Positions 1 through 64,000 of a stretch of 64,000 nucleotides of DNA are shown in pieces. This DNA comes from Anolis carolinensis. Its lineage: Eukaryota. Below the pieces are notes generated by a model. The model saw nothing but the letters and a program-made list of their open reading frames with translations, searched no databases and was not told the origin of the DNA. Both the position numbers and the translations under genes were made by a program. The DNA lies in the NCBI RefSeq assembly GCF_035594765.1, contig NC_085842.1:49948782-50012781 (forward strand). The letters run 5' to 3'. Each line of letters opens with the position of its first letter. The first letter of the stretch is position 1.

Positions 1-124
1 CCATGGTAGTTAAAGTTGTGGCCAACTACATTCATTATTCAGTGTAGATACACCCATAGGGAACATTTTAATGGTTCTGCTCATGCCCAGATTTGGAGGT
101 GAGGAAGATTTTATTTTTAAATTA

Positions 125-409
125 CCATATATACTCAAGTATAAGCCGACCCAAATATAAGCTGAGGCGCCTAATTTTACCACAGTAAACTGGGGTAACT
201 TATTGACTCGAGTATAAGCCGAGGGTGGGAAATGCAACAGCTATGGGTAAATTTCAAAATAAAAATAGATACCAATAAAATTTCATTAATCGAGGCATCA
301 GTAGGTTAAATGTTTTTGAATATTTACCATATTTCAAAGAAAAACAATAAACTAGCTTTATAAGTGGAAAAGTAGGGGCAACAAAAACAATATGGTATCA
401 ACAATAACC

Positions 410-463
<54 letters not shown>

Positions 464-1159
464 CAACAACAACTTCATTTGGATACCACCCTATCTCACC
501 ATGGGGACTCAGGCTGGCTTCCAACATAGTAACAGGCAAACATTCAATGCTTATATAAACAATGCAGAGCTAGATATAGGTAGGTAAGAATATATTCATA
601 TTTATCCAGACATCTCTCTTTATATAGATATTTGCAGAGACTTGCAAACATATAAGGGTAAATTCATATATAAAAAAAATGTATATGTATGGCTATAGAT
701 ACACAGGTACATGGATCTATATGTATGAAGGATTCGCAAAGACCTGCAAACATATGAGGGGAAATTCATATATAAAATTAATGTAGATAGATACACATAT
801 AAAGGTACATAGAGATGGCAAAAGCTTGCAACGGGTTATTGCCTATATATCTGTAGGAGAGTTTACAAATATTTCAGGGGAAAATGCTTTCATAAGATTA
901 ATGAATATATATGTTTCCTCTTCCTGGCTTGCAAGGGTGTCTTTCTCTTTTCAAAACATTCCCTTGATTAAGAGTGAGGGAGGCTTTGCAAAAGAAAACA
1001 CACTGATAAGGGAGAAGAGAGAAATAGATCACATATTGCAAGCAATAGCCTGCAGACTCTGTTGCTGGCCTTGACCTTGACCTGATTATAAACTGGGGGA
1101 GGCTTTTTCAGCTCATAAATAAGGGCTGAAAAACTCAGCTTATCTTGGAGTATATACAG
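125..1159. mobile_element. Non-autonomous Tc1/mariner-superfamily (Tc2/pogo-like) DNA transposon
   Basis: Degenerate TIRs CCATATATACTCAAGTATAAGCCG (from 125) and CAGCTTATCTTGGAGTATATACAG (ending 1159), flanked by TA at 123-124 and 1160-1161; no transposase ORF. Confidence 0.75.
410..560 (-). repeat. (AAT)n microsatellite plus L2-type LINE/SINE 3' tail
   Basis: (AAT)n/(AAC)n followed by ...ATACCACCCTATCTCACCATGGGGACTCAGG..., similar to the tails at 28190, 29040, 56940 and 63890. Confidence 0.6.
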
Positions 1160-2425
1160 TACATGTAACTTCTGATCCACTTTATAATTCAGAAAAAAAG
1201 TTAAGTGTTAGCATCCTCTTTGAACGTAACACAGCCCCAAGCAAGAGATATGGTGAAAATCCCACCATCCTATTTTGCAAAACAAACAAACAATAATGGG
1301 GTTGAATGCAGGGAATGCCTCTTTATGGGACAGTGTGGGGCATACTTATCTTGAAATATAGAAACATGGCCTTAGATTGAAAGCATTGAAGCAAATGTTT
1401 CCCTCTTCTGGCTTCACTTTAATGTTCAAACTTCACATACAGAAACTTCAGAAGCTATTTATCATCTGCTCCTGGTGTTTTGTTCCAGTTAGGCTGGCAA
1501 GGAGAGAATATCACCTCTTTGATCTTCATGAGAAAATTTATTATATGACATAAATTAAGTAGTTCATGTTGGGGAAAACTAAAGATGAGAGACTGAACCA
1601 ACATATCCTGTATAATAGTACTCATCATTTGTGTGAATACAGACGTAACAATGCTCACAACATAACAAATATAGAAAATGATGGGCAGAGCTAGAATGCA
1701 AAATATAAGCAAGACTTTAAACCAGAATTTTCATTTAGTCATTCCATGTATTACATTTTAGTAAACAGGGTTATTATGTAATTGAGCCTTGCTGTGGCAC
1801 CAATATGGTTATTTAATCAACAATGATATGTATAATGAAATAAAGAGAAAAATTCTAGTAAAGTTGTTGGCTTGTATCTATTTCTGTCTTTGAATAGTAT
1901 AGATTCTGAACAGTCCACTGGAACATTTTGAAAGCCAGATTTCATCAAATTTAGGCTTCACTGTCTTGTGAAAGGCATTGCAGGAGGTTTCAGGAGGTAT
2001 AAAGGTTGAAAAGGTAGTGATTTAAGAAATAAATTCTAATTATTATGATAGGTTGAGTGAATAAGAAAAAAGTTATATGAAGAATGGAATGAAAAGACTC
2101 TTGATTTAAAAGTTACCTTAAATGTTATGACTAAAAAATAGTTTGCTACATGGAATAGAAGATCATTTTAACCTGGAACAGTTTGTAGACTTTCATGATA
2201 TTTCTTGTTGTAAAAAAAGAAAGGCTATAATAGAGAACTAGAGTTTGGTGTTAGCTAAAGCTAAAGTGTCCCATAGGGTTCAAAGAATCATAGAGATTCT
2301 CATGGGCAGGACCTTCAGAGAAAGTGTCCCAAATGCCCATCCTCTTTTTGAAGATATCTAGAGAAGAAGAAACCATCATTTTGCTCACTTTCAGGTAGTC
2401 CCTTCTAATAGTCAAAAACTAAATG

Positions 2426-2904
2426 CAGGACTGTCTTAAGATCATTACAGCCCCCCAGGCAAACCAGTGCACTGGACCCCGCTTACACAACCACTCACAG
2501 GAAATAAAAATGTAAATTATCAATAAAATATCTTTATATTTATTGTTATTTTCACAGAAATCAGTGTTATGACATTTTAAAAACACTTTACAGCTAAGGT
2601 TAATCAATACAAACATTTGCACAATATAACATGAGCCCTAAGCAATTGTCTTCAGCCGTTAATGCCTCCTACAAATCTGTTACAAGATTCTGCTTTCATA
2701 ACCTTGTAAGCAAGAAAGTTGGTAAAATTTCTCTTGCAAATAAGTGAATTTTTTGTCTTTTGGTTGAGTCACCCGTAAATGTTAATGTTGAGGTTGGTGA
2801 AAATTAGTGTTCAGTTCTGGTCTGTGCATAGATTAGCACCAGGTCCCTATGTTTTTGGGAGGCCCAGGAAATTGCCCAGCATGCCCATGCCTTAAGATGG
2901 CTCT
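2426..2904. mobile_element. Degenerate non-autonomous DNA transposon (hAT-like)
   Basis: Imperfect terminal inverted repeats CAGGACTGTCTTAAG ... CTTAAGATGGCTCT; TSD not clear. Confidence 0.4.
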
Positions 2905-3450
2905 AAGTACAGTACATAAGATTAGGCCTGATCAGCGCAGAACATAAGGAGACTATAGCTTCCCTCAACTTGGAAACTATGCTTCTATTAATGAAGATCA
3001 AAATATCATTTGCCTTCCAACCCCCGAAATAAAGAGACAACACAAGTAACTTGGGTTAAAATAAGGGCAACTTTATTGTTACCTACTTAACTTTGGCAAA
3101 CTAAGTATCCCCAATCTGGTGTTGAATCTGATAGAGAAAAACCAATCTAAGGTAGCGTCCTTATCCGGTCTACCCTAGAGCTGAAAAGTGTGAAAAAACC
3201 TGGTTCTCGGTTAACCTTCACCCGAGCAACCTTTAAGGGGAATGTGTCCGAGAAGCCTCCCTCAAAGTAATTGAGGCCAAATTCCCGACCTTCCCAGGGC
3301 CTTGAATTTCCCCTCACCTGTTTAAAGATGTAATAACAGGTGAGTGTTTTTTCTTATATCCGTCCCCCCAAAGGGCTGGTGCCCTAGGTGTACCCTAAAT
3401 CCAAAATTCCCCACTCCATTTTCCGCTACTACTTGGGGGCAGAAATCTAT

Positions 3451-4053
3451 CTAGTCCCCAACCCCTGCCAAATTCTCCAACACCTCTCTAATTCCTACCT
3501 GTAAGTTGAAAAGGAATTGAAAGTTGCCCTCCACCCATAGATGAATGCCATCTGATCGGTAAAAGTGCAGCTTATCGTGAGTGATGGCCTCATGCAAAAT
3601 TGCAGACCCTCCGCCGCGGGTCAGAGTGGAACGAATTGCTCTGTTCACGCTTTTCCGCACTCTCTCAAGTTTCCGCACATCTCCCTCTCCTGGCCAATTG
3701 AGACGTGGGATTATTGCTGACCAAATAATGTGGGTATGGGGCCAAGCGTCCCCTATCCACTTAAAATCCTCACGAGCCTGAAAAAACAAGGCCCAACCCT
3801 GGAGCAGGCCTAGGTCATTCCCACCAAGGTGAATGACCAAAACATCGGGAGGTAACCGATTTGGCACTCCCGGGGCCAAATAATAAGGGAATTAAAACAT
3901 CCCACCGCAAGCCTCTTCTACCCCTCTATTCGATCGTGGCGGTGGAGGCGAGGCCCAGGTGCTGACCATAGGCAGTATGGAGTCCCTGACGTTCCGCCCA
4001 GTGGACATAGCTGTGGCCGCAGATCAGGACCCTCAGTCTATGTGCCAGCAAAA
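3451..4053 (-). pseudogene. SGNH/GDSL hydrolase (esterase) ORF of the Ngaro element
   Basis: Block I VLICGHSYVHWA (~4030-3995), block III VIHLGGNDL, block V DGIHL; one in-frame TAG (3926-3928) and a 1-nt frameshift near 3880; no ATG of its own. Confidence 0.85.
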
Positions 4054-4163
4054 CTGCAATAGGGAAAAAACAACATGTGAACTACCATGCAGAGGAACCG
4101 GTGTACCCCTTGTACGCACAGCAGCTTCCCCCTCCTGTGGACTAAATTTACTACAAAGTATTA

Positions 4164-5048
4164 CTACACTGAGGAGGAGCAAACATACCCTTTGTACGCA
4201 CTAGAGCTCCACCTCCCCAACCATTTAATTCTTTCCACCTCGTACCCCAGTTGGGCTGCCGTGGACGCGGCCCCGATGTGAAAGGAATGAGTCCCATACT
4301 TCAGATGACCCAAGCCCAAAACTTTGAGTGCCTTGGAAGTAATTGACCAAAATTTATATTTCGTCAACGGGGAGCCATCCCTATGGCAAAAAAGGAACCC
4401 GGGGGCTGAGCCCCTGACTGCTAACAAAGATGACACAGCCTCAACCGGGCAAAGATCTTTATTGCTGCAATTAGCCAATTTAATGAGCGCTCCCCTTTGA
4501 TCTGTTTTAGACAACCTGATCCTGAATTCTACATTCCCCGTGGTCAGTGCCACATCGGAAAACAGGAGCGCTCACTGCGTGGCGTCGGTTTTGGACATGG
4601 CTACCAACACACTTACCCGGAGCGCCCTGAAGAATACTACTAAGGCCACTGCATGGAAGAAAACCTGCTCGTAAAGGGAATTACAAATTTTTGGCCAGAT
4701 TTGTTTCAATCCCTTTAAAATGGCCGGTGTCATGGGTTCCCTGCCATCGCGGGGTTGTTCCCATTCCCTTGACTATCCTGCCATTACCTTGTGCAGGTGA
4801 AAGTCATTAGCTACATCATTAAAACCTTGAGCTTTGAGCCAATATGATAATATAACCAATTTAGACCTAATGGAATGTAGAGCAAGTCCCCTTCTCCTGC
4901 AATAGACACAATATTGTGCTATATGCTCGTAAGGTACTGGGAAATTGTGAGACAAATTATAGCATTGCCTGAATTGGTTAAAGTCTTTGACCGCTCTGAG
5001 GTAACTGTTCCTGGAGCTGGGTGCTAGTGCCATGGCCATTCCCTTCAC
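4164..5048 (-). pseudogene. Ngaro tyrosine recombinase
   Basis: SAM-like N-terminus (ALAPSSRNSYLRAV), FFRALRVS, RLSKTDQ, LCPV, THSFHIGAASTAA...GRWSSSAYKGY; the catalytic HxxR Arg appears as His. Confidence 0.9.
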
Positions 5049-5055
5049 TAACGCC

Positions 5056-7400
5056 TCATTCCAACCAGCCAGAGATGGTCTGGCATAGGTGCAGTGGGTC
5101 TAGCTGCCTGAAGCGCTCCATCTGCATACGAGACAGAGCGTCAACAACGGAATTATCTATCCCCACGACATGAAAAGCCCAAAATAGAATGTTGTGTGTC
5201 AGGCAGTGGAGTGTAAAATGGCTCAAAGCATCCATTACCCTAGGTGATTTGGATATCAATGTATTAATGACCTGAACTGTAGCCATGTTGTCACACCAAA
5301 AGTGCATCATCGCGTTAGCAAAACTTTTAACCCATATGGTCATGGCTACTAAGATAGGGAAAAATTCCAGGAAGGTCAAGTCCGACGTGATGCGTTCCAC
5401 GTGTCATTGCTGCAGCCAAACCTCCGCACACCAATGGCCTTGGAAAATCACACTGAATCCCAGTGACCCTGCTGCATCCGAGGCAACTTGGAGGGCATCA
5501 CCCAGCACCAGGTTGTGTCTCCAAAAGGATACGCCGTTAAACCTGGACAAAAATTGGAGCCAGACCTCCAGGTCCGCCTTGATAGCGCATGTGACTCTAA
5601 TATGGTGGTGAGGTAGTGGTATGCCTGCTATTGCATTGTTATAACCTTCTTAGAAAGGCCCGCCCAGGTGCAACCAATTTACATGCGAAATTCAAGTGAC
5701 CGATAAGCTCCTGAAATTCACGTAGGGTGGCTTTCTTATGTGTAATAAATTGCTGAACTCTAAATGTCAAATCTGCTACTTTCTTGATGGGCAGCCTGGA
5801 ATATTGTGACACCTCAGGGCAGCGGGAGCACTGGGAATCAGACACGAAGGCCAATAAACAATCTAATATCTTTATTAAGGAAATAAAGGAGACAACTAAA
5901 AATAAGCAGAGTATTTAGTCCAGCAGTAGACCTTTCAGGAAGGGTCAAATATAGTCCAGTAATATGAAAGTAGATGTCCAGTATTAGAGTTCAAAGTTTT
6001 AAATCCAATAACCCAAACACACTCAAATCTTTAGGCTGTTTGAGTGGGGATTAAGGCAGGAGCTGTCGAGTTCCAGGGCTCGAATCCGAGGCTAGGATGC
6101 AAGGCAAGGCAAAGTTAGTCGTGGTAAAGCTGAATCACTGTCCAGGCTTGGCAGGGAGACGAAGACGCAACGCCGGTCTACTCTAGAGTAGCGCGCTGCA
6201 GAACTAGTGTCGATGTGAAATCCTCAACTGACACGTTGAACACCACAAAATCTATTTGGTGCCCAGAACTTTTATGGGACTTTGCTCTCCTCCTCAGCCA
6301 GGTGTCTGAGCTCTTTCCCAAGGGAAAATGACCAAAGTCAACAACTTTGCCAGATGCAGTCCTCCCTGAAAACTCTCAAGGGAATCAGCTTAATTAACGC
6401 TTGCTTTCTCCGCTAAATGAGCTCTTTCTTATGAACTGTGGGCTAGAACTGTCCACAGTGGGCACCTGGAAAGGGATGGAATCAAGTGGAAATGGCAGAA
6501 ACCCCATCTCTTCTTCGGTCTGCTCCGTAATAACGACGGGGTCATGACTCGGGGGTCTCTGAGACACTACAAAAATTGACAAATAGTGTCAATTTTGACA
6601 CCCAAGTATGTCAACTTAGTGATTCAGCCAAAGAAACCTCTAGTTGACGGGTGAGCTGACTGAATGCATTCAGCAAAGAAGCGCATTCTCCGCTACCCTG
6701 CCTTCCAGTGAATAGAACGTCATCCAAATAATGTACCACCCCCACTAAGCCTGATTTCACCTTCAAGGCTCACTCCAGGAACGTACTAAACTTTTCGAAT
6801 GCAATGCATCACACAGAGCAACCCATGGGCTCTGTCCATATAAAAGAGACCATCAAATTGAAAACCCAGTAGTTCAAAATCGAGTGGGTGGACTGGGAGG
6901 AGACAAAATGCTGACTTAATGTCACATTTCACCAACTCTGCCGCGTGCCCTCGACTCCTAATAAGCCTAATAGCCACATTGAAAGATGTATAATGCACTC
7001 TGCATTGGTCATTGGGCATCATTGACTGACCTGTCTTTCAGGTATGACAGGTGATGCATAAGGCAAAACTCACCAGGTGCTTTCTTTGGCACTATTCCCA
7101 ATGGGGAAACCATAAGCCATGTGGAAGGGGGCTCTGGGAATGGGCCAAGAACTCGGCTCTCCCTGACCTCTTTTTCTATTTTTTTGTGCTACAATTGCCT
7201 CCATGCCAATCAGGGACTTTAAATTTGGGGACAATACGTGTGATCTCAGACCAACTGCCGGAATCCAAAAACCAAACTTAAAATCCTTAAACAAGTAGCA
7301 GGCAGCCTCCTTATCGGGGTACCTTTTTAACCATTCGCCTAACTGTGACAATTTAATTAGGCTGGGGACCTTTGGGAACATGGGATGTGGCTGTTCCCTT
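5056..7400 (-). pseudogene. Ngaro reverse transcriptase-RNase H (frameshifted, split by a solo LTR)
   Basis: KCDIKSAFCLLPVHP, VVHYLDD (~6720-6740), LGVKIDT, LIGHLNFACKLVAPGRAFLRRL, SDAAGSLGF, LEFFPI, FWCDNMATV, HVVGIDNSVVDALSR. Confidence 0.9.
5805..6571 (-). mobile_element. Solo LTR (probably Gypsy) inserted in the Ngaro RT
   Basis: TG...CA ends; 5-bp TSD AATAT/AAAAT; removing it restores the RT reading ...IDTICQYSRLP...; shares blocks with the LTR at 42523-43391. Confidence 0.85.
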
Positions 7401-7450
7401 CCTGAAGGGTTGATTGTCCCTTTGGTTGGCCTTGACAAACTTCGCTCTGG

Positions 7451-8769
7451 TCAATTTTTTGCTGAATGGGCCCCGGAACAGATGCTGCAGGCATGGAGGA
7501 TTTGACAACTCCGCTGGGAGCAAGCCCCTTGGGCTGCATACTCCCAGCACATAGATTCTGCTTCTGGGCAAGCTGCTGCGGGGCCACCTGCTGTAAGGGC
7601 AGTGGCCTCTTGGTATTATGTATTATGTGGCCACTGTCCGCCTTCTCCCCCTGAATAGAGTGGGCATGGGTCATCAAGTGAATCCATAATGGCTTGTTAA
7701 CCAGGTCCCATCTACATGATGGGCAACGGGCCACCACGAAACAGAAACACTTGTCGTATTCTAGCCAAGCGTCCCCACCAAACTTGGAGTAAGCCAAGTA
7801 AATGGTGTTCTGATACTGAAACAAAGAATTACCCCAATGAGGGTAAGCATTGGTGATGACTCCCGCATAAATAAGAAAGCAGGCGAGCCAGTTCTCCCAA
7901 TTTTGTTCAACCTTCCTTTTCTTGATTGGTTCCTTATGCTCGTCATTTAATTCATCTTTTTCCTTCTTCTCCAGCTCCCTGAAGAACAAGGAAAAAAAAT
8001 CTATATATTCATTCTTTAAAATTCTTTCAATGGTTTTTGGTGCAAGTTGGGCGCCCAGCACTGTCGCCTCGCTGGATGGGGTTGGTGGCAACGGCCATTT
8101 GACTGTGCCCCAATATTCATTGGCTTAATCAAACAGCGCCTTATCGGCGGCATTGGGACTTGGCAAAACTGTTTGCTGTTTGGCCGTGTTGGCTGCATTA
8201 CCTAGTGAGCCTGTGGTTGTGTGTGCACTTGAGTTGCCTCCCATCTGATGTACCTGACTCAGGTCCCAAGGCCACGAAATAGGCGTGTTCATACCTGCTG
8301 AAGTGGTAGGGCTAGCCCCTGCTTGCCCTTGTGTCGCAGGCAGCTCAGCAACCTGGGAAGCCGGTGTCACTGGTAATGGAGCTTGGCTGGATGGTGCCTG
8401 TTGTGCCCCATCTAGAATCCCCTCAGGTGAGCTTGCAGTCCCACCAAGGTCTCCTGCCACCTGAACAGGCTGGACAGCCATATCCGTAGGCTGTCCACTC
8501 AGAGCAGCATCTACAGCAGAGACACGAGAAAGAATGGCATTGAGAATATCCCTCTTACTTACCTGTGGTGTCGGTTGGGTGCAAACTGTGGGCGCAGCTG
8601 CCCCCAACTGCTTTTCTAATGTGCTGATTTTTGCTAACAGCGCATAGTAATCCTGGATACTGAGACCGTCATCATCCAATGAGGAACTGCTTGGAGGTGG
8701 AGGGCGTTTCACTGTCGTCTTCTTTGCTGGGCCCTTGCCCTTTGGACCACCGACCTTCTTAGGGGTCAT
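7451..8769 (-). pseudogene. Ngaro ORF1/Gag-like protein (frameshifted) with C-terminal CCCH + CCHC zinc fingers
   Basis: ORFs 8125-8796 (ATG at 8769, MTPKK...) and 7357-8091 (W..Y...F motif WLEYDKCF); an alternative frame at 7549-7451 reads CWEYAAQGACSQRSCQILHACSICSGAHSAKN*. Confidence 0.8.
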
Positions 8770-10122
8770 TCTGCAAGAAAAAATGGCATGGCCCAATCAA
8801 TTAGCACCCAGAAGTATCTTGCTTCTGGAGATGACATGGGGCTAAATTGATTGGTAGTCCACACCACAACCGCTGATGGGCTTTGCAAGCCACCCCCCAA
8901 TGAGCCATCCTGCAACTGAATGGCTACCTCGATGGCCGCCCCAGCTTAACTTTGCAGATTGGCTCCCATTCCTAACCCAAAATGGCCACCTCCCATAGAC
9001 AACAACTGCCCTTGAGCACCGCCAAGATGGCCACCATCCAAGCCCATAAAATGGCTGCCATGAGGAAAGCAATAGGGCTGCCGGGCCATTCCCCTCTGTG
9101 GCATTGGGCCATGTGGCTAAGATGGCTGCCTTGCGGGGGAAAAGATGGCTGCCAGCCCCCAACCCTCAGCATAGCCAGAGGCCATGCAGCCAAGATGGCT
9201 GCCCTGGAGAAGACAAGATGGCTGTTGACCCCGTTCCCCACACGTGTAGGCAGGTCATGTGGCCAAGATGGCCACCGCTAAAGGCCAAAGGCCTGTAAAG
9301 CACACCAACTGCCAACAGCCATCCCGCTACCCCCTACAGCCCTCCTCATACATCGTTACAGCATGAAACCACGTCAGGAAGGAAAATGGGGTGAAGCGCC
9401 ACTGATGCTCCACCCCGGCAACGCTCATGCCTGCTGCGGCCTGGGCCGCAATAAAAATCTTGAAATTCGCCGGTGATCTGAGCCCATGGAGCATCCAGGC
9501 GCAAAATAAACGGTGCAGGCCCCAAAGAGGCCGCACCGTGACACCTCCCCACACGACCGGGCTGAGCCCCCAGGCATGGTGGGAATCACCGAGAAGGCCT
9601 CCTCACCCACCTGCCTCCTCCGCTGCTGCGCAGGGCAAGCCCCAAGAAGCAGCAGGGAGGCAGACAGACAACGCCGGCCCAAGTAGGGCCATACCACGAC
9701 ACCACCCTCCCGCGACTGCACTGATGGCCCAGGTAATGCGGGGACGAAAAAAGGAAAACCGCTTGGCCCTCCCACCTCCCCAGCCACCGCCCAGGTAAAG
9801 GCCCCCAAAAGGGGACCAAACTACTTTCTACTGTTCTTGCAATCCCTCTTCTTCCTGCGGCGCTGGGGCTAGCCGTCGCGGGGATCCAAAGGGAGGTGTA
9901 GGCCGTAGCCCAGCCTCCCTACCAGCCCCGGTAACAGACCTTACGATGTCTTCATTCCCTGAAGATCTGAAGAGGAATAAAGGCAAGAGGGCTGGCTTCT
10001 CAACAACTTAGCCATGCCCCCTTGCTCTGGCTCGAACGTGAGCCATAGGTCTCTTGTTCAGGGGAGGAGGCAAATTGCTCTCCTCCCCCAGCTTTGCTGG
10101 GGGAGGAAAGCCCCTTGCCTTC

Positions 10123-10480
10123 ATATTCAATTTAAATTTGATGAAATCCAACAATAATCCCTTACATGTGTAGTGAAGAAACCCCATCCTATGAATTTAA
10201 TTTTATTAATTCTTGCCCAGTTTTCTAATTTTGAATTCTGTTTCAATGTGTTTGCTATCACTCACAGTTTTGTATCATCTCCAAGTTTGACAAGAATCTT
10301 TCCAACCCATCAACAAAATTATTGGTAAAATGGTGAAAGACTGGATGCTGAGACAGTGCATTTGAGACTTCCTTCCAGTTTGTAGCACTGCCATTGATGG
10401 TGACTAATGAGCATGGTTTCTAATCCATTATGGTTCATCTGATAGTATTTTTATGTCATATTTAATGAGTTTGTAAATCA
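10123..10480 (-). mobile_element. Old CR1 LINE fragment (its other part is at ~2935-3017)
   Basis: Similarity to the CR1 copies at 21090-21820 and 46325-47660. Confidence 0.55.
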
Positions 10481-13400
10481 AAATTAATTTTAAAAAATCA
10501 ATGATTCCCCCCCCTCCAAAAAAAATTGAAAACTGTAGGGCACTTCATTATTTGGGAGTGTGTGCAGCAGGAAGAGTGTGACCTTCAAGCTGAAGCTTCA
10601 GCTCTCAATAGTTGTCCATGGGTGATGTAATACATCTTTGGTATATGATGGTCCTTTGTCCCCAATTGTACAATACACCAAAGCCTGGGCTACAAAGGGC
10701 TGTTAAATAGCATGCTTCTTTTGCAGGTATAGGAGCTGCCTTTTGTATTCATTCAAAACTGATCAACTATTATAAAAATTGAACTCTTGACATTCACATT
10801 TCACAATCTCTTGTTATGTCTAAAGTGTTGCCAAACATCAGGACAACATGAATAACTATGTGTAAGAACTAATAGGAACAGAAATGTCTCTAAGGTGATG
10901 TAAGTCAAGCCCTGGAAACTGGCACAAAACCAAAAGAAAAAGCATGAAAGAGACCTAAAAGTGTCTGTGTTGACATAATGGTACAAAATCAAAACTGCAT
11001 TTTCATCCCATAAAGATAAAGGACTATAATAGTTTCCCCTCTTCTCTTGAATAAGAAAGGGGACTCCTGAAAATCATCTCGCTGCCACCATGTGATTCAG
11101 TATCCCGATGAGCAGTTACTGAAGACTTACCTTGTCTTTTCCATCTTTCTCTCCTCTCCACTGGGAGAGGGGCAGATACTGGAAAACAGCCCCTCTCATA
11201 ATCCAGGTTACTGCCAAGTGAAGAAGGGGGAAAGATTCTACCTCAGCCTAAGGCTTTTGCTTACCTGGACAGCTTCCCTTGCTACTCTGGCACCCTGCTC
11301 CCAAACTCTGGAAACCAATTGGCTAAACTCACTATGTGAACTAGCCATCAATCCAGGAACAAATATCTCTCTTCCTCTGTAGTTGCCTCACCTGTGGTGA
11401 TATTGAGTTTCTTTTTCCTGGTCTTTCCTGGCAACCACTTCTAGGTGGGTTAGGCTTCTGCAGGGCAGTAGTGCTGGTAGAGGAGTATAAAACCAGAGCC
11501 CAATTCAGAATTTGGCTGTAGGAGAGCCAAGAACCATATGTTGTCATTGCCACGCTCCGTGGAAGGAGGAAAGGCCCAGCTCCATGGAAAGCAGGCCAGC
11601 AATGTTCCCAGCTGCCACCTCTTATCAAACTACTGAAACTTGTGGCAGAAGGAAAGTATGCTTCTTGGATGCCTTTCCGGGATTTCCCTTGCTACTTCTG
11701 TTGTGGGCACCAGTAGTAGCCACTTCTTGACTCCCACAGTGTAGTACCCTTCTTCTTTGAAAGGGTACGTGTGAGAAGAGTCAAAGATAGAAAAACACCA
11801 ACTGCTTCACAAAGCCGCTCCAAGCCCTAGGGGAATGGCAGCATATAAGTTTGAAAAATAAATAAATAAATATATACAGATTCCACACAGGAGAGGTTCC
11901 TCAGACACCCTTTATTTTGAGAATGTGCCAAATCACAGCTTTACTCGGGGATCAGGGCCAGAAGCAGTGGTACTTTATCAGGAGGGAACATCCAGAAGCA
12001 GTCATGGGTTGGAGGAGCGACATTTCTCCCTGAGGCCCTTCAGCTGTCTGGATGCCAATCCCTCTACTGAGCAGCCCTCTTTGCTGGGTGCTGATTCCTT
12101 GCCCAGGTCATCTTCAGTCCCAAGTGCTTTTAGGGAGGAGGATATAAATAAATAATAGTTCAGTAGTCAAAGCCTCCAAGTCAAACTATCTTCCTCTGAA
12201 GCAACATGTTCTTCTCTTGCTTTCAGGGACAAGGGTACCATAGAAATGAGCCTTTTGGGGCTCTTTAAAGTAGTCCATGATCATTTGCATTGCAAATCCC
12301 ACCTAAGCACTCTGGGCATGATTAGACACATTCCATTTTTCACATGTTCTATGATGATCCTTTTCTAAAAGGATCTCCCATGTTGTGCACATCCACCCCC
12401 CCCCCCCCAAAAAAAAAATCATATGCCACATCTACGGACTTCTTCATGTGCAGAACCTTCCTGAAAACACTGGAAGAAAGCCACACAGTGGGATCCCGAT
12501 GGGCTCCTGAGAAGGAGAGTTAAGTATTTCATTGTGTGTGGGTATGAATGCGAAAATTTGGATGCTCTGTTGTCATAAGTCATTGACATCAGGAAATAAA
12601 AACAGGCAACTATCAATAACTTTCTACTGCAGCTGACAAGAATTTGGCTTTGCTTCCTTCCCCTAGAAAATTATTGTGGTACTGAGAAGGGGCGTTAGCC
12701 ACCTGCTAGTCTCTCTCTGGGTGTGTATCACTCACACACAATACATGTGTGTGCACACAATGACGAGACTCTTTACCTGCCAGGAGGTCTATTGGCACTT
12801 CAGTTCTTTGTATTTTGGAAACAAGGGAGGCCAAATACCTCCTTCAGGTCAGGATGGGGAGGAGCTTTATTCTAAGCAAGTAATCTTACATTAGCAAAAG
12901 GGTATCTTGTACATACAGGCATCTTTCTTCAGGATTACTGAGGAGTAGTGACAAAAATCCCATCGAAACAGGCACTATAATCTGATTGGACGATATCTTG
13001 AGATTGGGTTGTCTACAAAACATGCACCCCTCAATACAACCTCCAATCCACCTCCAGCCAGAAATTGCAAATTAAAAAGTCTTACTGGAAATTCCAGATC
13101 AAACCATAAAATGTGCTGAAGTCAATCACTGTATAAACAGTGCAATGCTGCGAAGTGGAAGAAGCATTCGGAGCACCTGTCAGACCAGGGTTAAACTCCA
13201 GGATTCACAGATGAAAGCCAAATTAAAAGTTCAGCACGAAGGGAAATAAATGCCTCCCCTCCTGCAAGCAAATGACAGCATTTGGATTTCAGTGGCTTGG
13301 CTTGCTTACGTCACGTGCTGATCAGCTGTTTTCAACCAGCACTTTTCACCAGAGAAGCAAAAAAAATAAATAAATCCTGAATTCAGTTTGATTTGGAATC

Positions 13401-14819
13401 AGTGAAGTTTTGTAGACTGTGGCAGTTTTGAACAGGTTCTATGGGTGACTGTTTAGGAATTCAGAAATAAAGAGGAATTCTTAAATCCATATCCTGTCCC
13501 AGATTAAATGGCTCTGTGGAAGGGCCCAAAGTTATAAAGACAGTTTAAAACATATTCAGCCAAGGTTAGAAAGAAATATAATCTAATGCAGCTACCTGAA
13601 TCATCTACTCATGATATAAATGGTGTCCTGGGTCTTTAGATGTTTATGGAAAGTTGGGGATCTGCGTTGCCCAGAAATGGGAGAGTTCATTATCACAAGG
13701 GCACAGAAAATGTACAGACAAAACAGAATAAAGGTTATTTTACATACCTAGTTTTAATCCTGGAATGTGTGTGTGTGGGGGGGGAGGGGGAGCTCTTGCC
13801 TGAAATGAAGGTCAAAGAGGACAACCTATAAATAATCCACCTGCTTATGAGTAGTGGGAGTTCACTGGAATGAAATTTTAGGCTATTAAAACACTGCCTC
13901 CATAATAAAGAGCTTCATGGATTCATAAACAAAGAAGAACTGACTCAGGAACTACTAGGTGGGCCCTGTCAACTGTAAAAGGGTATCTGGTATGTATTAG
14001 TATATGTACAAGTGTTGTGATAAAATGAAACAGCAACCTTGCATCAGCAAAGAAAAAGCATTTCATTCTATATATTTGGATATAATCATTTTTATTACCC
14101 CAGTGACCTTTAAATAGTGATAGCACTTGACTCTAATTTGAAGGCAGTTAAGCAAAGCTAATTAATGCAGCAACACAAACTGGGGATTAGAATGGAACTT
14201 CCAGAGTAAATTCTAAATGTTCCAGATGTACTAAAACTATCCAAACTAATTCATATAATTTGTGAATTGGGAGCATGCCAACATTTGTCTGCTGCATCGA
14301 CTTTAGATTGCGACGCTCTGCACCTGCCTCTCAAGCTGTGGGGGAATAATATATTGAAAAGAATGGGCCTGCTAGAGATTAAGGTTTTGGGAGTTTTTGC
14401 TTATGCAACTTCTCCCATGGAAATCAACATGCTTGACATGGCCATGTCAACCAGCTGGACTTCAGTTTCTTTTACAGGTAACTCTGCACTTTGGCATTGG
14501 TGATAAACAAACAAAAATTCTAGGAGCATCACTGCTGACTATCCCTTGTCTCCTTCTGCCGTCCAGCTCAGCTAGTGATTAATTGGTAGGACTGAGGAAC
14601 CTAGCATTTCAATCAGGGAATGCCACATCCGATGCATTGTCACATCAACAATTCCGCTGGGTTTTGCTATGCCAAGGCAGAATGGGGAGAGCAATCAGTG
14701 ACTTGGATGGATAAAAAGACAAGCCCACAGGTTTTGTGACCTCCAGAAGAGACACCCATTTTCAGTAATTATGTGGGAAAGTCAGGGGGAGAGTTTTAAA
14801 ATGCTGTTCTGGTCAGCTA

Positions 14820-14986
14820 NNNNNNNNNNNNNNNNNNNNNNNNNNNNNNNNNNNNNNNNNNNNNNNNNNNNNNNNNNNNNNNNNNNNNNNNNNNNNNNNN
14901 NNNNNNNNNNNNNNNNNNNNNNNNNNNNNNNNNNNNNNNNNNNNNNNNNNNNNNNNNNNNNNNNNNNNNNNNNNNNNNNNNNNNNN
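14820..14986. other. Assembly gap
   Basis: Run of N. Confidence 1.
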
Positions 14987-15085
14987 GGTCTTCACATGGA
15001 GGATATAATCAGTTGTGTGTCATCATCCTGTTTGTTAAGGGAGCAACTCAAATAATGTAGAAAGGATACTCCTAAATTGGATCAA

Positions 15086-15819
15086 AGAATCATAGAATCA
15101 TAGAATAGTAGAGTTGGAAGAGACCTCATGGGCCATCTAGTCCAACCCCACACTAAGAAGCAGGAAATCGCATTCAAAGCACCCCCAACAGATGGCCATC
15201 CAGCCTCTGCTTAAAAGCCTCCAAAGAAGGAGCCTCCACCACAGCCCGGGGGAGAGAGTTCCACTGCCGAACAGCCCTCACAGTGAGGAAGTTCTTCCTG
15301 ATGTTCAGGTGAAATCTCCTTTCCTGTAGTTTGAAGCCATTGTTCCGTGTCCTAGTCTGCAGGGCAGCAGAAAACAAGCTTGCTCCCTCCTCCCTATGAC
15401 TTCCCCTCACATATTTATACATGGCTATCATGTCTCCTCTCAGCCTTCTCTTTTGCAGGCTAAACATGCCCAGGTCTTTAAGCCGCTCCTCATAGGGCTT
15501 GTTCTCCAGACCTTTAATAATTTTAGTCGCCCTCCTCTGGACACTTTCCAGCTTATCAACATCTCCCTTCAACTGCGGTGCCCAAAATTGGACACAGTAT
15601 TCCAGGTGTGGTCTGACCAAGGCAGAGTAGAGGGGGAGCATGACTTCCCCGGATCTAGATGCTATACCCCTATTGATGCAGGCCAGAATCCCGTTGGCTT
15701 TTTTAGCAGCCGCATCACATTGTTGGCTCATGTTTAGCTTGTTGTCCACGAGGACTCCAAGATCTTTTTCACACGTACTGCTGTCAAGCCAGGCGTCCCC
15801 CATTCTGTATCTTTGCATT
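15086..15819 (-). mobile_element. CR1 LINE, young 5'-truncated 3' fragment
   Basis: Open ORF2 C-terminus (EKDLGVLVD...[18 protein letters not shown]...WNSLP) and an (ATTCTATG)n tail. Confidence 0.95.
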
Positions 15820-18800
15820 CCAAAGGTAAAGGCCCATTTAATCTTATCCAAATGCCTGAACTTCTATGAAATAGCCCTATTTCTCTTCTAATATCTGTAT
15901 TCAGGGGTATTGCATTGTCAATGGATAAGATCCTTTGAGTTAACATAGCTAATGGTTATTAATCCTGAAAAAACTTCATCTTCAATTAAGTTTTCTAATA
16001 CCTTTCTGAAGCTGTTTTATTCACTGGCCATTACCATAACTTCTATCTTTTCTTTAACATTCATGTGTTCTGTCATCCTATCATTGTCTTTATTTTTATT
16101 TGTTTTAGTCTTCCATGCCAATGAGATCTGTATTTGATGCAAGAAGGCATCAAGGCAATAGGGTGTGGGATGCCAGCAGCAGTAGTGATGCCTTGAACAT
16201 TATTCCTGAACTGTCCACCCACTGCTCCCTCTTGAAATGCCATACAGACTGAAATCATCACCTAACCTTATCTGCTTCCTTCAGGTGTGGTATAGAATAT
16301 TCTTACATTATCAATTTGAATTGAGATTCAGGAATAGCGGAAGAGAAGAGGGGGCACCCATTTTGTCCTTTACAAAAGGTGAGAAAAAATTGCTGGGTGA
16401 ACATGCCTCAAAAAGAAGGCCTCTTACTACTACGTATATGCTCATTGGTTTGCTATTTCTTTTCTTCAGAATTGTTATTGTGGTGTTACAGGTCAATGCA
16501 TTTCTCATGTTAAACCTAGATTTGTGACATACAGTTCTCTTTATGCACAAAACACATGATGAAATTTTAATTATATGGTATTCTTCACCCTTTGTGCTTT
16601 TTATATTCCCAAAATAAAACAAAACATGATTATATTTGGTATTCATAATATAGTCACAGACAAACAGTAAATATGAATTCTAAAATTGGTATAAATTAAG
16701 ATAGACCAGTTATTTACAACATTTGATCCTTTAGATATCTTGGAAACAAATTCCCAGAAACCCTAAACAGCCTGGCCAAAGGTTTAGGGAGTTGAAATCC
16801 AAAATTTGTGGAGGCCAAATGTTAAAAATTAGACAACAACACTCATTTTTTTCTGTTCTGGGAAGTCATTAAAAGAGGTGGAGAAAAGAAAAGCAACAAT
16901 CAGGAATGCAAAGGAGTGATTATTTATTCTAGGAAAGGACAGGATATACTACACACTATGCACTATGAAATTATGACTGCTGAACCAGTAACCACAATTT
17001 CAGTTATCCACATCTGAAAAATATGTTCTTTCTAGGCATTTTCTTGGTTCTTCAGTAGATTCTATGATATGTTTTTGCTAGAAGCTATGCATTTCAATAG
17101 AGCTCACTATTATCTGTGGTTTCATGCTTTCTCAAGAAGGCCAGAAATGTATCCCCTGATGGCATGGGGGTTGTAATGGATGTATCAAATCAGATAAGCA
17201 GCTTTGTCAGATAACCTGTTGTCTGAATTCACATTGTGAACTTCTCCAATTTCAAAGTTTCCTTTTTAATGTTTCAGCAGGCTAGTGAAGGAAGATGCTA
17301 GGGGAAGACCTGCCTGTAATATCACTTATGCAGGTACCGCCTGGTTATGGGAGGAGGTAATACATGTGCTTGTTGCACCTGAACAAACAGGGGAGCACTG
17401 CTTCCCTATCATTGCATCTGTCAGTGATATTCCAAATTTCTGGGTTCCATAGGATGACCCCCATTAAAGTGGAATAAATAAATGGGTACCATCCGGTGGG
17501 AAGGACAGCAAATCTATATTCAAAATATAGTGAAAAAATGGTGGTGGAGGAGATTTCTAAATGAGTGGAAAGCTAAAGACTTCTGTGCTTAAACCTGGTC
17601 ATACAATGTCTTGGGGTCAACACAGCTCATATGAATGACCAGAAATTATTGTGCAACACATGATAGATAATTTTATGTTTGTTCATTTGTTTGCATTGGA
17701 GCCCTGTGAAAAGTCATCATAGGTGTCCTTCATTGTAGCTCATTTCAAAGCAACCTGCTCCACATTCTCCATTAGTTATTTGCTGCCCCCTGTTTCAGAA
17801 TGTCAAACATTGCACCATCCATTTCACTACAGCATCATGCTTTGAAAAACAAAAATGAAAGTTCTCTTTAGCATTATTACCACTATTTCATATGCCAAGA
17901 GTTTATGTTTTTTATAGCACAGAGAGATATCAATGTATCTTGGCAGTCCTTTAAATAGGTGTTTCAAATTAGAAGTTAATTTGCATTTTAAAAAAGCATT
18001 TATTACAAGTTAATGAATCAATTGATTTCTTAAGTGGGATTTAATGAAATTTATTACTGTATAAAAGAGAATGTCAGTGGCTATATAATTGGGACCTCAG
18101 TTATCAATACTAGCATTTTTAAAATTCGTGATCCACCCCTCCCCACAAACACACACAATGGAATGGTTTAGTTAATTTTGCTATCTTTCCCCTGATTTAT
18201 GGCTCTATAGAAAATAATTTCCTAATTCTTGCAATTGATTATGACTCCAAAAGCATAGCTCAGTGGGAACTCCCAGCTTATGACCACATAGATCTAAGTT
18301 GGTAACCAGTAAGCTTGATAGCTTACTGGTTATACATGGATAGCACATGGACACTTGTAAATATTGATAAACCACTGTAAAATAATTTATTTGATTTTGT
18401 TAGTGTTTTTGGATTTCAGAATTCCTCTTTTGTGCTCATGGCTCCCCTACATCTTTTGAAACGAATATCATGGCCTCCTAAACCATGAGTGAAAATCAAA
18501 TTACTGCACAACTCCGTCATACATCACTGCTAAATTTGTTGGCAAAGCATAGGTGGATAGTAGTTTTCTCTTCAGCTTTAACACTGTGCAGTGAGATAAA
18601 ATGTGCTCTGATGCTGGGATGATGTGCTATCCTTCCTGGCTCAATGCTTTAGAATCATGCAGGTTGTAGTTTCACAAGTGAGGAGGGATGGATGCAGTTA
18701 AGTGCTCCGTTGTGCTTTCTCACACATTGCTCACCAGGAAGCAAGTCATTTTGGAAAGAAATGACAACGGTGGGAATTTGGGGTTTGGAAGGCAAATAAG

Positions 18801-20137
18801 ATCAGGGAACTTTATATTATCTTGTCTTACTTCTTGATTTGATCTGAATTTAAGGCTACAGAAATTCTGTCCTGGATACAAGCTGGTAAGCCTAACACAT
18901 ATCACTTAAGGCAGTCGTTTTGCCCTATGATTCCTCCCTATTGCCTGGAAGACTGGAGAATACAGTCCAAGCTGCAAAATTCAGGGCCAGGTCCCGAGAT
19001 CTAGCAATCCTACCCTTCTCTCTACCACCTTACCAAGATGTAACTTAGACCACCTTTGCACCTCCCTCCATCCCTCCCTTCCTTTCTATTCAGGCATGCT
19101 TCATGGGAAAATGATCCTGAAGCCAAGCCCAACACCCTCATTCTTCATTCCTTTGGTGAAAGTGGGAGTCACTATATAACTAAAACATCCCAATCTGACA
19201 GTTTAAAAAGACTTTTAAAAACCTCTTAGTTTGTGAAGCTTCAGAGCTGTGTCCAGTGATCTGTCCTTGCTAGTGGTGTTGTTCGGGAAAACTTTTCCTA
19301 GAACTATATTTCATGTTGCTGGAAAGGAACATACCTGCATTTTCATGCGCAATTTAACATTTTGAATAATTGAAGATATTTGAAGCAATGATATTTTGGT
19401 AGGTCTATTGATTGGCATGGCATACCTTAAGATGTCATTCACAAAGACAAGCATTTCTGGGGAGTTCTGTCATTTACTTCTGAAAAATGTCAGATGTTGA
19501 AAACCAGATCTCCTAAATCATGTGAAATAATGTAACCAGTCTGGCATTCCAGCCTGTTAAAAAAGATTTGCTAGGCAGCTCTCAATGCATCTAATTTGAA
19601 GGATACTTTGGCTCCTGTCATTTTGGGAAAAGGTCATCTAGTTTTGGATGCATTTTTCCTGCCTTCATTAAGTCTTTAAAAGTCTACTCAGATACAGCTT
19701 CCCCTTATTTCTTTATAATAGGGGCCATCTTCTCCATGTTATTCCCTCTTTTTCTGCACCATTTGCATGTTTTTCCATAAGAGATGGGGAACTTGAAAAA
19801 GTTCAATTTAGAGTAAAAAAAATCTATAATCCATGCAGCTAGTGTGGCCATATTTTTAGTGAAAAATTTATGTTATATGACCTGAAGATAAACCATCTCT
19901 TACATTATCTTATTTTATATAATCTAATTATAGTATTGTTGTTTATATTTAATGTGTTTAATTGTATTTTATTTTAATTGCTTGAACATTTCAATATACA
20001 CGCTCTATATGCCATTTATTTTATGTGGTATTTTACATTGTTGCACTGTTACATTGTGCATATTTGGTATGCAAATGGCCTATGGTCTAAGCATTAATAA
20101 AGTACTCTTAGTCAAGGATTAACTTTTCCAAAATCAG

Positions 20138-20374
20138 AAGCCATGGTGGTGCAATGGGTTAAACCTTTGTGAACTGCTGACCTGAAGGTTGGGTTGCTGA
20201 CCTAAAGGTTGCTGGCTTGAATTTGTGGGATGGGGTTAGCTCCCATCTGTCAGCTCTAGCTTGTGAGGACATGAGAGAAGCCTCCCTTGGGCAACGTCTC
20301 TGTAGATGCCCAATTCTCTCACACCAGAAGAGACTTGCAGTATGTTTTCAAGTCGCTTCTGACATGATTAAAAA
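20138..20374 (+). mobile_element. tRNA-derived SINE with Vingi-like body and tail
   Basis: Similar to 60185-60453 and 58350-58592; ends TCGCTTCTGACATGATTAAAA. Confidence 0.75.
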
Positions 20375-21089
20375 TCCAAAATCTGAAAAAGATATTTTGT
20401 GTTGAATGAATAAGAAATGTTCTTAAAAGAAAGGTAGCAATGCTTTCTAAAAGATGGATGATAAAGCACCATAGAATATGGCTCTTTAAATAAGATCATA
20501 AATTTTTTATGTCAGATCAAAAGTGCAAAAACCAATAATAACTTCAGAGAACCAGATTTTTTACAATTGTTATTTACAATGGCATATATGGCAGGCTAGA
20601 CTACTTCAAGTTTGATTTTTTTCACTGCAGAGTTTTTAGTCTGTACACAACAAATTGGAATTTGCACTTTTTGTATGCAATCTCTCTTAGTCACAGAGTA
20701 ACAGAGCATAATTTTCTTTTACTTAGGGTGCAATAGTTTGAAAATGTTTAAGAAATCAGTTCCTGAACCTACATTAATCAATGAGTATCTGCACACAAAA
20801 ACCTATGTCATATTACTAATCAGTTTCTGCATCACACACATAAAACACATAATACCAGAATGACTCATGATTGTGCTATAGCAGCTAAATAAATAATGTT
20901 ATAGATTATAAAATATACAGAGAGCAACATTCAGTGTTTTCACTCCAGTATGTTTCTGGAATATTTTGAAATGCTTCCTGAAATATTTCTGGATTACATT
21001 GTCTAATATCTTGCAGGTATGCAAACGCTGTACTTGCTCTTTTTAAAAGGACTACTGCAATGTGCCACAGCTGCTTCCAGCACAACGAA

Positions 21090-21820
21090 TTTGAATCTGA
21101 ATTCATAGACCATCAGGTCCAGCCCTCAGTGCAGGAACTCCAGCTACAGCATCCTCAACAGATAATGCCCAGACACTTTGTAAAGACATTCACAGAAGGA
21201 GACCTCATAGCCTCTATAAGCAATTGCTTCCATTGCCAAATACAGATGTTCCTTCTAATGGTCAATCACTATGCTTCTGTTAATGGAGGCTAAAATAGCA
21301 TTTGCCTTCCTTCCTACAACATTGCACTGATGGATCATGTTCAATTTAAGGTAAACAATAACTCCAAGATCCTTTTCACATGTAGTACTACTGAGCCAAA
21401 TATCCCCATTCTATAAGTATGTATTTGGTTTTTGTGCCCTAAATGTATAATTTTGCATTTATCTTTATTGAATTTCATTTTATTGATTTCAGTCCAGCTT
21501 TCTATTTATCAAGGTATTTTTGAATTCTTTTTCTCCCTTTCAGTGTGTTAGCTACTGTTTCCATTTTTATCATCTGCAGAATTTATAAGAATTCCCTCCA
21601 CTCCATCATCTAAATCATTGATGAAAAATTGAAGAGTATTCACCCGTGGACAGATCAACTTGAGACCTCCTTTTAATTTGAAGCACAGTCACTGATTGCG
21701 TCTTTTCGATTGTAGTTTTCCAATCAATTATGGATCTGTCTGATGGCATTTCCATCTAGTCTGTATTTTGTTAGTTCATTGATAATCTCAAGGGAGAATC
21801 TTATGAAAAGCTTTGTTAAA
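21090..21820 (-). mobile_element. Old CR1 LINE fragment
   Basis: Degenerate match to the CR1 ORF2 3' half (e.g. ACTCCAAGATCCTTTTCACATGTA). Confidence 0.7.
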
Positions 21821-22452
21821 ATAGGAAACCTGAATTATTTTTATTAGGTTTGTCAACTGAGCCATTTAAAGGTATTAATTTTAAGGTGATGTATTATATG
21901 ATACTGACTACATGGCTCTTTCCTAGCCAGAACTGGAAAAAAACCTTTCAAAATGATGGAAATTGACAAAGAGGGAGGTGACTGGATACATCTCAAAAGA
22001 ATGGAAATTATTTGTATATCACTAAAAAGAAAAAAAGATGTGATCATGCTTACAAGATTTGAAAAGTGAAGTGTTTTTTGAACTTTATGTTTGAAGGTAT
22101 AATTTTAGTTAAGCAGTGTAATGTTTAGCACACTTTAATCATGCTGCTTTAAGTTTGAAGTGAAGTCTATTCTTAAATTTCTTTTTAGTTTTGTGCTATT
22201 CAGATCTTATTCTGCACAAAAGCACATACAAATTTTGTGCAGAATAAGATCTGAACTGTGAATATACCTATAAGTCCAAAATAAGCTTTTGTTGGGGTTT
22301 CTCAACAGGTTTTTGAATATTTTTAATTCTTATTCCACATCACTTATATATCCATTATGTTCATTTAGCAATATATGGATATAAACATCAATTGAGGCAG
22401 AGCGCAAGGATAACAAGGTTGCAAAAGAGTAAATCAACATACATTTATTATG

Positions 22453-22741
22453 TTATTTATTTATTGTATCAGAAAAAGAATTGAGAATACAGTTATCATG
22501 TATAGTAAAACCACAAACAAAATTTAAAACTTGGCATTATACTAAATTTCCTTTGAACAGAAGCTGGTCACTTCAAGTGCCTCTGGTGTCGCTGTAAGAA
22601 GTTCCTCCATTGTGCATTTGGCAGGGCTCAGATTGCATTGTAGTAAGTGGGGACTTGAGAGAAGCCTCCCTGCAGGATACTAACACATCCGGGCATCCCC
22701 TGGGCAACATCTTTGTTTCTCACACCAGATGTGACTTGCAG
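22453..22741 (-). mobile_element. Vingi LINE insertion with an inverted 5' segment
   Basis: Minus strand encodes HLLQCNLSPAKCTMEELLTATPEALEVTSFCSKEI*; 22649-22741 is in the opposite orientation; 11-bp TSD CATTTATTATG (22442-22452, 22742-22752). Confidence 0.75.
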
Positions 22742-24998
22742 CATTTATTATGGTGAAGATGGTTTAAGAGCTGCTTGCATAATTAAGTGATTGCTGTGCC
22801 ATCACAGGAGTAATGACACCAGATACAAGATACAGGATTAAATAAGAGCAGTTTTATCTATTGTTGCCTATTTAATTGTTTTGGTGATGAGCAAAATGAA
22901 AGTGGGGAACAATCTAGTGTGTGAGTGGCTGCAATAGTAGGTCTCACCCAGACCATATATCCAGGCTCCTCTGGGTTGCTCCCAAGTCAGCTAGAAGGGT
23001 GATAAGAAGGTTTAAGCCCACAAGCCATGTGGCCCTTGAAGGAAGCAAAGATGCAGAGATCAGCCCCAAGTACAGCAATCTTTATGCCAGTTCTTAAATC
23101 TCTTGATACATAGGAGCAGTTCCAAATTTATATCCTTTTTAATATTTATTTTTATTATATTGTTTACTCCACTCCCACCCTCCACCCCTCTCTCTGGACA
23201 TACAATTTGCACAATAAACTACAGAAATTACATTTCAAATATCAGCCTTAATTTCAATATTTCCACTCCACATCTTAATACATTTTATAAATAATGTCAA
23301 TTATTCCAAATTCTTATCTTTCATCACAGTGTGCTAGAAAGTGCACACCAACCCCCAAAATCTGCCACAAAGTCCCCATTTACAATACCAACATAAATCA
23401 ATTGCCAAGTTCTCCATAACAGCGTAGGCTAGACAAAATAAGCCCTTAATCTGAAAGAGGACAGAAGAGTGGGCCAACAATCTCCAAAGAGGGGAGAAAG
23501 GGAACGGAGCTGCTTGAAGGAGGCCACCCAAGCACCACCTCCTCTCCCCAATGTACAGGCACATGGTGCCAGGGTAAATTAATCCTGGCCTCTCACCTAT
23601 GGAGGCCAGCAAACCAATTCTCCCCCATTCCATACTACACTATGGTGGGGGGAAATCTCATTAGGTAGGGTGCAAATATGTAAGAAGTCTATCCTTTCCC
23701 ATCTGCTGGAAAAAGTTCTATAAGAAGATAAAGAGGTATCTTTCCAGTCCCCTAACCAGGCTTCGTACAGTTCAGGATTTCTGTTTTTGATAGAATTTTG
23801 AAGTGGAAATATGTGCTAGCATTTGAAGAACTCTACAAAGCTGACTTCCAGGCTACGTTTTTGTGTTGCAAAATTAGTGAGGAAGCCAATAATCACAGGT
23901 GTAAAAAGGGGACAGCAGAGGCATTGAAGCTGTCCATCAACAGTTAGTCCTGGAGAAGCAATCAGAGCAGGTATACCATTCATTTGATCAAAATCGTCCT
24001 CTCTATAGTGACATCCATTTCTGTGTAAATTATAGCTCTTATTTCGAGTTGTGCATCTACACATATGTACTAACATATATGATTTTTTGTCTTCCTGCTG
24101 GCGTTTTTCTTTTCAAAGTAGTGATGTACAAATGGGTATTCTAACATATATAGGTCCCCATACAAAACAACCAACAATTTTCTCTGGGTTGCCAAGCTCT
24201 TGGATAGAAGCAGAACCTCTTATAAACCATCTATATCAAATTGGAGCAGAAAGTATCATTGTCATGGATGCAATTGTCTTCAGCAGTAGCAAAAGATTTA
24301 TAAATCTTTCTCGTTTCCTTCCTTGGACCATAAAGAAGAGAACTTGCTAGCACAATTTCATGCTTTTTGTCAAATGTTATAACCATACAAATCCCAACAA
24401 ATCAGGTTGGGCCAAGCTGAACAATTGTCAAAGCTCAAGGCTTCTCCAGCAGGAAATTGCACTATTTTAGTCTTAAAGCTTAGCTTCTGACATCTTGTCA
24501 GGCAAAAGACAGAGAACACCTGTGACAATAAAAAAACCCACTTTCTTTATAGGCTTAAAGAAACAGGAAAGCACTGAAGGCTCTGTCAACCTATTCAAGT
24601 GTTCCAATGATAAGAGCAAGGCCTGGGTTTACTGGTTTGGGAAAGAAGCTCTTCGGGTATCTATAGGATCTTCAAGGCTAAAGGTTTTTAAAATGAACAA
24701 TTAACTCAAAATAGGTTCCAAAAATAAAAAAGAAGTCATATACAGCCTCTATCAGGGTTTCTAGTTGTGATTCATAGTCCTATCTTCCATTATAAATGTG
24801 TAACTGGAATAAAAGAGGTGTGTACGGACTATTGTTTCATGCTGTCATTTCACTTCAGGAAAACCTTTAACTCGGTGGTTCTCAACCTGGGGCCCTCAGA
24901 TGTTTTTGGCCTTCAACTCCCAGAAATCCTAACAGCTGGTAAACTGGCTGGGATTTCTGGGAGTTGTAGCCCAAAAACATCTGGGGACCCCAGGTTGA

Positions 24999-25041
<43 letters not shown>

Positions 25042-25183
25042 CCCCCCTGCAGGTGCCACCTTGATGTGGTGGGGGGGCTTAGCTGCTCCAATGATGACTG
25101 AGGGCTGTGCTGCGGCAGGTCCAACCAAGCCAGAGAGGCCTCAGCTGAGGAGCACAACCAAGAGCACCTAACCCATTAGCATT

Positions 25184-27964
25184 ATGGAGAATCAAACCCA
25201 AACGAAGTCTATACTGGCTCGGTCGTCACCCAGGATAAAAAGGACCGCGGTGGATGCTGCTGATTCTGGACATCCATCGACAAGTGGGCTACGGAATCAT
25301 CAAAACCCAAATGAACAGTCACAGAAGCGGCAAAAATATACAATGCCAGAAAACCGCACAATTATGAAATGCTACTACAAATCTGAACCTAAAAGGCGTG
25401 GCTACCAAAAAAGGATGCATCAGCTATGGAAACAAGAGTACCCTGACTCACAGATAACAGAACCCCGACTGGCTGACCAACGAAGATTCATAATCAGAAA
25501 CAAAGTGTTCAGTGAAGTTGAACTCGAAGAAATCCAGAAAATTTGCAAAGTAGATTACCATCAGACCACAGCACAGACAGCAGCAGAGACTCCAGCAACA
25601 CTTGGAATGGTGGAACAGATTGAACCAGAAGAAAGTGTGGCGCTTTTGCAAGAATTTGAGGAACCAGCACTTGAAACATCTGTTGAACCACCAGGAACCT
25701 TGACAGCAAGACAACAAGAGCTCAAGGATAAGATCATGGCTCATGCTGCAGCAAATGCAATAAGAAAGCGGCTCCCAACTCTAAAAACAGTGCCCAAGAG
25801 ACACCTGGCGCCTCTCATGAAAGATGTGAATGCAGTACTCTCCACTGTCCAAATAACATCAATTGAACAAACAAACCAGTATGCCTACAGTGCAGCAGTG
25901 ATAGTAACAGAAGAGCTTGGGCTCCTACAACCAAGGCAGCCCCAAAGAAAATCGACTGGAAAACCAAAGTGGAAGGTCAGGCTAGAGTTGAAAATCAAGA
26001 AACTTAGATCAGATGCAAGTAACCTGAAAAATATGAAAGAGAGGAAACTGAAGAATGACAAAATCAAGCAATACCTGATCCGAAAGTACTGGCTGAACAC
26101 CAGAAAAATTGAAGAAGCTTTGGAAATTGTGAAAGAACAAATTACAGCAACAGCCAGAAAAATTGAAAGGTATGAAGCCAGAATCATCCAGTACAGACAA
26201 AATCAACTGTTTCAATCAGACCAAAGACGGTTCTACCAGAGTCTGAACCAAACAACAGACACAGTAACCATAAAGCCAGAGAAAACTGCAACAACAAAGT
26301 TCTGGAAAGAACTTTGGGAAAATAATAAAAACTACAACAAAAACGCTGGGTGGATAAAGGAGTTTGAAGGAAAATTCTCACAGAACAAAATGGAACTGAT
26401 GGAAATAACAACTGAAATGATCAGCAAACGAGTGCAAAAAGTCAAGAACTGGACATCGCCTGGTAGTGATCAACTTCATGGATTTTGGCTCAAACATCTG
26501 ATTAGTTTACATGGAAAAATGGCCCAACAATTCAATGAGATGCTACAGAAAGGAAGTATCAGTGAATGGCTAACAACTGGAAGAACATACCTGATACAAA
26601 AGGATCCAGCAAAAGGAGCAGCACCAGGAAACTACAGGCCAATAACGTGTCTGCCCACTATGTTTAAACTACTGACTGGCATCATAGCTGACAGAATTCA
26701 AGACTATCTTGAAGAAAAAAACATCTTGCCAGATGAACAGAAAGGCAACAAACGGAAAAGCAGGGGCACAAAAGACCAGTTATTGATTGACAAAATGATT
26801 CTGGAGAACTGTAAGAGCCGAAAAGCTAATCTTCACATGACGTGGATTGACTACAAAAAGGCCTTTGACTCACTCCCACACAGCTGGATCATCAAGTGCC
26901 TGGACGCCATCGGGATTTGTAAAACTGTTGGCACCTTCATTGAAAACATGATGGAGCACTGGAAAACTGAACTGTTTGTTGGAAATGAAAGCTATGGACT
27001 TGTCAACATCAGGAGAGGAATTTTCCAGGGAGATTCATTGTCCCCTCTGCTTTTCATTATCGCCATGATCCCTCTGTCAACAATCTTACAAAAAACAAAT
27101 CTCGGCTATCAAACATCTAAGAATTCTCACAAAATTTCACATTTGATGTACATGGATGACCTGAAGCTGTATGGGAAAACGGAAACTGAAATCCAGTCTC
27201 TGACCAACACTGTCCGAATTTTTAGCACTGATATCAACATGGAGTTTGGTTTGGACAAATGTTCGACAGTGGCATTGAAGAAGGGAAAAATCATTGAAAG
27301 TGAGGGCATAAATATGTCCAATGGCCAAACAATAAAGTGTCACCAGCCAGAGGCCTATAAATATCTGGGCATACTACAGCTGGACAACATCAAGCATGAA
27401 CATGTGAAGACTGTGGTCAGTAAAAAATACACACAAAGGGTCAGAAAAATTCTCAAAAGCAAGCTCAATGGAGGCAACACCATCAAGGCCATAAACACCT
27501 GGGCCATACCTGTCATGAGATATACTGCTGGCATCATAAACTGGACACAGATGGAACTGGACAACTTGGACAGAAAAACAAGAAAACTCATGACCATTCA
27601 TCATTCACTGCACCCTCGCAGTGATGTTGACCGGCTATATCTGCCTAGAAGATCAGGGGGCAGAGGACTCTTACAAGTAAAACAAGCAGTCAAAGAAGAA
27701 GAACATGCCCTGGCAGATTATGTAAAGCAAAGTGAAGAACCTGCTTTGATTGAAGTCAAAAATCAGAAACTCCTCAAAACACAACAGACAAAAAACCAGA
27801 CATCACAGTTGTGGAAAAGAAAAAGGTTTGGATCATTGATGTTGCCATCCCAGGTGACAGTCGCATTGACGAAAAACAACAGGAAAAACTCAGCCGCTAT
27901 CAGGACCTCAAGATTGAACTTCAAAGACTCTGGCAGAAACCAGTGCAGGTGGTCCCGGTGGTGA
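25184..27964 (+). CDS. R4/Dong RT polyprotein, open for ~870 aa, then frameshifted by an internal deletion
   Basis: NYRPITCL, WIDYKKAFDS, GIFQGDSLSPLLF, HLMYMDDLKLY, YKYLG; the frame changes at ~27797. Confidence 0.85.
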   Translation: MENQTQTKSILARSSPRIKRTAVDAADSGHPSTSGLRNHQNPNEQSQKRQKYTMPENRTIMKCYYKSEPKRRGYQKRMHQLWKQEYPDSQITEPRLADQRRFIIRNKVFSEVELEEIQKICKVDYHQTTAQTAAETPATLGMVEQIEPEESVALLQEFEEPALETSVEPPGTLTARQQELKDKIMAHAAANAIRKRLPTLKTVPKRHLAPLMKDVNAVLSTVQITSIEQTNQYAYSAAVIVTEELGLLQPRQPQRKSTGKPKWKVRLELKIKKLRSDASNLKNMKERKLKNDKIKQYLIRKYWLNTRKIEEALEIVKEQITATARKIERYEARIIQYRQNQLFQSDQRRFYQSLNQTTDTVTIKPEKTATTKFWKELWENNKNYNKNAGWIKEFEGKFSQNKMELMEITTEMISKRVQKVKNWTSPGSDQLHGFWLKHLISLHGKMAQQFNEMLQKGSISEWLTTGRTYLIQKDPAKGAAPGNYRPITCLPTMFKLLTGIIADRIQDYLEEKNILPDEQKGNKRKSRGTKDQLLIDKMILENCKSRKANLHMTWIDYKKAFDSLPHSWIIKCLDAIGICKTVGTFIENMMEHWKTELFVGNESYGLVNIRRGIFQGDSLSPLLFIIAMIPLSTILQKTNLGYQTSKNSHKISHLMYMDDLKLYGKTETEIQSLTNTVRIFSTDINMEFGLDKCSTVALKKGKIIESEGINMSNGQTIKCHQPEAYKYLGILQLDNIKHEHVKTVVSKKYTQRVRKILKSKLNGGNTIKAINTWAIPVMRYTAGIINWTQMELDNLDRKTRKLMTIHHSLHPRSDVDRLYLPRRSGGRGLLQVKQAVKEEEHALADYVKQSEEPALIEVKNQKLLKTQQTKNQTSQLWKRKRFGSLMLPSQVTVALTKNNRKNSAAIRTSRLNFKDSGRNQCRWSRW

Positions 27965-28107
27965 TCAGCACATTGGGTGCCGTGCCAAAAGATCTCAGCC
28001 GGCATTTGGAAACAATAGACATTGACAAAATTACGATCTGCCAACTGCAAAAGGCCACCCTGCTGGGATCTGCACGCATCATCCGAAAATACATCACACA
28101 GTCTTAG
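27797..28107 (+). pseudogene. Restriction-like endonuclease C-terminus of the R4 element (out of frame)
   Basis: PDITVVEKKKVWIIDVAIPGD...EKLSRYQDL. Confidence 0.85.
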
Positions 28108-28189
28108 ACACTTGGGAAGTGTTCGACTTGTGATTTTGTGATACAAAATCCAGCATATCTATCTTGTTTGCTGTGTCATAATAAAATAA

Positions 28190-28354
28190 CACTTTATTTA
28201 TATACCGCCCTATCTCCCGGATGGGACCCAGGGCGGTTTCCAATCATAAAAACAAAACAAACATTACATAGCAACATAATAACATATTATTAAGCAAAGT
28301 AAAATAATACAGTTATAGCAATAAATAACACTTACATGACCTGATCAAGGGGAC
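28190..28354 (-). mobile_element. L2-type 3' fragment whose (TTA)n tail was targeted by R4
   Basis: TTTATATACCGCCCTATCTCCCGGATGGGACCCAGGGCGG; GAGAA duplicated at 24997 and 28355. Confidence 0.65.
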
Positions 28355-29772
28355 GAGAACCACTGCTTTAACTTATACCATAATTTTGCTGTAGTTTTAA
28401 ACAACTGTGGCATTATACCATGACTAGTTGCAGGACTGAACATTTGGTCCTGGCAGCATTTCATGCCTCCTCACCACAATTCCAGCTTTGACAAATTTGA
28501 CTGGGATAACTCCACTGATATTAGTTACATTGACTAGTCATATACTATAACTTTAGTGTTAAGCTAACATTCAATCTTTTCAACATGAATGTACCCTAAA
28601 GCAAAGGAGATGCAACAATTCTATCATTCTTCAGGATTAAACTTAAAAACTGGATTGTGCTTCGGAGTTTTTGTCGGGTATTGTTCGAATTGACAAGCTT
28701 GCTTTCTACTTGCTCATGTGTGGAATTGCATCGTATGACTTATGAAAGCTGATATCGGCTTTTTTAATGATGTAAAAGCTGCATGGGTACACAAGCTAAT
28801 TGTTCAGGCATCAATCTCTGTGGTAACATTGCCTTCTGAATAAAGCATGTCATTTCTTCCTGCTACCATTTGTGCTTCAGAGTCTGTCTCAAGAGATCTT
28901 ATACCGGCAGTGAAAATCCTTAGGAGAAGAGGTGTCATTTCTGACAACTCATACAATTGTTGTGATGAAGACTTGAGAAGGATTGTTGCATACAAGAAGA
29001 ATTAGAGCAGAACAGCTGTACATTTAAATTGTGCATAAATTTATTTATTTACCATATTTATACCCCACCCTTTTCACCCCGAATGGGACTCAGAGTGGCT
29101 TACATATATATAGGCAACAATTCAATGCCTCACAAACATAGTATGTTGAAATATTATTAAAATATTGTCAGTATTTTCCCCAATTTGTTCTTTTGTCCTA
29201 GGTAGCCACTAGGCTTGAGCGATCCATGAAAAAATTGATTCTAAACTCGTTTCAAAAGCAGGGGGCGCCAGCGTTTCGTTTCTGATGTCATTTCCGAATT
29301 TTGCCCCCCAAAAAATTCGAAATTAACGAAAATTCGTTATTTTCTAAATTAATTCGTTAATGGCGGACGCGCATGCGCAATTCCCAAAAACAGCACAGAG
29401 GGAGAGGAATTTACAGGACTCTCCCACCCTCATTTTTTGAGTGATCTTCTTCAAACTTGGTACAGTGGTAGAACACATTTAACACTGATAGCTCACCAAA
29501 ATTTGGAACGTTTCCCTTATCCTCTGATTTTTGGCGAATTTTCATAGCTTTTATAATAAACCATTTTTTAATAATTGCAGAAATCTGTTCCTGGTTTGAA
29601 AGTCTTATTTCCTGTTAAATTGGGTTGTCTTTACTGTGAAAGTCATTGTTCTACTTCAGAAACTTTGTTTTTGTGGCTGAAACTTTGTTAAATTGGTGTG
29701 TGTGTGATATATACTGTGTATATATATATAGTCCCTGCATATGTGTGTGTGTGTTTGTGTGTGTGTGTATAT

Positions 29773-30102
29773 AGGTAAAGGTAAAGGTATCCCTTGACGT
29801 TAAGTTCAGTCATGTCTGACTCTGGGGGTTGGTGCTCATCTCCATTTCTAAGCCCAAGAGCCAGTGTTGTCCATAGACACCTCCAAGGTCATGTGGCCGG
29901 CATGACTACATGGAGTGCCATTACCTTCCCGCCAGAGCGGTACCTATTGATCTACTCACATTGGCATGTTTTCAAGCTGCTAGGTTGGCAGAAGCTGGAG
30001 CTAACAGCGGGCACTCACTCTGCTCCCGGGATTTGAACCTGGGACCTTTCGGTCTGCAAGTTCAGCAGCTCAGTGCTTTAACACACTTCGCCATCGGGGC
30101 TC
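29773..30102 (-). mobile_element. Sauria SINE
   Basis: (ACCTTT)n tail and tRNA-like head; near-identical to 53894-54221. Confidence 0.9.
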
Positions 30103-30208
30103 ATGTATATATAATATACATACACATACACACAATGTGGAGAATATGTGGAAAGGTAGATAGATAAGTTGGGAGCCACAGCGAAGGCACCTTCCTGGGA
30201 GCAAGGTC

Positions 30209-30267
<59 letters not shown>

Positions 30268-30419
30268 CCCTTACAATATCCAAGATGGCTCACTGCTACA
30301 GAATCTTGGGAGGTTTAGTTTGGTATGGTACCATTATTGGCAGAGAAAGCCAAGCTGTAGGAGTTGAAATCCAATCATTTATCCTCCCTATAGAATCAAT
30401 TTTATATGCATTTTTAGCT

Positions 30420-30817
30420 ACAGAAAAGCTAAAATCAGGACAGTAAAAGGACAACACCCAGAAAATGGGAATTCCAGACAGGAAACAATCAGGGCCAGCT
30501 AATACCTCCCAACAAAGGATTCCCCCAGGTAGGAAGCAGCCAGGCTTTGAAGCTGCAAGGCTATTCAATGCTAATCAAGGTGACCAATTGCAACATTCAC
30601 ACTTTCCTCCCACAGACAAGAGTTCTTTCTCCCACCCTGGACCTTCCACAGATATATAAACCCCACTTGCCTAGCTTCGCACAGACGTCAAAACCTCTGA
30701 GTATGTCTGCCACAGATGTGGGTGAAACGTCAGGAGAGAATGCTTCTGTCACATGGCCATAGAGCCATACATACCACAACAGTGTGATCCCGGCCATGAA
30801 AGCTTTTGACAACACAA
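30420..30817 (+). mobile_element. Penelope-like element 3'/pLTR fragment
   Basis: Homologous to the reverse complement of 40035-40350; contains a hammerhead-like motif. Confidence 0.8.
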
Positions 30818-30879
30818 CCACAGTATACTATCCATTCAAGTTCATGTAGCGTGGTATGGAGACCTGTATTGGGGGGAGG

Positions 30880-31200
30880 GAGGGTGCGAATCTGGGCCCC
30901 TGGGAGTCATAGTCCTCCCTCCCTCCCCGGGAGCAGCCGAGGACGGGCCTGGCCCACACCCCCTCGCATCCCGGGCCTCTTCCTCCTCACCGCCGGGCCC
31001 CTCTCTGTCTCTCTCGGTCTCTCCATTCCCGGCTCCATCCGCCGCCTTCCCGCCTCACAGAGAGACACCAGGCCTGAGCTGAGGCGAGGCGGCGGCGGCC
31101 ATTTCCCCCTCCGTCTTCCTCCTCCTCCTCGGCCTCCTGCCCCCTCGCCCCCTCGCATTGGCTGAGCCCGTGACGCCCCTTTTGCTGAGGGGCAAAAGGA
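30880..31200 (-). promoter_or_regulatory. CpG-island-like promoter/first-exon segment inside the hAT element
   Basis: Minus strand: CGTCA (31175-31171), AGCCAAT (~31163-31157), GC boxes, AAATGGCCGCC (~31104-31094), donor-like GCG|GTGAGG at 30991/30990. Confidence 0.55.
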
Positions 31201-31720
31201 AAGGGCCTGAATGGTGGGAGTTTGGGTGATTTGCAAAAGCTTTTTTTTCTAACGAAAAAAACGACGAAATAAGAAAAAACGGCCTCTCGCGATTCGAAAC
31301 TGCGATATCCAGATGTGTGGACAATCAAGGCCGTATATTGCTTCAAAACTAACAAAAATAACGAATTAATAACGGGTAACGGGGAAATCGAATTATTTGA
31401 GCAAGCCTAGTAGCCACCAGTGGCACATAGATCTTCAGACCCTTTGGCATCAGAGATTCCTATACTGGGAGAAAGGTGGGATAAAAATAAAGTAAGTAAA
31501 TAAATAAATAAGAGACCTATTGTACAGTACCAGAACTACAGGGTTGGGAAAAACATCAAGGATCATTTAATAAATCCCTTAGTAATATCAGATGTCTAAA
31601 ACACTGCTGGAAAAATAATCACCCAACAAGTGAAAATGAGTTCACCTTCCAAGGCAATTTAATCCACTGTTAAACAGTTCTTACTGTCAGGAAGTTTTTC
31701 ATTATATTGGTGAGATCACA

Positions 31721-31869
31721 GGCTGGATCTACACTGCCATATAATCCAGATTATCAAAGCAGATAACTCACATTATCTGCTTTGGACTGGAATATATGAG
31801 TCTACACTGCTGTATAATCCAGTTCAAAGCAGATAATATGGATTTTATAAGTCAGTGTAGTGGAGGCCT
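31721..31869. repeat. Palindromic MITE (second copy at ~34790-34935)
   Basis: TCTACACTGCCATATAATCCAG...AAAGCAGATAA internal repeats with inverted ends. Confidence 0.7.
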
Positions 31870-34800
31870 CAATTCTTGAAATTTAAATTTCAATCTATTG
31901 CCCAGCTCCTATACTCTGGAGGAGAAGAAACCAAGGTGAATAATCTTTTCAGTGACAGCTCTTCAAATATTCAAAGATGACTTTTCTCAGGATGTATTTA
32001 AACTTACCAATATTGGATGAAAGCAACAGAGGAAGAAGCATTTTGAACATGGAGTTGATCACACATCAAGTTCAGAGAGTGGCTCAAGGCCTGCATGGTG
32101 CTTATACACACTGGAGAGATTGACTCTGGCCCAATTGCAGGATCTATAGGATCCATGGCTTCACAGACCCTATTTTGAAGTATCCCCTATTTTGGAGTTT
32201 GCTTATCACAGTTTACGCCCCCTAATTACGTATCTGTGTGCATTTGCACCATATCATTTAAACACAGTCTTTTTGAGTTGCCTTCAATCCACTTTAAATG
32301 GTCATTGTAGATGTGACCTAGTCATTTCTTCTCCATTCTCTCCTAGGACATTTTTCAATAACCTTCACAATTTTTTCACCATACTCTGGGCATTTCTCAT
32401 GATCCAGCTTATTTCATCTGTTGGGATTTGCCCATGCCCTTCTATAATACACCTATAAATTCTTTTTATTGGTTGTACCTGGTAATACTTTGCTTTCCTA
32501 CAGTCCACTGCACACATTTCCCATTTCTTAGATGGGATATATGTTTGAGAGATGCAGTGAGAATAAATGCTTCAAGGTCAAGTTTGCCCCTTCTTTTCCT
32601 TCTTTGGTACTATCATATTTATTTAATCTCACATTTTTATTAGTTCAAGACTCATGGAAACTTCCAACAGTTAAAAAAAAAAAAGCATAGGGCACATCTA
32701 TACTGATCACTTAAGTTAGTTTCAAACTGGTATTGAAAAAAACAATTCACTGTGCAGATAATTAGATAGGAAATCCTGGAATCAGTTTGAAGCCCAGATG
32801 GTGATCACACAAACTACAGAGGACTGGTTCATATTTTGTGCACATTTGTGGACATTCGTTACATTCGGACATAGTTAAACTACATTAGCATCATACAAAA
32901 TTTAAAAAGCAGTTTAATCAACCATAAAATTAAAACCAGTTAAAATATAATAAAAGAACAAATATGAAATTCTTATTCTTTGGATTGAGTGACTGAAAAT
33001 CAGCAGTAAAACCTATGTTATAAGGTATGTGGCCCTAACAACAAATGAAGTTTAAAGTGATTGGATATGGACCAGTCCTCTCTATGTTCAGCCCTCTCCT
33101 GTTAGGGATGCACTCGGCAACAGGTAGTTATGACAAGTTCCTTATCTGCATTCCCTAGTACCAGAAGAGGGCTCAGCACATTATCACTACCCTTTCCACT
33201 CTCCAAAGCCTTGGAATAGCCTTTGGCCACTTAATTTCAATTCCTCTGTTGAGTAGACTGCAAAACTGAAAATGTAGCTGTTTGGGTGGAAGAAACCTTT
33301 CCCAAGGCAGGAATTTTGCCTTCATTTTTTCATAAACACGTTTTGTTTGGTGGGGCACAGCCACTATCTGTCAGAGAAGTCTAAAGATCTTGCAAGATTA
33401 CAACTCCCACAATTCCATAGCATTCAGCTATGATACTTAAGTTGTGTCAGGCTGCAGTGTAGATGTAGCCTAAGTCTGACTCTCCATCCATAACCTTCAA
33501 ATCTCCTAAAACTTGCATAGGACAGGGAGAAAGAGACAGTATTCGCTGGTGCTCTTCCAAGTGATGCATTATTTACAAAGGGAATATTGAAGAAGACACT
33601 GGTACACCGTATATTCTCATGTATAAATTGCCCTAAAGTAAACTTTGAGGGCAGGGTTGGAGTTTGATAAGACCTACAGATAAGTTATTCTGTGGAGAAG
33701 GGAAAGCATCAATGGTCCCTCTGTGGGTCAGCTGCCCCTGGCTGCCATTGCCATTCCTCTCCCTAGGCATTCAAAAAGGTCAAAAGTGTCACCTCGTCAG
33801 TGAAAGTAGAAGAGGTCAGTGTTTCTTTTAGATTCTCCTAGGATGGACTAAGCTCTTGCCTTTTGCCACTCTACTCAGAGAAAGAGATGTTTTTTTAAAA
33901 AATAAATATTAAGGTACATTAGTCACATTGATCAGTTGATAAGTCAGCACAGGTATTGTGGGTTGATTTTTTTAATCAAAATTTCTAGATGTTTACATAG
34001 AATACAGAACATTCTGAAGTATACACACTTAAAGAGTGGAAATTGATACAGTTATATAGGATGCATTCAAAAGTAAGGAGACAAGACAGCTGCTTCTTGA
34101 AAGGTGATCCATCAGCCTCCTGTTTAGAACATCCCAGCACAGATTGTAATGCAGATGACTTTCCCCCACCACAATGCCTTTTCTACCAGGTCAAGGGCAC
34201 AATCTACTGAGCATTGCCCTTAGGGAAACCTACTGAAGTGAATGAAATTTGTGTGACAATAGTGTTATCTGTTTGTTCCACTAGTTTTCTAAGCATTCTT
34301 TGTGATAATGATCCCACTCATTAACTTTGAACATGTTTGTTCTTTAAAAAAAAAAACACATACACACAATGAGTGGCCCTCCTTGTTTTTCCTATCAATT
34401 AAAATAGCTACAAGCTATTTTTTTTGTTTGGGATGCACCTTTTTTAAACTTTCAAATCAAATTATGGCCTAGTGAATTGCTTGTGGTCGCTGAACAGTTC
34501 AATGAGCAGGAGAGGCAATATTGTTGCACAGAGGGCTGCTGTTTAGATGTGAAGGCCTGACAAGTGTCTTGTGCAATGTAACATCTTCACTTGCCATTGC
34601 AGTCTATATAAAAGCAGCTGAAAAAGAGACTATACCACACTCTTAGGTGGCCTTTTAAGAGTGTTCACACAAGAGAAACATAGACTAGGAATGTGAACAA
34701 AAAATGTCTCAGAATTTCAATTTCGTATATAATTCAGCCATCTCAGCGTATCACGTAGAAGACATGAAAAAGCGACATTGTGTTTCTCAGGCCCCTTCTA

Positions 34801-35679
34801 CATTGCCCTATAACCCTGATTATTAAAACAGATAATCCACATTATCTGCTTTGAGTTGGATTATATGAGTCTACATTGCCATATAATCCAGTTCAAAGCA
34901 GATAATGTGGATTTTATGTGGCAGTATAGAAGCATCCTTAGTCTTTCAGATCTGTTCTTTACAGCAGTTTTTCTCAATCTATGAAATGTTTCAAACTGGC
35001 AATACTATCCTATTCCAATATATCAGGGCCCAGTACTATACATGTACCTATTGCTTACAAATGTTTCTTAGATCAGGGACTGGTAGCAGGCCATAGACCA
35101 CTAGCTTAAGTAGCACTGTTTTAGAGTGCTTACCTTGTTTTTCCTGCATCTATTTCCCAGCATGTCTATTTCTTCACTATATGTGCATGCGTCATTTGCA
35201 CCACTTTGCTTCCAATTCTACCTCTCTGGTTATATTATAAGAATTGAGCAATTTAATTTACCTGGAAGGTAAATTAAAGACAATACAAGGATAATTCCAA
35301 ACATAATTGAACATGTTCAAAATGCAAAATGTAAAAGAGTGCATTTTTACTATTGGATGCTAAAAGGCCTGTAATAAACTAAATTAGAATTTAGTTATAG
35401 AAATACTAAAGAATTCAAGATATGGCAAAAAATTATCATGGTGTTATCGAGCAATTTAAAATGCCAATGGATAGTGAGTCCAGGCCACTGTAGGTTAAGC
35501 CTGGTGAGAAAAGGAAGCCAATATTCCAGAATAAATCTCACTAAGTTGAAGCAGAAGCCACTGAGGTATTTATTTAATTTCAGATGAAAGTGATGGCAAC
35601 CTGTGGTAATCCACCAAAAATAAGCTGAGATGCATTTCACAGAAAAACTGGCATTTTTATACAGTAAAGATTCAAACTT

Positions 35680-35790
35680 CCCACCGCCCCCAGTCGGACC
35701 TGGCACGGCTGCGATTGGCCAGTCTCCGGTGATGTCACGCGAGGCTCACAGTGAAGGCGGGAGCTCAGCGCCCCCCAGCCAATGGGAGAG
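35680..35790. promoter_or_regulatory. Promoter-like motif cluster
   Basis: CCGCCC, GATTGG, TGATGTCA, GGCGGG and AGCCAATGG within ~110 bp of locally CpG-rich DNA. Confidence 0.45.
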
Positions 35791-37064
35791 CATTGCATGC
35801 CTTGGATGCAGATGAGCCTCTATCTAATTGCTGTACAGGGGCCAACTTTCCACTGAACAAAGAGTGCTGAATTACAGTTATGATGGGATTAAATGTCTGT
35901 TTCCTGAGAAAACAAAGGGTCTGGATGCTTTCTGAGGAGCCCTCTATTGCGAGGAAGATGGTCCTCAATGCAATCTGGTGCCCAGGGACCCTTGAGTCCA
36001 GTAGTCCATTTTGTATCTTTATTGTTTATGGGGCTGGGAAAAGGGAAGTGGAAAAATGTCCTTTTAGGAACTATGGGGCAAAGGAATCTCCCCTATTGGT
36101 GACACCCATGCTAGATGGTTAGTGTCCTTCTGTGTGTCCAAGCAGCGATGATGAAACAAAGGTCGGGACTGTGCTGAGTCAGCAAGTTTCTGCAACAACT
36201 TGCCTGAGGCTATGGGTTCCATTGAGTACAATTTGCATTCCAATGTAGATGAAGCCTGGTGAGGAGTTGGCTGACCTTCCCAGGGCAGAAAAATGTGCTA
36301 AAGGTCATCACTGGCGTGAGGACCCTGGTGGCTTCTCCAATATTTTATATGAGACACAATAAAGAGGGATTAAACAAATAAAACACAAGTGGAACCCCCA
36401 AAGCCCTGCTTCTGAAGGGATGCCCAATAGTTGGGGGCCTACAGTCTTTGGGGTAGGCTTATATACACACCAAGCCCAAGGGGATACAGAAGGCTTCCAC
36501 TCCCCTTGTGTTACCCATAGGAGAGAAAATGTCAGCTTCTGCTGGTGGTTTCTAGCAATTAACCAGTACTCACACTCCAGGTGGATGTAGCCAGCTTTAT
36601 TGCCACTACACACATAATAAAAAAAAACTACTAATTTCCTCATATATCTTTAGTCCCTTTTATAGTGTTCTTCCCTCCTTCCCTTCCAACCCCTTCCCCA
36701 GCCTTCTCCAACTCCTGTGAACAATTTATCCTGATTATTGCTTCCTCACAGGACTGCTTTCCTCCTTTAAATTCATTTGTTAATGCTGACCTTGCTTCAG
36801 ATATGTTGGCAGGGGCAGGAGTCAAATGCTTGTTCTTCCAAGCTTTGAATCATGTCCTGACAGGAAATATGAAATTATAGAAGAGCATAGTGGGACATCC
36901 ATATGAGGGTCCCAGGAAGGCAAGGAAATCTATATGAATTCCAGAATGTGTGTTATAAATATAAGATATTAAGCCTTGATTAAATGTACACACACACTAT
37001 CTAACATGGGGAGGGGTCTCAGTGTACTCAAGATTCTGTGTCCTTGGGAAACCGTAGACTAGAT

Positions 37065-37197
37065 CAGTAATTCTCAACCTTTGGTCCTCTAGGTATTTTG
37101 GACTTCAGATCCCACAACTCCTAACAGCTGGTAAGATAGCTGGGATTTCGGGAGCTAAGTCCAAAACACCTGGCGAACCAAAGATTGGGAACCATTG
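37065..37197. mobile_element. hAT MITE (a truncated second copy lies at ~37235-37333)
   Basis: CAGTAATTCTC...GGGAACCATTG; TSD GACTAGAT/GGCTAGAT. Confidence 0.8.
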
Positions 37198-40034
37198 GGC
37201 TAGATCACAGTTAGGCAATCTGGAAATCTCTAGATCAGTGTTTCTTAAACTATGTTCCTCCAGGTGTTTTGGGCTTCAGGTCCCAGAAATCCCAGCCAGT
37301 TTACCAGCTATTAGGAATTGTGGGAGCTGAAGTGATAGTTTCTTGTCCCCACATTTAAAACTTTATGCATTAAGGAGTAGGTACTAGCCTACTTTGTGAC
37401 CTGTGAAATCATTTCCCAGTTTAAGCCTCCAGATATTCTGGAGGACATCTGGGAATGTTTTGAAAATTCTATCTTCCAATTTTTATCCCAACCATGCTCT
37501 TGTCCTATACCAAATCACAAAGATGGCTATATAGCAAGCGTGGGAGTCATGCAGTATCAAGATGTTCATGGATTGCAGTTCTATTAGCCATGGTCCATAC
37601 TGCCAGTGGGTGTTGGATTCTGGGAGTCTATTAAGTCCACCCACATTTTTGGCAGGCACATGATTTCCACTCTTTCTGTATAGTTTAGACAAGGATTTCC
37701 ATAAGTAAGTGTATCATCACAATTCACAAAAAAAGCTAGGTTCCTGGGAGAAGTACCATTCATAACTTCAGGAATGACTCTCAGAAATGTGAGGAATCAA
37801 ACAGATCCATTAATTTGTGAGAACAAAAAGAACCCAGCCATCTCTGTGGACACATGCAGCATAAACCTATTTAAAAACACATTATAGTGCTTAACACAGT
37901 CATCCACCAGAGTCAATATGCAATTTTTGCTTTGGGATTCAAAATCGAGAAATATTTGTAGGAAGCTTAATCATTTTCCTCCCTTTTGTACTGCTCTTCT
38001 TAGTGTTCCTGATTTCAAAACATTATGGATAAGCAGACTTATTTCCACACTTGAGGGAGACTGTAATTTATTTTGGGAATTGGTACAAATTTGCCTGCAT
38101 TATAAGCAGGAGAAGTAAATACAGCACATTATTACTTTTATGCAACTCTTAAAAAATTGAAAAGACAACAGTGTTGTTAAATATCCATCTGTTTGTCTAG
38201 TGTCACAAATAAAAAACAAAAAACATGATGTTGCTTTCTTTATAGCCTTCAAATGGAGATTGGTTCTCCTGATTTAATTAACTGTAAGTTTTGAAGCAAA
38301 ACTAATGTTTTTCTCTCAAATTCAGAATCTGGAGTTTACCTCAAATCTCCTGTCAGTAGGTTTTAAAAAGACAAGATACAAATGAATGGAAACACAATAA
38401 GGTTCAGAGGTAACAGAAGACAGATGGCAACTTAACAGGGAATGTGATATTGATGCATCAGATATGACAATAAAAATAAATTAGCACCTCAGGTTGCAGT
38501 GCCTAATATTGTCATGTTGTTTTGTCAATTAAAACAGGGGTGAGGAGACTTTTGGTTTCAGCAATAGCCTTTTTTTCCCTTCACTACATCACTACATCAT
38601 CAGGATCCACTGACCAAAACCTGGTTTAAAAAATATTAGCACGTGCTCTGTTATTTGTTCCATTCGGGGATTATAGATTGTTGAATCAGTTTTCTCCCCA
38701 CTGCTGGACATATTTTGTTTTTTAAAAATTGCAGTTTTAGAAGAGGTCTTAAAAAAGGAGTGAGACTCTAATGGAAGGATGCGGTGAGGGCAGAAGGCTA
38801 TGATCTTCCATGATCTCTCTGAGTTCCTCCGCACCAGTCTCCTTCATAACATTGGAAGGATGAAAGGAGGCAAGAGAGGACCATGGAAGGTTATAGCCCC
38901 AATTTCCCTGTCTCATTATATGAAGCAACCAAAGAAAAAAGATTGTCTTCTCTACCTATGCCAGATGTTCTATGATGATGGACTCCCACACAGCCCACAA
39001 CTATCCTTCTCACTGGACTATCCCACAGCCCTCACCTCATGGTAAAATCAAAATAGGTGAATCTAGGCTGTAGGGTGGCTAACAGTAGTCCTTCAATCTG
39101 TTTGAGGACTGTGGGGAATTGGAAAGACAGTTATATAACAATTCTCCTTGTCAATGTTATTGTATACTATCTTCTTGCTGTCCCTTATCCTATCATGTAC
39201 AGACTTAAAGAATTCTGACCCATTATTATTTCTCTAATCCTTTTCTATACTTGGATTTGACATAATTCTATGGTTAAGTGTAAATTGTTTTGTCTCATTC
39301 ATATGGAGTTATGCATGGTTTAACTAACTGCTAAAGAACAGTAGCCAACAGACTTGGCTTTGAACCAGAAAGCCCCTGGTTGACTCTTGTTTGTGCCATG
39401 ATGTCACCAGATGACTGTCTCAGCATCATCATGTAGATCATCCTGGGTGTTTGGTGGGTGACAAGTGCATTTTATACCTTAAATAATTCATTCAGGCAAT
39501 CATTCTTGATGTGATTGTACAGTCATGGCAAGAATTCCCTGTTCTGGTGTGATTTAATCAAGGCACACAAAGGTATTTTAAGATGCATTTTTCCCTGAAT
39601 GAATGAATGAATGGGGAGATCTAGGTGCAAAAAGAGATTGAAATATGATGCATTTGTGCTGCCTTGCAGACTGTGCTTGACATTGAACCGTATAAGTTGT
39701 GGAAGATTCAAATGAGAAGAATTTTTTGTGGTCTAAATTCTATGTTGTTCAGGTAATTGCAGTAGAGCCTTCTCTTCTTTGCCTTTGGCACCCCTGTGGA
39801 CATTCTGAAAATAATGTCTGTGGAAGTTCCCCCTGGTTCTAGAGTTTAGTTTGGTAATTCATGGATCCCACTGTTGTGCTTGCAGATTCTGCTACTGAAT
39901 CCCATCCCTCCCCCCCACCCCCCGGCCAATTTTGCTTTGCCTCACACTAGCCATCTTGCTACCATTTATTGACTGATTTGTCTTGTTGGAACTTCTCTGT
40001 ATTCATTTTTGTTTTTATCAACTGAAGTAATTTT

Positions 40035-40720
40035 GGGGTTGTTGTATGTCTTTCGGGCTGTGTGGCCATGTTCCAGAAGTATTCTCTCCTGACGTTTCGC
40101 CCACATCTATGGCAGGCATCCTCAGAGGTTGTGAGGTATGGATAAATTAAGTAAGGAAAGGAAAGAATATATATCTGTGTATAGTCCAAGGTGTGGCAAG
40201 AGTTTTTTGTCACTGGGAGCCAGCATTAATGTTTCAGTTAATCACCCTAATTGGCATTGGAAATGTTTTGTCCCTTGCCTGGGGGCATCCTTTGTTCAGT
40301 CAAGTCCTTATTGTGTTGGTTCCCATCTACTGTTTTGATTTTGGAGTTTTGTAATACTGGTAGCCAGATTTTGTTCATTTTCATGGTTTCTTCCTTTCTG
40401 TTGAAGTTGTCCACATGCTTGTGGATTTCAATGGCTTCTCTGTGTAGTCTGACATGATAGTTGTTAGAATGGTCCAGCATTTTTGTGTTCTCAAATAGTA
40501 TTCTGTGTCCAGGCTGGTTCATCAAATGCTCTGCTATGGCTGATTTCTCTGGTTGAATTAGTCTGCAGTGCCTTTCATGTTCTTTGACTCTTGTTTGGGC
40601 GTTGCGTTTGGTGGTCCCTATGTATACTTGTCCACAGCTGCATGGTATCCGGTAGACTCCTGCAGAGGAGAGAGGATCCCTCTTGTCCTTCGCTGACCAT
40701 AGCATTTGTTGGATTTTCTT
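40035..40720 (-). mobile_element. Penelope-like element, 5'-truncated, with GIY-YIG endonuclease
   Basis: GVYRIPCSCGQVYIGTTKR...REAIEI; perfect 12-bp TSD TGAAGTAATTTT (40023-40034, 40721-40732). Confidence 0.95.
40088..40128 (-). ncRNA. Minimal hammerhead ribozyme in the Penelope pLTR
   Basis: CCU-CUGAGGA-U-GCCUGC(cauagau)GUGGGC-GAAAC-GUC-AGG. Confidence 0.75.
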
Positions 40721-42512
40721 TGAAGTAATTTTAATATAATGTTTGTAGTCTACACTATGGAAAAACAAATTACTATAAACACAGATCTGTTACAAAATTG
40801 TATATGAGGAGTGTATGTCTTGTTCATCGTTGGCAGAAATGTATCCAATTGTCTGGTGATTATGTGGAAAAGTGAATAGTGGTAGTTAAAGAACACATTC
40901 TAAGCATTATTTCTGCATTTGATTTATTAAAATATTCGCATCCAAACGCAAGTAACGGAGGTGGAGGCATTACTTTTCATTCAACCCTTGTATTTTAATT
41001 TTAAATAATTATTATATGCTTCCTTTTTATTCATGACTAAATGAAAAATTGTGATTGTCCTCCAGAATGCTCAGTGTTATTATTTTGTTCCTTTATGTGA
41101 AGAAGAAACCTTCCATTCCACACTTCACTCACACCTAAAACCCTGAAAGATTCAGGTGGCTCTTCTGGAGTAGCATCATAGAGAGAGGGAGTTAGTTCTG
41201 ATGCTTGCTATGAAATTCCTTACTTTCTCTGTGTTGAAAAGTAAATGCTTTCATAAAGAATTTTGATATCTGCTGCACTGATCATTGCAGGACAGCAAAG
41301 TCAGGATAAAAATGCCAGGCAGGCAGTAGGGTCGAAAAGACTTTACACAATTATGTTTCTTCCTTTTCATGGCTCTCCATATATTTCTTTTTGCTGTATG
41401 TATCTTACTGGCATTTAAATTCCATTTTATGTGTTAGACAGCCCAGAACTTGAACTGGAAAAGATGTAAATATACCTGTATGATTAATAATACTAACTCA
41501 TAATAACATTTATTTATAATACCCATTTCACCAAAGGCAAGAACATCAACATATGCAATGAAGGACAAGGACTGAGACATAACACTATAAATATACATGA
41601 AATGAAACTCCCAATACACCCATCACTATTCATCTCAGCAACCTCAGGTATAGCTCAGTAGCTCAGTTGGCAAATCAAAGAGGAATGCTTTCAATCCCTC
41701 ATAAAAACAGGTGAGACCTTCCTCTAGCTGAGGGTCCAAAGGAAGATGGTTCAAGAAATGTAGAGCCAGGTCTTGAAAGACTTGCAGCCTTGACAGAGCT
41801 GTGCATGTTGATGGAACAGATAATTATCCTTCCCTTGCCAATTCTAGATTCCCAGGTGGTGCATACCACACTTGCAGAGCTGCCAGGTACTGGGGAAAGA
41901 TTAGGACAAAGAGCTCTAAATACCAAAATCAAAAGTTCCAAACAGGCCTGGCCTGGAGGCCAGTGAAATGATATATACAGAGAAGAGACATGTGAATAGT
42001 GTCAATGCCTTAATACACATATACATACAATTACACATATACATCCACACATGCATACATATTGGAATCAAGTTGAAATCTTCCAACAATGGTTATACAG
42101 AAATACAGTTAAACTTTGAAACAAATTGGACAAAAAGGTGAGACCATTTAGTTGCATTTGGCAACATCTGGCTGCCCCATGACTGACAATATCAGCAGTT
42201 GGGTTTTTTTCTCCGTTAGCTTTGCCAGAGTCAATGAGAAGAAGAAAGCGGATCAGGTGTTTTTTTGTTTTTTTGTTTTTTTTTGGCAAAGCTGGTCTTC
42301 CACTAAAGCAGTTAAGGCAATAGTCTTAAGGCACCATTCTCTCAGGGGTTTTTCTCAAGACTCTTCCACTGAAACAGAATTAAGGCATCTTTCTTAAGGC
42401 AACACTCTTTCTGGGATAGTTTGCAATCAAGACCCTTCCAATGAAGAAGAGTTAAGGCACCCTTTTTAAACACTTATTTCAGCTGGAACCACGCTGCCTA
42501 AAGGAGCACTAC

Positions 42513-44237
42513 TGTTGCACCCTGTCAGGACCCTGACTGCGGAGCACCAATAACCATGCGCAGAGACCAGAATCTATCTAATATCTTTATTAAGGAAATA
42601 TATAAAGTCAATAAAAATAAGTGTAGAATATAGTTCAGAAGTAGACCTTTCAGGAAAGGTCAAATATAGTCCAGGGAAACAATGTCCAATATGAGATATT
42701 AAAGCCCAAAGTTGTAATCCAATAACCGAAACACACACTTTGCCAAGCAAAGTGAGGGGAAATGACAAGGTCCTTTAGTCCATGGAGCTTGATGCAAGGC
42801 TGGAGAGCAAACTAGATTCTTGGCAAACAAGGCTTGATTCAAGGTAACAAGAAGCGAGGAACAAGAACAGGGTCCGTGCAAAAATCCGTGGCGAGGTCCA
42901 GGGAACAAGGCAGGGCGGGAACGAGAACAAGGTCCTGGAAACTGAAGTAGCGTAGTCCGCACACAATCTACTCCCGAAGTTGACGAATTGACTCCGCAAG
43001 GAATCCTTGTGGCCAAACACCTATATAGGATCTTGTTTTCCCACCAAAGAACACTTTCTCTGGGGAACAAGAAACGAAACCTATTCTGTGTCCAGATGCA
43101 GGACTCCTTAAACTTTCCCAAGGGAAACAGACTTAATCATCTAATTGTCTGGCAGCAATCCTGGCGCTCCTGCGAGTCGCCTCCCGAGCGCTTCTATCTT
43201 GATTATAATAAAGGCGTCGAGAAAATGGGGGAGATTTCTGCTCAAGGCTTGTTTGGCTGACTTCTTGTGGGCAAACATCTTGCAGCTGCAAGGGCTCCAA
43301 ATCCGGCAGAAACGGTGGGAAACCCAAGTTTTCCTCTTCATCTGTCACAACAGTACTAGGAACGGGACTACATGGCCCATGAGTCATCACACACCCCTAG
43401 TCTGCAGAGACACCTCAAAATCACACTGGAGCCCCAGACTATAAGCAAAGCAAGTTGTTTATTGAAGAATATATGTAAGCAATAGCAAATCAATATCAAA
43501 CACAGGAATAAACTTCAACAAGGTATCAAAATTAGTCCAAGGAACAGGAACAAGACTGGAACAAATAACAGGGTCTTTGACTGGAACAAGGAATCCAAAC
43601 TGCAAAACTTTCAGGAACAATGACTGGATAATCCAAAATTTCCCAAGAGCAAGAACAAGGACTGGAACAGGACTCTAGATACAGGGCTACATGAACTTGA
43701 CATGAAAATCCACTGGAACATGAAACAGGATTCTATGAGTCCATGAACAGGAACCATGCTTGATGAGCAAAGTTACCACCTCTGAAAATCTCTCTCAGAA
43801 GCAGTTCCTCTTAAAGCTGAAATCAAGGCCGCTTTCTGTGGGAAGTTTGTTCAAAACCTTTTCTCATTAACAGCCTTCTGTTTTGCCTCAAAACCTTCCT
43901 TTCTTGTCTCTGCTGACATATAGCTTTCTTTCTGTCAACCTCGTTCATCTTATCACAACTGAAATGCCCATCTGTCAAGGGATTGTTCGACCTTGACTAT
44001 CCCAAGGAATGCGGTTCAAGCTGCCTGTTTAAAACTATTGTATGCTTGCTCTCAGAAACTTAAGGGACAAACTCTGGCTGACCAGGAACAGCAGCTTCAT
44101 CCAACTCTGGCTGCATGGGAATCCTACTACACCCCAAGCCATATTTATCTGATAGGTCAGGTGAAGGTACAATCACAGGCTGAACGGGACCAACATCAGG
44201 CTCACCTGATAGCTCAGGTGCAGGCTGGGATACAACA
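42513..44237 (-). mobile_element. Older solo LTR interrupted by a younger solo LTR
   Basis: TGTTGCACCC...GGGATACAACA inverted termini; TTTATT near the left end; TSD degraded. Confidence 0.7.
42523..43391 (-). mobile_element. Solo LTR (probably Gypsy), 869 bp
   Basis: TG...CA ends; perfect 5-bp TSD CACCC (42518-42522, 43392-43396); related to 5805-6571. Confidence 0.9.
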
Positions 44238-46324
44238 ATTAGTAGACCACCTGCAGGAATGCCCCATTTGGAAATTAAACATGAAGAAATCCTCTGTGTT
44301 TTTTTAAATCACATGAAGGAGAGAGTTAGCCTGACTCCATTAAGTGCCCAAGGGAGAATATTATTTCAATTTCAATTCTTCCCTAGCCCTATCTTCTGGC
44401 TTCAGTATTCTATCCCGCACTAGCAGCCCCCCCCCCCAAATTTAAAGTTTGAAAAAGAGCCCCCAACATTTTGAAACTTGGGGGGCTTGCAGTTGTAAAT
44501 GTGTCCTCCACATGTGGCCATTTTTGTCCCGATAGCCATAAAATTAACAGAGAGAGGAGCATTGCAAGTTCGCCCATTGTTGCCAATGAGCCAGAACATC
44601 CCAGAACGTAAATGGAACGTCCGGCTGTGGATCACAGAATGCTGTTTCCCCCTTCTGATGAAAATGGAACTGAAAATAAGACAGTTTTTGATGTATTGCA
44701 TACTCCTAATATCTTTGGATTTTCCCAGGCCAATGGAATAATTCTTCCATGTTGTCTCTGTATAGACATTTGGGGTAGAATCTCAAGTGAGAGGAATATA
44801 TAGTGCTGTCTATAGCTATAAAATGTTTGTGTCATCATATGACCTGATTTTGTCAAAATATACAAGATTTTACATATTTATATTTTATATTTTATTTAGT
44901 TATGGCCTAAATTCAATTGTTAACTTCTGCTAGAGCAGAGTTACTGAATCAATCAGAAACTTTGTCCACCCTTGATCTAAGGTCATGGAGTTCAGCCTTT
45001 TGGATCTTGTAATTGTATAAGTATGTATAGGAATGAGTAGATAGACTGAAGAAGGTATTTCTCCATGATGAAGAAGACTGGTACTACATTTCACAAAACT
45101 TGTAATGAATATGAAAAGACTGGCAACAGAACACTTGCTAGTTGACTAACCTGTTTGCATCTTGATTAATCCAAATCATTGTCTACATGATACCTGCACT
45201 TCCTTAGATCAATAACATTATGGAGACAGATAATAAAATTCTAGACAACCTCTGGAAGGTCACATGAAAAGAAGATACCGACCAACCATTGAATACTTAT
45301 ACTTTCATGGCAGTTAATAGCCAACTTTGTTTTGGAATAAAAAAAACAACAGTTTTTATTGTCATTGACTAAACAAGAAAAAAAAATAGACAGATGTAGG
45401 TAGAGAAAAATACAATATATGATTAAGCCAGCTATTCAGCACATTTAGCTGCCATGGTTGCCTCTGCCTCCCAAACCCTGATGCTGGAGTAATTGTCTTT
45501 CTTAAAAATGTAGCACATTTGAGACATACATTTCCCAAACTTCTTATTTTAAGAGTTAGAAAATTTGAACAGGTTTGACATAACTTGAAATGAGGTTGGG
45601 ATTGAAAGGTGATGTGCATGTTTTTATAATAAATCACAATGGTGTCATTACCTACTGTGAATGATTACCATACTTGCCGTTTGTACGTCTGAATTTTGCA
45701 TGCATTGATTATAGTCTTTTCAATTTATTGTCAGAGTATTTTCAGTTCTTTTGTTTTTGTACACACAAGTGCGTATCTACAAGCAGAGTGAATTCTAGAC
45801 AGAAAAAAATTGTGCCAGAACAGATTTTTAGTAGTTTTCAAGTTACACAAGTATTCTTGTGTTTGGTGGTAGAGGCTAAGGCTCTTGTTCTTGCTTAAGT
45901 AGATAATACCAACAAAGATAAAGATGACATTTCTCTGACACTGTAAGGATAGTCTATGGTCAACAGACCACACAGTGGCAAGGGGTTGAGCAAGTAGTCA
46001 CATGAAAATTAGGAAGTTGTTTTTCAGATGCCACTTTAATTAAAAAGAGAAGAGTAAGATGAAGAAGTCTCCCAAGATTTTGTTAGACTCCAGGTCCTGC
46101 TAGCCCTAGCCCATGATGCAAGCAGTCAGGAATGGGAGAAGGTAGAGTCCAATGACATCTCAAGAGACAAAATTTCCTCACTACCTGGATATAATAACTA
46201 AAGGCCGGAGCCATAATTTTTGGGCAGAAATCTGCTAATGCAAGGAGCACCAAATTATTCTGCTCTGAATTCTTATTTGGTCATTCACTTGGCATCATAT
46301 ACATGCAACATCTGGGAGCTAAAG

Positions 46325-47660
46325 TAACAATTCTAATAACCTTAGAATTACAGAATCATAAAACAATAAAGTTGGGCCATCTAGTCCAACTCCCTGCCAT
46401 TCAGCAAAAGCATAATCATAATACCCATGACAGATGGCCATCCAGCCTCTGTTTAAAAGTCTCCAAGGAAGGAGCTTCCACCACACTCTGGGGCAGAGAG
46501 TTCCACTGCTGAACAGCTCTTACAGTCAGGAAGTTCTTCCTAATGTGCAGATGGAATCTCCTTTCTTGTAATTTGAACTCATCACTCCAAGTCCTAGTTT
46601 CCAGGGCTGCAGAAAACAAGCTTGCTCCCTCTTCCTTACGACTATCATGTTTCCTCTCAACCTTCTCTTCTGGAGGCTAAACATATCCAGCTCTTTAAGC
46701 TGCTCCTCATAGGCCATAGTCTCCAGATCTTTGATCATTTTAGTCGCCCTCTTCTGTACACCTTCCAGCTTGTTTATATCTCTTTTCAACTGTGGTGCCC
46801 AGAACTGGACACGGTATTCCAGGTGAGGGATAACCAAAGCAGAATACAGAGGCACCATGACTTCCCTTGATCTACATTCTATACCCCTTTTGATGTAGCC
46901 CAAATTCACATTGGCTTTTTAAGCTGCTGCCTTACACTGTTGATTGATGTTCAACTTGTTGTCCATGAAGACTAGAAAATCTTTTCACATGGACTTTTGT
47001 TGAGCCAGGCATCACCTATTCTGTATTTTTATATTTCATTTTTTCTGTCTAGGTGGAGTATTTTACATTTGTCCTTGTTGAAATTTATTTTGTTAGTTTT
47101 GGCCTATCTCTCTAATCGGTTAAGGTCATTTTGAATTCCGATCCTGTCCTCTGGAGTATTAGCTATCCTTCCTAATTTGGTGCCATCTGCAAACTTGAAA
47201 AGCATGTCCTCTAAACCTTCATCCAAGTCATTAATAAAGATGTTGAACAGTATTGGGCCCAGGACCAAACCCTGTGGCACTCCACTAGTCACTTGTTTCC
47301 AGGATGAAGTGGAACCATTGGTGCGCACCCTTTGGGTTCGGACGCTTAACCAATTACAGATCCACCTAATAGTAGCATTGCCTAGCCCACATTTGTTTGC
47401 AAGAAGGTCATGGGAGAACTTGTCAAAGACCTTACTGAAATCAAGATATGCTACATGACCAGCATTCCCTACATCTACCAAGCTTTTAACTATAAAAAAG
47501 AGATAAAATTAGTCTGGCATGACTTGTTTTTGAAAAATCACAGCATTTCTAAGCGATTACAGACTGCCTCTTTATTGATCTACTTCAGGATGTTTCCTAG
47601 TATTGATGTCAGGCTGACTGGAAAGGAATAGTTTTTTTGGGTCCTCTTTTTCCCTTCTCA
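46325..47660 (-). mobile_element. CR1 LINE fragment (RT and 3' end), decayed
   Basis: [47 protein letters not shown]. Confidence 0.92.
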
Positions 47661-47687
47661 AATATAGGGGCAGCCTTCTTTGCAGTC

Positions 47688-47718
<31 letters not shown>

Positions 47719-50644
47719 GGGGAGGAGGGGGAGAGAGAGAGGGAGAGGTAGAGTTCTTGGAGTTTTTAATGCTTGTTTTCATTCAGCAGTCGTTTTTTCT
47801 CTGTTTATCTATGTAAGAGTTTCACTGATATTTTAAAGCTGGGCTTAATGCACAACAACTTCTCACACTTTCACTTCAGTGTATCATTACATGGATGTTC
47901 CATCAGGCTATTCCTGGTCTTTCTTGCCCTTTCAGCTCAGTAAGATGCCAAAATCTTTGGCAAGAAAAAATGATTACTGTTCTTTCAAAAGAAACGCTAG
48001 CATTTCTCTCTTCCCACACACAGACATTATAACTGTTGTAGGAAAAAAAAAACCCTGTGAGGTAGTACTTGTGGTTTATGGCATGCTGTTCTGAACTCTT
48101 TCACTTATAATTGAGACATCTTCCTTTATTATTCTCTCTGCAAAGCAGACCCCCCCCCCCAACCAGCCAGCAAACGTACTATTTTAACATACTTGACATA
48201 TAAAAATATATAACCCTCCCAGAGTTTCTGGAGTTCATCTCCCATTCCTTGACTATGTTGTATGGAAAAGTTCACAGTTTCTGTGCTCTTCAAGTTCTCT
48301 CACCTGTTACAACATTCCTGCAGCATTATTATGTAGATTTTACTGCATGTTGAGTCTTTGCACAAGAAGGCAATGTTTCTAGTTTCTCCTCTACACCTCC
48401 TTTCATCTATTAATAAGATTTTTTAGATAGTTGGGATACTGAAATACCATGAGAAATAAGACAGGGAACTGGTCACCTCCAGGCATGTAGCTACCACAAA
48501 GCCCCCCAAAAGAACCCCTAAAGGTATTTTAAACATACTCACTCCCCCCCCTTATGTTCCTCCTCAGACCCTCCTGGCATGAGGAAATGATGCACCAGAA
48601 GAGGGGGTCAGGAGGAAAACCCCTCTTGCCCCCGCCCAGTCTTCTGGAATATCAGTTCCTCACATCAGGAGGGTGTGAGGAGGAACATAATGGTGGCTGG
48701 GTAAGTTTAAAAAAATTATGGGGTAATTGGAGGGCTGTAGGAGAGGCTGGGTGCCATCTCGGACCTTTGTGCAAATGGGTTCTCACCAGGAAGATCCAGA
48801 TCTAATTGAAGGCCCTAATCTAATGAGATGTTTAATTAATTTTGAATAATCAAGGTTATTCTGAATTAATTTGTTTTTACTGCGGGCATCATTTCGACAC
48901 CCTGGGTAAAAACCCAGACAGGTACTGTATTTTGAGCCTGTTTGATGGGCTCTGAATGAGGAATTTTCAAAACACTGTACTCTTCCTTGGCTATATTTGA
49001 ATTCTCTCTAAAAATGGAAGTAATGTTTCCATATGCAGAAGGAACCCAGTATCTAACCCTATTATACTTCATAGTTGTACTTTTTAACCTGTGACTCAAA
49101 GTGTTTGTATTTGAGGTAAAACGGGAACATGGATCAGTCTCACTTCACTCATTTGCTCTAAGATCCCAGAGAACCATTTTCCCCCAAGTACCAATTACTG
49201 TGAATAGAAGGAAGTGTCAGTTGCTGTTTGGCTCTGTGTGTCCCTTGAGAATGGCACAGACAAATCCCCAGCTCCAATGCTTGCTACTTAAATTGTTTGA
49301 TACTACTCTGTAACTTGATGCAACTCATGTTCCCATAAGACCCTGTGGATTGAGAGTCATTAGGTCCTATGTATACTTCTTCCCAGCCTCACTTCCTTCT
49401 TGAATTACTTCAAAATGAAAACTTTCTCATCTATTTTGGGAAAGTTTGAGGGAAAAACACTTTCATTTGTAAAATGCAGTTTCAAACGTTTGTGGCATTA
49501 AAAGCAACTGCTTTGAAGATGTTAATTAAAGACATTTTCCACACTTTGGCAAATATTATTGTTCCGTTGCTTTTACCAGCTGCTTCTTCAAATGGTAGAA
49601 CTAAACAGACATGAATAAAGCAGTACATTTACGAGATTCAATCCAAAGACCCTTAAAACTTGTCTTATCTAAACCTTCATAATGTGCTTCACAACTGTTG
49701 ATGTAATCATTCTGTAGCATCTAAGGATTAAAGGAAACTAGGACATATTTTCCATTTGATGAAAACTAAATTAATGTCCTGTTTTATATGCACTTGCAGC
49801 AGAAAAAAACAGTGGGAACACTGATTTTGCATGGATATGTTTCCAGTTTAGTATTTGGGGAGAAAAGGAACTGGAACAATTTTCCATCAACCTGCATATT
49901 TTCCTATACTACATACTTCAAAAAAGTGAGGTGATACCAAAATGTTCGCTGAAGCATTTAGAACTTATATCTAGATGGGGTCATGACAGCTTAACTAGCT
50001 TAATTAATTACTTAACAATTAAGTAATTAAGGGGCATGTCCAATTGAGGGGAATCATAGCCTGAACTCAGCAATCCTCCTCACTTGGGACCATACTAGTT
50101 CACTCACCACACTTGCTCCATAATGCAAACCAAGTGTAAACAAACATGTTGGGAGTGAGGTGAGCAAATAGGGTATTGTTTATCTGTTTGCTGTCAGCAA
50201 AAATGTGACATGACACTGGTTTAAAACATGGTTAACTACATCAAGATGTTGTAATATGGCAGCACTTTGCTTTTTCCTGAGTTATTAAGATGGGTAAATG
50301 TTTGCCTTTTTCTGTCTTCTCCCACATTTCTACCTTAGTCAACTGATTGGAAACAGTTCTTGCACATTAAACTCAATTTGCAACAATTGAAGAAGACTGA
50401 GGATGAATAGGAAAACTGGGAGAAGGAAAGAGAAAATGCATTTTTGACTATTCTGAAAATGTGGAATGGCAGAGGATTTGTCTGGATATTTTGAAGATAT
50501 ACACATGTAATCCAAGGGATATTTTTGAATACCAGGACTTCCATGGAACAACAACACTTCCCAAAATACCATTTTTGGTACATTTTCTCTTTGCCTTTCT
50601 TTGTCATTTTAAGGCCAGGAGAACCCCCCCCCCCTTTTTTTTTC

Positions 50645-50680
<36 letters not shown>

Positions 50681-53600
50681 TTTTTTTTTTTTGAAAAACA
50701 GGAAATAAACATTTGGATAAAAAGAATGATACTTCTCAAATCCAGACTCAGAATATGAGATGTGATATTTTAGACAGGAGTACGCATTCTCCTTGCTATG
50801 GTTCCTATATGTGTGTTGAAAGTATACAAGTAGGCAAAAAGGGCCAAGAATATTTTGAGTGGGTGGGGTGAATTTTTCATATCGAGTTGAACAAACTAGC
50901 CATTTTTGCAGCAGACTTCTGTTGTATTTCTATATATAGTTGTATTTTCAAAACTCAGATTTCAAATCTGAAATCTGAGTTTTGTCCCCTTACCTGCACT
51001 AGCTGTTTTCAGCTGTTAAATATACACTGAATGGAGAAACTCCAGGAACTGTTGAGCATAGATGTCAACACTTTTTAATGGATTGCTTTTTTTATTGTGT
51101 GTGCTGCATGTTTTTGTCAGGGGAATAGGATAATTATAAGACTGTAACAATAATGAGGTTTTGAATATTCATAGGCAATTAAAATATGCCTCTGTGTATT
51201 TTAGCTGTACCCAATGGAAGACTTAGTCATTTTTAAGGAAACAACTAGGCTGTAATAATCAAATCCCACATCATGTAGGGAGGGGGAAGTAGAGGAAAAA
51301 AAGAATATATAGGTCCAAGCTATGTAGCAGCAGAATGATGAACTATTCCAGTTAAAAACTAGAGGGAAAGATCAAAATTTGGGAAATTATGTTTCAAAAA
51401 GAACTTTTCAATAACCATTGATATCACATGCACACTTTTGGCACTGTGCTGCACTAATACATTTTTCATTATTTTTTCATTACCTTTTCATTACAGGTTT
51501 TTTTTAATGATTGATCAGCAAATGGCATGAAACTTGAAATATTCCACTCAAAGGTCTCTAAAATGCCTTAAATTGATCTCAAAATTCAACTAGAAAAAGA
51601 ATTAGAAAACATGATTTGGTACACCCTTCATGGAACACTCCCCATGCAACTTTGTTATATCATCCTTGCAAATAGAGAAGAAAGGGAGAAAAAGAACAGA
51701 AATGTAATTGCTTACACATACCTATGTCATTTGTAACTCATTATGTTTAAGTCATGATAAAGATGTCATGTTGCTGACATTTACACAGGCAGGTAACTGC
51801 AGGGCTGTTGTAGAGTACAGTAGAACCCCTTGCCCCACTTGGGTGCCATTGTTAATGTTTGCAAGAGTGCCCACTTGGATTGGATTGGATTGGGAAGGAG
51901 GGTGATCCCCTCTGCAAGTTGCATGCCATCCTTCCATCCATCAACAATGATACACAAGGACAGCCAGGAGCTCTTTGGAGGCAGGAGTACTAAGGTAAGT
52001 TCATTTCCCCTGACCATGCAGCCTGGAACCCAAAGAGCACGTGAACTGCATATTCGTTTCAGTGCTGATTCAACTGTTTACATTATCTCAAAGTTCAGAG
52101 AAGCTCCAGTGCATTCCCTGACTTTGGCTAATGCAGAGAAGGATCATGTTATATGGCCTTTTTCTCCATTTGGGGCAAGAAGACACATACATGTAGATGC
52201 CACAATTCTTGCCCGCACCAGCACCTATGCGGATAATGACATGTGTAAACTAAATAATTTAAAACAACAACTATAAGGTTAGAAAGATTCAGAGTGAGGA
52301 GAAGCTGTCTAGGTCCTTGTTTAGTATATAAGCAATTCTAAATAAAAAGAACATAATGCTGTTAACCTCACTGTTTTGTGCAACTCAAAACATGTTATCC
52401 AATAGCCATTTAAAGTAAATAATGAAAACAATGCTTGAACTTTAAATAAGAGCTGGAACTAAATATTTGCTTCGATAAACCTATTATGTGCTCTTGTAAT
52501 AGCAGGTTTGCCACCACTTCTGCAAGGTGCTATTATCATTCTCTCCTCCCACCCTGCACACATATGTAGGATTTCAACACACCCAAGATCCCCCCTGTAT
52601 CCACATATTTCTAAAATAGTTCATAGTCAATGCAACACAGATCCCAACATAGGATGCAAGGGGACCTCTCTCTCATACTGATTTGTCTGTGAACTGTCTC
52701 CAAAGTGTAGAAAATTTGAAGGGGGGTGGGGCAGTGGAGCCAGTTAGAAAGTGTTTTCTGAGCTCCCAGTGTGTGTGGAAATGGGAGAAATGAGGGAAAA
52801 TTACATGGGATGGGATCTGTCAAAATTACCTGTGTTGAATCGCTTCAGAGACGTGGAGTAATGGGTATTCCTATGGGCAGTATCCTACTGAGGATTGATG
52901 CTCTATTTTAATCCCAAAATCCTGCTTCATGAGCCTAAAATGGTCATTTTTAAAAAACTTAAAACTTAATTTTAATCATTAGGAATATCATAATTTCAAG
53001 ATATGATCACTTTGTTTTTCTTGTCATCTCCCCTTCATAGAATGCTTGGCTTTCAAATTTATGCTGCTATTTTTTTTACCAACTACAGTAGATTATAGTA
53101 CCTAGTAGGTTTCAGATTTCTGTGATTGAGAGTAAGGAGATTGGGAGGGAAAGGGGAGAAGGAGAGAAAGGAGAGGAGTCCATAGAAAGAAACTGTGTCT
53201 TGTCTAAAGAATGATGCCTTCTATTTCCTTGAGTATAGAGACTGGGACAGAAAGGGGAGGAAAGGAAAAAAGCTCATAGAAAGGAATTATGTCTGCGTTA
53301 AGAAATATGCCTTGTATTTCTTTGAGGGTAAGAAGGTTAAGAAGGAAAGTCAAGGAGCCCAAAGAAGTGGACTCTGCCTTAAGAAAGGTGCCTTGTGTCT
53401 CCTCTATGGATGGAGAAGGGAAGAAACAATACCTGTGTGATGTGGGAAAGTAAATTCTCTATCTTCTTTAAAGACAGAATCCCAAACAAAGAAGATAATT
53501 CTACATGCAAAGAAGACAATTTCCCTCACCTGTTTCTGATGAAGTCCATACATATATAAAGAGCATATTAAATCTGTCAAGTTCACCCCCAATTAAAGTG

Positions 53601-53893
53601 TTTGGTTTTCCAGTCATTGTTTGTTCTGTCTTGGTTTTATAAGAATTCCTCTTGCTATCCCTCCCCATCATGTGTATTTTTAAAATGTTCCCATTTCTTA
53701 GAGGTATGCATTGTGGTGCTCATTTTTGTGGTTTTTCAGTTTAGTATACAAACAGGCCTTCATTTTGTAGAGTGCAATTTGTGTGCATTTTAAAATTAAA
53801 TCACATGTCTTTTATAAATGTTTCAAATACAAGCACAATGATGAATACATTTTTAAAGAATTCATTGCAAAATCAGAAATGGATAGATGCTAG

Positions 53894-54221
53894 TAAAGGT
53901 AAAGGTTTCCCCTGATGTTAAGTCCAGTCATGTCTGACTCTGGAGGTTGGTGCTCATCTCCATTTCTAAGCCGAAGAGCCGGCGTTGTCCGTATACACCT
54001 CCAAGGTCATGTGGCCGGCATGACTGCATGGAGCACCGTTACCTTCCCGCCGGAGTGGTACCTATTGATCTACTCACATTGGCTTGTTTACGAACTGCTA
54101 GGTTGGCAGAAGCTGGAGCAACAGCGGGCGCTCACTCCGCTCCCGGGATTTGAACCTGGGACCTTTCGGTCTGCAAGTTCGGCAGCTCTGTGCTTTAACA
54201 CACTTCGCCACTGGGGCTCCT
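53894..54221 (-). mobile_element. Sauria SINE, full length
   Basis: 14-bp TSD TGGATAGATGCTAG (53880-53893, 54222-54235); (ACCTTT)n tail. Confidence 0.92.
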
Positions 54222-56936
54222 TGGATAGATGCTAGGAGTGTGCAATTTTTTCATTAGTCATCGTAAGTTGTATCAAATTCGTTAAATTCATACTTACAAC
54301 ACGATATCCAATGTGCAGGCATGGCCTATGCCAAAAACTTAAGACTCAAAACTTACCCAATACTTTTTGGGTTTTTTTTTAAAAAAAATCCCTAAAATCA
54401 GTAGATGTATGAATATTTCTGAAAGTTGGGGGAACAGTCCTCTGTTACCTTGTGTCATTGCATAGAAAATTGAAGGAAATAACTTGTGGTTTGTTTTTTT
54501 AAAATGTTGTTTATAAAAACCTTGAAAATTCCCCCAAAAACTGTGGATAAGTGCAATGTTCTGAACCTTAATGGGCTAACACTGGTAAATGTGTTCTATC
54601 ATTGTAGCAAGTTTCACCCCAATAGCTCCCCTGAAGTTAAATGGATGGGCAACTGTTGGAGGCTACGAATCTTTGTAGGCCTTCAGGGGAGCTTGGAAGG
54701 ACTCAACCCACCACATCACTGCAATTAATCAATAAATCAGTCAGAAGATACTCTCAAACCTGTCCTCTTTTGGGGGAAAATGTTCACTTTTTTTGCGGGG
54801 GGGGGGGGGGCTGTAGTTAAAAAGATGTTTTAGTCTTAGCAGTGGTCTTTTATATCAATAAGAAGTGAATAGAAATCATTTCTTGTTTTAGAAAAAGGAT
54901 TTTTTTCTGGGCCCACAATGATCTAGAACAGGAAACACCCAAGAGAAAATGCTCTCAAAGGAATTTTGGTGCAAAGGTTACTTGTAAAAGTTATACTCAT
55001 ATGTTGAGTTCTGAGGACAGCAAAAGGATTCTGGGGAGCCGCAGGAGGTCCATGCTTTAAAAAAAGGAATGCTGAGCTAAAATTGGAATACAGAAATATT
55101 GAATTACCAGAGAAGCAAGTATTGCCTCCTTTAAGTCATTTGCTGTGTGTGAACTTCCCTCCCACACTATCTAGAAACAGACCAATTGAAACACTTTTTC
55201 CACTTTGTGAAATTATGTTTTCAGCATGTATTAGGTTTGCCATATGCTGGGCTAACTTCCCATCACTTACTCAGCAAGACTGTTTTGCAGATTGCTACAT
55301 GATAGGCTGTAAAAGAACCAGCATGCTGAGGACTTCTTCCTCAAAGAAGAAAGTTTCACAGAGTTTATGCAACAAAGCTACAGTTTCAACGTTAATTCTC
55401 TCAACATTTTACAAAAGTCATGAATATTCTGGTTATCCCAGGAGTCTTTTCACTGATAGAAAGACAGCTAGTTTTTATTATAAACTTTACATTTTCCTTC
55501 AACTAAAATGACAAATATCATGTTTTTCTTTCTAGAGAAGTATAAATAATATTACACGTGTTCATTTTGCTACCCAGAGAAGTATCAATAATAAGGAATG
55601 CATTAACTTTGCTGATTCTGAAATCATTTGTGGAACCCTACTGACTTTACCCCCTGCCCATTTCCCCGCTTAATGCCATTCATCAATCAGAGACATAACC
55701 ATATAAAATTGGAAAAATGATTTCAGGCCTTTGCAGAGCCTGGAAAATGTCTTTTAGGGGGAATGAATATAATAATATGCTCGAGACTTCTACATAACTG
55801 TGCAATGGTAGGAAGATGCTCTGGGGTCCTGTGCATAATCTTACATTTGCTCAGTTACAGACACACTCACCATGTGATTATAACTTAAAAGTAATAATTG
55901 ACCTGTTCCTCAGATCAGCCACATGACAACAGCCAGGGGCTGAACATGCAGGCATATGTATAGGCTTCTTATTGGGTTTAGAACCCTTCATGATCACAGT
56001 TCTAATCATACATGGATATGATAGCCGTCTCTCTAGTCAGTGCTTTGAAAGCATAAAGAATGGGGAAGAGGAATGCAATAGAAGATCCTGGACCAATGGA
56101 AGTTGCTTTATTCCCTATTTCCTTCAAATTATGGAGATTGAACACTCAAATAAAAGTACAGTGAGCCCTTACTATCTGCTCAGGTTTGTTTCCAGAACCC
56201 TATGGGTAGACCAAAACCCATGGATGCTCAAGACCCACTAAATTCATTTGATAGGGTTACTCTGAATTCGTACCAGTGTGACTCCACCCTTGGAGTCAAA
56301 AATAAAATGATCAAGAACAAGATGCTTGTTTGAAGCAATTTGTTTGTCTCTGCAAGTTCTCATTTAGAGTAAACAGGCTAACTGCAAAATGATCCAACTG
56401 TAAGAATAGTTTCGGAACCCCTTGTTTACAAAATGTCCCAGGCCTCCACGACATCCTCTGTTCTGAGGAACAGAGTTGCAGAACTGGGGGCTTCAGTTTG
56501 CCAAACTGACCACCTGTAGCCCGAAGGTAGGAAGTGCTGAAATAATTCTGCAGAAAAATAAGTTTGAACTCTTGACATTGTCACTCCCGCCCCGCTTGCT
56601 GATACATATGAGGATGTTTTGCTTCAAGTAAAGCCTACTTCAGATCTGTATGATCTGTCCCTCTTGTTAGTAGGAAGTATGTACGCATGCATATTTTCTG
56701 AAAAAAGGCGACACTTGACTAACCATGGAAGATGACTGTCTGATATTGCCTGTCTGATAGAATGCTTCAGATTCTGAGGAGGCAGAGCTGAAAAAATAGT
56801 ATTGCAAAATTGTGTCCCTTATATAAAATGGCAAAGTCAAGATTTTCTTTTGGGTTTTTTTTTTAAAACAAAAACAAACAAACATTTCAAGCTGTGGATG
56901 CAGGATCCATGCACATAGAGGGCTGACTGCATTTAA

Positions 56937-57180
56937 TTAATTAATTTATTTATTTATTTACAGCATTTATATTCCGCCCTTCTCATCCCGAAGGGGACTC
57001 AGGGAGGATCACATTACACATATAGGCAAACATTCAATGCCTTTTAACATAGAACAAAGACAAACAAACATAGGCTCCAAGCGGGCCTTGAACTCATGAC
57101 CTCCTGGTCAGGGTGATTCATTGCATTGATTCATTGCAGCTGCTCTCCAGCCTGCGCCACAGCCCGAGCCCACAGCCCGA
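56937..57180 (-). mobile_element. tRNA-derived SINE with L2-type tail
   Basis: B-box-like GAGTTCAAGGC on the minus strand; tail GAGTCCCCTTCGGGATGAGAAGGGCGG plus (TAAA)n. Confidence 0.75.
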
Positions 57181-58349
57181 ATTTAAAACATAAGTTGAAT
57201 GAAAACTCCCTTTTCAGTGGGGCAGTAAATGTGATCCAGGTTTTATTGAGAACTTTAAAGGAATTCTCATATCTTCAACAACTTGGTACATAGCTGTACA
57301 GACATTTAACCCCAAAGTGGAGGATGGGCTGAATTAACTTTGTTGTGGCTATATGTCTTATGGAGGCAATTATGGTTAATGCAGCCTTGACCAGAGTTTA
57401 TAAAGTTGAGGGTTGCTCCAAAGCTTCAAGAATGCAGAGCACACCATGACTTTGGTCCCCTGTAAAGAGTTGGTCAGTTCTGAGATGGAACTGGTTGCAA
57501 ATGTTTACATGGCCATGATGACTCATACCTTCTCCCAGCTTGTTGTCCTGCTGCTGAAACCCCCAGTCAAAACGACTGAGTGTCCTCCCTTGACAGGCAT
57601 GATGTGTGTTGGAACACTGAAGTGATGCTGAAAAGGAGAGAAAAAGGAGGGGCAATTCCACCCCCACCCCTGTTGCTTCAGCACCTCTGTGACATAATGC
57701 CTGTTGCTGAGGAAAGACCACCAGCCATTTTTAGGATGGGGATTGCAGCAGGAGACTGGCTAGCTGACTTCCTTCTGTCTCTACAATGCACTGGTAGCTA
57801 GCAGTAAAGACCATCTGGGGACTGATATAGAGTTTGACACTCTGGATTGACCCCAGGATATTGTGTCCATGTGGAACCATCCTTGGTTGGCTCTTTTATA
57901 GTCCAGTTCAAAAACCCAGAATGACTTTGACCTTTCACATTCATGCAAGTTATAGAAACAAGTGCAATAAGGCTGGCAACAGTAGTTATGATGGAAGAGA
58001 ATTAACATGTAAATCAAGCTATTGGAGCATCATTTATTATGGTAATGACTCAGCCATCTACTGCACCATAGGTTGGCAAATTCAAATATTTACAGATATG
58101 CATCTTGTGGATGAATGTTCAGATTGGAATTAAATTATCTGACTGACTCTCAGAGTCCCCAAGTGTTTCAACATAGTTATCCATATTTTCTTTTACAAAA
58201 ATGCATTATTTTTTAAAGAAAAATGGTTAGAAATGTGGCTTGAAAGAAAACAGATTTTTTAAAGAATACTTGAATTCATTTGTATGTGAGTTTTTAAATA
58301 CATCTTCTCAGATTAATGCAAAATGGATGGATCAGCCGTATGGTTTTTT

Positions 58350-58592
58350 TTTATCATGTCAGAAGAGACTTGAGAACATACTGCAAGTCGCTTCTGGTGT
58401 GAGAGAATTGGCTGTCTACAGAGACGTTGCCCAGCAGATACCCGGATGTGTTAGCTGGGAGGCTTCTCTTATGTCTCCATAAGCTAGAGCTGACAGACAG
58501 GAGCTCACCCTGTCTTGTGGACTCATACTGGTAACCTTCAGGTCAGCAACCCAACCTTCAGGTCAGCAGTTCAGCTGGCACAAGGGTTTAAC
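58350..58592 (-). mobile_element. tRNA-derived SINE with Vingi-like body and tail
   Basis: Reverse-complement match to 20138-20374. Confidence 0.75.
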
Positions 58593-60184
58593 CTGCCCTG
58601 TGGGTTGATTAATACAAAATGGACTAAATAGCACAGAGACCATCACTGGCATCTTTTGTTCTAATTGATGTGACTAACTTCATCTCTTCTGGTTGATTTT
58701 AACTCAATATCAGTGCTATAACAAGCAATACAATTCTGGAAGAAAACTTTTAAAATGTGTTTTAAAGGAGAGGGAGAGGCTACTGTTCATAAAAAGAGGG
58801 ACCAAGAGCAGATATTAATTGACTTGCAAAGTCTAATTTATTTTAATATATTAGCATCCTTTTCTTTTTTCTTTTACTTGCCATGATACTATGTTATACT
58901 TTGATGTCTCAGTGTGTGGCAAATGATTATAGCTTCATTGCCGCTGTTCGTACGATTATGAACGATAAGGTAAAGCAGCGTACTTTCATTTTACTTTTGT
59001 TTCTATTTCAGAGTCTGCATGAATAATTCATCAGGCAAAATTACTGCCCCAGAAAAATACAGTCTGTTTCATCACAGCCCTCTCACACTTTGGTGATCAA
59101 GGTTTGTCTTAAAAAGAAAATGCACCATCACCAAAGGTTTTGATATGCTAGTGAATTTATTCATTTGTATCATCATTTCAGAAGAAGGCAGAAGACTTTA
59201 GAAGTACTTTCAAGAGAACTAGGCCATTTCCTTATAACATGTTTTTAAAGGGGGAATGCAGGATACAGAAGGAAAAACTCAGCTCAGCTTGCATTTTATC
59301 AAAATCATGCAAGGATTTCATAATTTCTCAGGAACTTTGTACCCACTTGGTACAGAAGGTAAAATATTTTGTTCAAAAGAAACAAATGTGAAATAAATAA
59401 TACTAGGACATCAACATCTGTCTCACATACAAACATGAACTTCTTGCTTATTTTTCCATCTTTTTGTCATCATAGTTGTCACATAACTTCAAATTTATTC
59501 CAATTTATGTCAACCCTATCATAGGCTTTTCTTGGCAAAACTTATTCAGATGAACTGTGCCACCATCTTCCTCCGAAATATAGCCAACATCATCTGGCTT
59601 TGATTCGTGGCCTCCTATTCAATTAGGCCTGACCCTATTTGGCTTCCAAAATCAGACAAAATCTGGAAATTTTATCGTATTTAGACATCATGGACCTAAA
59701 TACAATTGCTAATCCCAACTAAAAAAGTCCTGTTGAATCAGTTCCTGAATTAGGGATCAACACTTGTGTAAATCCCATTGAATCAATAGGTATGTTCCTA
59801 TTCAGACTATCAAATAGATTCAAGATAATTATTTATCAGGGATTTTCTCACACTCTGGACAAAAGTTGTGGAAGTTTTCAGATTTTACAAATCTCAGGTT
59901 TTGTTTTTTTTGTTTTGTTTTTTACAATGCTTACGTATGTATGTGTGTGGGCATGTGTACAGTATATGCCCCTAAATCAATGAAGACTTCTTCCAAGGAG
60001 TTTCAAATATTTAAGAAATACAAATCTGGGAGTAGTCTAAAAGGTGTATATGGGTCCAAAAGGAGAGGAGAAGAAGAGACATAGATGAAAGCAACTGTTA
60101 CAGTGAAATAATCAGCTACATTTGAGACCCTTCTACACATCCAGGACTTTATCACACCAACCCATCAATCCACTACAGTCACAT

Positions 60185-60453
60185 AGGAGCCCCCAGATGA
60201 TGTAGTGGACTAAGTGACTTGAAGGTTGGGTTGCTGACCTGAAAGCTGCCAGGTTCGAATCCCACCTGGGAAGAGTGTGGATGAGCTCCCTCTATCAGCT
60301 CCAGCTCCATGCGGGGACATGAGAGAAGCCTCCCACAAGGATGGTAAAAACATCAAAACATCCGGGCATCCCTTGGGCAACGTCCTTGCAGACGGCCAAT
60401 TCTCTCACTCCAGAAGCAACTCCGGTTGCTCCTGACACGAAAAAAAAAAAAAA
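60185..60453 (+). mobile_element. tRNA-derived SINE with Vingi-like body and tail, full length
   Basis: B box GGTTCGAATCC; poly-A; 13-bp TSD ACTACAGTCACAT (60172-60184, 60454-60466). Confidence 0.88.
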
Positions 60454-61070
60454 ACTACAGTCACATTAGATTAGATAATGGATACATAACATATTGATCA
60501 CCTCCAATATTACACCTCTCTTCAGTAGTACAACTGCAACATTCACCAATCAGAGTTCTGCACATACTTGTAATCCTACCTTCGTGCACTACCATGGGTT
60601 ATTTATTGCTACTGCTATTTTTTGTTATTTTTATGCTATCATGCATTTCAGAATGAAAACAAAAAAGAGTAAAGATCTAGATAAAACAAAAGGAAAACAG
60701 CCAGGTCAAAAATAATGAGGAGGATAGGAGAAAAATGCCTCCTGCTCATGTCACATTACTGCAAACCATAGCTTGGGATAGCGGAATCATAGGGGGAAGG
60801 CAAACTAGTAGCTGAACATATATAGTGTTGGGTGATAGGGCCTGCCACCAAGGATGATGGTTCAGCTGCAATATTGATTTGTGATAAACTTCTCAGACAA
60901 TATCCTTTGAAATTTGGGAGTGCAGTAAGACACTCTCCAACTACAATGCTTTCTCTGATATTTGAGAGTCAGAAATGGAGAATCTATGGCCCTCTAAGCA
61001 TTGCAGAACTTAATCCTCAGAAGCATCCCAAGGGGTTAGGGATTGTGGTAATCTCAAGATGCCTCTAGGC

Positions 61071-61205
61071 CAGTAGTTCTCAACCTGTGGGCCCCCAGAT
61101 GTTTTGGCCTTCAACTCCCAGAAATCCTAACAGCTGGTAACCTGGCTGGGATTTCTGTGAATTGTAGGCCAAAACACCTAGGGACCCACTGGTAGAGAAC
61201 CACTG
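61071..61205. mobile_element. hAT MITE
   Basis: CAGTAGTTCTC...GAGAACCACTG; TSD CTCTAGGC/CTCTAAGC. Confidence 0.88.
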
Positions 61206-62167
61206 CTCTAAGCCTTCCTATAAAACTGACATTCTCCCAATCCTGCAAATTTTGAAATGAAAACTGCTGAACATTCTTTCAATGGTTTTTATGATAGGAA
61301 AAAACTTCAGCATAACAAATGCCATCACTGACTTCAATAAAATAAAGTTAGGCACTACGAAGCTCATTATGCAAATGTATTATAGAGCCATGTCGAAGAA
61401 ACAATCAACCAATTCTCTCAAGTACAGTGATGTACTTTATACTGTTGTGTTGATGGGTATCAATGGAATATAAATCACTCTTACAAGTGAATTACACTGT
61501 AAATTTTGCAAAGCCTAATTCAACACCCATTGAGAAGAAAAAGTTGGGAAAACTAGGGCCACATTTCATTCACCTTAAAATGCAGAAGCAAAATGGAGAG
61601 TAGCCAACATCTCAACTACGCCATGGCTCCAGAACTAAACCATTTGTATTAGCTCAACAACCATCTCATACAAAGAAGACTGCCCTGGAACAGTTATTTC
61701 CATTATATCTAATAACCCAAAATAGAGCTAGTTATTGAGCGGGTGGAGATTGCCAGCACTGATAAAAAAAAGTCATTCAAATGAAATCTTCTTTCATACC
61801 CCAAATGTCTAGCTTTGAATAAATTAAAACTTATGCTCAGAATCTAGGAATACAATATAGGTGTTCTAAGAAAAGGACAATGCAAATACATCATAGGTGT
61901 AAACCATTTTAAGTGCCTGACTCTGCAATGCTAGAAATATGGGGTCGCAAGGGTGGAGGCAGAATTTTTATTAGGGGACAATGTCAACATTTCCCCCTTG
62001 TCTGAAAGTAACATCCCAAGAAATATCCTAAAATTATTCTCCTGTATATCCTGGAGCTCCAGAACCTAAAAGACATGTCCATAGAGTTACTGTCACCATA
62101 TATTTCCCCTGGGTTCTTGCCAATAATCTTACCACTGCCCTAACAAGCAAGTGTCACGGACTATTTA

Positions 62168-62339
62168 NNNNNNNNNNNNNNNNNNNNNNNNNNNNNNNNN
62201 NNNNNNNNNNNNNNNNNNNNNNNNNNNNNNNNNNNNNNNNNNNNNNNNNNNNNNNNNNNNNNNNNNNNNNNNNNNNNNNNNNNNNNNNNNNNNNNNNNNN
62301 NNNNNNNNNNNNNNNNNNNNNNNNNNNNNNNNNNNNNNN
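62168..62339. other. Assembly gap
   Basis: Run of N. Confidence 1.
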
Positions 62340-62743
62340 AAATGTGTAGGGTCTGCTTTGCCTATTGTTTTCACATGGTTTTGTTTTGGGCATTCCTCAA
62401 AAAAAACTTTGTGGCTTTGGCAGTTTGACATGACTGTACTGCAGCTAACATGTCACACCGCTTCTCTCTGCAGACCATTGCCCCGTTGGTTGGTTATCCA
62501 ACTGGCATCGCTGGGAGGTGGGGTCAGATTTTTGCTGGCCAGCCCCTTAGTCATCATCCCACATTTTTTACGCAAACCACTATGGGTTGGGGTGGAGACA
62601 AAGAGAACAGCTTCATCTGAAGAACAGCATGAAGAAGAGCAATTTCCAACTTGGTCTCACAGCAATGAGCCAAAGTCTATATTAAATATGTGGGATAAGG
62701 GAAGAACTGAAACACACTAATCTACTCTACCCTCATGTTTTGT

Positions 62744-62883
62744 NNNNNNNNNNNNNNNNNNNNNNNNNNNNNNNNNNNNNNNNNNNNNNNNNNNNNNNNN
62801 NNNNNNNNNNNNNNNNNNNNNNNNNNNNNNNNNNNNNNNNNNNNNNNNNNNNNNNNNNNNNNNNNNNNNNNNNNNNNNNNNNN
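62744..62883. other. Assembly gap
   Basis: Run of N. Confidence 1.
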
Positions 62884-63469
62884 CCAAGAACAAGCCATTA
62901 GAACCAATGCTATCAAAGCCAAAAGTGAAAAGTCGACGACATATCCCAAATGTAGACTTTGCAAGGAAGCAGATGAAACAATAGATCACATCCTCAGCTG
63001 CTACAAGAAGATCACACAGACAGACTACAAGCAAAGGCATAACACAGTTGCTCAAATGATTCATTGGAACTTGTGCCACAAAAACCATCTGCCTGAGACA
63101 AAGAACTGGTGGGATCACAAGCCAGAAAAAGTTACAGAGAATGAGCATGTCAAGCTACTCTGGGACTTCCGAATTCAGACAGACAGGGTTTGGGAGCACA
63201 ATACTCCTGACCTCACGATCGTGTTAAAAAACAAAGTATGGATTGTCGATGTTGCAATCCCAGGTGACTGCAGGATTGAGGAGAAACAATTGGGAAAGCT
63301 GGGTTGTTGTATGTCTTTCGGGCTGTGTGGCTATGTTCCAGAAGTATTCTCTCCTGACGTTTCGCCCACATCTATAGCAGGCATCCTCAAAGGTTGTGAG
63401 GTATGGAATTGGAAAAGCTGACACGATATGAGGATTTAAAGATCGAACTGCAAAGACTCTGGCACAAGC
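62884..63469 (+). mobile_element. Second R4/Dong fragment (CCHC knuckle plus RLE)
   Basis: KCRLCKEADETIDHILSC...RHN...WD...TPDL...VDVAIPGD. Confidence 0.9.
63301..63406 (-). mobile_element. Short Penelope pLTR insertion within the R4 fragment
   Basis: Near-identical to 40036-40141; 13-bp TSD AATTGGGAAAGCT/AATTGGAAAAGCT. Confidence 0.88.
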
Positions 63470-63955
63470 TTCATAAGTTCATAAGGCCAGGATGTGTAAG
63501 CAGCCAGCTGCAATAAATCACTCTGACCAAGAGGTCATGAGTTAGAGGCCAGCCGGTGGCGGGCTGAGCACCCGACAATAAAAAAAAATAGCCCATGCTT
63601 GTTGCTGACCTAGCAACCCGAAAGATAATTGCATCTATCAAGTAGGAAATGAAGGTACCACTATAAAGTGGGGAGGCCAATTTAACTAATTTACGACTCC
63701 ATAAAAAAATCATCCATTGGAAGTTGGAATGAGGAAGTGCCATCGCAGTGGATGATGAAGCAGCTGCTCCCCCTGTGGCCTGAATCGAACATCACCTCAG
63801 GAGAAGGTTAAATTGCCTCTGCGTCTGTCTCTGTCTTGTTCTATGTGTATGGCACTGAATGTTTGACTTATATGTATACAATGTGATCCACCCTGAGTCC
63901 CCTTCGGGGTGAGAAGGGCGGAATATAAATACTGTAAATAAATAAATATAAATAA
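63470..63955 (+). mobile_element. SINE with L2-type tail
   Basis: Shares head and tail segments with 56937-57180. Confidence 0.7.
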
Positions 63956-64000
63956 AGGGTAAAGATTTTCCCCTGACATTAAGTCCGGTCGTATCTGACT
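63953..64000 (-). mobile_element. Sauria SINE 3' end (runs off the window)
   Basis: GGTAAAGATTTTCCCCTGACATTAAGTCCGGTCGTATCTGACT. Confidence 0.8.

Follow-up and report, generated by a model that had tools for sequence, protein, structure and literature searches.

The window, a 64,000-nt stretch of Anolis carolinensis DNA, contains a disabled Ngaro-type retrotransposon with a conserved phase-1 splice donor in its first reading frame (ORF1) and acceptors at the start of its tyrosine recombinase (YR) and SGNH hydrolase (esterase) frames. It is highly probable that relatives of this element splice a shared ORF1 exon (exon 1) onto either frame. We observed the sites, their phase and their conservation and, in one probable RNA run, a join of exon 1 to the esterase frame in one family of relatives (B) and a join of exon 1 to the YR frame in another (C). 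The element fits the known hydrolase-bearing Ngaro group, and the splicing of the ORF1 exon to YR or SGNH is likely the new feature. The initial annotation had proposed a spliced Gag-esterase fusion. The family-B join, the database protein P0019 and the lack of joined genomic DNA support that proposal, which was incomplete: the splice was said to skip the RT/RH and YR frames, and this holds for the exon 1-SGNH join of family B, but in family C the donor also joins the YR frame.

The element is degenerate and occupies 3008..10120 on the minus strand, where all of its features lie; other copies align from 10110-10120 to 3006-3010. Its 5′ end is the start of the A1 repeat, together with a candidate non-coding leader exon (9940..10120; candidate donor AAG/GT at 9940/9939). 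A candidate leader acceptor, made of pyrimidines and CAG, is found at 8771..8790, one base 5′ of the ORF1 ATG. Coding exon 1 (8295..8769) is the ORF1 N-terminus of 158 codons plus 1 nt, and it is followed by the phase-1 donor CAG/GTATGA (8289..8297). The remaining, gag-like part of ORF1 (7457..8294) is disrupted, with a stop at 8127-8125 and the reading frame shifted near 7550. The RT/RNase H frame (5095..7378) was located by tblastn with the intact RT of family B, and RVT_1 was found in that intact frame; in the window it is frameshifted and has an insertion of ~770 bp (about 6576-5807), and the RT protein of the intact family-B copy L105 maps onto it in four pieces (tblastn). A second phase-1 acceptor, TATGCAG (5122..5140, exon from 5121), marks the YR frame start and lies within the end of the RT/RH frame. 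The YR exon (4164..5121) has a frameshift shortly 3′ of this acceptor and two internal stops; the L105 recombinase is 57% identical to window positions 5087-4182. The SGNH acceptor (4054..4081) consists of a branch-like motif, a pyrimidine tract and CAG, with an out-of-frame ATG at 4076-4074. The SGNH exon (3451..4053) has its catalytic Ser codon at 4012-4010; a stop follows at 3928-3926, and the frame shifts near 3880. The B1 3′ repeat (3008..3443, start approximate) closes the element, and its segment 3094-3010 is an 85% match to both B copies of L105.

This copy, a member of family A, is old (~70-80% like other copies) and every frame is broken. The stop in ORF1, the RT frameshifts and insertion, the YR stops, and the esterase stop and frameshift agree with the earlier claim that it is disabled; its product could at most end ~40 residues into the esterase exon. 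A protein search for young relatives, after which 36 genomic stretches were examined, yielded two young families with intact frames, B (L105) and C (L112 and L113). RVT_1 and Phage_integrase were above the Pfam cut-off in L105. Lipase_GDSL_2 was above the cut-off in L105 and just under it in the broken frame of the window. Pfam gave no match for ORF1 of either the window or L105, and none for a methyltransferase domain in the 635-aa RT frame of L105. The form of the window element is A1 - ORFs - B1, with A2-B2 absent; split repeats of the A1 ... B1-A2-B2 type are complete in five relatives (L102, L105, L108, L112, and L113), and the family-A copy L003/L099 has a B and then an A repeat. The window element is a disabled Ngaro-type retrotransposon that fits the hydrolase-bearing group.

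All coordinates of the initial annotation were correct on recheck, including those of the donor, which stands as AG/GTATGA at 8295/8294, 475 nt (158 codons + 1, phase 1) from the ATG at 8769. Its conservation was a check set beforehand. AG/GT is present in 17 of 20 copies, namely 13/15 family-A copies that span the region and 4/5 more distant ones, the fifth having AG/GC; since the copies are related, these and the following conservation counts are not independent events and give no probability. L036, with AG/AT, was scored as a miss in both counts. The donor AG/GT is preserved although the encoded residues vary between copies. AGGTA at the donor ranks third in conservation among the 593 windows of five bases in the opening 640 nt of ORF1 (19 copies), and the two windows above it are both in the KGK motif. 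The two wobble bases of the donor are preserved in 19/19 and 18/19 rows, whereas third positions have an average majority share of 0.63. This column count omitted L036 (interrupted), L045 and L052 (region deleted), and L053 (same place as L043). Families B and C, whose ORF1s are widely divergent, have phase-1 donors at like positions, codon 128 and codon 146, respectively. A donor at 8562 (CAG/GTAAGT) had the top score in ORF1, by a frequency-based measure used for ranking only; it is in phase 0 and not conserved, and was rejected.

The esterase acceptor is a pyrimidine tract and CAG ending at 4054, with the exon from 4053, and its conservation was examined in the 30 family-A loci found with the window's DNA as query. 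YAG is present at the orthologous place in 27/30 loci, with a mean pyrimidine share of 0.83 at -20..-5. In 27/30 loci, 38 nt separate AG from the GHS His codon, and the tract 5′ of AG is 28-31 nt long and varies by single bases. The frame is fixed 3′ of AG and free 5′ of it, which matches the expectation for an intron end. The SGNH frame that begins 2 nt into the exon reads LLAHRLRVLICGHS. The branch-like motif TTCAC pointed out earlier is present in the window copy, but most other copies have GTTAC. In families B and C a pyrimidine tract and AG also precede the esterase frame, and family C has candidate acceptor AGs in phase 1 and phase 2.

The main alternative is that the esterase starts at its own ATG just 3′ of the YR stop, by re-initiation or internal initiation, and that the splice is real but minor or incidental. 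The initial annotation had reported an esterase frame with no ATG. The window copy has no Met between the upstream stop and the catalytic Ser, but many other copies have an ATG: among the 30 family-A loci, 11 have an in-frame ATG in the tract, 11 have one that is out of frame and 8 have none. Each of the 12 young family-B copies has some Met 5′ of Ser within the open frame; it is the tract ATG in 7/12 and a different in-frame Met further upstream in the other 5. For the Xenopus elements, too, four ORFs were annotated, by a finder that accepts only ATG starts (PMC9210276, in its available text). The initial annotation had named an own ATG in intact copies as an observation that would refute its proposal, and this applies in part: an in-frame upstream ATG is common in intact copies, but its frame is not preserved: a one-base change in a T-run switches the frame among family-B copies that are 96-99% alike. 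The young family-C copies (4/4) have no Met before the catalytic Ser. With the exon 1-esterase join of family B also against it, we consider a start at the esterase's own ATG improbable.

The search for joined messages used assembled contigs of four runs for L105 and four for L112; 14 datasets are RNA by an automatic guess, and none is recorded as RNA. The initial annotation had asked for junction reads, and the contigs of run X1 contain the exon 1-SGNH join for sister family B. At L105, the loose end behind 4211 is 16 nt long and identical to the start of the SGNH exon; the loose end before 7667 (12 nt) agrees with the 3′ end of exon 1 apart from one variant. The join is at the predicted position, is reached by contig ends from both sides and appears in one of four runs; its two sides share only AG. 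It was absent among the rows listed for L105 in runs X2, X4 and X7, where the listed contigs cross the donor or the acceptor. At L112, also in run X1, a GT..AG joint connects the predicted donor with a phase-1 acceptor 3315 nt on, at the YR start. In two runs of the same study (X12 and X13) the contigs at L112 stop at the donor, with no joint among the rows listed, and run X8 had no joint. The esterase join was not seen for family C in four runs, in which the listed contigs cross the acceptor region. X1, a run of a single study, is the source of both joins; for the window's own family the evidence is its conserved sites and the database model P0019.

The YR acceptor of family C is in phase 1 at the start of the YR frame, and the same acceptor occurs in the window at 5122/5121. 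Its location in coding sequence makes its conservation alone little proof. A like donor joins this second phase-1 acceptor in family C, and the first exon is therefore shared.

The joins could instead be artefacts, produced by template switching during library preparation or by an internally deleted DNA copy in the animal, with over-predicted gene models. They come from a single run, and a microhomology of 6 nt at the YR join means that a template switch could mimic it. Internally deleted copies also exist in the genome (L008, L016, L021, and L022), but in no case do the deletion ends match the donor-acceptor pair. The two sides of the esterase join have only AG in common, the join lies at the predicted base, and the donor's wobble bases are conserved. 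In exact genomic matches to the end of exon 1, G is the next base in 18/18 (B) and 7/7 (C), and 0/18 and 0/7 lack GT. Joined forms are therefore not found as DNA; two exact patterns, which diverged copies would escape, found no intron-less form in the genome. An artefactual origin of the joins is very improbable. Equally improbable is read-through of the YR stop into a YR-esterase fusion: the family-C esterase frame follows the YR stop with no shift of frame, the sole indel among young copies there is 3 nt and a partial database model (P0017) joins YR to esterase, but in families A and B the two frames are not the same or their offset varies by single bases, and the spacing is different in L119, an older relative of family C.

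Protein databases already contain squamate models of the kind expected from splicing of the shared exon. Anolis carolinensis proteins are 98% identical to the esterase frame of sister family B, and 11 of the 30 proteins that match this frame begin with a basic ORF1-type N-terminus. A second search aligned 7 more such proteins, and the total comes from seven squamate species. P0001 (XP_062833270.1) has 327 aa, that is 128 + 1 + 198, as predicted. P0019 has the join of family A, in agreement with the L008 donor and acceptor sites. Among 15 YR proteins picked from 120 listed, 11 begin with a basic ORF1-type N-terminus. In six esterase/YR pairs the two sequences agree fully over 20-167 residues and diverge from a single point onward, and in LOC128347973 the isoforms X1 and X2 (P0115 and P0020) are a YR/esterase pair from one locus. 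These fusions are automatic models whose RNA support is not visible, and some models join the esterase to other frames (P0017, P0026, and P0029). RefSeq models such as P0001, P0115 and P0020 are exactly the fusions described here; however, they are named as "uncharacterized" or "xerD homolog" host genes and not as retrotransposon splice products.

The basic N-terminus that had been claimed is present, with helices in prediction: exon 1 encodes 8 K/R and no D/E in its first 25 aa, followed by a low-complexity linker, and two helices are predicted from the model of the sister-family fusion P0001. In that model (mean pLDDT 78) the basic start is unstructured, residues 35-65 and 72-87 are predicted as helices, the linker has low confidence and the SGNH domain is confident. 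The modelled SGNH domain matches SGNH structures, 141 of them with E ≤ 0.001. In an alignment of 39 SGNH sequences, N207 and D208 are invariant, and S145, G175, D295 and H298 occur in at least 90%. By its catalytic blocks and predicted fold, the C-terminal domain of the fusion is an SGNH hydrolase. Among solved structures, the ZfL2-1 ORF1p esterase (4C1B, E 2e-8) is closest to it in sequence.

ZfL2-1 ORF1p combines a basic motif and a dimeric coiled coil with an esterase that is active and binds lipids (PMC3905857, available text). It resembles the Ngaro fusion in its basic N-terminal peptide, helical segment, poorly conserved linker and SGNH esterase; it is one continuous LINE ORF, and its antiparallel coiled-coil dimer has been demonstrated, whereas the Ngaro fusion would be assembled by splicing in a YR element, with the esterase in a separate 3′ exon, and has two shorter helices in the predicted structure. 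The Ngaro esterase is not a member of the ZfL2-1 class, as it is not the continuous first ORF of a non-LTR element. The initial annotation had suggested convergence on the design of LINE ORF1p with an esterase. This applies to assembly by splicing only, because the esterase domains themselves are homologous (E 2e-8) and not convergent.

Hydrolase-bearing Ngaro retrotransposons of the order DIRS are described in Xenopus as DIRS-53_XT and DIRS-54_XT (PMC9210276 and its preprint, available text). As in the window element, they have a gag-like ORF, RT/RH, YR and an SGNH ORF, and they share the split direct repeats A1 ... B1-A2-B2 with the window element's intact relatives. The available text gives four overlapping ORFs and a hydrolase without proven function, and neither "splic" nor "intron" occurs in it (PMC9210276). 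The lizard elements differ from this account in that YR and SGNH act as alternative last exons on a shared ORF1 exon. The hydrolase-bearing group also appears in the accessible parts of PMC7192593 and PMC6681497, where the function of the hydrolase is given as unknown. Nothing on Ngaro splicing was found in the accessible parts of these two papers or of PMC3783388, PMC8547959, PMC9004415 and PMC9341512. More widely, the literature searched gave no account of splicing of Ngaro ORFs. Goodwin and Poulter, in 2004, are said to have mentioned introns in some members.

For retroviral env and spumavirus pol, splicing removes the middle of the genomic RNA and so gives access to a downstream frame, and the Ngaro splice would do likewise. 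In the Ngaro elements, however, the donor is 128-158 codons into ORF1, so that the products have an entire protein module in common, and the frames reached encode a recombinase and a cytoplasmic-type esterase instead of an envelope.

From these sites and joins we infer three messages, a leader, their proteins and a role for the shared N-terminus as a tag. One promoter and one transcript would give three kinds of message. Unspliced RNA would encode Gag and RT and serve as template, and one donor with two acceptors would give the exon 1-YR and exon 1-SGNH messages. Each protein would start with the same basic peptide and two helices, a module that may serve in RNA binding, nuclear pore passage or self-association and could bring the recombinase and the esterase to the Gag particle. 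By analogy with what has been proposed for ZfL2-1 ORF1p, the esterase might act on lipids or membranes. A broader reading, toward which we are nearly evenly divided and lean slightly to doubt, is that animal Ngaro elements use retrovirus-like alternative splicing with the ORF1 exon as a common assembly tag on Gag, recombinase and esterase, that the spliced esterase is the equivalent of LINE ORF1p and ties the particle to membranes, and that annotated YRs lack their true N-terminus.

If relatives splice exon 1 to YR and SGNH, this likely explains how both downstream genes are produced. A shared spliced exon would address the expression of overlapping downstream ORFs in the order DIRS and the role of the Ngaro hydrolase. 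It would give defined full-length proteins, an esterase fusion of ~330-400 aa and a recombinase fusion of ~450-530 aa, and would correct the N-terminus of the recombinase. It would also connect two retrotransposon classes that are unrelated by a protein design common to both, and many lizard gene models now labelled "uncharacterized" would be transposon isoforms.

A short non-coding leader exon probably precedes exon 1. The leader intron was not seen in the RNA-type contigs of the L105 and L112 runs, where the listed pieces cross its acceptor. The N-terminus of the model P0033 maps to the 5′ end of the element, with 21/22 residues on L085, a weak match whose last residues differ. YAG is present at the leader acceptor in 19 of 23 loci, two of which are one place, and the four misses have no ATG region or are mis-anchored. 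The leader donor column has GT in 9 of the 10 aligned family-A 5′ ends.

The same genome carries two young families of the element, one represented by L105 and the other by L112 and L113, alongside the old family to which the window copy belongs. The copies of both young families have intact frames and repeats that are 99-100% identical, and most of each family is covered by contigs from probable RNA runs, sets whose RNA status is a guess. In most copies of the window family (judged on L089-L098 and L003), the element takes the form that runs from repeat A1 to repeat B1 and lacks A2-B2.

At the extreme 5' end of the Ngaro element (10068-10120), an inverted repeat of 25 bp encloses a loop of 3 nt, and other copies of the element start with a similar hairpin sequence. 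A conserved GT lies near this end (9940/9939), and a conserved acceptor (8772-8771) is found 1 base upstream of the ORF1 ATG; the two probably delimit a leader intron of about 1.2 kb. Within this probable intron, a 45-nt unit occurs four times at a spacing of 71-73 nt (8976-9297). The units are rich in the motif AAGATGGC, which resembles a YY1 site, and similar repeats were found in other copies of the element.

Upstream of the acceptor of the SGNH exon, the window copy has a tandem duplication of the end of the tyrosine recombinase (YR) gene (~4218-4090). This stretch is also duplicated, apparently separately, in L006, L009, L020, and other copies.

The reverse transcriptase frame of the window copy is interrupted by an insertion of about 770 bp (~6576-5807) that looks like a solo LTR: it begins with TG and ends with CA, its 5-bp flanks nearly match, and it contains an AATAAA. 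A relative with 81% identity is present in L014, and a partial match occurs in the window at 42736-42576. Elsewhere in the window, a 930-aa open frame on the plus strand (25172-27961) has an RVT_1 domain (E 1e-31) and is probably part of a non-LTR element.
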